This document shows, in pieces, positions 1-48,882 of a stretch of DNA of 48,882 nt (positions are counted from its first letter, which is position 1; every line of letters starts with the position of its first letter). The translations under genes were made by a program, and so were the position numbers. The stretch comes from Klebsormidium nitens (taxonomy: Eukaryota > Plantae > Klebsormidiophyceae), in the NCBI GenBank assembly GCA_000708835.1, contig DF237585.1, forward strand, positions 1 through 48,882. Reading direction: 5' to 3'. Below the pieces are notes generated by a model. It worked only from the letters and a program-made list of their open reading frames with translations. It made no database searches and was not told the DNA's origin.

Positions 1-70
1 AAAAGCTTCGCATGGTTTCCGCACATGTGAAGTAGACAGGCAGCGTGTGAACCCTGTCCAACCGTCACAG

Positions 71-303
71 TCAAGACAAAAGTTTTGACTCACCCGCAAG
101 GCCGACCATGCCACTCAAGATCCTCGAACGTTGTGAGTGATGGCGCCGACCAATTAAAACTTCCTCATGATTATAAGCTTTTCAGTTTCAAGACAAAAGT
201 TTTGACTCGCCGCAAGGCCGACCATGCCACTCAAGATCCTCGAACGCTGTGAGTGATGGCGCCGACCAGTCAAAAGTTCCCTCTTGATATAAGCATTTTA
301 GCT
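71..303. repeat. Tandem duplication, 2 copies of a 117-bp unit
   Basis: tcaagacaaaagttttgactc...gcaaggccgaccatgccactcaagatcctcgaacg(t/c)tgtgagtgatggcgccgacca starts at 71 and again at 188. The first ~90 bp are nearly identical and the tails diverge. Confidence 0.9.
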
Positions 304-1353
304 CTTCACGGCAGAAGTTTTTACTCTGAGCCTCTGAAGACACTCCACCTATGATACTGAAGAATGTTGCAAGTTAAAGCGGCAACCATCGACTCACACG
401 CAGGGGGGGCCATCTCACTTTGATCTGACGGCACGGTTGGAGCACGCTATGTGCCAAGGTTGGACGGCCCTGCCTCAATGAGCTCCACTGGAGTTTAAAA
501 ATGGATAGTAGCACCACCCTCCTCTCGCAAAGCGCGCGGCGTGGGCCGAAAACCATTCAGGTGGCTCAGCAAACCAAACGCCTCTGCTAGCTGACAGCAC
601 TTTAGACAAAGTGATCATTGAAAGAGCGGTGCACTTCGATGATGATTGCGCATACAGAGATGGGTCCAATGCACATTGCACACACACCTGGATGCGGAGT
701 TGCGGCACGACCAGATCATCGCAGTGTTGGATCCCGCCCCGCGCTCACCGTAGCGCCGCTGAGCCTGGCCCGGTCTTGCATATTCTTCACATTCAATTCA
801 CAAGCCCCCGCTGTGAGACAGAGTGCGTAACAGTACGGTAAATGGATGTATGTCCTAAGTTGCATAATGCACTTGGAGGCGGCTCAGCCGAGTAGCTCAG
901 CTCAGTGCCAATAGCCCTTGGCCTTAGTGAAGGCTCGCCGAATGGGGCAGCCCTTGTGGCTTTCAAAATTGCCGACTGTGCATAGCTTATGGGATTCGGA
1001 GCCAAACCGGGCGCTTTCCATGAGGTTCAGCCGAATCGCCGATCGACGGCGCTCATAAAAACCTTGGCCATCGGGCGGCTGAGAGAGTTGGGGGGAATTG
1101 GAGACTCGCGCCGCCCCGTGAAACTCACACTGCGCGCGCTGCGCACCTCAATTGACGTCAGCTGCAATCATGCACGACATCAGCATTTATGATCCACGCT
1201 TCATTCGCCAAATTGCGAGCAAAACGTGTGCCGAGCAACCTTGTCGAACTGGTTCTTGCCGTCCATGAACTGCCATCGACGGTCAATATCTTCTGAAGTT
1301 GCCCGGAAACAAAACTCGCGAATGTCGTAATCGGCCGTGCTCGACACACGCAT

Positions 1354-1490
1354 GTACAGGCGCGGCACCCCTGTGCAGTACGCACAACACGGAATCGAGA
1401 CCGCATGAAAGAGACAAGACTGGTACCTACCCAGTAGGTTTCGTTGTACAGTGTACAGTAGACTGGAATCTGGATCACCTAGGTAGGTAC
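1354..1490. promoter_or_regulatory. GTAC cluster, candidate SBP/SPL (CRR1/SPL7-type) copper-response element
   Basis: GTAC at 1354, 1378, 1423, 1446, 1453 and 1487, about 850-980 bp upstream of the multicopper oxidase ATG. The cluster is observed; its function is inferred. Confidence 0.4.
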
Positions 1491-1558
1491 CGTGGCAGGC
1501 AGGTGTTACCTGTGAACCTGCCCAGTGCCATCAGCGTTCGACACGGAGTTTTTATTTT

Positions 1559-1712
1559 GTCGGCTGGGAGCCGACTGTTCTCCGTTCAGTCGGCTGGACC
1601 TGTGAACCGGTCGGCTTGTGTCAGCCAGACCCCTAAGATATGCCTCGATTTTTTTGTCGGCTTTTCGGCCGACGCCCCTCGGTTGAGTCGGCCGGGTGGC
1701 AATTCCGTCGGC
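1559..1712. repeat. Cluster of 8 GTCGGC/GCCGAC motifs with two short hairpins
   Basis: Motifs at 1559, 1570, 1589, 1610, 1656, 1668, 1687 and 1707. Hairpins gtcggct-ggg-agccgac (1559-1575) and gtcggc-ttttcg-gccgac (1656-1673). Confidence 0.7.
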
Positions 1713-2333
1713 TGACGTTTGCCTGGTGTGACGGCTCGTGTCGAACACTGAGTGCCATACCGATTCGCCACTTGGATTGGCCTGCAGCTGCAGCCACTAC
1801 CACTGGCACCAGCAAGTTTTCCAGTTCATTTGCATTTGAGCTGAGCGCCACTGGTTTCAATCCGGCACTGCAAATCCTGGCGCAAAGAGGAGATAGTTGA
1901 GTCCCCCCTCGAATGCAGAGCAGGGGTGTCTAACAGGTAGCATTCCGGTATAGGTAATTGTTAGATTGCTACTACCCGGAGCAAACAATCGTAAATAGAA
2001 GGGAGTGCTTTCTCAGTTCTGTGCTTGCTGTTCTGTATCAAGACCATTCACCAGGATCCCAGCAGTACCATAAGTCAGGCCGACAGTGAGAGCTAGAGTC
2101 ACATGAAAGGTGACCGCACCAGCTCATCACCATCGTTTGCAGTTGCAAAGAAGTTGGGTTTAGTTCAGAAACCTTGTCCTTTTTGTTAGCCACCTTGCGA
2201 CCACCTGCCGTGCTGCATGATTTTGTTCGCACCCTGAATCAACAACATTCCCTTTCATCTTTGCACCACTGTAGTCAAACAATACAGAGTAAGGCACGCT
2301 TCAATTGGAAGGCGGAGTCTGATCAAAGTCAGA

Positions 2334-5300
2334 ATGGAAAGCTCACGGGGCAATGCCGCTCGGCTCTTGATGGCCACAACCGCCATTGTCGCTCTCCTCG
2401 TTATCGGAGCAGCGATGTTTTCCTCGGGGAGCGAACTTTCTGAGCTTTCAGTCGCCCCACCCCGCCGCATGCTCGCTGCTGACGTTAGCGCCGCATCAGT
2501 AAATGCTGAAATCATCAGCTCACTGAACACGACCAACGTGCGGACCTACTACATCAGCATTGATGAGGTGGAGTGGGATTACGCCCCTGGTGACGGCGAC
2601 CTGTGTTTTAACCGGCCCTACACAGATATGGAGCTTCCGTACGCGCGTCCAAGTAACACCAGCATTGGCAGCAAGTACACTAAAGCGCAGTTCAGGTAGG
2701 TGGATTCGTGCATGGGTTCACTTTTGATTGATGCATTCTGATTGCAAGACAGACTTCGCTTTGCCCCAGCTATTCGAACTCACAGCTCCGTGTCAAAGCA
2801 TCACTACTTTACTTTGGGATCATTCTGGAGTTGGCTCGTTTCCACAGGACCTCTTGCAATGACCCGTGATCAACCAGCACTCAAATCTGGTCCCGTGACA
2901 AACAAGCTGCCTTTCCCTCCCAGTTTTATCCTCGAAGAGCAGGGCCTCCGTTTCGCGGCTCCAACTAGCACATCAGAGCCCTGCTTCGACCACAGATCCC
3001 CCTGTTTCTTTCCGCTCCCGCTGACAGCATTCCTCAAGTGCCCCTCTTTGCCCGCTCACAGATTCCCCCCAGATGCCCCAAAAGAATCTGCTCAATACAC
3101 CCTTTTTGTCCCCAAAGGATGCTTTCATTGGGCCCCTGATGCTTTTTCTGTCTTCAGAATCTTCCTCTGCCAGCTCACCCCCCATCTCAGCCACCTCAAG
3201 GATTTCCTGAAGTCACCTTTTCTTTTTCCTTCCCAGGGCATACACTGATGCCACCTTCAGCCAGCTCTCCCCGGTGCTCCCCCAGTGGCAACACTTGGGC
3301 CTGCTCGGCCCTGTCCTCCATGCGCAAGAAGGCGACACAATCGTGGCCGTCGTCCGTAATGCCGCCCAGTTCGACTTCACCTTCCACATTGACGGCGCTG
3401 TCCTGTCCAACAACTCGACTCGTGTCGTTGGAGATATCCCTGGTTCTGTTGTGGCGAGCAAGTTGGTGCAGCCGGGGGCGCCGAATGCAACGACGCTGAG
3501 GGGGAATGTGGGGGGGGGTGCGGAGGCCATTGCACCAAACACGACGGCAGTGTCGGTGTGGCAAATCACGAGCAAGTCCGCTCCAGGTGAGGGCTCCTTC
3601 TTCCTTCCTTCTTTGTTCTTCTGCAAACAGGTTTCCAGAAGGGATCAAGTGCCTTGGAATGGGTCTAAATTCGTAAAGGAGTCATTTTCAAGCGAGGGTT
3701 CTTGGAAAGACAAACTCATTCTCAGAATGGCAAGCTGTCAAAAATTCTGATAATGATGAGGGGGTCTGAGACGAATCCACCACTTCGGTTGGTGTTAGGG
3801 TGCATATAGGGCAACAGCGGTCTCCTGCCAATCTTGAATTTCTTCCCAGCTTTATCACTTATCTTCAAATTGTCCATGTGTTAAAAGGTCAATCACTCGC
3901 TTCGAATAGTCCATGTACTCTTCCCGTGCCTCAACCCCTTGGAGATGAAAGCAAAGCAATTTCAACAGTTCAGGGGTTGCCCTAAGACAGTTTTACAACC
4001 CACTTTCATGTGAAGGCCCCAGAAGTCAGATGCTCCACACCCAACATATCAGAATACGAGCTCTTGAGGACCAGAAGGGGTGACTCTTGCCAAGTAGACC
4101 CCAAAGTCCACAAGTCCAACCATGTTTTGAATGACAGAAAATGTCATAAATGTAAAGCCACACTTCTTGTCTTGATCTACAAGCCCCACTGAATTCGCAT
4201 TCCCATAACCTCATCTCAGGTCCTGGCGATGAGAGCTCCATTCTTTGGCTGTACCGCTCAACGCTCAACGGCCAACAGGACAATAACGCGGGTCTCTCAG
4301 GGCCGCTCATCGTAACCCGCAAGGGTCAAGCTAACCCAGACGGCACGCCGGCTGACGTGGACAGGGAGATTGTGGCGCTCTTCGAGGTCTTCGACGAGAA
4401 TGTCAGCCCCTTCTTCGACGAGGCGCTTATCCCAGCGGTGAGAAATTGTGCACCAGCCTAAATGTAGGTTTTTGATGCTGCCTGGTTCTGGCTCTGTTTG
4501 CCTGCTTGATTTTGTAATTGGTCTTTTCAAGAAGTCTTTTTTGAGTTATCAAGAAGTTTAAGGCACCTGCTTAAATACCATAGTCAATGCACAATTCTGT
4601 CGACTGGAGGATCTCAGACACCAATGTCACTTTCAAATCCATCTCGTCCTCCACATTTCTGAGGGTCTACTTTCAGGCGCTCTGTCTCTGCCTTCCAAAG
4701 CGGCACCCAATCGAACAATCGACTTAGCTTCTGCTCGACAACTTGCCTCTGCACTATCCAAATTGCCTATTTGCTGCACATGTTTTTGAAAGTAATCTTC
4801 AAATCAAGCAACACCCCAAGGGTTTTGAACCTGGACTCAACAATAGTACTGCAACTTCACTGCCACTGTTTGCTGGTTTGCTTTTACGCGGAAGCTCAAT
4901 TTTGACTTCCTGGGCAGATAGTTTTGCTGCAGCTTGAGTAGCATCTCGTTTAAGCCTGCGCTTTGCTAGTCGAGCTTCCAAAAGCACTCGTCAACTCGCA
5001 AATCACCGTAATCCGCTCACAAACAACAGCAAGAAGACGTGTCTGATATCGATTTGTGAATTCCTTCCAGGGCGTGAACCAAACCGACGAGGAGGCTATG
5101 GAGGCTTTCGCAGAGTCCAACCGCAAGTACGCCATCAATGGTTACACCTTCTGCAACAACGCTCCAACCATGGTCATGAACAGGGTTAGGCCCTAACCCA
5201 AACTTCTTCTCTTTAGTGCGATGACGCTCGTCAAAGCGTGGCTGAGTCAAGCCAGGCCCCGCGAGCAGTACGATTATCAGGGTTTTCTATGGCCTGCCTG

Positions 5301-8300
5301 ACGTTCTCGGAATTCCCCACTTAGCATGAACTTGATGCACTAAAAGGCAATTGGGGAAAAGGAGCCGTCTGCTGCTGACGCCTGGTGTCAGCCAAGTCTT
5401 CTCATGCACTGATCCAATGAGTGCGAGATGCCGTCCGACTTGGTTAAATTTTTCGTGTCTTGAGAATCAGCCAACAGCATTTGGAGGGGGCTATCACCGA
5501 ACGAGTCTAGTCACCGACCTACTGCAGATTCGGCTTCCCAAATGCCTTTTCACACTTGGCCCATCCTTGAATGTGAGCTCCAAACTTGTCACCTTGGCTG
5601 ACTTTACTCGCGCTTTTTTCCGGCGACCAGGGCGAGCGCGTGCGGTGGTATCTGGTCGCCCTGGGCAACGAGGTGGACGTGCACGCGCCCCACTGGCACG
5701 GCAACACGGGGGCGGTGTCCAACAACACGCAAGTCATGGACCAGCTCAACCTGCTGCCCATCAACATCCAGACGTTCAACATGGTGAGGGTTCGAAGTGT
5801 AAATTGACTTGGTATCTTTGCCGTTCAAGGTTTTAAACGGGAGATGGGGGTTTTGAGTCGGTGGCAGATAAGAGGCAAGAAGTGGGCCCAATCAAACCTG
5901 CCCAGCTTCCCATTATTGAAGTTTCGGAATAACTGGCCGTTTCTTTGCCTCTGGAGTTTGGGGTTCCAGACGTTGCCCTTGCCGTTTCGAGTTTCTGGGT
6001 CCTGGGTTCTGCCTTTAGTAAAGTCCATTGGCTGATGGGATGTTTGTCATGGAGTTTAGAATCAACTCCAATGTCGATACGAATTGGGACCATCTGTATT
6101 CTAAGCAGCTCGAACACATCAAGGGTATGCGGAAGTGCTTCAGAATGGATTCGCTACCTGGACATATAGTTCCACGATTACCTCCAGCAGAATGTCTATC
6201 CCTCAACATTAGCTGGTACATGTTGCTTTTGCTGACTGCCCGACACGTGTCCGCCATCCAGGTGCCTGACGCCACGGGCACGTGGATGTTCCACTGCCAC
6301 GTCAACGAGCATTTGATGGCGGGGATGAGGACCCTCTACCGAGTCGACGGGTTGGATACCATTGAGGCCCCGGGAACTGTTCGCCGTTACTTTGTGCAGG
6401 TAAGACACTTTGCTTCTCAGAAGGACGACTTTCGCTCCTTGATCTGTTCATATTAAATTCTTTTCTTCTTTGTCGAGAGTTGGGTTCTGTTGCGTTTGCC
6501 TTGATTCTGATCGTATACAGTTTTGTTCCTTCTCTGTCGAAGGTTGGATTCTGCAGCCTTCATTCAGCCTCAGAAGCGGGCCTTGATGACAAACGTCCAA
6601 TAATGAAAGTGGTTTGTTTGTCGCATTCGAAGGGCTCTGGTCATTGGAACCTTTCCCAACCGCTTTGGCGAGCCAGTGAGCTCTTCAGCAATTTTGGCGC
6701 CTCCTTTGAGAGGTCTCCAGCGCACACTACAGGAAGCCCCTGATTACGAGCCCTCAGAATCTTGCTCCCTTTCAGAACCTGTCTTGCAGAACGATTAGCT
6801 ACTCCGAGCCTCGCCCGATGGCAGACCCAGCGCCGCCGTAACGCCAAACGTGCAACCTCACTTTGCGTTACGCTTGCACTTTCGCAGATCGAAGAGGTGC
6901 TGTGGGACTTCGCCCCGTCCGGCCAGAACCTCTGCTTCGACGACACGCCCGGCGCCAACGTAACGCTCGACCGCGGAACTGACCTTACGGACGACGAAGC
7001 GCTTTTCGTTATCCCGAATCCGGACATCCCGTCCATCGGAAGCGTGTATAGAAAGGCGCGTTACATTGAGTACACGGACGCCACGTTCCGGACGGTGGTA
7101 ACGCGCCCCGAGACGGAGTCGCTCGGGATCCTGGGGCCGATCTTCAGAGCGGAGGTGAAAGCGTTTTTGAAATTTCTCTACGGATGAGTGGATGGTTCGA
7201 TGGCCAATGAACAAATCTTTGCTTTTTCAGATCAGCTATAATTGTCGAACTGTAAGTAAAGGAAAGCTGAGGAGGGAGCGGTGTAGAAATGTGTCTTTTC
7301 AGTTAGAGTTGGCCATAACTTCGGTACTGCGCTTTGCAGGCTTGCTGAGTTTTTTGAGTCAGCAAGTGGCCTGCGACCGGGTCGAAATAAAATAGTTCTA
7401 ACTTTTGTAGGCTGCAAATCGGATCCAGCCTAGCAAGACGAATGGGCGCAAGGCAGCCTCCCAGAGAGTCTTCTCAGATTTGCAACCGTTCGGCTACATG
7501 TAAGCGTGCACCAACAGAAGAAGACAGATTGAAATTGGACACTGGCTCTTCTTAGGAAACCTCTGATGATTAGTACACCTCGCAACTTCTGTTCCTTGTC
7601 AACCTCGTAACCTTATGCAACCATTCAAAATTTGGCGCGCAGGTGGGCAACACCATCGAAATCGTGGTGCGCAACCAGGCCCAGTTCGCTTTCAGCATGC
7701 ACCCGCACGGCGTTTTCTACAACAAGTCCTCCGAAGGCGCAAGCTACGCCGACAACTCGACACTTAACGACGGCGGCCACGGCTTCATCGCCCCGGGGGA
7801 GCAGTACACCTACCGGGTAAGTGGGGCCACGTGGCAAGCCTTCCGCGCTTTCTATCGAGGTGCCCGTATTTTGAGATCTGCGGGCGAACCTTGCCGGACA
7901 TCTTAGGGGCAAGGTCGCCGTCTCCCTGTCTCAGACGAAAGTTGATCTGGAGACGAAAGGCGAAGCTTCTCTTTACACTTAAAGGCGCAAACCTTCTGAT
8001 ATGCGGTAGTATAAGGTAACGCGTCAACAAACCGATACTAACCTGCAACCGCCGCTTTTAGTTTGCAGCTTTAGAGGCTGCTTCTTTGCAGGCAACAGCT
8101 CAAAAGTTGAATCTTCTTCTGCTCTGAATGCCATCAGAAAGGTACTTCGTCGGCTCTCACTGTCTGATCAATCATAAGTCGATTGACAGTCTTTCTGTTT
8201 TTCCTTCCACAGTGGGCCGTCCCCGCGCGCGCGGGCCCCGCGCTCGGCGACCCGAGCTCCAAGGTGTGGCTGTACCACAGCCACGTGGACGAGGTGGGCG

Positions 8301-11300
8301 ACACCAACGCGGGCCTCATCGGCGCGATCATCGTCACGCGCGCGGGCGCGGCCATAAGCCCCGCAAACCCCGCGCCCGCGGGCGTCGACCGCGAGTTCGT
8401 CGCGTTCTTCGGGATCCTGAACGAGCTGAGCAGCGTCTACGCGCTGAACAACACGATCGACCGGGCGCTGGGAGGAAACGCGTCGTCGGAGGCGGTGGAC
8501 CAGCTCTTGAGTGTAAGCGGTTTTTGCTTCGTCCGTTCAACTTGTTTTGGATATCGGCGTGTCTTTTGGGACTGCTTGCCTCTAACTGCAAGAGCGACGG
8601 CGCTCGATCCGTCATTCTTGCAAAAAGCCGATTCTTTTTGTTTGGCGATCTTCTGGGCTTTGTTTGTTGCCCTGCCGATCATGATAGCGTCTTACACCAG
8701 GCGCTATTCTACCCATCCAGTTCTGTCTGTTCAACGGAGTCAGTTGATCCCCACGGAACATTCTTCCCAACCTTTTTTCCAACGGTGGATTAAACATAGC
8801 ATCTTTTCGTGTGACGCAACATTCATGCCGTCGTCAGCTCACAGATATTCTACTGATTCAAATACAACGTCTCGTACCCCGCACTCGTGACACCGCATCT
8901 TCTCCCCCGCTAAACAGAACGACGACTACATCGAGAGCAACTTGAAGCACAGCATCAACGGTCGCCTCTACTGCAACCTGCGCGGGCTCACGATGCGCGT
9001 CGGCGAGCGCGTCCGGTGGCATCTCGTATCGCTCGGGTCCGTGCTGGACGTGCACGTGCCCTCCTGGGGGTCGCATACGCTATTGGCCCACAGCCAGAGG
9101 GTCGACTACACGCTCATGATGTCATCATCCATGACGACGCTCGACATGATCCCGGCCGAGGTGAGGGCGGCTGACGTAATCGTGACGAGAATGGAACACG
9201 TGTGCTGAAACCCGACAAGAAGCTGAAGTCTTGGTTGTTTCTGCTGCCTAGCGCCGAGCAGAAAGCTGGAACACGTAAGCCCCAAACAATATTATCAATC
9301 TTTGAAAAGGGTACGAATCACGATGAGGGAACGTCAGGTTGACAATGAGATACGTCAAAGTACTTCGTACATTTTCCTTTTTCGGAGTCAACTTTTGCAG
9401 ATTGGACAATGTTTGGTGCTTAGACCTAGGACCTAGGCTTTCCGTTACTGCATGGTCGAATAGGATTCGTTAAAGCCTTCCCAACCCGTTGTAAGAGCAT
9501 TTGATTGGCTCGCATAACAGCCACGTCAGATCGTGACAGCTGTCATCCGCGCGCGCAGATTCCTGGGGCGTTCAACTTCCAGTGCCACGTGGACGACCAC
9601 TACCTCGCGGGCATGAAGGCCATGTTCCAGGTTAACGCGACTTCCGCTGGTCCGCTGACCGCCCAAGCGGACCCCACCGGAACGGTCCGCACGCACTATA
9701 TTGCGGCACAACAGGTAGGCCGACTTGCGAGTTGCGACTTGCATTGGTGCCTCTTGTCTGAAACATTGGCGGTTTCTGCACATTTTATGCAATTAACAAT
9801 CATCCGGACGTCCTAGCCGCATCTGCTCTTGGCACGATGAAGTTTCTAATCATTATCGAAAGTTGGGAAGCTTCGAGTGTTGAGGGTGCTAAGACTGCTG
9901 AGCTGGAATTGTTCCGGCTTGGGCATGCCGATCCAACGCTTCAGAGGCCGGTCTTATGCATCTCAGAAATGGGCTTCTTCTCGGTTTTGACTGAGTAATT
10001 TTAACGCAGGTAACTTGGGACTACGCCCCCCTTGGTGCGGACGGCAACTGCGGCGGCCTGCAATTTGGACAGGTTGCGGATGCGGACACGTGGCTCAACA
10101 ACACTGGCCCAAACCAGATAGGACCAATCTACACGAAGGCTGCGTGAGTGCCACATTCAATTTGGGCAACACAAGAAGAAAGTTTTGGACGTGGTTTGCC
10201 TTTCTTCGAGTCACCCAGAGTCTTTTGAGAGACGGCAATCTTGCCATTCACGGCCAGACACTGCCGGATCTTATCAGGGGTACGTCTTTGTATGCTGTCG
10301 GTTGTACTTGGATGATCATCATTTCAGACTTCATCGTTTCAATACCCGCCACTTGACTTCAAAGCCTCTCTCGTATGAGCCTTCCTTTTAAGATCCGACG
10401 CTTGTTTGAAGCGTCCCTTCGCTCAAGACAACCACTACACTTGGGCAGCACAAACGTCTTTGCTTTGCATCTTTCGGCATGAGCGCTGCCCAGGACAGAG
10501 CGGAACGACGGAACGACTGATCGCATCTCCTTCTCCTACCAGTTACCTCGAGTACACAGACGCCACGTTCACAACGTTGCTCGCGGCCGCGCCCGACGAG
10601 GGCGGCCGCGCCCCCGGCCAGCGCGGCGAGCACCTGGGGCTGCTGGGGCCGCTCCTGCGCGCGCAAGTGGGCGACACCATCAAGGTGCGCGCGCTCAAAA
10701 TCTGTCACTTGGCTTTCGGGAGCGTCGTTTCCGGCGGCCGGAGAGCGTTCCTCGCAGCCAGGAGTCGAATTTTTGCGAAACTTTTGACCCGTCTTGAGAT
10801 GCCCTTTTCAAAAACTAAAGAACTAATCTCCGTGGCTTAAGTACTCGCTCTTCAATTTATTATGGGCGGCATCATAGGAATTGCTGTTCCAGAAAATTGG
10901 CGCAGCAACTGATTTGGGGCGAAATGCTAGAGCACGACAGATCGTGAGAATTTTAGAAAACAGACGCGCTTTGCGCACCCTCTCAAGAACGGGGCCTTGT
11001 TTCGCAGGTCGTCCTCAAGAACAAGCTCACGTTCCCGTTTTGCGCACCTACTCAATTAAGCGGGGCCTTGTTTCGCAGGTCGTGTTCAAGAACATGCTCA
11101 CCAACATGACTGCCAACATGGTGCCCAGCGGCCTCAGCGCGGGCCTCCCGGGCTCGTCCGTCAACGGCTCAACTGAATTCTTGTCCGACAGCTCTCAGGC
11201 TGAGGTGAGTTTCATTAGCAGACCCGGAACTTGAAGCTTTCCCGAGCATAAAACTACGAGCCAAGTGAGACATATCCATTCAGATGTCCGACGATTCTGG

Positions 11301-12749
11301 CCTTGAACGATTGTCAATCCTGAGGGTTGCTCGACTCTCCAGAGTGCTAGGATTGCATCCAAATTCGTGGCGACAGCGAAACCCGATGGTTCGATCCAGC
11401 GTCGCCGAAAGTTGGGGGCTGACCTTGTTTCAAATGCTTGCGAAGAAGAGTTTCCTTTATGCATCGCGTCGAGTCGCTGGTGCTAATCAGGTTCTGTGCT
11501 TGGGTTGAAGTCTTCCTTTGTGCTTGGGTTGGAGTCTTCCTCTGCATGTTCATGCCCGTTTGCTCTTCTCCCTTAATCCCTGCCACAAACCCATCTACGC
11601 ACCCAAAACCCTATCCTAACTCCTGACCTATCTTTGATAGGTGGCACCCAACGAGACGGTCACGTACGAATGGCCGGTTACCGCGAACATGGGCCCCGGC
11701 CCACTCGATGGGAGCTCCATCCTGTGGCACTACCAGTCCACGATCGACACCCCTACCGGAATTTACGCCGGCTTGATCGGCCCCATCATCATCACCGCTC
11801 GGGGGATGGCCCGGGGGGGCAACGTGACCGCGGATTTGGCCCCCCCCTTGATGCCCAAGGACGTGGACCGGGAGTTTGTGACGGTGTTTGGCGTTTTCAA
11901 CGAGAACAAGAGCCCGTTCCTGGCGGAGAATCTGGTCCAGTTCGCGAACGTGAGCCGGGAAGAGGCCGACAGCGTGGCGCAAGACATGCAGGATAACGAC
12001 GAGGAGAGCAACCTGAAGCACGGGATCAACTTCAGGTGAGGGCCGGCTTCTTCAGGAGCTTACCCTCAAACCCTAAAACCGTGAATATCTAGTTTCCTAC
12101 CACGCCCTCTTTGCGTGATTGGCTGACGCGATTGCAACGCCATAAAAGGGTGATTCGCAGTGAATCTGACTTTTCTGAGTTGGCAAGTTCCCGCAAGAGG
12201 GCAGTTTGGCAGATCCCCTCATTCTCTTGGTGACCTCTTCTTGCCCCTGGGTTGTCTTCCGTGTACATTTCGTTTCCGCTTTGAAACGACGGCCTTCTGG
12301 CAATCTGCGCCGTCCCCGTCAAGGGCGAGCAGTTTCAAGTCTTACAAAGGCGCCTCCTACGCGTTCAGGGAACGATAGTGTACGCCTCCGCACAATTCCG
12401 TCTTAAGTACCAAGTGAACTCAAAGTAGTGTCATCGGTTCCCCCAGCTCAAACCTTTCCTCCTCCGCAGGTTCTTCTGCAACTTGCCCGGTCTGACCGCA
12501 ACCCTAAACGACCGCGTCCGTTTCCACACTCTCGCAATTGGATCCGAGGCCGATCTGCACACGCCCAACTGGGGGGGTGGCATCTCCGTTCTGCGGCAGG
12601 GGGGGAAACGGACCATGAGCTTCGGACTGCTGTCCGGGATTGCGCAGTCTGCGGACACTGCTGCGGACGTCCGGGGGAGCTGGGTATATCACTGTGCGGT
12701 GCACGATCACCAGAACGCGGGGATGCAAGCGCTGTACGAAGTGGTTTAA
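2334..12749 (+). CDS. FOX1: Six-domain multicopper oxidase / ferroxidase (Chlamydomonas Fox1-like, ceruloplasmin/hephaestin family), ~1183 aa
   Basis: 16 exons, all GT-AG with consistent phase, total 3552 nt: 2334-2695, 3237-3586, 4220-4437, 5071-5184, 5631-5783, 6262-6399, 6888-7154, 7643-7816, 8213-8512, 8918-9160, 9559-9714, 10010-10143, 10543-10684, 11079-11204, 11641-12035, 12470-12749. The repeated ceruloplasmin-type blocks (WD[Y/F]AP, YTDATF, LG[L/I]LGP, ESN.K[Y/H].IN) occur three times. Cu motifs: HAPHWHG, WMFHCHVNEHLMAGM, MHPHG, WLYHSH, QCHVDDHYLAGM, YHCAVHDHQNAGM. N-terminal hydrophobic segment and many N-glycosylation sequons. Confidence 0.93.
10970..11101 (+). repeat. Tandem duplication of the intron-13 splice acceptor and exon-14 start
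   Basis: tttgcgcacc...ggggccttgtttcgcag|gtcgt(cc/gt)tcaagaaca(a/t)gctcac at 10970-11030 and 11039-11101. The two AG acceptors are 71 nt apart (exon starts 11008 and 11079). Confidence 0.9.
11496..11543. repeat. 2 x 24-bp tandem repeat in ferroxidase intron 14
   Basis: tgtgcttgggttg(a/g)agtcttcct(t/c), repeated directly. Confidence 0.8.
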
Positions 12750-15445
12750 GAGTCTGGTTAGAGGGTTTGTGAATCGCTCTGTAACGGGTCAAAGCCTCTC
12801 AAAGGCTTTTGCGATTCAGTCAGAGAATTCAATATTTTGGAGTTGTGGAGTTATACGATTCATTATTGGGAGAGCGGCTCCCGAAAGGTTCGAAGAACGA
12901 TATGCAGCGGGCTCGGTATCGTATCATACACGCGTCGTCAAGCGCTCTTTATTCTCTGTGATACTAGAGGGCTGCAGCGGGAGCTTTTTGGACAGCATCC
13001 ATTATGAGCTGCCCCTTGCGGCCCCCAGTTTTGAGTAATCAGCGCAGCGCTGCGGATTCTGGTAGAAGGATTGATGTAGGTGCCAGTTTGAGATGTCGGA
13101 CAGAGATTCATGCAAGAAACGGACACACGGCGGCAAGCTTACTGAACAGATTATAGCTGGTAGCTCTTCGAGTCAGACATCAGACTTCCAATGTTGTGAG
13201 GAAAACTGTATGCATGCATGTTGTTTTATATGGAAGAACGTGACGTACATTATGTGCAGATATTGATCCACACTTGAGCGTTCCGACATCGACAATTGTA
13301 TGAGGTCAGCGGCTGCTCTGCCGCAAGATCAAATCCCATAGACTTGAGAATGTATACTTCCGATGAAGAGTATGACACGGCCTCTGCACAATCTCAGTAG
13401 ACTTGTTGCAGAGGCACTGCGGGCCTCGTGAGAGAAACGTACTAGACGATGATCTTATAGCCACGTGATGAAAAATGGGCCCCGGCCATGCATATGGCCC
13501 ACCATTGAAACCCTTGATTAATAGGGCCGTATATATATCAGCAACTTTTATATGAATACCTATCTCAATCATGAGGCTCACTAGCTTCATGCAAATTTCG
13601 GATCGTCATGCTTTTGATTGCTCCGAAATTGGACTCGGCAGCTCGCGCCCCGACATGCCTCAGGCTGGCATTGAACCTCGATCAGCAAGGCCGTCACTCG
13701 CGCCAATGCTTAGCCGACCGGCCATATATAGGCTTACTAGATAATATACATACAAGTGCATCGATTCATACTAATAAGGCGCTCACATAAGCAGACATGT
13801 GATCTGGTTTGAACTTGTTGGTATAGCTAGCTATGAATGAAAGCTTGCTTCTGCTTTAGATTGGTCAATCCCGCTAGACTTGTTGCAATCAAATGATGCA
13901 ACAAAGTTGTCAGATCACTAACAATCCAGGTTCGATAGCTCGATCTATTGATTGCAACACTAATCGGACCGGAATGACGTGGCCGCAACCGAACCCGGAC
14001 ACATGCTTACAAGTTTCGGCTCCGGCACTGAGAAAATCACCATGACTCTAAGTCAGTATCTATATGGCGGGACGTGGTGGAAACAAGTGCAAGATGCATC
14101 TACTCTAGGCGCCAATGTTCGGCTGGCCGTATCAAGCCTGTCACGGGCGCAGAAATCTCATGAGTTTAACCAACTAGTAGGTTCCTAGCAATCCTGGATA
14201 AAACATGCTGCGACGTAGTTTAGTGCAATTTATTGCAGACAACTTTTCGTTGGCAGTTGCCTTGAAGTCCCCGCACTTACTATGAAATTCAGAGATGTTA
14301 TTGTAGTTGTCATGTCGGTGCTTCAAATACATGCTGCAGACGCAGGGAATCTTGCTCCAAGTGTTTGATAAGGTTCCGTGGGCTAAAAACGCTGATCTTC
14401 AAAGCTCACTTCTTTTGGGGCTAGCAATCAGAAGGTGCAGTACTGTAAATATGAACACATACCTTCAAGGGTCTGGAAAGATGGGTCTGTGAGAGACGCC
14501 ATCGAAGTGACCATCAAAGTAATGACCCCGCTCTGTCCAACAACCAGCAACACACCGTTTTTCCGTTTGCACTGGCCCACTCTTACTGCAGCGTCGATCC
14601 GAGACGGCTGGTCAGGGCATGGCTATGATCCTGCATGGTTTTAGATCATATGGCTTAAGCGACCCAACAAGTGCATCAAGCAAAGTCCTCCAAGGGAAAA
14701 CGAGTGGAGATTCCCCTCTATTATAAGGGACTGACAAGGAGCACAAAAGGACAGCTTTATCACAGTGTTGTCTGAGCTGCCTTTTCCTTGTTTCATGACA
14801 CAGAAGCAGGTCTTCTTTGAGATTGGGGCTCCACAGGTTTGAGAGACACTTTTAGATGCCTAGCATCACCCCAATTCTTCTTTGTGGCTCCAATGCACTC
14901 GATTCTTCGCACTAGATATCATGGCGGTGGCCTAAGATACCTCATCGGCAAACTAAAAAACTCAACTGAGGATCCACAGTTTGACCTCAATGGTTCTCGC
15001 TTGATGCACATTGATTAGGCACAAAAGGCAGCTGCATCTAATGCACGTCTGTTGCGATGTCTGTGCGGTACGCTTTGGGGAAGGTTGCACAAGTATGTGC
15101 ATTTGACCACTTCAATGCATCTGGAGACCAATGCAATATGAGCAACCCTCTTATTGCATGGTGTAATGTGTTGTCCTCTTCGCCTTGTTGACATCTGCCC
15201 TTTGCTACAGCGAATCGCCAGATCCTGCCCGCACAAAGTGGTATCCACAGAGGCCAGCATGATCAGAAACGGCAGCAGAGAGAAGAACTCAAATATCAAA
15301 TTTCAGCTGCAATCACAGCTGCTGATATAACAACCAGGAATTAGCTATCCGCACATTCAAGAGGGGGCAGCTTGTAGAAACAAAGCCACTTTCAAGCATC
15401 TGTTCCAAGAAACTCACCCCATTTTTTCCTATTTCACGCGGACCC

Positions 15446-15646
15446 TCAATGGTGCTCATCCTTCTTCTTCGTAAACAGCCCTGCAGCTCCCTCCAACAAA
15501 CAATACGCCCCGAAAGCCACCACAGCGATCCCCAGCCCCGGCATCGCCCTCCGATAGTTGCCAGTCAGCATGGGGTGCCTCCGCCAAGCGTCGTTGCCTG
15601 CCCATACTGTGGACTGCGCCGCCTGGATTTGCTTCTCCGGTGCCAT
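15446..15646 (-). CDS. NDUFB3: NADH:ubiquinone oxidoreductase subunit B12 (NDUFB3), plant type, 66 aa
   Basis: Intronless CDS: DAWRRHPML...RRAMPGLGIAVVAFGAY. This matches the plant B12 pattern (WRKHPML...HALPGxGIGVxAF) and is followed by one TM helix. Confidence 0.9.
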   Translation of the reverse strand: MAPEKQIQAAQSTVWAGNDAWRRHPMLTGNYRRAMPGLGIAVVAFGAYCLLEGAAGLFTKKKDEHH

Positions 15647-16317
15647 CCTCTCAGCCGATGTCGGGGCGGATCGACAGAAGGCGTCTGATCGGAGTAGACT
15701 ACAATTATCTCATGATCTACCAATCAGGTAGTACATGCAGCTTTTACCTGTCCAGCGGCTACCCTCAGCTTCTATGGCCCTTGGCCAATCCTTTTCCCCC
15801 TTCGCCTTAGGCTTTGCCTCTGATTCTTATTGAAATTCTGAGAAGGGCTTACAACTTCAAGGCAGTTCCCTGGGTAACGAACTAGATACGGCGCTTGGTG
15901 ACAAGCAGGCCGCTAATGGCCAATCCAGAACGTAGTGTCAAAGCCGTGAACTTCGTCGGTTGAAATCCCGTCTGTTCGCGGCAAGAAGAATGGACCTCTC
16001 TGGGTATGCGCTCGCGGGCCAGCCGGCACCACGAAAGCAGCCCGTTCAACACCAGATTGGAGGGACGGTGAAGATGGGAATGGTTGACCTGAATATGCAT
16101 ACCTAGGCTCTAGCTGAGACGAGAACTGATAGTAATACAAGCCCATGCAAAAATGTCGGTGTGTTTCTTCCTAGCTCAGCAAAAGGCGCTGCTTTCTTCT
16201 TTCTGATTTGGCTAAGTTGAAGGGAATGCTCTGGTGTCGCTAAAATTTTCCAGCTGCGAGTAGGTCGACAGAGGCGAGGGCATCTGGTCTTCAAAATTTG
16301 AAAAAGCGTCAGTTGAG

Positions 16318-21378
<5,061 letters not shown>

Positions 21379-22555
21379 GTGGGGAGGTACTGAAGATGCA
21401 AGCTGGTTGGAGAAGGGACTGCGGGTAACCGGTCAAGCTAGGGGCTTGTCAGTGCAAGCTCGTAGAAACTCAGAGTCAAGCTGGAACGATACTTTCGTCA
21501 CTGTTCAGCGGAGTACGTACATCATCACGCCACGTCGTGCATTCTCCTACAAATTTCAGGCGGTTTGTCCGTATCGTGCATTTGCGGACAATTGCAGTAA
21601 TGCTGACAGGCCAGCCTGATTACCTCTGCCGACAATGGGCAGGAGTGAAGAACAAGCAATCAAAATGTTCTGATAGGATTGCATGCGACTGAATGTTCAC
21701 TGATTGCCTCCTCGTCAGTTATGATTCGCATCTTCCCAACTGCAGTCAGCAATTTCAGTGAGCGTAATGATGACATGCACATGAACAATCAATTTGCCGG
21801 GGTGGCCCGCACATATAATTGGTTCGTATATATACACAGACCTACACATGCAAGCTGCATGCGCTGATTGAGTGGACGCGTGCTGTTATTGTGCTGCCAT
21901 TGTACGTATGCGCATGCGCTCTGAGCTTGACGGTCATGTCAAGCTCTGAACCATATCAATCGCGCGTTGCTATTGGAATTTTCGATGCAGGACGAATCTA
22001 ACTGCTAAGAACGGATTACGCTAAGCAGATATTGGAGGTGTTATGAATTCTGCACATACAAAAGCCAACATAAGAAACATGCACACCATTATATATGTCT
22101 GTTGCACTTTTCAGTACGTAATGACGCGAGGTATATAGGCATGCCTGCATGTGAGTAATTGCTTGACTTCACTCTCAGCACAAAATGCGTGACACCTGTA
22201 CATGCTCGATATACACGACGTTTGCCCCAGCTTGATTGCACGTTGCTGATAACCAGTAAGTTAAATCCGCAATCAAATTTCATCTACTTTCTTGAGACGC
22301 CATATATGTGAATGGCTCGGAACGAGTATGTGCGGAGTTGAGACAGGTTGGTCTGTTGTGCAGGTCAAAAGTGTCGCATTCGGTGTACGTCGTCCTAGTG
22401 TACATAGTGTGTAGTTCCTCATTGTAAGCAAGATTATTCGTTCCGCGACCGCTGTCCATCTTTTGTATGTACATGACTGAAACAATGCAGTATCAATGCA
22501 GCCGTATAGACTGTAGTCGGTCTATAGGACTTTGCTGCTCTTCGCAAAACGCCAC

Positions 22556-25500
22556 CTACTCTTCCGATTTCCTGTAACCCCCCTCGCGCATGTCCGCATC
22601 CGACGGGGCCTTGAAGCCCCCCCCCATCTTATCCTGGGCCGCCTTTGCGGGGGTGCGATCCCCGCGGAAAAGCCAGCTCAGGGACGCCATAAAGAGCTCC
22701 GGGGAGAAGAGCCTCAGGAAAAGCATGCTCTTGTACCACGACGGAATCACCGCTCGCATGGTTTTGCGCCGCGCGGCTGCGACGGCGGCCTTGGCGAGAG
22801 CGGGGGTGGGGAGGACTGGGAACAGACCGAACCCGGGTTCCTGCAGGAAAAGCAAGAGATTAGATCGGGTTTGGTGACAGATGGAATGTGACAGAAAGTA
22901 AAAGCGATACCGAGAAAGCTGTTGTAAAAACGGAGAGTGGGCAGGTTCATTTAACGGAGCACGTTAGATAGAGTCTGATCTTGATTGCCCAGAGAGTCAG
23001 AATGCTCGATGACGTTACGACTGCCGGCTGTCACCTTCTCCGAGGAGTCATGAGAGAGGCGACAATTGCCAGGAAACCCCTCAAATCCACAGATGCGACT
23101 CGTACGGAAATCCCTCAAATCGACAGATACGAATCGTACCGAAACCGTCTCATAAACCAAATATATGAAAGCCACACTGCAAAACGCCTCAAACTTCCTT
23201 GTATTCCTGGTTTCCTGATCGGTCTACCCAAAAAACCGGCCGAGTTACTCTTTCCACAAACCGCGTTGCCCAATCCACAGATTGTTCCCTTCTCACCTTC
23301 CGCAGTTCTCTCCCTTCTTCCGCCGACGACCAGCGCCCGTCAGCCAGTATGACCTTGCCATCTGTCATCTCGGACTTGACGACGCCCGGCTGGAAAATGG
23401 TTATGGGGATCCCCGGGCCTGCTTCGAGGCGGAGCGTCTCGAAGAATTGGCTCACCGCCGCCTTGGAGGCCTGCAAAGAAGCGAGGCGGAAAGATTGAAA
23501 AATTGGGAAAGAGTGATGAAGGAGCCGGGTAAACGCGACTTATTTTTTGTGCATTGTTTTGCGCTTCGTTTCTTGGTATCAGAAGCTACGGTCGTCAAAG
23601 CTTCTCTCTGTACTCGAACGCGAACTTTTTCTCAATCTTTTCTCAAAGTGCCACCTTGGCTTACTTTGTTTTCAGACGGTTATGCCGTTCATATCTGACA
23701 TTGTACGCTTTTTTCTTTTGGAGTGTCGTCAGCTGAAACTGCTGATGCGGATTTGATGTCTACGTGACATGGTACAAGATAACCAGAACTCTTGCACTCT
23801 CTTGACCCTCAAAACAAAGGCCGCTTTAAAGCAAGCATGGCTCGATATTTACAGTAAAGGTAACAGAAAAATGTTACGACAAATAGATGGGCTTTCTCCC
23901 AAAGCCAAGCCGGCAAGGCAAGTCTTCGAGCTCGCGGAATACGTAGCATATGACGTGATCGGAGATTTACAGACCGCCGAAAAATCTGGTCGCGGCTTTG
24001 ATTGATAACGACAGCCAAAAACACTCCCTGTCTCTTCGTTGGACCATAGCTCGGACTCAAGGTTGATAAGGAAGAGCGCAAAATTGGCTACTAGGCGACT
24101 TCCGCCGTTGAATCACTAGCGGCAACGAACAGAAGGGGTTCGCAAATTGCGAAGACTAACATTGTAGATGCTCAGATTGGGCTCCGGCACAAATTCCGCG
24201 ATGGAATCGTTGACAACCAGCTGCCCGCCGGTTTGGCGCAGGTGCTTCAGCGCGTATTTGGCGCAAAAGACGTATCCCCAAAAGTTGACGTCCTGCAACG
24301 GAGAATATAAGTCACTTGGAGGTCCTTCAAGAATCTCTTCCCTCGAAAATTAAGCTGGTGAACAGTACAATAGAAGTCAATCTCTTCGATGCAGTGGGGC
24401 GTAGACAACGTATGAGGCGGTGAATGCATCTACGGTGCGGTACTAAAATTCTCGTGTCTGACAGAAAGCAGTTTCACACTCCGTATGACGAACAATTACA
24501 GACGGCAGATCGAAGGGTATCCCAGCACACTCAAAAACGAGAAAACCTGTCTGCGATTTTGAGTGAACTATTCGTATCGTATTTGTGAGAGACACTCGGA
24601 CCAGTCCGATACGAACAGGCGTCGGTTTGGTCTATGGAGCGCCGTAGGAAAAAGACCAGCACTTTCTGCGAATCAATCTGAACAGAAGGTAAAGTCCTCA
24701 GGGGCACGAAGAATACGGAAGAACGTCGACGCGAGAGCTCCTCACCATGATCGAGCGGAAGCCCTCGGTTTCTTGCACCTCCTCGAATTTGTAAATGTGG
24801 GCCACACCGGCGTTGAGCACGACGCAATCAACTGTGCCGCGGCATAGTAGTCAGTCTCCGTAGGCATAGAGGAAAGAGTTCAAAAGCAAAACCTACCAGC
24901 AATCAATCAGACAGGATCGAAGCATTGATTTCTCGAGCCTAGCCTAGGTGGCACCATTCTAGGGACTCTCGCAAAAGGGCCTTCTGTTTCGGCGTCTTTT
25001 TGGACGGGTTCGAACGGAAAGGGCTCTTACGGTTGAGACGAGCTTCTTGTTCTGACTTGGTTGGTGTAAAGTCAGAGTGCGAAGCTAGAGTCGGTTTGCT
25101 CACGTCTGCCGTAGTGTTTCGCCGCTTGCTCAACGGCTTCCCTGCACCCGTCCTGGGTGCCTAGGTCCGCCGGCACAGTCAACACGTCGGGGGCGCCACG
25201 ACGTCTGCAACAAACATTATCGCTTCAGAACCCGATGTCTTAACTTCCGCTTTGATAAGTTGCAATACCTCGGCCTTGGTACGTCGGCCTTGAAACGGTT
25301 AAAACTGGTCAAAAAACGCCACCAACCGGGACGCTCCACGGGACGGGATTGCGTCTCTCTCCCCGATGCAATTCATCTCTGGTGGTCTACCATATCCGGA
25401 TACTTTCGCCCTGAAACCCAGCTGGAAGACAACCCGCTGAATCCTGAGATCTCTTTGAAACTGAAGATCCCTTTAAGGTCTCAGAGCGGGACAATGCTAA

Positions 25501-26848
25501 TGGTGGGATTGAAAACAGGTTCGGATCGAATGTGGGGTTGCAGTTAAGACGATGTGGCAATTGGTCATCAACGGGCTGTAAGTCTAGTGAATATATCAAA
25601 TCGGCCCACGTTATCGTTGGCAAACTAACTGTGAAACGAATTCCATGTCGACTTCCAACTCGAATCAAAAACCAGGTCGATGAAGGTGGGATAATGTGCC
25701 CCTCAACGTACAAGAAGAAAAACTTCAGCCTTTTCTGCAGTTTGGATCACCCCTTCAGAGAGCCCAAGAACTACCAAATTCAAACTTTGTCCTTCTCATG
25801 TCTGCTAAAAATCCAGCCTTCATTGAATGCCTGAATTCGTGTCCCAAAAAGCTTATCTCAGAATTATAAGGGATGGAGGATCCGTCACACCTGCATTCTT
25901 CAGCAACTGCATCTAGTTTCTCCTCCCTCCGGGCGACCAGCGCGAGGCGAGACCCCAGCCCAGCATATTGATACGAGATGTGCTGCATTAAGGAGCAAGA
26001 GAACGCTGCTCAGATTCCACACAGAATGCATGCAAGTCAACCTGCTGAAAAATTTGTAGATGAAACGCAGCATCGATCTTGTAGGCCAACCACTCCCATA
26101 ACCCTTCTCTTCAATACCTCTAAGCTCGATATTAGATGTAATAAGCCTCAAAGGAATTGCCTACGGACCTAATCGTCGCACATACGAGCAAGCTCAACTC
26201 CTGATATCAGCTCTCCACACCTTATTCGCAGCTGGTCTGATTCATTACTTATCAAACTCTCATTCTTAGCTGCCAAGGGCTTACCATCCCAATCCCGGAG
26301 CTGGCCCCAGTGACCACCACCACTTTGTCCCGCATATCCAGGGGGCGATTGGCCAGCTGTTTCACCCCCCTCCAGACCAACAGCACCGGTGACGTCACAG
26401 CCACCGTCACGAAAATAGTGACCGGTGCAACTACGTTGAGCAACCGGTTGGTGAACCCCAGGGAGGTATCTTCGACCTCCATCATGGCTGGGCGGCTCTC
26501 AGTTCCAGAAAGGCTTTTCAGTCTGTCTTCGTCCTTTGGGTTTGTGCTCTCACGGGGCTTAGTCAGAGTGTCTTCACCACGACGAGCCATGCAAGTGATG
26601 TTTCTCCTCACACTGTGTCCTATAATTCTATGTTGGCTCAAATCAGCTGGAACAAAGCCCAGCTCCTTGTAGTCTGAAACTTTTCTGGAAGTTGCACAAA
26701 TCGATTGGGAGCTCGGATACGATGAAGAAAGAGGAAGGGATCTCGAAGCAGACTTTCCGCACCTGAAGCTTTGTCCTGCCGTCAGAGCAGAAACACCACT
26801 GAGGTTGACTCGCCTAATCAGCTGAGAGCTCAAAGTTGCTGGCCCCAT
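22556..26848 (-). CDS. Short-chain dehydrogenase/reductase, steroleosin / 11-beta-hydroxysteroid dehydrogenase-like, ~477 aa with N-terminal extension
   Basis: 7 exons, total 1434 nt: 26848-26285, 25982-25891, 25204-25104, 24831-24746, 24292-24161, 23470-23297, 22840-22556. Motifs: KVVVVTGASSGIG, LALVARR, VLNAGV, MDVNFWG, catalytic YNASK. The steroleosin-type hydrophobic segment LLNVVAPVTIFVTVAVTSPVLLVW precedes the Rossmann fold. The start codon could be downstream. Confidence 0.9.
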
Positions 26849-28036
26849 CGGAACGACAAAGTCCGACTCTGCCTAAGGATCGTCTGCGCAGCATGCAAAG
26901 CTTTCTAGACTGTCTGCTCTTCGCGGTGCAAGAGGCTTGCATTCTGAAAGGTTGGCACACCTTCGCTTCCTCAAAACCGATCAGACACAATCGCAGCTGC
27001 AGTGAGCCCTGTAACATGTTTCAAGGGTTCGAAGTGCTCAATGTGGGGCCAACGCCACAACGCGAGGGGCGCAACTTCGAAGAGCCCATGCATGCGAGAA
27101 AACGTGCTGCATGCACTGCAACCATGCAGTCTAAGCCAGTGAGCGGTGGGGACCCCAGCGGCGCTGCCTAAGCCAGCCTGTAGAGCGCGACCGCGCGCGT
27201 GCTAATACGCCGGCCGCTAACGATCCGACGTCGAACGCGCGTACCCGGTACCGTCGGAGAGGAGTTAGGTAAATATTCTTCTTTCAATGCCGCCGGAAGT
27301 CCGGAAGGGCCGGGGCGGCTCAGGCTGGCCCGCGGCCGCGAGAGGGGCGGCGGGCCCGCTAAGCAGTGCCAGTGCCACTGCTGGCAGAGTCGCGCGATCG
27401 AGCCGCCGCCGCGCCCTGAGCGTCATCCGACGCACGGTAGTATATCATTAGGTTGCCTGGCGCGTCGGATGCCATTGAATTATTCACTGAAACAGTACCT
27501 CTCAGTGTCGAAATCCTGATGCTCGCGTACACTTGGATTGGCTAGCTACGTCGCTTAGATTTATGGCGATGACAGAGCTTTATATGGACATGCATGTGGC
27601 CGCGCATACTTAGGCTGTTACGTGAGGGGGTCACCTGGCATAGTTGATGCTTCATAAGATGCTTCCTTGATAAAAGAACAGCCTTTTTTTCGAGACCGTG
27701 CATAATCGAAAATTGCTCAGTGTTGTGATGCGCGTGCGAACCAGTCAGAATGGCGACTTGGGACTTGACCACGTACTCAATATACAGCCGGCCACCAGAA
27801 AGCTCAATATGTATATCGCCGGCACCGTCAGTTCTATGACGTGCTTTCGCCACGCGCTCGGCCAGATTGAGATGAGAAACACACCATCGTCGGGCCGTTC
27901 ACCAGGTGGGCTTCACATAGATTGCATGATGGAATGACTTCCTCTTGATCTAAGCACCAGAGCACATGCACCTACTGCAAAGGTAATCGGCCTCAACTCA
28001 GATCATGATGTCGAACTTAACGAAAAGCAAGCCCTC

Positions 28037-31000
28037 TTAAGAAGGTGGTATCCATTCGCCAGGCATTCCGAGTATCCCACCGAACGTTCGTCGCGCCCAC
28101 ATCCAACTCGCTAGCAATCTCCGTCTATTCTGCGAGTCCCACCCTCGCTCGCAGGGTGGGGGCTCCGCATGGTCCGCCTCAACATACACATAGTCGCACT
28201 TATACCGCTTCTTAGTCTCGAGATTGATTTGCTCCAACTTAATTCCATGTAACGGGGCTTGAGGTAACCCCTGTGAGCATTGAGGAGAAGGTTTGGTTGT
28301 CCTTCATCATTAGATCATACAGAAGGTAACGGCTGAGAACACAGAACAAGCACCTAATACTTTCGCGAAATGTTCCAACCTCGGCAATCCTCGACCAGAA
28401 AGAGAGGATTTCTGTCAAAAAGAAAGCTAAAGCGAAGGATCACAAACTTCAAAAGTGATCCCGAGTGGTCGAGGTCAAAAACGAGGCGTGATGGACAGCC
28501 AAATGTACCCTTGAGTGAAGGAAAACCCAGCGAGCGTCTACCTTTGAGCAAAGAATGCTTTGAATACTACTTGGAAAATCTAGTGAGACAACAGCAAACC
28601 AAACAGGATTGAGCCCAACACAAAAGATTGCCTCCGAGGCTCACGTTCAGCCGCCCCGCATATACAATCCGTCGTCCGGTCACGTTTTGAAAGAGGATTC
28701 CTTCGAGCCGGGGCAGGTTATCGGCGGGCGGAGTGGCCGCATCTTGGCGGTAGTTGCTGCACGTGAAGGGTCAGCTTTTGCTTTTCAAAAGACGCTGGGC
28801 CAGCTTGTTCGTACTTCCTTCCAAGAAGGTATACATAGTTCCCAATGATAGACAATCAAGGTAATTTCGCGACGGTCAGGGTTCTGCAAGCCTGAGATGC
28901 GTCGTCAGTGAGCTTTCACCATCCGTAATTGCACTACAAAGCCCTCATGACCCATGTTGAAGTGAATGTCTGACTGTCTCTTCTGAAGCTTACGAGAAAG
29001 TTTGAGATCTACACGAGATAGCACCAGTCGAATTCCTGCTTTCCGCCACATAAACGGATACCGAGCACCCGAAATGGTACGTAACTCTCAGTCCACTACC
29101 AGCTCTGAGGGAAATTTTGCAATGGCCGCCGCAAATTCTCACCTGTAAACGCTGATGCCGTATCGTTGATCCTCCAGGACAATGTCCCGGTAGGTGATAT
29201 TGGTGACGTACCCACCCCGGCCCGGAGCCGACTTGATGCGGAGACCGTTGGCCCCGGGTCCCAAGGAGACGATGTTCTGCAAGAGTAACAAAATCCAAGT
29301 GGCAAGGAGAAGCGAAAAACATAATCTTGCGCCTACCGCCCCTCCTTTAAGCGGCCCTCTGTGCAGCGAAAGGTCCTTCAGAGCTTACATCCTTCCATGG
29401 GTTCACCGAATATCCACTTCAAACGGTACCGCTGAAATGGCCGCTTCAGAAACATCCTTCACACCGCGCAATCGTCGACCATCACCTGAAACAACACGTT
29501 TGCGACGCCCCCGCTCATCTCGCTTCCAATGGACAACGCGTGCGTACGTCCGACGACCAGGTTCCGGACCACCACGTTGCGGGTCGGCTTGCCGTACGCA
29601 ACTCCGGCTGCGTCCATTCCGCTCTTGACTGCGATTGCATCATCCCCGGTGCTGATGTAGCAGTTCTCGATCAACACGTCCGTACAAGAGTCTGCGCAAA
29701 ACAATTGGTGTGAAGCGCAATTAGCACGCTGGAGACAGGGTCCTCCTTCCTTTCATGACATCGGGCACCACTGCGAAAGAGAAGGGAAGACTTGGCAGGT
29801 GAGAAACCATTCAAGTACGAAGGCCATGGCATGTGTTTCCCGTAATGCGTCTAGGCGGCCGGTTGAATCCCATTTTGCTCAGGATTGGGACAAGAGGAGA
29901 AGAAATTCAGTATAAAAAGGAGGTGGGGTTGCTTCCCGGCAGGTCTGGAAGGACTGTTCTTGACAGATCAGCAACAGCAAGGCACATGATTCGCATGCAA
30001 CGAAAGGGCCCATAATTACGTACCCGGATCCACCCCATCGGTGTTCTTCGAATGACTTGGGGCCGTGATCGTCAGCCCGTGCACGGTGACGTCATGGCTG
30101 TCGTAGAGATGGACATTCCAGAACGGCGAGTCGAGCAGGGTTAGGTTTGAGATAACAACGCGCGACGACCACTGTATTTCAATCAGGCAGCCCCGTGTGT
30201 GGTTAAGCTGACCCGCCTTGTAAGCAGCCCACCAAGGGTCGCCCCGCCCGTCAATTGTGCCGTTGTTACCTGTGAGTAACCGAGACATCGTATCAGGTAC
30301 CTTGTCGAGAGCAACTTTCCGACGTCATAAGCATTTTCCTTTGATCTGACGTCTGAAAGCATAGCTGAGAGTGCCAAGTTGGTGGAGCCAAAAGCCCCTC
30401 AGTTACAGCTACGGAAGTGGCTGCGTTGGGGCTTGCTTAAAGAAAGTCCATTCTAGGGTGTTTACTTTCGAATGTCACAAGTGAACTTTCCCGTTGCTGG
30501 CAGAAATTGCTAACCAACCACTTGCCATCCCTCAACTTCCTGCTCAGGTCGTGTTTCTCATCCACTGGTATGTTCCTTTCAACAACTCGTCATTGAGAGA
30601 AATCCCTTCAACGAGCTCCTTGCTTTCTGCGCATTGTATGATTTTCGAACAGATGGCTTGGGGCATTTCCGAGAAACCCCTCAAAGCCACTAGCTGAGGT
30701 TGCAATTCTCCTGCACCACCTGCCTTTTGCTCTGACTTTGTTTAAGCTGAACCAGGGGCGGCCAATTACAGCCGTGATGCCACCCAGGATTCGTGCTGAT
30801 CAATCACAAATGAACGCGGCAGCGAAAAGTTGGACGCTGTGGTCTGCGCTAACAACCTAAGTGTACACAATGGCACATCCCCTTTGAGGATAGCTTTGAG
30901 GAGAAGAGCAAGTCTCAGAACAGACAGGGCAGCATCATATGCAGAAGAGCAGACCAAGCCTAAGATTGTCTCACCAGTTATAACGACGTCAACTAGATGC

Positions 31001-32341
31001 TCCCCATGGATGAAGCTGCCATACCGAGGCCCTTCTACGTCTCGCCCCTGGCCGTAGGATGGCAATGGGGGCAATACAGGCCAGTGAGAAGGGTCCTGCA
31101 CAGGGCGGCTGTTTAGTCAGTCAGTTTCTCAAGTACTAGATCGATGATGAAGACGACTGCTTTGCTTCTAGACTGAGATCCTTCATCTGCAATCGTAAGT
31201 ACCCATTACGCGTTGGAAAGTGATTCGTAAGAAGTGGATTGTGCCTCACATGCTGACATACCCCCTAATCCAATGTATGATGTATCAAAGCCGTTAAACC
31301 TTTTGCAGTCCACCACCTTGGTTTGGGCCGAACAGTCATCTGTGTACTGTTCTGCCATCCTCAAGCCCACCGTAGCCTAACGCTTTCATCATCAAACCTG
31401 CCAAAACATTCAAAAGTAGCTTGTTGAGTGTTTGTACTGTGTCTAATGTCGATCCTCATTGATTCTCTGGAGTGGTGCAAACAACGTTGCAGACATCCCA
31501 CCTGGCTTGCCAGTAAAACTGCCCCGCTGTCCAGAAATAACGTCAAATGGCTCGTCAGGTTGAAACAACCCGTGAGCCAGACCCCATCTGGAACACGTAA
31601 TGAAGCGCCCCCCACGGCACCTGAAGCTGCTGCGACCGCGGCCTCAAAAGCTGCGGTGTTAGAAGTTGTTCCATCTCCAACAGCGCCAAAATCCACGATG
31701 TTGAGAGCTAGCGTTCTTGCTGGCAGCACGGGGGGTGTGGCGGGAGCGTAGGGATCAAACCCTGTCTGAGGGTGGAAACGACCATCTGGATAAAACCCTG
31801 TGCCAAATATCACTGGGTCTGGGTTGGGGGCTGGTGCCGCCTGAACTTCTTCTACAACGCCTCCCTCTGCATCTTCATCAACCGTTTCCCTTGTGATCAC
31901 CTCAGGTGGCTCGCTGCTTGCATCTTCAGCAGCATCAACAGCTGTTTTCCCAACTGTTTCATTTTTGAAACCCTCAACTGTCTCTTTGCTAGCCTCCTCA
32001 ACAACGCCGATCAAGTGTTCCCCCAATGACACCTGATCCTCTTCCAATATCCCTTGCTGTGCATCCTCTTCCACTAACTCACTTCCATCTCTCTCAAATG
32101 GGTTCTCTATCACTTGCTCAACTTGTTCAATACTTGGGCCCCCGTACACATCTTCCAGGCTCTCCACTTGCTCAAACTTTGCTGATGTCAAGTGACTGTG
32201 AAGGCGAGATATGCGAGTAATCTCAAGGTTGTGTAGCGCAAAGCAGTCAGCTCCATCACAGGTGAGGGAGCTCAAGAAAGCCACAGCGAGGAGGAGGGAG
32301 ACGACCGCCACCGCCAGCGAGCAGACATAGTTGCTAGCCAT
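28037..32341 (-). CDS. Glycoside hydrolase family 28 (polygalacturonase-like), ~630 aa
   Basis: 7 exons, total 1893 nt: 32341-31502, 31095-30975, 30269-30024, 29691-29486, 29276-29143, 28756-28645, 28270-28037. Motifs: DFGAVGDG, WLTGCFNLTSHLTLFL, PLPSYGQGRD, GTIDGRG, SPFWNVH, KNTDGVDPDS, TGDDAIAVKSG, LSIGSEMSGG, LRIKS. N-terminal hydrophobic signal or anchor. Confidence 0.93.
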
Positions 32342-32919
32342 AGCCGTTCCATAACCTATACAACTTAGCCAGAAGCTGATACGCGGCTCCTAAAGAGCAA
32401 GTACCGTTGCAACCTTGGGAGCAGCGCATTAAATGTAACTTCGGTTCATTTAATTGGCATTTGATGCTCCTTCTTCTAGTGGCAGAGCAGCGAGCTTCCT
32501 CAGCGCCGGAGATGTTCAGCTCACACTGCAAAGGAAGGCGCCATGGGCGATTGGGTTGGTCCGACTTTGCCAGACTGGTCGCCGGTCAACCCCTTCACGC
32601 TCCGTACGCCGCTGCCAGCAAACCCTATTTTTTGGCGACACCCGACCGGGGAGTCTGGAGGCGCCATGGCATCTTTCTCACTTTCTGGGACTCCTTGTGC
32701 TTGTGAGAAGTGACAGAAGATACTGCTGGCAGGGCGCCAACACTGATAGTCTTTGTGCGGCTTTCTTATATTGGTCTGCACAATAGAAAGATCAGTGGCA
32801 ACATGAGTTGTGCAGATCTTTGACGGTTTGTCAGAGTCGAAGCCCAGCTTTTCCGGTTTCTGAAGCAGGCGCTGAGCGCGACAATGAGGGGGCTCAGATG
32901 ATTGACTTGATCCGCCAGG

Positions 32920-35900
32920 ATGGGGCTGGACACGATCTTTGGGAGCACTGTTGAGGTGAGGGCTCAGCTTTCTGCTTGTGCTTGTTGGGTTAGAGAATAT
33001 CAAGCAGATCTTTCCTTGCTGTGTCAGATTCGTCTGCTTTCTTTACGTGGCAGAGCTGCTTACTTTCAGGACTTCCAATCAGGCTGCAAGAAGGATGAAG
33101 CAAGTCATATAATTGTCTTAATCAGATCTCAGCATAGAGCGTGTTCATGAAGGCGCTCTATGAATGAGCTTATCTTTATAAGTGCAAATGCTGACAGTCA
33201 AAATGAATAAATTTGTCGTCTTTGTGAGACTTGAACCGCATTTGTGGCCATCTGTATCTCAGCTTTGAAGAATACGACACCAATTTCCATTTTCTCTGGT
33301 TGCTGCAGTTCTTGCTGCACAAAACGAACGGCGACCCGGTGGCTTTACTTCGATCCATAGCCGACTATGTCCATCGGGTTAGGCCCGTCAGCCAGAGGGT
33401 CACATGTTCGAGGGAGTGCCTGCTGAACGCTGCAGCTGACATTAGCTTCTTACAAGGGAAGCCCCAGGCACATCAATGTAACAGATGTCTCGAGCTGCAA
33501 ACGAATGACAGACATAGGCCTCTTGGAGGTCTTCGGCCTTCTGCAGAAGCTTCTACACTGATTGCCAGCGAAGCAATGCGCTCCAGCTTTGAGATCATAG
33601 TTGCGCCCAGCACAAGCGACGCACATAATGAGCAGAAACCTCCTGACTGCGAGACCAGTGGGTCAAGCAGCTTGACAAGTAACATCCCAAACTCAGCGTC
33701 TGATGATTTTAGTTTCCAAGTGGACAACTCCATCCACCCAGCAGACAGGGGGTCTTCATCTTGTTGTCCTGAACCAAGTCGGACGGAGAGTCAATCTCGG
33801 AATATGGGGCCTGCTCTAGCTGCCAACCAAATAAAAGACCACGCTCCACGGGTCTGTTTTAAGGATCAAGATGCTGTCAGCAGTCAGGAAGTTCCGGAAG
33901 GAAGACCACTTGCGGGTGCCTCCACCAGCAAGCCGCTTGTGCCTCATCTGCATCTGAAGGGGCTCGCTGCCAGTCCCAGAAGTGTCTCTGCAGCAGTAGG
34001 CGCAAAGACTAGAAAAAGCAACTCCCGCTTGATCCAGAGTGCAAGGGGTCCACGGCCAGACGCATCAAGCCAGCAGCAGCTCGACAGCCCTAAAAGCTCC
34101 AAACACGGGAACTTATCTGAGAGGGGGCGGCCTCACACGTCTGGGTTGGACAGAGAACGACATAGCAGACCTACTGCCGATGGGAGCGAGTCTGAGGGAA
34201 GCTCCCCCAGGAAGGACCAGGGGGTCAAGGAGCTCATGACCCCAGATGAACACATCAAGGTGAGATATGGCCTCCAATTTGATTAAGTTCTCAAAATGGT
34301 TATCCTAAGATGATGCTTGCTGACATGACACCAACTCTGTGGAGCCTCGCTTGACCGACGGAACACCTCGAAACACCAACGGCTATGTCATTACGAGTTT
34401 CTGAAATGTGTGGTGGCAACCTCTTCCTCGTCGTTTCTTTCAAAGACCTGGACTCGCTTCCGATCCTTCTTTCTCCGACTTCCTTCTCAGCAACCCTTGG
34501 ATCACCCTGGACTGGAGTGATCATTTTCCCTCTTCTGATGCACCGAACCAACTTTGGTGTTGTTGCAATGAACGTTTACAGTGCAAGAGCTGAAACGATC
34601 TGCGAGCTCGGATTCCGGCTGCACCTTGGCACTTTGGCAAGGCTTGCTGAAGGAGCACTTGTAGACTCTCCGTTTAGAATGGCTCGTCCTTCTTCATTCG
34701 ATCTTCCAGAACTTTTGTCAGCTACCTCGCATGGTCGAATGAGTTTCGAAACTGCACGCGGAGGAATCCTGGCATCCTTCCCCATTGACGCACCTACAGG
34801 AACTTTGAAAGACCAGATTGGCAAGTGCAACTTTCGTGAGCGAGCAGACACGTTGTCTTGCAACCAGGGCTCGTTGCATCGAATGATTTTATCAGGACCT
34901 TTCATGTCGTCACTCAAAGCAGCTTCCATTTCTCAGGAGTGGCTGGCGGAAAAGAAGCGAAAGGAGGCCCGGCGAGAGCGCCACATGCGGCGGCGCCAGC
35001 TGGCAGAACTCGAGTTCATCGCGGCCCTGAGAAAGACGCAGGCGCGGCGACTGCACCACCTGCACGAAGCGGAAGGAAAGTTGGACCTTCAAATTGGGAG
35101 CGAAGCGGAGGTGAGCAGGACAGGTCATGGCTTAACAGGTCATGGCATTTTCGGATGGTCTATCTGCGAGACCTGGCGGTCTCTTTGTGCTTGTTGCTGC
35201 ATTCACTTCTTCGGCGCTGGCTGATGCGCAAATCGTATGCCCTCTGAAAAGAAAGTCGTTGAAGTCTTCTTGAGAGAGAAAAGCAGGGTTGACAGCAAGG
35301 CTATATCGCCGAATATACGCCGCGCTTCAAAAGCTGGCACCTCCGATATCGATGGAAGGTCACGGCTGGCCGCCTGATTCTCTTGCTTGCAAAAAGTCTT
35401 TCTTCAATACGTGCTCGTGGCAGTTGTCAACCTTTGCTTTGCGAAGTTTTGGTTGTGAGAGGATGTGAGCGTGTTTGTCTCGTTCTAGGAGGCATGCCAG
35501 CACAGAAGCCTCAATTTCACAAAGCTGCGAGTCGCTCGAGCAATATGAGCTGAACCGATGCATGGGCAACCTTTTTTGCAGCGTCGCTTGGATGCTAGTG
35601 AAGCTGTTCCGCACCAATCAGATCCACAGCAATACCGCCAGAGTTCCATCGCATTTCTGGATTCTCGAGGTCAATTCTGGCACTGAAGCGCTGCTTCTTT
35701 TAAGGGGTCTTTTGTTATGCAGTGGTGAAGAACTCAGCCTCCGTTTTCAGACTAATGTTCGCAAACACGTTAACACGTCAACGGGTAGATATATAATATG
35801 CGAACCGACCTCATGGATTTTTCGCTCGACCTTTATGCAGGTGCTCTTCAAGAAGGAGAGCGCGCAAGCCCGTTACCGAAGTTTGAAAGGCTCTGTTTGA
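32920..35900 (+). CDS. Hypothetical protein, ~376 aa; Ser/Pro-rich disordered centre and basic coiled-coil C-terminus
   Basis: Probable exons 32920-32955, 33309-33377, 33468-34259, 34937-35110, then a terminal exon at 35489-35548 or 35841-35900. Supported by a 351-codon open frame, phase-0 GT-AG junctions, and the exon EWLAEKKRKEARRERHMRRRQLAELEFIAALRKTQARRLHHLHEAE. Start and last exon are uncertain and no family is recognised. Confidence 0.55.
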
Positions 35901-36638
35901 GAAGATGCCGCGAGCCGGTCCTTGACACAAAGATTTGGCTCGTCGCTGACTAGATCATGCTGCTAAGATGTATTTTATATAACAGGCTCAGTTTCGAAAT
36001 GAAAAGGTCGTCCAGGCATTACTTCGAAAGAGATATTCACTGCACGCGACCCCTCAGGATGGCCATGTTATGCAGGCTCGAGGAGCCATGCGGTGGCAAG
36101 ATAGGATTACAACTGGCGCTTAAAAAGCTGATCGAAAGTCGAGCCACGTGCATTAGTTAGAGTCCGCAGTCACAGGACTTTAGGATCAGAACGTTTGCAT
36201 CAAATGTAGTCGATCTCTACAGATCCATCGCTCAAATTCCTCTTCAGCAGAAGAAGAAAATAGTCGGATTCAAGATTCATCTGCAAGAAGTATGATCGGG
36301 TTAGCTGAAGTTGAGAAGTTAGGAAAGTTGATGGACTCAACGTAGAGCTAAGCAGACACACTCAAAGCAAACTGCCAAGTTGTGTATGCCAAAGAGGCCT
36401 TCAGTAGTAAGCGGGCCTATGGTATAATGGGATTACAGTATAGAAAGATCATATGGTGAAGCGCTTGGTCTGGTGCAAACCAGTCTTCTTCCGCAGCTAT
36501 ATAGCGTGCCTATGGCTAGTATATGGCGGCAAATCCTGGCTACCGCGTTGCGATCTGGCCAGGAGGGCAGGAGCCTGCATGGGCATCCAACTATGACTCA
36601 CTCATGACTCCGACTCATGAGCCCGCCATATATGAGCA

Positions 36639-36878
36639 ATAAGAGTATCTACCATCGGCCCTAATTCCGGAATTTTGCAATTCTTGCCGGGAAATGCAAA
36701 AACCTTAGGTATTCTGGACCTAATAAAGCAGCCTACCGAGCACGATGAGACTTTCACCAGTTCCAATTCCGGATGATTCGAACGCTATTCTTTACACCGT
36801 GTGTCAACTACCGACTGAATCTGTTATGGCCGGTATAAGGTTTTTGCAAAATTCCGGAATTAGGGCCGATACTCTTAT
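36639..36878. mobile_element. MITE-like non-autonomous DNA transposon (~240 bp)
   Basis: Perfect 27-bp inverted repeat atcggccctaattccggaattttgcaa (36654-36680) / ttgcaaaattccggaattagggccgat (36844-36870). It extends outward to ataagagt (36639) / actcttat (36878), with a 7-bp insertion on the left, and inward via gcaaaaacctta / taaggtttttgc. No internal ORF. Possible TA target-site duplication at 36640-36641 and 36876-36877. Confidence 0.75.
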
Positions 36879-37255
36879 AAGTTATGGTTCAACATCTTGA
36901 TTAATTTCCCCAAGTGTAGTACACGTGATCAGGCACACGAATTTCGAATTGATTGCGTAGAGCAGACACCGTCCGATAAGCTCTTGATAACTGTCGATGG
37001 TTCACGGCTCCCGAAAGTCGTTGATATCGTGACCAAGTCAGACCAATGCAACGTCAAATTACCTAGTTGCTGTGGTGATAATGTTTGTATAGATTCAGCT
37101 GGGCTTCACCTCTGATACTAATAGTATTATGGTAAAGTTTCGGGACATGTTTGTGGTGACACTGAAAGTCAGCTTGCAGATTGAGCCCAGAGAAGGTGAA
37201 GAAGAGGGCAGCGATTCAGACTGCTGGGCGCTGCATTCAGCTCAGCACAAGAGCA

Positions 37256-40200
37256 ATGGGTTTCCATCTTCCAAAAGCGCTTGTGAGCGAGATCACCAAA
37301 GCGGCCAGGAAAGTAGGAGTCAGGTGAGCGATCTCGTGCGCTTCTGCTTGCCAGCTCCCTTCATCTTTCCAGGCGAGTGTTCGGGGTTAAACACACAAGA
37401 CCAGGCGCGATTTGAGGGGATGTGGCCCCAAGGTGGCCGCGAGCAATCATCCACAATTGTAGAGGCTTTGTATGGTTTTCAATGCCTGCAATTTGTGCAT
37501 AGCAGTGTGCAAGCACCAGCAATGTGGTACCCAAGTCTGGCCGTTCCAGAATAACAAAGGGGTTAGTATGTCAGCCTAGGGCCAGGGGTAAAATTTCTCA
37601 TGTCTCTGATTGGTACCCAATTGTGCGCCAAACAATCAGCGGTACGGGGTTCCTGGTCCTCTTTAAGCACGATCAAATCCCCTCGGGCAAGGTCTTGGGG
37701 CGCCTGCTCAGCATTACACCTCTGGACAACCATCGAAGGGGAGAATGGCCTGTGCTTGTACAGTGCCCTTCTCATGTACATCAACTCAGCGCGTCTGGAC
37801 TCGAATTGTTGGGCCTTGCGTCAGAATCTGTGTTTAATGTGTCCCATTCATCCCCGAGCTGAACCTCTCAGTATCTTCGTCCTTTGAAGGAGGGTTTGCA
37901 CAAAGGTCGCACAGTAACAGAAGGGCGATCCTTTCTCCTACTCACTCAAGCCCCCACCTTTCTTCCTTCACTAAAACCCCTCCACTCAGCAGTCATTTCT
38001 AAACATAAGTCCACCTCAGAAAGTCCTTTCCACCAGAACCAGCTCACTCTACTTATATGCTTCCACCACATTGTGCCCTGCAGTGAAAAGCTAGTCCACC
38101 AGGGGCTCCAGGCGCTCGATCTTGAAGCCAAGACCGGTGCCCCCCCCAACAGCGGCGCTGGCTACAGGCCGCCACCTGGCGGCACCCCATACGACCATGT
38201 GGCGGGCCCGAGCGCCGCCGCTGTGCCGCAGCCTCAGCACGCAGTCGTCGCGCCTCGGCCGGACTTGGTCGGGGGCAGCGTCACACCGACGCAGGAGGAG
38301 CTCAATAACTTCCAGGCGGCGGTAAATAAGCTATGGGACCTGGATGTGAACAGGCTCCAACCGGGCGTGGATTATGAGATCGAGGTGAGGGACAAGTGCG
38401 GGGGGCACTGTGAGGGTGGAAATGCACCAACTTGTCATCTTGCTTGTTTTTGAAACGATATTTGAATCCTTCTGTTCACGTTCACTTAAGCTGGTCTTCA
38501 ATTGATGTATCTCAAGTCGTGTGCTTGCAGCAGCGGTTCCTAGAAGGAACCGGACCTGCTGCATTCCATGTCACTATGTTTCGCGACATTGCCCCATTAT
38601 GGCTGACGTTGTGACTCTGTGTCAGGCTGGCGAGGGCAAGAAGATCTACGAGAAGGCAGACCTGGCTGCGGGGTCGTTGTTCCGGTTTGTTAAGATCGAG
38701 GCACTGCAGAAGCCCACATTCGCGGCCTTTGTTGCGCTGCTAGATAACTACACCGCGCAGCAGAATGTCACAGAAGTGGTAAGTCGTGAGCAATCAGACT
38801 CTGTCTCAGATGCTCCGTCTGCAGACTCTCAGCGTCGGCCAGAGTAGAGTTTCTTGGCTTTTGACAGCACTCAGATGGCCCCAGGTCGCTTGGAGATGGT
38901 TCTGGAAACGACTTTAGTTTAGAGGCGGCCACGACCCTTGAACGATGTAGGAATGATAAGACGCTTGCATGCTCGCCGTTTCTTGATTCGACAGTTGGGT
39001 CTCTAGATTCTGAAACTTTTCTTCATGAAGAGTTCAAATCCTCAAAGGCGGTTGCTGATGTATTGTTGGTGATATCAGCAATGGTTGTTGACCCTACTCC
39101 CTGCCCCTGTCATTCTGGTCATCTCGTGTCCAACCTCGACATCGCTCGCTTGGCGAATGGTTGACCCATGGACGATCTCTAGGAACCTGTACTACACAAC
39201 TTCTCATCCAAGGCGTCCAGACCAGATTTACATTGGGGGTTATCTCAGCTCTTTACAAACTGTTTGAGGTCAAGGAGCTCTCCAAATGGTTAACGTCCAC
39301 GTTTCTGCCAGAATCATCCAAAGCACGCATGGTGTGCACGACGATTTTAGGCTCCGGGTTTTCTCAACGTCGTTTGCTTATGCAGGTAGGCCAGGTGGAG
39401 CTCCAGGAGATGACGACCTTCCTGGACGAGATCTGCGCCACCCCCGTCATGCAGTACGTCCACAAGCTGCTCGTTGCCAAGAACCTTGCGCCCGCTGACC
39501 TCATCGCCTTCAAGAAAGTCCTCTGGAAGTGAGCGCTGCTCGTCGCTCCCCTTCTGGTTTTTCGATGGGGTCTCTCTTCCGCTGGTTTTAGCCCGAAACA
39601 AGCGAGTTGACGCTTGACTGGCTTGTGCACCCAGGTTTAGGAAGAGGCAGCGAGAGAGGATCTGGAAGGCTCTGTACGCTAAAAGAGCGGAAGTTCCCAA
39701 GAAGCCGAGCAGAAGAGACAAAGCGATGCTAGGAGCATACTGAACGGTCCGCACAAGGATTTTTGTGGAGAAGAGTGCTCTGCGAAGAGTCTCAAACTGT
39801 TGAATCGTGAGTTGTGCCACAGCGGTCTCCCTGCTCGAGCTGGCTCGCAACTGTATTGAACCGTCAAGATTGGCGGGTTGGTTGTAGCGAAAGGGTTCAA
39901 TATGGAGTGCGCAGGAAAGTCAGTCGCAAACGTCTCATCTCTTTCCATCAATCACCGCACCTCAACATCTGAGATACGAAACCGCTCGCCACCTCCTAGA
40001 ACGCCAGGTCTGCTCAGACGTTCAAATTCACAGTATTTCGGTTCATAAAAGGTGTCGCGTCGTTCCGAAATGTGCGTGCTTCCAGGATGTGGTTCGAGCT
40101 GTACGGGCGCGATGGCGGGCGGCAGTCGTCCTCCGGGTTCGAGCACGTGTTTGTGGGCGAGTACAAGGAGGGCGAGGTGGGGGGCCTTCACAACTGGATC

Positions 40201-40983
40201 CAGATCTTCCTCCTCGAGAAGGCCGGAGCACTTAACTACACGGGGTTCGTGTTGCCCCGGAACCGGGGCAAGCCCAGGGTGAGCCGCGTGTAGTTCAATT
40301 TGAATTGATGTGGTTCGTAGAGTGCTTTTAGGTTCAGAGCTGTAAGCCTGATTGACCGAGGTTCGGAGGGCGCTACCCTGGCTCGCCGGAGGGTTTGCCC
40401 CTTCGTAATTTTCGTTCCTCTAGAATTCGCAGATGGTCTGCCTTCTTTGCACCTTTGGGGCGGGGTGCAAGGGGGAGGGGTGCTTTACGTACATCTGACT
40501 GGGCCGCATCTTCGATGTCGTGAACGGTCTCGAGATTGCAATCTGAGTCGGCATATCATGTCGCGACTCTTTCTAATGAACACCAGCGACGTGTTTTGTC
40601 GTTATCCTTCACGGTCGCGTGCGGCAGGTTGTTGTGTTCGCTGAGCTGACATGCTGTCCTTACAACGCAATCGGCCAGGTGTTATCCAACAGATGGATAC
40701 TTGTTCTCTTTCTCAAGTTGTCGTTGATGGTGTTTTGTGTTCCTTGCAGCCCGACTCCCAGACGCACATCCTAACCATTCAATTTGAATGGATGAACCAG
40801 GTCAAAGCTGCGTGCTCCACGTTCATAGGCACATCCCCCGAGTTTGAGATTGCTCTCTACGCGTTCTGCTTCTTGGCAGGAAGCGAAAACAATCGGATGG
40901 CTATTGCAGGGGCTAATGTGAACATCAAGTGTTATAACCTGAGCGGAAGAGTTGGGTCCTCGTACCCAGAGGTTGAGGATTAG
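37256..40983 (+). CDS. ENDOU: Poly(U)-specific endoribonuclease, EndoU/XendoU family, ~363 aa
   Basis: 6 exons, total 1092 nt: 37256-37323, 38084-38384, 38626-38778, 39386-39528, 40086-40278, 40750-40983. Motifs: [50 protein letters not shown]. The His-His-Lys catalytic residues are present. Exon 1 is inferred from the phase-2 fit. Confidence 0.92.
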
Positions 40984-42376
40984 TAAGAGTTCGTCCGCTT
41001 TGAAACTAATTTACGAACATGGGTTGCTAGGTGCTAGAATGTGAAACCGACAAGAGCTGTCAGACGATGTTGAAAAAGGGAAGCAAGGTACAAACAAGTG
41101 ATTGTCGAGGTCAAATGCTAGGTAGTTGTCCCCACTCCTGGTACCCATGGTGTTGACTATCATGTCGAGTCTGACGTAGGAAAACTAAAGGTATGCATGG
41201 GATACCCCATGGGTGATAAAAGCTTCTCAGATAATTAACAATCTCATGCTCAAGTTGATCTGTTAGTGGATTTCGTGGTAACTCTGGACGCAAACATCCA
41301 CAAGCCGTCACCTTGGTTACATGTGGGCGGACATGATGCGCTGCAAGGGGCTGTAGCTAGATTTGATGAGTATGCGCAGGTGTACACAAATTGCAGGTGT
41401 GCGTTTGAAGCCATACAAGCACAGCATCATTTTAAACGCGGCATGCATTGGCAGCATGGCGACCTTAGCTATAATTGCATGCTGCAATACATTGTAATCA
41501 AGAATAAATCCAAAAGCGAGCTATATTCTAGAAACGGTGCGAGCTATATACATGATGTTCTCTTTTACACGCAGTCGCCACCTGGGCCATAGGCTTCTTA
41601 TGGCATACATGATATGAATGTGTGTGTGTTCAAGTCGATCATCACGTACTATTTCTTTCTCAACGTCCGACCTTCTATGATGCTAGCCGCCTTGCCAATC
41701 AGTCACCAATCATGCGTGCGGGTCCGCAGCCCATGTGCAGGCTGCCCGGGCCGCCAACATGATGTGTGCCGCGTTCTATACGCACCTCATGATAGTGCCA
41801 AGGGCGCAATAACTAAGGTTCTATATGGATTGCGCAAATGATATCATTCTCAACCGGCGCAGCCATTGAGTTCGAAGTTACCTGCCACTGGCAACCGCGA
41901 CCATATGGTTGGTCTGTTGCCAGGCCCTGGATCATCTCACCTAGATGTACAATTGCTTGGAAAACACGCGCCGGCCAAGTTTAAAAGCACACTAGGCGGG
42001 CCATTGAGAAGGCAAACTTCAGAGTCTTTGTAATGACACCCGGTCTTCCAGTCTGTGGTACAGATTATCTACATCTTTATACAACGAGCGAAAACACATA
42101 AACCTGTCTAAGATGGTATCACAGAACCATTTATCGCTTCTATTGTTCTAGCGATTGGATGAACCAGCCTTTATCGTTTGAAAATGCTAATACACATGCC
42201 CCACTACCGTGAAACTAAATCAACATCTTAACGCAACATATGTGCAACGCCTTACTTGGCCAATTACAACCTGCAACTACAAGCGCGCCTGCAAATGCAA
42301 GATCATGACGTCCGGAACCATATGCCGATTTGGGGCGCTGCTTTTTTATCTTTGTACAGATTTGTGATTGCAGAAG

Positions 42377-43109
42377 CTACTGCTGCGGTAGGGGGGACTC
42401 CGGAGCAGCCACCTCAATGTACTCGTCGTCCTCCGGGGCAAGTTCCTCCCCGTGCTCCCCCTTAAGCTCCCTGGTCCACTTGGCAGTCCTTGTGACCTGG
42501 TTCTGTGTCCTTTTCACTACATTATCTAGCCCTTTCTTCTGTTGCTTCTCCCTGAAGGCTCTCTGCACAAACAAGAATCAAGAAGGCTTTCAATCCAATC
42601 AGCAATAACATCTGTGCTGACTTTCCTGTACAAGCAAACGCTCACCAACACAACCAGAAAAGTGCTCTGCACAACAAATCATCTCCTTTCATTTGCGATG
42701 ACCCACAGAACATGCATCGCAGAATTGCTGCAACCTGCATTACCTTGTGCATCCGCATTGTCTCCACACGATGCCACTTCTAACAAACGGTGAAAGCTGA
42801 AACCCTCTCACAAGAAACTGCTTGGGACCTAGAAAGTTGCACAAACCCCAACAACGTCAGACTACTCACGTTTCGGTGCCATTTGATCTCGTCCGCAACC
42901 ACCTTGACAATGACAACATAGCCAAGAATGGTGGCGAACGGGTTGATGCTGTTCAGCAACCCCAGGCCCAGCGTCTTTGCCACATTCTTGGCGGTGTCCC
43001 CTGCGCCCGCAAAGCGGCGCTTGCCCTCTGGTGACTCGGTTACTTCAATGTCCACGTTGACTGGCTCGTCCACTTCCAGAGAGTCATTGTAGGAGTCATC
43101 AAACGCCAT
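42377..43109 (-). CDS. Hypothetical small protein, ~141 aa, acidic termini and one central hydrophobic segment
   Basis: Exons 43109-42870 (MAFDDSYNDSLEVDEP...LGLGLLNSINPFATILGYVVIVKVVADEIKWHRN) and 42562-42377 (RAFREKQQKKGLDN...EEL...PLPQQ*), joined by a phase-0 intron (gtgagt...ttgtgcag). An acceptor just upstream of the ATG implies a 5' intron, so further upstream exons are possible. Confidence 0.65.
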
Positions 43110-46100
43110 CTTGCTCGAAAACCTGACAAAACTGGAACCGCCTGTGTTAACTTGGACACGCAAGAATCAAAACAGCGAACTGATAGGGCCAATGCAGAAG
43201 ACAACGTCAGCTCCACCTATTTGCAAGGCTGTATTTGTTTTCAAACCTAGAAAAGCTCGAGTAATTTTTTTTTTGGACAGACATTTTGACTAGAAAAGCA
43301 GGTGTGCTGTTTACAAAGTATCACAGAGTGCATCTACAAGTCCTGACGGGCACCATATGCAAGGAAACGTACTGCAAAGCGTAATGGGGCGAAGCGTTCC
43401 CATACGAGGTCGCACAAGCACGCGTCAATTGCCAAAACCATTGTATATTTGTGCAAGAACGCTACTTCTCTCTCAAAAGCACCTCTGAAAGTGCATCTAT
43501 CGACTGTGCATCGAAATGCGACGCATTGGACCCTTGTAAGCATGCCTAACATGAGCGGCAAGCCCCCAACCGCACCTAAATAAACCCGACAGGCACAGCA
43601 GGAGTTCCTGACATCTGCCAAGTCAGAAAGAAACCTCAAAAAGCACTGAGAGCACCCAATTAAGCAATAGGAGCAGCCCTTGCGTGCGTGACAGTCACCA
43701 GAAAACTGCTATTGCAACCAGAAGTATGGCTAAAAAAAACCCTAGTCCGCCTTTCTACTGCTACCCGTGTTACATGATGGGGTTTCCTCGCATACAGTTG
43801 CAAACTGTCACAGCCAACAATTCCAGGGCCAATGTATTAAAATGAGCACCTGACAGGGTCACAGACGACTGATTCTGGATGGTATCAACTTTGTGTGCAA
43901 TGTAAAATAGACTTTTTCATCATCACAAGGCAGAGCTTTTTAGACAGACTGAACAAGCAAAAATTTGAATGGCCCGCCCTTGATTCTTGTAAGTCCACAG
44001 CCTAGGAAGTGCTATGGCATACATAAGCGTAATAGACCAGGCAAGGTAGACGGCACCATGTAGAACCTTCTTTAGCAACTCATTGCTGACTGCATGTTCT
44101 TAAATAGAGATCAACAGAATCAACCAGCTATACATTCAACGGCCAACCCTGCAAACCCTTTGCATGACCATCGACTCTCCAACCAGGCAAGAACAATTCT
44201 TAGTTGAATGGGCATAGCCTGTCAGCCTTGCAATCTAGGGCAGGAAAAGGCCAACATGATCGGCTTGTAACATTCCGTACCTTGCACTGCAACACAGCAA
44301 CAGAGTCCAAACAACAAAAACTCTCCAATGCTCCCAAAACACAATTGGCCAAATTATGCAACCGTGCCAAAGTTACTTGCTCCGCTCCTTGAATCGACAA
44401 GAGGACGTACCCTTCCAGCCAAACCCTTTGAAGTTGCTGTCCTTCCAACGCCAAGCAGCTGCCAGCAACGAAACACAGGTACTACTGCTCTCGTGAACGG
44501 TGAAGCGCCCAGGAGCTAACACAAATCGCCCTTCAGTTTGTTTCAGTGGGTTGCCTAGGCTCAGGCTCAATTTCCCTCTGCGAAGTGATCAAGAAAGTGA
44601 CGTGCCCTCTCGACAGACCGACAACTCAGCCTGACTCGGAGCTGACTTCGGAATCACCGGTTCTACTTTCAACAGACCCGTGTAAGCTTGAACCGGGTTG
44701 GTAAATTACTGCTCAGTGCTCATTACCGGGAGAAGGGACCATCTTGCACCGGCTGCCAGCCTCCCAGGGCCCCGGCCTGATCCTTGGCACGTACAGCTTC
44801 AATCAGATCAGCCGGCGAAACCACAGCGTGCCCGGTTGGATAGATCGGAAGTTGACGCTTGGAGGCCGTGCAAAACGCCTCGGTTGGTGTCGCAACCTCG
44901 CACCTTGCACTGGCAGTTCGCGGATTCCACGTCAGAAATTAGGATGCTCGTCCGAATTTCGGAATGAAATGCACGTGGCTGCGTCAATGTAGCAAGTCTG
45001 CAGCCGCCACGCGTCATCTTCAGAGTCGGAGCATCTATTGTAGTCTTGCAAAATCTTTTGCAGGTGCCTCAGGTAAAGTGGACAGTGCTTACGTTGTATT
45101 TTTGCTAGGATGATGGGAAGATGGGATCATAGGATGCCGTATGCACAGCAACTCATACTACGTCTAACCAAAGTAATATAAGTTGCTTAAAACGCCGATT
45201 GCTCAATAATAGATAACTTGATTGACTTGTTCGATATACGCTTCAAAATATGTCAGCTTTCAAGTTTCATTGTTTCAAGCGGGTTTCAAGCACCTCGCTA
45301 TGTCAATGAGTTTCTGAGGCTGAGGGCTCATGCAATACTCAATTGGCAGAGTCGTTAAACTCGGAACCATAACCCCGGCAATGCTGTGCATTGCCGCGAC
45401 TCATGCGACACCCCCGCAGCACACTTACTCATGCGCGGCGTCGGCGGCCTTGCGGCCCGTTGGATCGACCATGTACATAGTATTCTAGTATGCAGGAGAC
45501 AACTTTGATGACCCTCAACTTGTTACTCCAATGATTGCTTGCCGGTTGACGGCCGTCGCGCAGGGGTCACGATCATGAGTCCAAATTGAACGTGGCATGC
45601 TCATAAAGCCGGGACGATCGCCAGATCGCCAAGGCCAGGTCGCAACCATATAAAATCTCAAAGTCACCGCGAGAATGAAAATTTGGTTGTAAACTCCAAG
45701 AGTCACACCGGTCAGACAGCAAAAAGCACTATTATCTTGGCAAGGCTTTTGGGATCATATCATCATATATTCATGCACTTCGTTGAGATTCACTGAGTTA
45801 TGGTGGCAAACTGTCACGTTTGCACATGTAAATTTGTGGGATCAAGAGATCGGCGGTAACATCGGTTGCAATCATGAATCAAACCGCGGCGCTACTAAGA
45901 TGGTGGCAATGCTGGCCTGCCATATAAGTCGACAGTTAAATATTATCGAGATTTCCACGACCCGACCCGGGCTCGACCCCAACTCAAGTGGGTCGAACGT
46001 CTAGCTATCCTCCGGCTGAGACGACGTCATCGGGACAATAAGTTTTCGTGCATCAAGCTGCGCACAATTTGAAAAGTTTGGGCACCTAAGGCAAAACTAG

Positions 46101-46419
46101 AACGGTCACGAAGATCTTCAGAAATACGCCGATTGATAGGTGATGATAGCGATACATGCACGGCCTACTTCGTCATAATTTCGAAAGCGCGTCGAAAGAT
46201 CCCATATGTCAATATTGTGGACTCGCTCTTGAAGTCGGCATGGCACTTGACTAAACTGTATATAGTATCCCGCCTATATGTTGAGATATGAGCCCATAGA
46301 CAGCAATTTGTCTTTTCCATGCATTACCAACCCCCTTGCTGTCTCCTTTTGTCAAGTAGGTAGTGAATTAGTGGCCACTACAGTGGTTGTAACCCTCTGT
46401 TATTATGTCCCAAGCGCGG

Positions 46420-48882
46420 CTAACTACAAAATAGCAATGAGACAGCAATTCTATCCCTCACCGACCCGCTTCCGCAGGTGCAAACAAAAGCCTTGATGGG
46501 GTGCGAATCGTCTCCGAACTGGATGCCTGGCAAATGAGCAAATACCACATGCTGATTCTGATGAAGTCGTAACAGCGGATTCAGCAGAAATTGCTGCAAC
46601 CTTTGACTGAAAACGGCCCCAGTCTTACAGTCTCAACACTGTGGACAGAAGTCAGCCATACAAAACGCCGCTGAATCGTTCAGGATGTAAGAGACCCCCA
46701 TCAAGGATAGTTCAGTGATGGTAAAGGGCGTGACACGTAGAGGGAAACGTCGTGGCACGTGCACAGCTCACCATAGTCCCACGTCAATTCCTCTCTTGGT
46801 GCCACGTGGCGCGCTGTAAAGAACGCGATCCGATAGTGATTGTGATCCGGGCCCTCGACTAAGTTCAACTGGAACATACAGCATGTTTGCATCCTCGCAA
46901 CGGTGGTTGATGAACCTGGAAGAGGACGTGGACGCACCTGTGACTTGATGACTTCAAAGCTTGACGTCGGCCAAAGAAGGTTGCCACAACACAACGGTCA
47001 GCCTCAGAATGACGCGTGCTACTGATCTGGGAGCGCATTTGAGCGAGACGATGCAATAGCTGGACAGAAACACGATCGAGACCAGCGAGACCTCCTCTCA
47101 AATAACCCTGTCCACCGCAGGCCATTTCCCTCTCATTTTCGTGTTCAAGTGATGGTGACAGAGCTTTTCACGAGTGCCAACGAAATTGCACCGCTTGCTT
47201 GGTTTGAGGGCATCCTATCCGATTTCGAAACGGACTTCGAGACTTCGACAACCAACGAAAAGCAAGGAAGCACTCAGAAAAAGCGCAAGCCAAGCTCGCC
47301 CAAGGGCGGATGTCCTTTCGAGACTCACCGCGCAACGTTCCCCATCCTAGTTTCGTCCAGGCACAGCCCGGTATAGTCGGTCATCTGTTCTTCCACCAGA
47401 TAGTCCGCGTTCAAATCCACCGGGTACGTGTGCGGGGCGTCTTTCCTCTCCCGGTTCCTCTCGTCCATCTCCTCCCCGGTCAGAATCTCGCCGACGTACT
47501 CACAGACGAAGGCGCCCGGGGGAAGGGCGTCCAAGCAGCGCACGCCCCAGCCCTTGCCTGTGGACGTCCAAAATACCTGTGGCAGGAACGAGAGGAGTTG
47601 CTTTTGTTGGATGGTCGTTCGCACTGGTGAGGTTTGCGACGTTCCGATGGCGATCTCCACACTGGACGGAGCAGTGAACAAGCCTCAGTCGCGGTGTGAT
47701 TGACAAGAAACAGTAGAGGCGAAAATCGAAGGCAATTGTCCAGAGAAACCAAAAAACAGTCGGGCCCGCGCAATAGCTTGCGCGTTCCAATGAGCATCTG
47801 AGCAACCTAGTATTTATAAATGTTGGGGACCGTACGTTTTGTGTGAAATTACTTTGAGAATGTTCGCTTTCAGTGTTCATTGCCGCGAGCGAGCACCTGT
47901 GAAGGAACAGCCCACCAAAAGTTCATCAATCTCTGACAACCATTGAACTCAGCCCCTACTAGAGGTCTCGCAGCCAAGCACAAAATCTGTGTGCTTAACC
48001 CGATGCCCGGTCCTCGGAATTTACGCCAGTCCGAATCGAAACGTCTTGAATGTGGGTCTTGCCTGCAGGCGTGCCGTGACACCCCGCTGCACCACCCGGT
48101 TGCCGCAGCTCACGGGGCACGTGCATTTGACGCTGCACTCCTTGATGAACGTCTTGGCCTCGTGGCCCTTGCAAGCAGGGATGCGCCTCGGATTCTTCTG
48201 CTCCGCCGCGCTGATATGCCACGGATTATAAGCCGGCTAGGTTCGAGAGGAACGCTCTCGCAAGAAAAGCTCGGACGTGTCGGGAGAGTAGAAGATCGTA
48301 GAGACTGCCCGAGCGTTTACATCGCAGTAAGACGAGTATGTGATCACGAAGTCGAAACTGTTCCCCCAAAAAGCTGGAGGAGTCTGCCGACTGCCGAGTT
48401 TGACTTGGAATTGCAAGTGGGTCCTCCTTCAAAGCTGCTACAAGGAGGCCATTAGTGCAGAGTAAACAGCTAAGTAATCGTTCTTTAAAAGCAGACCCAA
48501 CTGATAGAGTCATTTCAGAGCTTTCCAAACTACCACATCACAATCTCTGGAGCTTACCATGCGTCGCTGAGTGGGACATTTTCCGGTGCAGAACACGAAC
48601 TGGGGGTCCATCGGAAATTTGTCACATCGCCGGATGTATGCCGGAAGGTGCCGTCGGCATAGGCGGCACCCCTGCGGGACCTGTAAGTCGTCCGGCATCC
48701 GTGCTCCTGCCGGTGCTGCCGGCACACGGCCGGAGACAGGCCGGACGGCAGACCATGCGCCGCAGCTGCGGCCGGGCGGGAGCATTCTAGAGCCGCCGAG
48801 CGTCGGGCGGCAGAGACGCCGAGTTGCACGCGGCAGCATGTGTGCGCCGGATTGCACGCCGGGCGGCAAGGGTTGCGGCGCC
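46420..48882 (-). CDS. SUVR1/2/4-type SET-domain histone H3K9 methyltransferase, 3' part only; apparent frameshift in SET domain (possible pseudogene or assembly error)
   Basis: Exons: >48882-48558; 48197 (or 48210)-48063 (CKGHEAKTFIKECSVKCTCPVSCGNRVVQRGVTARLQ); 47576-47329 (VFWTSTGKGWGVR...CEYVGEILT...HTYPVDLNAD...LCLDETRMGNVAR); 46915-46772 (FINHRCEDANM, then a frameshift, then GPDHNHYRIAFFT...EELTWDY); 46526-46420 (GIQFGDDSHPIKAFVCTCGS). Motif order matches plant SUVR4-class proteins. Confidence 0.85.

Follow-up and report, generated by a model that had tools for sequence, protein, structure and literature searches.

The window (the whole stretch of 48,882 nucleotides of Klebsormidium nitens contig DF237585.1 that was analysed) carries at positions 2334-12749 of the forward strand a gene of 16 exons, all of whose introns are GT-AG, encoding a six-cupredoxin-domain multicopper oxidase of 1183 amino acids. 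The joined frame of 1183 codons is open throughout without an internal stop, and runs from an ATG at 2334, preceded by an in-frame stop, to a stop codon at 12747-12749. A first-pass annotation of this DNA had given the same gene span and a protein ending in ALYEVV, and both proved exact: the endpoints are the start and stop codons, and the spliced model has the same C-terminus. Flanking genes within the window belong to the KRR1-type KH, GH28-like, XendoU and SET families according to Pfam. As the motif-bearing reading frame depends on splicing, the exons are listed here with the evidence for each, including the orthologue at L001, a locus of a related alga.

2334-2695, + strand: exon 1 (aa 1-121), start codon, N-terminal hydrophobic segment and start of domain 1; end matched by the loose end of the RNA contigs, donor GTAGGT, same start site in the L001 orthologue
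3237-3586, + strand: exon 2, domain 1 with degenerate L1 motif FHIDG; RNA contig pieces and joint, Pfam Cu-oxidase_3
4220-4437, + strand: exon 3, domains 1/2 with degenerate L2 motif YRST; flanked by GT..AG joints in 4 runs
5071-5184, + strand: exon 4, domain 2 with ESNRKY at 5113-5130; RNA joints, residue table
5631-5783, + strand: exon 5, domain 2 with E362 and HAPHWHG at 5670-5702 (T1 His366, cluster His369 and His371); RNA joints, internal alignment, residue table
6262-6399, + strand: exon 6, domain 2 with HCHVNEHLMAGM at 6292-6327 (cluster His410 and His412; T1 Cys411, His416 and Met421); RNA joints, Pfam Cu-oxidase_2 (2.7e-07)
6888-7154, + strand: exon 7, start of domain 3; RNA joints
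7643-7816, + strand: exon 8, domain 3 with MHPHG (cluster His554 and His556); RNA joints, Pfam Cu-oxidase_3
8213-8512, + strand: exon 9, domains 3/4 with YHSH (cluster His614 and His616); RNA joints
8918-9160, + strand: exon 10, domain 4 with ESNLKH at 8933-8950 (E698, H703) and HVPSWG (T1 His738, cluster His lost); RNA joint and loose end, ceruloplasmin alignment
9559-9714, + strand: exon 11, domain 4 with QCHVDDHYLAGM (T1 Cys782, His787 and Met792; Asp786); start at the loose end of the RNA contigs, end inferred from GT and frame and kept in L001
10010-10143, + strand: exon 12, start of domain 5; inferred from AG/GT and frame, conserved as a block in L001 together with its splice sites
10543-10684, + strand: exon 13, domain 5; inferred, conserved in L001
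11079-11204, + strand: exon 14, domain 5 with degenerate L1 motif MVPSG; inferred, conserved in L001
11641-12035, + strand: exon 15, domains 5/6 with degenerate L2 motif YQST and ESNLKH at 12004-12021 (E1081, H1086); phmmer match to all three repeats of ceruloplasmin (4e-40), 86% identical to the L001 orthologue
12470-12749, + strand: exon 16, domain 6 with E1117 and HTPNWG at 12546-12575 and with HCAVHDHQNAGM (T1 His1121, Cys1166, His1171 and Met1176; Asp1170), stop codon; acceptor at 12470, alignment to ceruloplasmin domain 6, kept in L001

The gene is expressed, with 20 runs from 8 studies holding approximately the exon share of its words. RNA contigs of 3.8-4.6 kb (4 runs from 4 studies) contain the GT..AG joints of introns 2-9 with no mismatches, and have matching loose ends at introns 1 and 10. 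Introns 11-15 are inferred, and are found in the L001 orthologue at identical positions with GT-AG boundaries. Alternative splicing that removes the copper-binding motifs had been named in the first-pass annotation as grounds for rejecting its reading; the RNA contigs support the model at introns 1-10. Low-depth contigs were also recovered inside intron 8 (depth about 3 versus 150-217). The shared length of introns 2 and 3 (633 nt) and that of introns 6 and 7 (488 nt) are a coincidence, since the intron sequences are not meaningfully alike.

The L001 orthologue comprises the same 16 exons, separated by 15 introns that all lie at corresponding positions, and its introns cannot be aligned to those of the Klebsormidium gene. 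The two proteins are 88% identical with a dN/dS of 0.149 at a dS of 0.47; the gene is under purifying selection. The copper-ligand pattern is the same in both, the sole change being VS to VA in domain 5, and its retention under a dN/dS of 0.15 indicates that the ligand layout is not a chance pattern. The full-length protein itself was not returned from public collections by an exhaustive search with exon 15, a word search or an exact look-up of the exon 15 ORF, the best match (87%) being P0001, an exon ORF of 116 aa from a relative.

The six cupredoxin domains (D1 to D6) form three homologous two-domain units, and the internal repeats are 39-41% identical. Exons match ceruloplasmin in the PDB (4e-40, 1e-26 and 1e-37), each aligning to two or three of its repeats, and the Pfam families identified on the exons are Cu-oxidase_2 and Cu-oxidase_3. 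All twelve ligand motifs listed in the first-pass annotation are present, each in the same column of the three internal repeats:

FHIDG 3382-3396 and YRST 4252-4263, + strand: D1 motifs, degenerate
HAPHWHG 5682-5702 and HCH within HCHVNEHLMAGM 6292-6327, + strand: D2 motifs, complete
MHPHG 7697-7711 and YHSH 8273-8284, + strand: D3 motifs, complete
HVPSWG 9053-9070 and QCH within QCHVDDHYLAGM 9580-9615, + strand: D4 motifs, degenerate for the cluster
MVPSG 11118-11132 and YQST 11731-11742, + strand: D5 motifs, degenerate
HTPNWG 12555-12575 and HCA within HCAVHDHQNAGM 12690-12725, + strand: D6 motifs, degenerate for the cluster

The trinuclear-cluster histidines are thus confined to domains 2 and 3, as had been claimed, with eight His contributed by the L3/L4 motifs of D2 and the L1/L2 motifs of D3, and the other two interfaces are incomplete. 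The claim of intact T1 sites in domains 2, 4 and 6 likewise stands, each comprising a C-x4-H-x4-M motif (residues 411, 782 and 1166) plus His366, His738 and His1121, respectively. Assignment to the Fox1 type is borne out by the placement of the cluster motifs in D2 and D3, which is shared by all proteins that fall on the FOX1-type side of our tree, Volvox FOX1, Ostreobium and Chlorokybus among them; their ligands read HHH/HCHHM (D2) and HH/HH (D3) in the ligand table, as do those of the Klebsormidium protein. The D2/D3 position of the cluster is no discovery, as a 2013 paper describes it both for the Fox1 proteins of Chlamydomonas and Dunaliella and for six-domain oxidases from bacteria (PMC3600357). 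What is new here is the presence of a FOX1-type oxidase in a streptophyte relative of land plants. Rotation versus differential loss was addressed by comparing two-domain units by BLAST and in a tree. Among FOX1-type proteins each unit matches its positional counterpart, and in the comparison with Gloeochaete the L1/L2-carrying unit is most similar to the L1/L2-carrying unit (46%). In the animal, Paulinella, P0294 and P0182 proteins the three units group by lineage. The tree does not resolve the deep nodes.

One hydrophobic segment was identified in the protein:

2364-2420, + strand: hydrophobic segment LLMATTAIVALLVIGAAMF (aa 11-29), signal anchor or signal peptide; sole 19-residue window with a Kyte-Doolittle mean of at least 1.6 (peak 2.44)

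The first-pass annotation had proposed an N-terminal transmembrane anchor with no C-terminal counterpart. The second part holds and the first is a possible reading of the segment, which could also be a signal peptide that is cleaved. Chlorokybus and chlorophyte FOX1 proteins also have a single N-terminal hydrophobic segment, and the cytosolic tail that would precede it is about 10 residues in the Klebsormidium protein compared to 20-100 in chlorophyte FOX1.

Residue quartets that bind Fe(II) have been defined in ceruloplasmin (PMC3738974), and by that definition the protein has two complete EHDE quartets, one at the D4 T1 site (E698, H703, D786 and E1117) and one at the D6 T1 site (E1081, H1086, D1170 and E362). 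The D2 site is incomplete (E, Y, E, V), having a Tyr in ESNRKY where D4 and D6 of ceruloplasmin have the Fe-site His. Of the 27 FOX1-type rows in the residue table, about 20 have EHDE at the D4 site, and some FOX1-clade paralogues, Chlamydomonas XP_001693036 among them, are without the quartets.

The Klebsormidium protein shares with Chlamydomonas reinhardtii FOX1 and Dunaliella salina D-Fox the six cupredoxin domains, the D2/D3 cluster and the T1 sites in domains 2, 4 and 6, a comparison for which Volvox africanus FOX1 (P0007), the Ostreobium protein (P0004) and further chlorophyte sequences were used. Chlorophyte FOX1 proteins also lack a C-terminal anchor and conserve the D4 EHDE quartet, but are only 34-38% identical to this protein from a streptophyte host, and the D6 quartet and part of the D2 quartet that it keeps are lost in volvocine FOX1. 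Its nearest full-length relative is the uncharacterised Chlorokybus atmophyticus protein Chrsp127S01958 (P0175; 44-46% identity), which is its sister at 96-98 in all three two-domain units and shares its D2/D3 cluster and its three T1 sites, but has EHDE at all three Fe sites as opposed to D4 and D6 only. The public model of P0175 appears faulty in its N-terminal third and in domain 3, where the L1-L2 spacing is 22 residues compared to about 57. Human ceruloplasmin and hephaestin, whose role is iron export, are about 30-34% identical to the Klebsormidium protein and resemble it in their six-domain architecture, in their three T1 positions, in having D4 and D6 Fe(II) quartets of the same kind and, in the case of ceruloplasmin, in having a Tyr for His at the D2 Fe site. 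[quoted passage not shown] The T1 site wired to the cluster in ceruloplasmin (D6) is itself an Fe site, whereas the wired T1 site of the Klebsormidium protein (D2) is not, and hephaestin has a C-terminal anchor which the latter lacks. Yeast Fet3p, an oxidase of three domains, is anchored at its C-terminus, and the Fet3p/Ftr1p pair follows the logic proposed here of cell-surface Fe(II) oxidation and transfer of Fe(III) to a permease.

Judging from its sequence, the gene product is probably a cell-surface FOX1-type multicopper ferroxidase. The protein would reside outside the cell, held by or released from its N-terminal hydrophobic segment, with three blue (T1) copper atoms in domains 2, 4 and 6, each predicted to be liganded by His, Cys, His and Met, and a single O2-reducing trinuclear cluster formed by His369, His371, His410 and His412 of D2 and His554, His556, His614 and His616 of D3. 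Fe(II) may bind at the Glu/His/Asp/Glu sites beside the D4 and D6 T1 coppers. Electrons from Fe(II) would pass to the D2 T1 copper, which a His-Cys-His triad would connect with the cluster, the place of O2 reduction to water. A point against this reading is that the T1 copper wired to the cluster, in D2, has an incomplete Fe site, which leaves the electron relay from D4 and D6 putative. The resulting Fe(III) would be handed to an uptake partner, which by analogy with Chlamydomonas may be an FTR1-type permease. No FTR1 gene was found in the window, a six-frame search for REGLE-type motifs giving one chance match and the neighbouring genes including no related Pfam family.

Dunaliella D-Fox associates with transferrins, and together with the lack of FTR1 in the window this lends some weight to a ferroxidase that loads Fe(III) onto membrane transferrin-like proteins with no FTR1 permease, a route we consider improbable for the Klebsormidium enzyme. 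About as doubtful is a six-domain oxidase whose main substrate is not Fe(II) but Mn(II), Cu(I), ascorbate or phenolics, and which might serve in the chemistry of the cell wall or in the detoxification of metals; its ferroxidase-like residues would be inherited and unused. Multicopper oxidases are promiscuous (PMC3738974), the bacterial six-domain relatives with a D2/D3 cluster include the Mn oxidase MnxG (PMC3600357), and Fe quartets have been lost in some FOX1-clade paralogues as noted above. However, both EHDE quartets of the Klebsormidium protein are complete and are kept in the L001 orthologue under purifying selection, and the published description sets the MnxG type apart, as it has a T1 site in domain 2 only (PMC3600357) and the Klebsormidium protein has all three. 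A decaying or mis-assembled gene, with motifs not expressed as read, is extremely unlikely; nothing but the low-depth contigs in intron 8 speaks for it, and it is contradicted by the mismatch-free spliced contigs, the open frame, the low dN/dS and the identical exon structure of the L001 orthologue.

The Chlorokybus protein was recovered as the sister of the Klebsormidium protein with support of 99 in a quick tree and 100/100 in a careful tree, and all proteins of the D2/D3 type, these two included, fall on one side of a branch supported at 99 and 100/99, respectively. In the careful tree the Klebsormidium protein is neither inside nor sister to the chlorophyte FOX1 clade, and the Klebsormidium/Chlorokybus pair instead groups with the environmental proteins P0008, P0183 and P0184 (83/68). 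This grouping would fit horizontal transfer into streptophyte algae, making the gene uninformative on the green-plant ancestor, which we regard as unlikely. The 15 spliceosomal introns, the host-like composition and the presence of the gene in two streptophyte classes argue against transfer, as does the fact that a green-plant clade is not rejected (forcing it costs 23.3 lnL, AU p 0.068). The first-pass annotation had suggested that, if the host is a streptophyte alga, the ferroxidase-permease route of iron uptake was present on the lineage leading to land plants, and of this a FOX1-type oxidase in two early streptophyte classes (represented by Klebsormidium and Chlorokybus) is substantiated; common descent with chlorophyte FOX1 is by the same AU test neither shown nor rejected. 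No other streptophyte or land-plant homologue was found among the best 120 matches to the Chlorokybus protein in a word-prefiltered search, a scope that makes this weak evidence of absence.

Fox1-type six-domain ferroxidases have been assigned to Chlorophyta (PMC9168544) or to "green algae" (PMC3600357), and work on streptophyte iron uptake has focused on IRT1/ZIP (bioRxiv 10.1101/2022.07.21.501042). Our tentative proposal, which we advance with less than even confidence, is that the copper-dependent FOX1-type ferroxidase was an ancestral green-plant module for iron uptake, kept in the earliest streptophyte branches (Chlorokybus and Klebsormidium) and lost before land plants, in which Fe(II) would be oxidised only at the D4 and D6 T1 sites and every electron relayed from one T1 copper to another before reaching the D2/D3 cluster. 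An expressed Klebsormidium gene under selection, together with its Chlorokybus sister, suggests that early streptophytes had a copper-dependent oxidative route that was later lost. The finding extends known biology and adds no new mechanism, and would mean that iron and copper nutrition were linked in the algae nearest to the transition to land.

Window 2334-12749 (+) holds a chain of stop-free segments, each translating to part of a multicopper oxidase, with Pfam matches (Cu-oxidase_3 and Cu-oxidase_2) within individual exons; exon 15 on its own matched all three repeats of human ceruloplasmin in the PDB (4e-40). The gene model comprises 16 exons and 15 GT-AG introns of 295-633 nt, giving a CDS of 3552 nt and a product of 1183 aa with no internal stops, and its start and stop codons coincide with the limits proposed in the first-pass annotation (2334 and 12749). 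Between 25 and 38% of sampled words from the 10-kb stretch were present in 20 public runs (8 studies), approximating the exon share. Contigs from four runs (4 studies) were aligned to window 3200-9199, and in all four a single contig of 3.8-4.6 kb spans exons 2-10 with zero mismatches and omits introns 2-9 at GT..AG joints, its loose ends matching precisely the last bases of exon 1 and the first bases of exon 11. Contigs lacking introns can only derive from RNA, which shows transcription of the gene and splicing according to the model. For introns 11-15 the model is a prediction, supported by the orthologous locus of a related alga (L001). The spliced contigs thus rule out, for introns 1-10, splicing that removes the copper motifs, and L001 makes it unlikely for the others. 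Short contigs within intron 8 (window 7845-8156) were found in two runs at a depth of ~3 vs 150-217 for the spliced contig, and probably reflect carried-over DNA or precursor RNA that had not been spliced.

L001, obtained from a Logan DNA assembly, is alignable to the window gene only in 16 exon blocks (80-94% nucleotide identity), the introns being unalignable. Its splice sites are all GT-AG at identical positions, its exons have the same lengths save exon 1, which differs by 12 nt, and its 1179 aa product is 88% identical to the window protein. The dN/dS ratio between the two is 0.149 (dS 0.47), with every domain below 0.25. The window thus holds a real gene that is expressed and subject to selection.

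The protein comprises three internal two-domain units that are 39-41% identical, and their alignment places each copper motif in the same column.

Copper cluster motifs in the six cupredoxin domains (D1-D6) of the window protein
D1 (odd): first motif FHIDG, second motif YRST; cluster His incomplete
D2 (even): first motif HAPHWHG, second motif HCH; cluster His complete
D3 (odd): first motif MHPHG, second motif YHSH; both cluster His pairs present
D4 (even): first motif HVPSWG, second motif QCH; cluster His incomplete
D5 (odd): first motif MVPSG, second motif YQST; cluster His incomplete
D6 (even): first motif HTPNWG, second motif HCA; cluster His incomplete

The initial reading, that complete cluster His pairs occur only in D2 and D3 and that D2, D4 and D6 each keep an intact T1 site with axial Met, was borne out by this alignment. 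The eight predicted cluster ligands are His369, 371, 410 and 412 in D2 and His554, 556, 614 and 616 in D3, and each of the three even domains has a full set of T1 ligands, made up of the leading His of the L3 motif and Cys-x4-His-x4-Met. L001 has the same residues in the copper-ligand columns, apart from a single degenerate position in D5 where Ala replaces Ser. A cluster between domains 2 and 3, the headline of the first-pass annotation, is an architecture already in the literature, having been reported for Chlamydomonas and Dunaliella ferroxidases (PMC3600357, 2013); bacterial six-domain oxidases share this position, and chordate proteins have their cluster His in domains 1 and 6 (PMC3600357).

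Homologues were collected by an exhaustive search that used exon 15 and no profile (713 proteins) and by a word search with an alignment (A1) of FOX1-type hits plus the window exons as separate rows, which added named proteins; the full-length product of the window gene itself was absent from the results of both searches and of a look-up. Among full-length matches, Chlorokybus atmophyticus Chrsp127S01958 (P0175) ranks first, with 44% identity over 866 residues in BLAST and 46% in the alignment used for the tree; identity is 34-38% to chlorophyte FOX1-type proteins and about 32-34% to animal ceruloplasmin or hephaestin. The first 450 residues of P0175 are poorly aligned and the HPHG to WLYHSH spacing in its domain 3 is 22 residues vs about 57 expected, as if an exon were missing, so its public gene model looks faulty. 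A ligand table of ~75 long homologues divides cleanly into two types.

Cluster position among long homologues
D2/D3 type: Volvox FOX1, Ostreobium, Raphidocelis, Tetradesmus, Haematococcus, Parachlorella, Chlorokybus, the choanoflagellate Codosiga and unnamed sequences
D1/D6 type: animals and the glaucophyte Gloeochaete

The careful tree makes Chlorokybus the sister of the window protein plus L001 (100/100), and every D2/D3-type protein falls on the same side of a 100/99 branch; in a quick tree, the pairing with Chlorokybus and the corresponding branch each had 99. The sister relation to Chlorokybus supports a streptophyte host, and the two organism labels found on the runs would be consistent with K. 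flaccidum having been renamed K. nitens. The ligand layout, shared with the proteins on that side of the tree, supports the proposed Fox1-type identity. The chlorophyte proteins form a 100/100 clade, with the streptophyte pair placed apart from them. Constraining green plants to one clade cost 23.3 log-likelihood units (AU p 0.068), so common descent of the streptophyte and chlorophyte proteins is neither shown nor rejected. No other streptophyte and no land-plant protein was among the best 120 matches to the Chlorokybus protein, the latter in agreement with the report that higher plants have three-domain proteins only (PMC3600357). P0015, the Codosiga hollandica protein, and P0009 are six-domain oxidases of the D2/D3 type, and the choanoflagellate example indicates that the FOX1 type is not restricted to green algae and bacteria.

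Other arrangements were also encountered. P0294 (JGI metagenome protein, 1091 aa) is a single six-domain chain in which the full complement of four copper motifs occurs three times, and P0006 (Paulinella micropora g76860.t1, 1275 aa) is built likewise but with one His missing; in both, T1 sites and EHDE iron quartets also number three each, the motifs being verified by alignment and regular expressions. This is the form treated as a hypothetical ancestor (PMC3600357). P0182 (JGI/ENA protein, 1048 aa) has its sole complete cluster set in domains 4 and 5 (HAVHWH at 626, HCH at 668, HPHG at 799, WMYHSH at 856), a position stated to be undescribed (PMC3600357), and thus all three rotational variants exist. 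The results of the A1 word search also included hundreds of two-domain oxidases from bacteria, each about 380 aa long (P0192-P0268), some named ‘hephaestin’ by JGI, which are 41-46% identical to single FOX1-type units and very near the eukaryotic units in a unit tree. Repeated origin of six-domain proteins from bacterial-type two-domain oxidase genes would fit these sequences.

Ceruloplasmin has Fe(II) sites in domain 6 (E935, H940, D1025 and E272) and domain 4 (E597, H602, D684 and E971), and its domain 2 site, with Tyr for His, is not expected to bind iron (PMC3738974). Equivalent positions were identified by aligning exons 10, 15 and 16 with ceruloplasmin and from the family alignment, in which control rows (reptile ceruloplasmins) show EHDE as expected.

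Predicted iron-site residues of the window protein
D4: E698, H703, D786, E1117 (EHDE)
D6: E1081, H1086, D1170, E362 (EHDE)
D2: E325, Y330, E415, V734 (EYEV)

As in ceruloplasmin, Tyr takes the place of His at the D2 site. About 20 of the 27 FOX1-type rows show EHDE at D4, and the D2 quartet is wholly lost in volvocine FOX1 proteins. The D4 and D6 quartets are good sequence evidence for a predicted ferroxidase. With EHDE complete only in these domains, Fe(II) would be oxidized at D4 and D6, whereas it is the D2 T1 copper that connects to the cluster, and electrons would be relayed to it between T1 coppers.

The first-pass annotation had also proposed an N-terminal transmembrane anchor and no C-terminal one. 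Only residues 11-29 are strongly hydrophobic (mean hydropathy 2.44); the same scan found nothing comparable at the C-terminus, in contrast to hephaestins, whose C-terminal anchor it detects. Chlorokybus and chlorophyte FOX1 proteins have one N-terminal segment behind a tail of 20-100 residues, but here only ~10 residues precede it, and residues 11-29 may therefore be either a membrane anchor or a cleaved signal peptide.

No FTR1-like gene was found within the 48,882-nt window, and none of the four neighbouring genes is related to metal transport.

Neighbouring genes in the window
17129-18538 (+): KRR1-type KH-domain protein
31361-32341 (-): GH28/pectate-lyase-like secreted protein
39161-39532 (+): XendoU endoribonuclease
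47325-47681 (-): SET-domain protein

Elsewhere, a compact, apparently intron-poor eukaryotic contig (L002, Logan SRR23287145) has a FOX1-type gene (P0008) at 10001-13558 and, immediately downstream, a VIT1-family iron transporter gene (13686-14393, -), providing a contextual link of this oxidase type to iron. A literature search found no report of FOX1 or FTR1 in streptophyte algae. The architecture of the window protein was known before, and its iron-uptake role and permease partner are putative; by its sequence it is a FOX1-type six-domain ferroxidase, with predicted activity, in a lineage where this type was previously undescribed.
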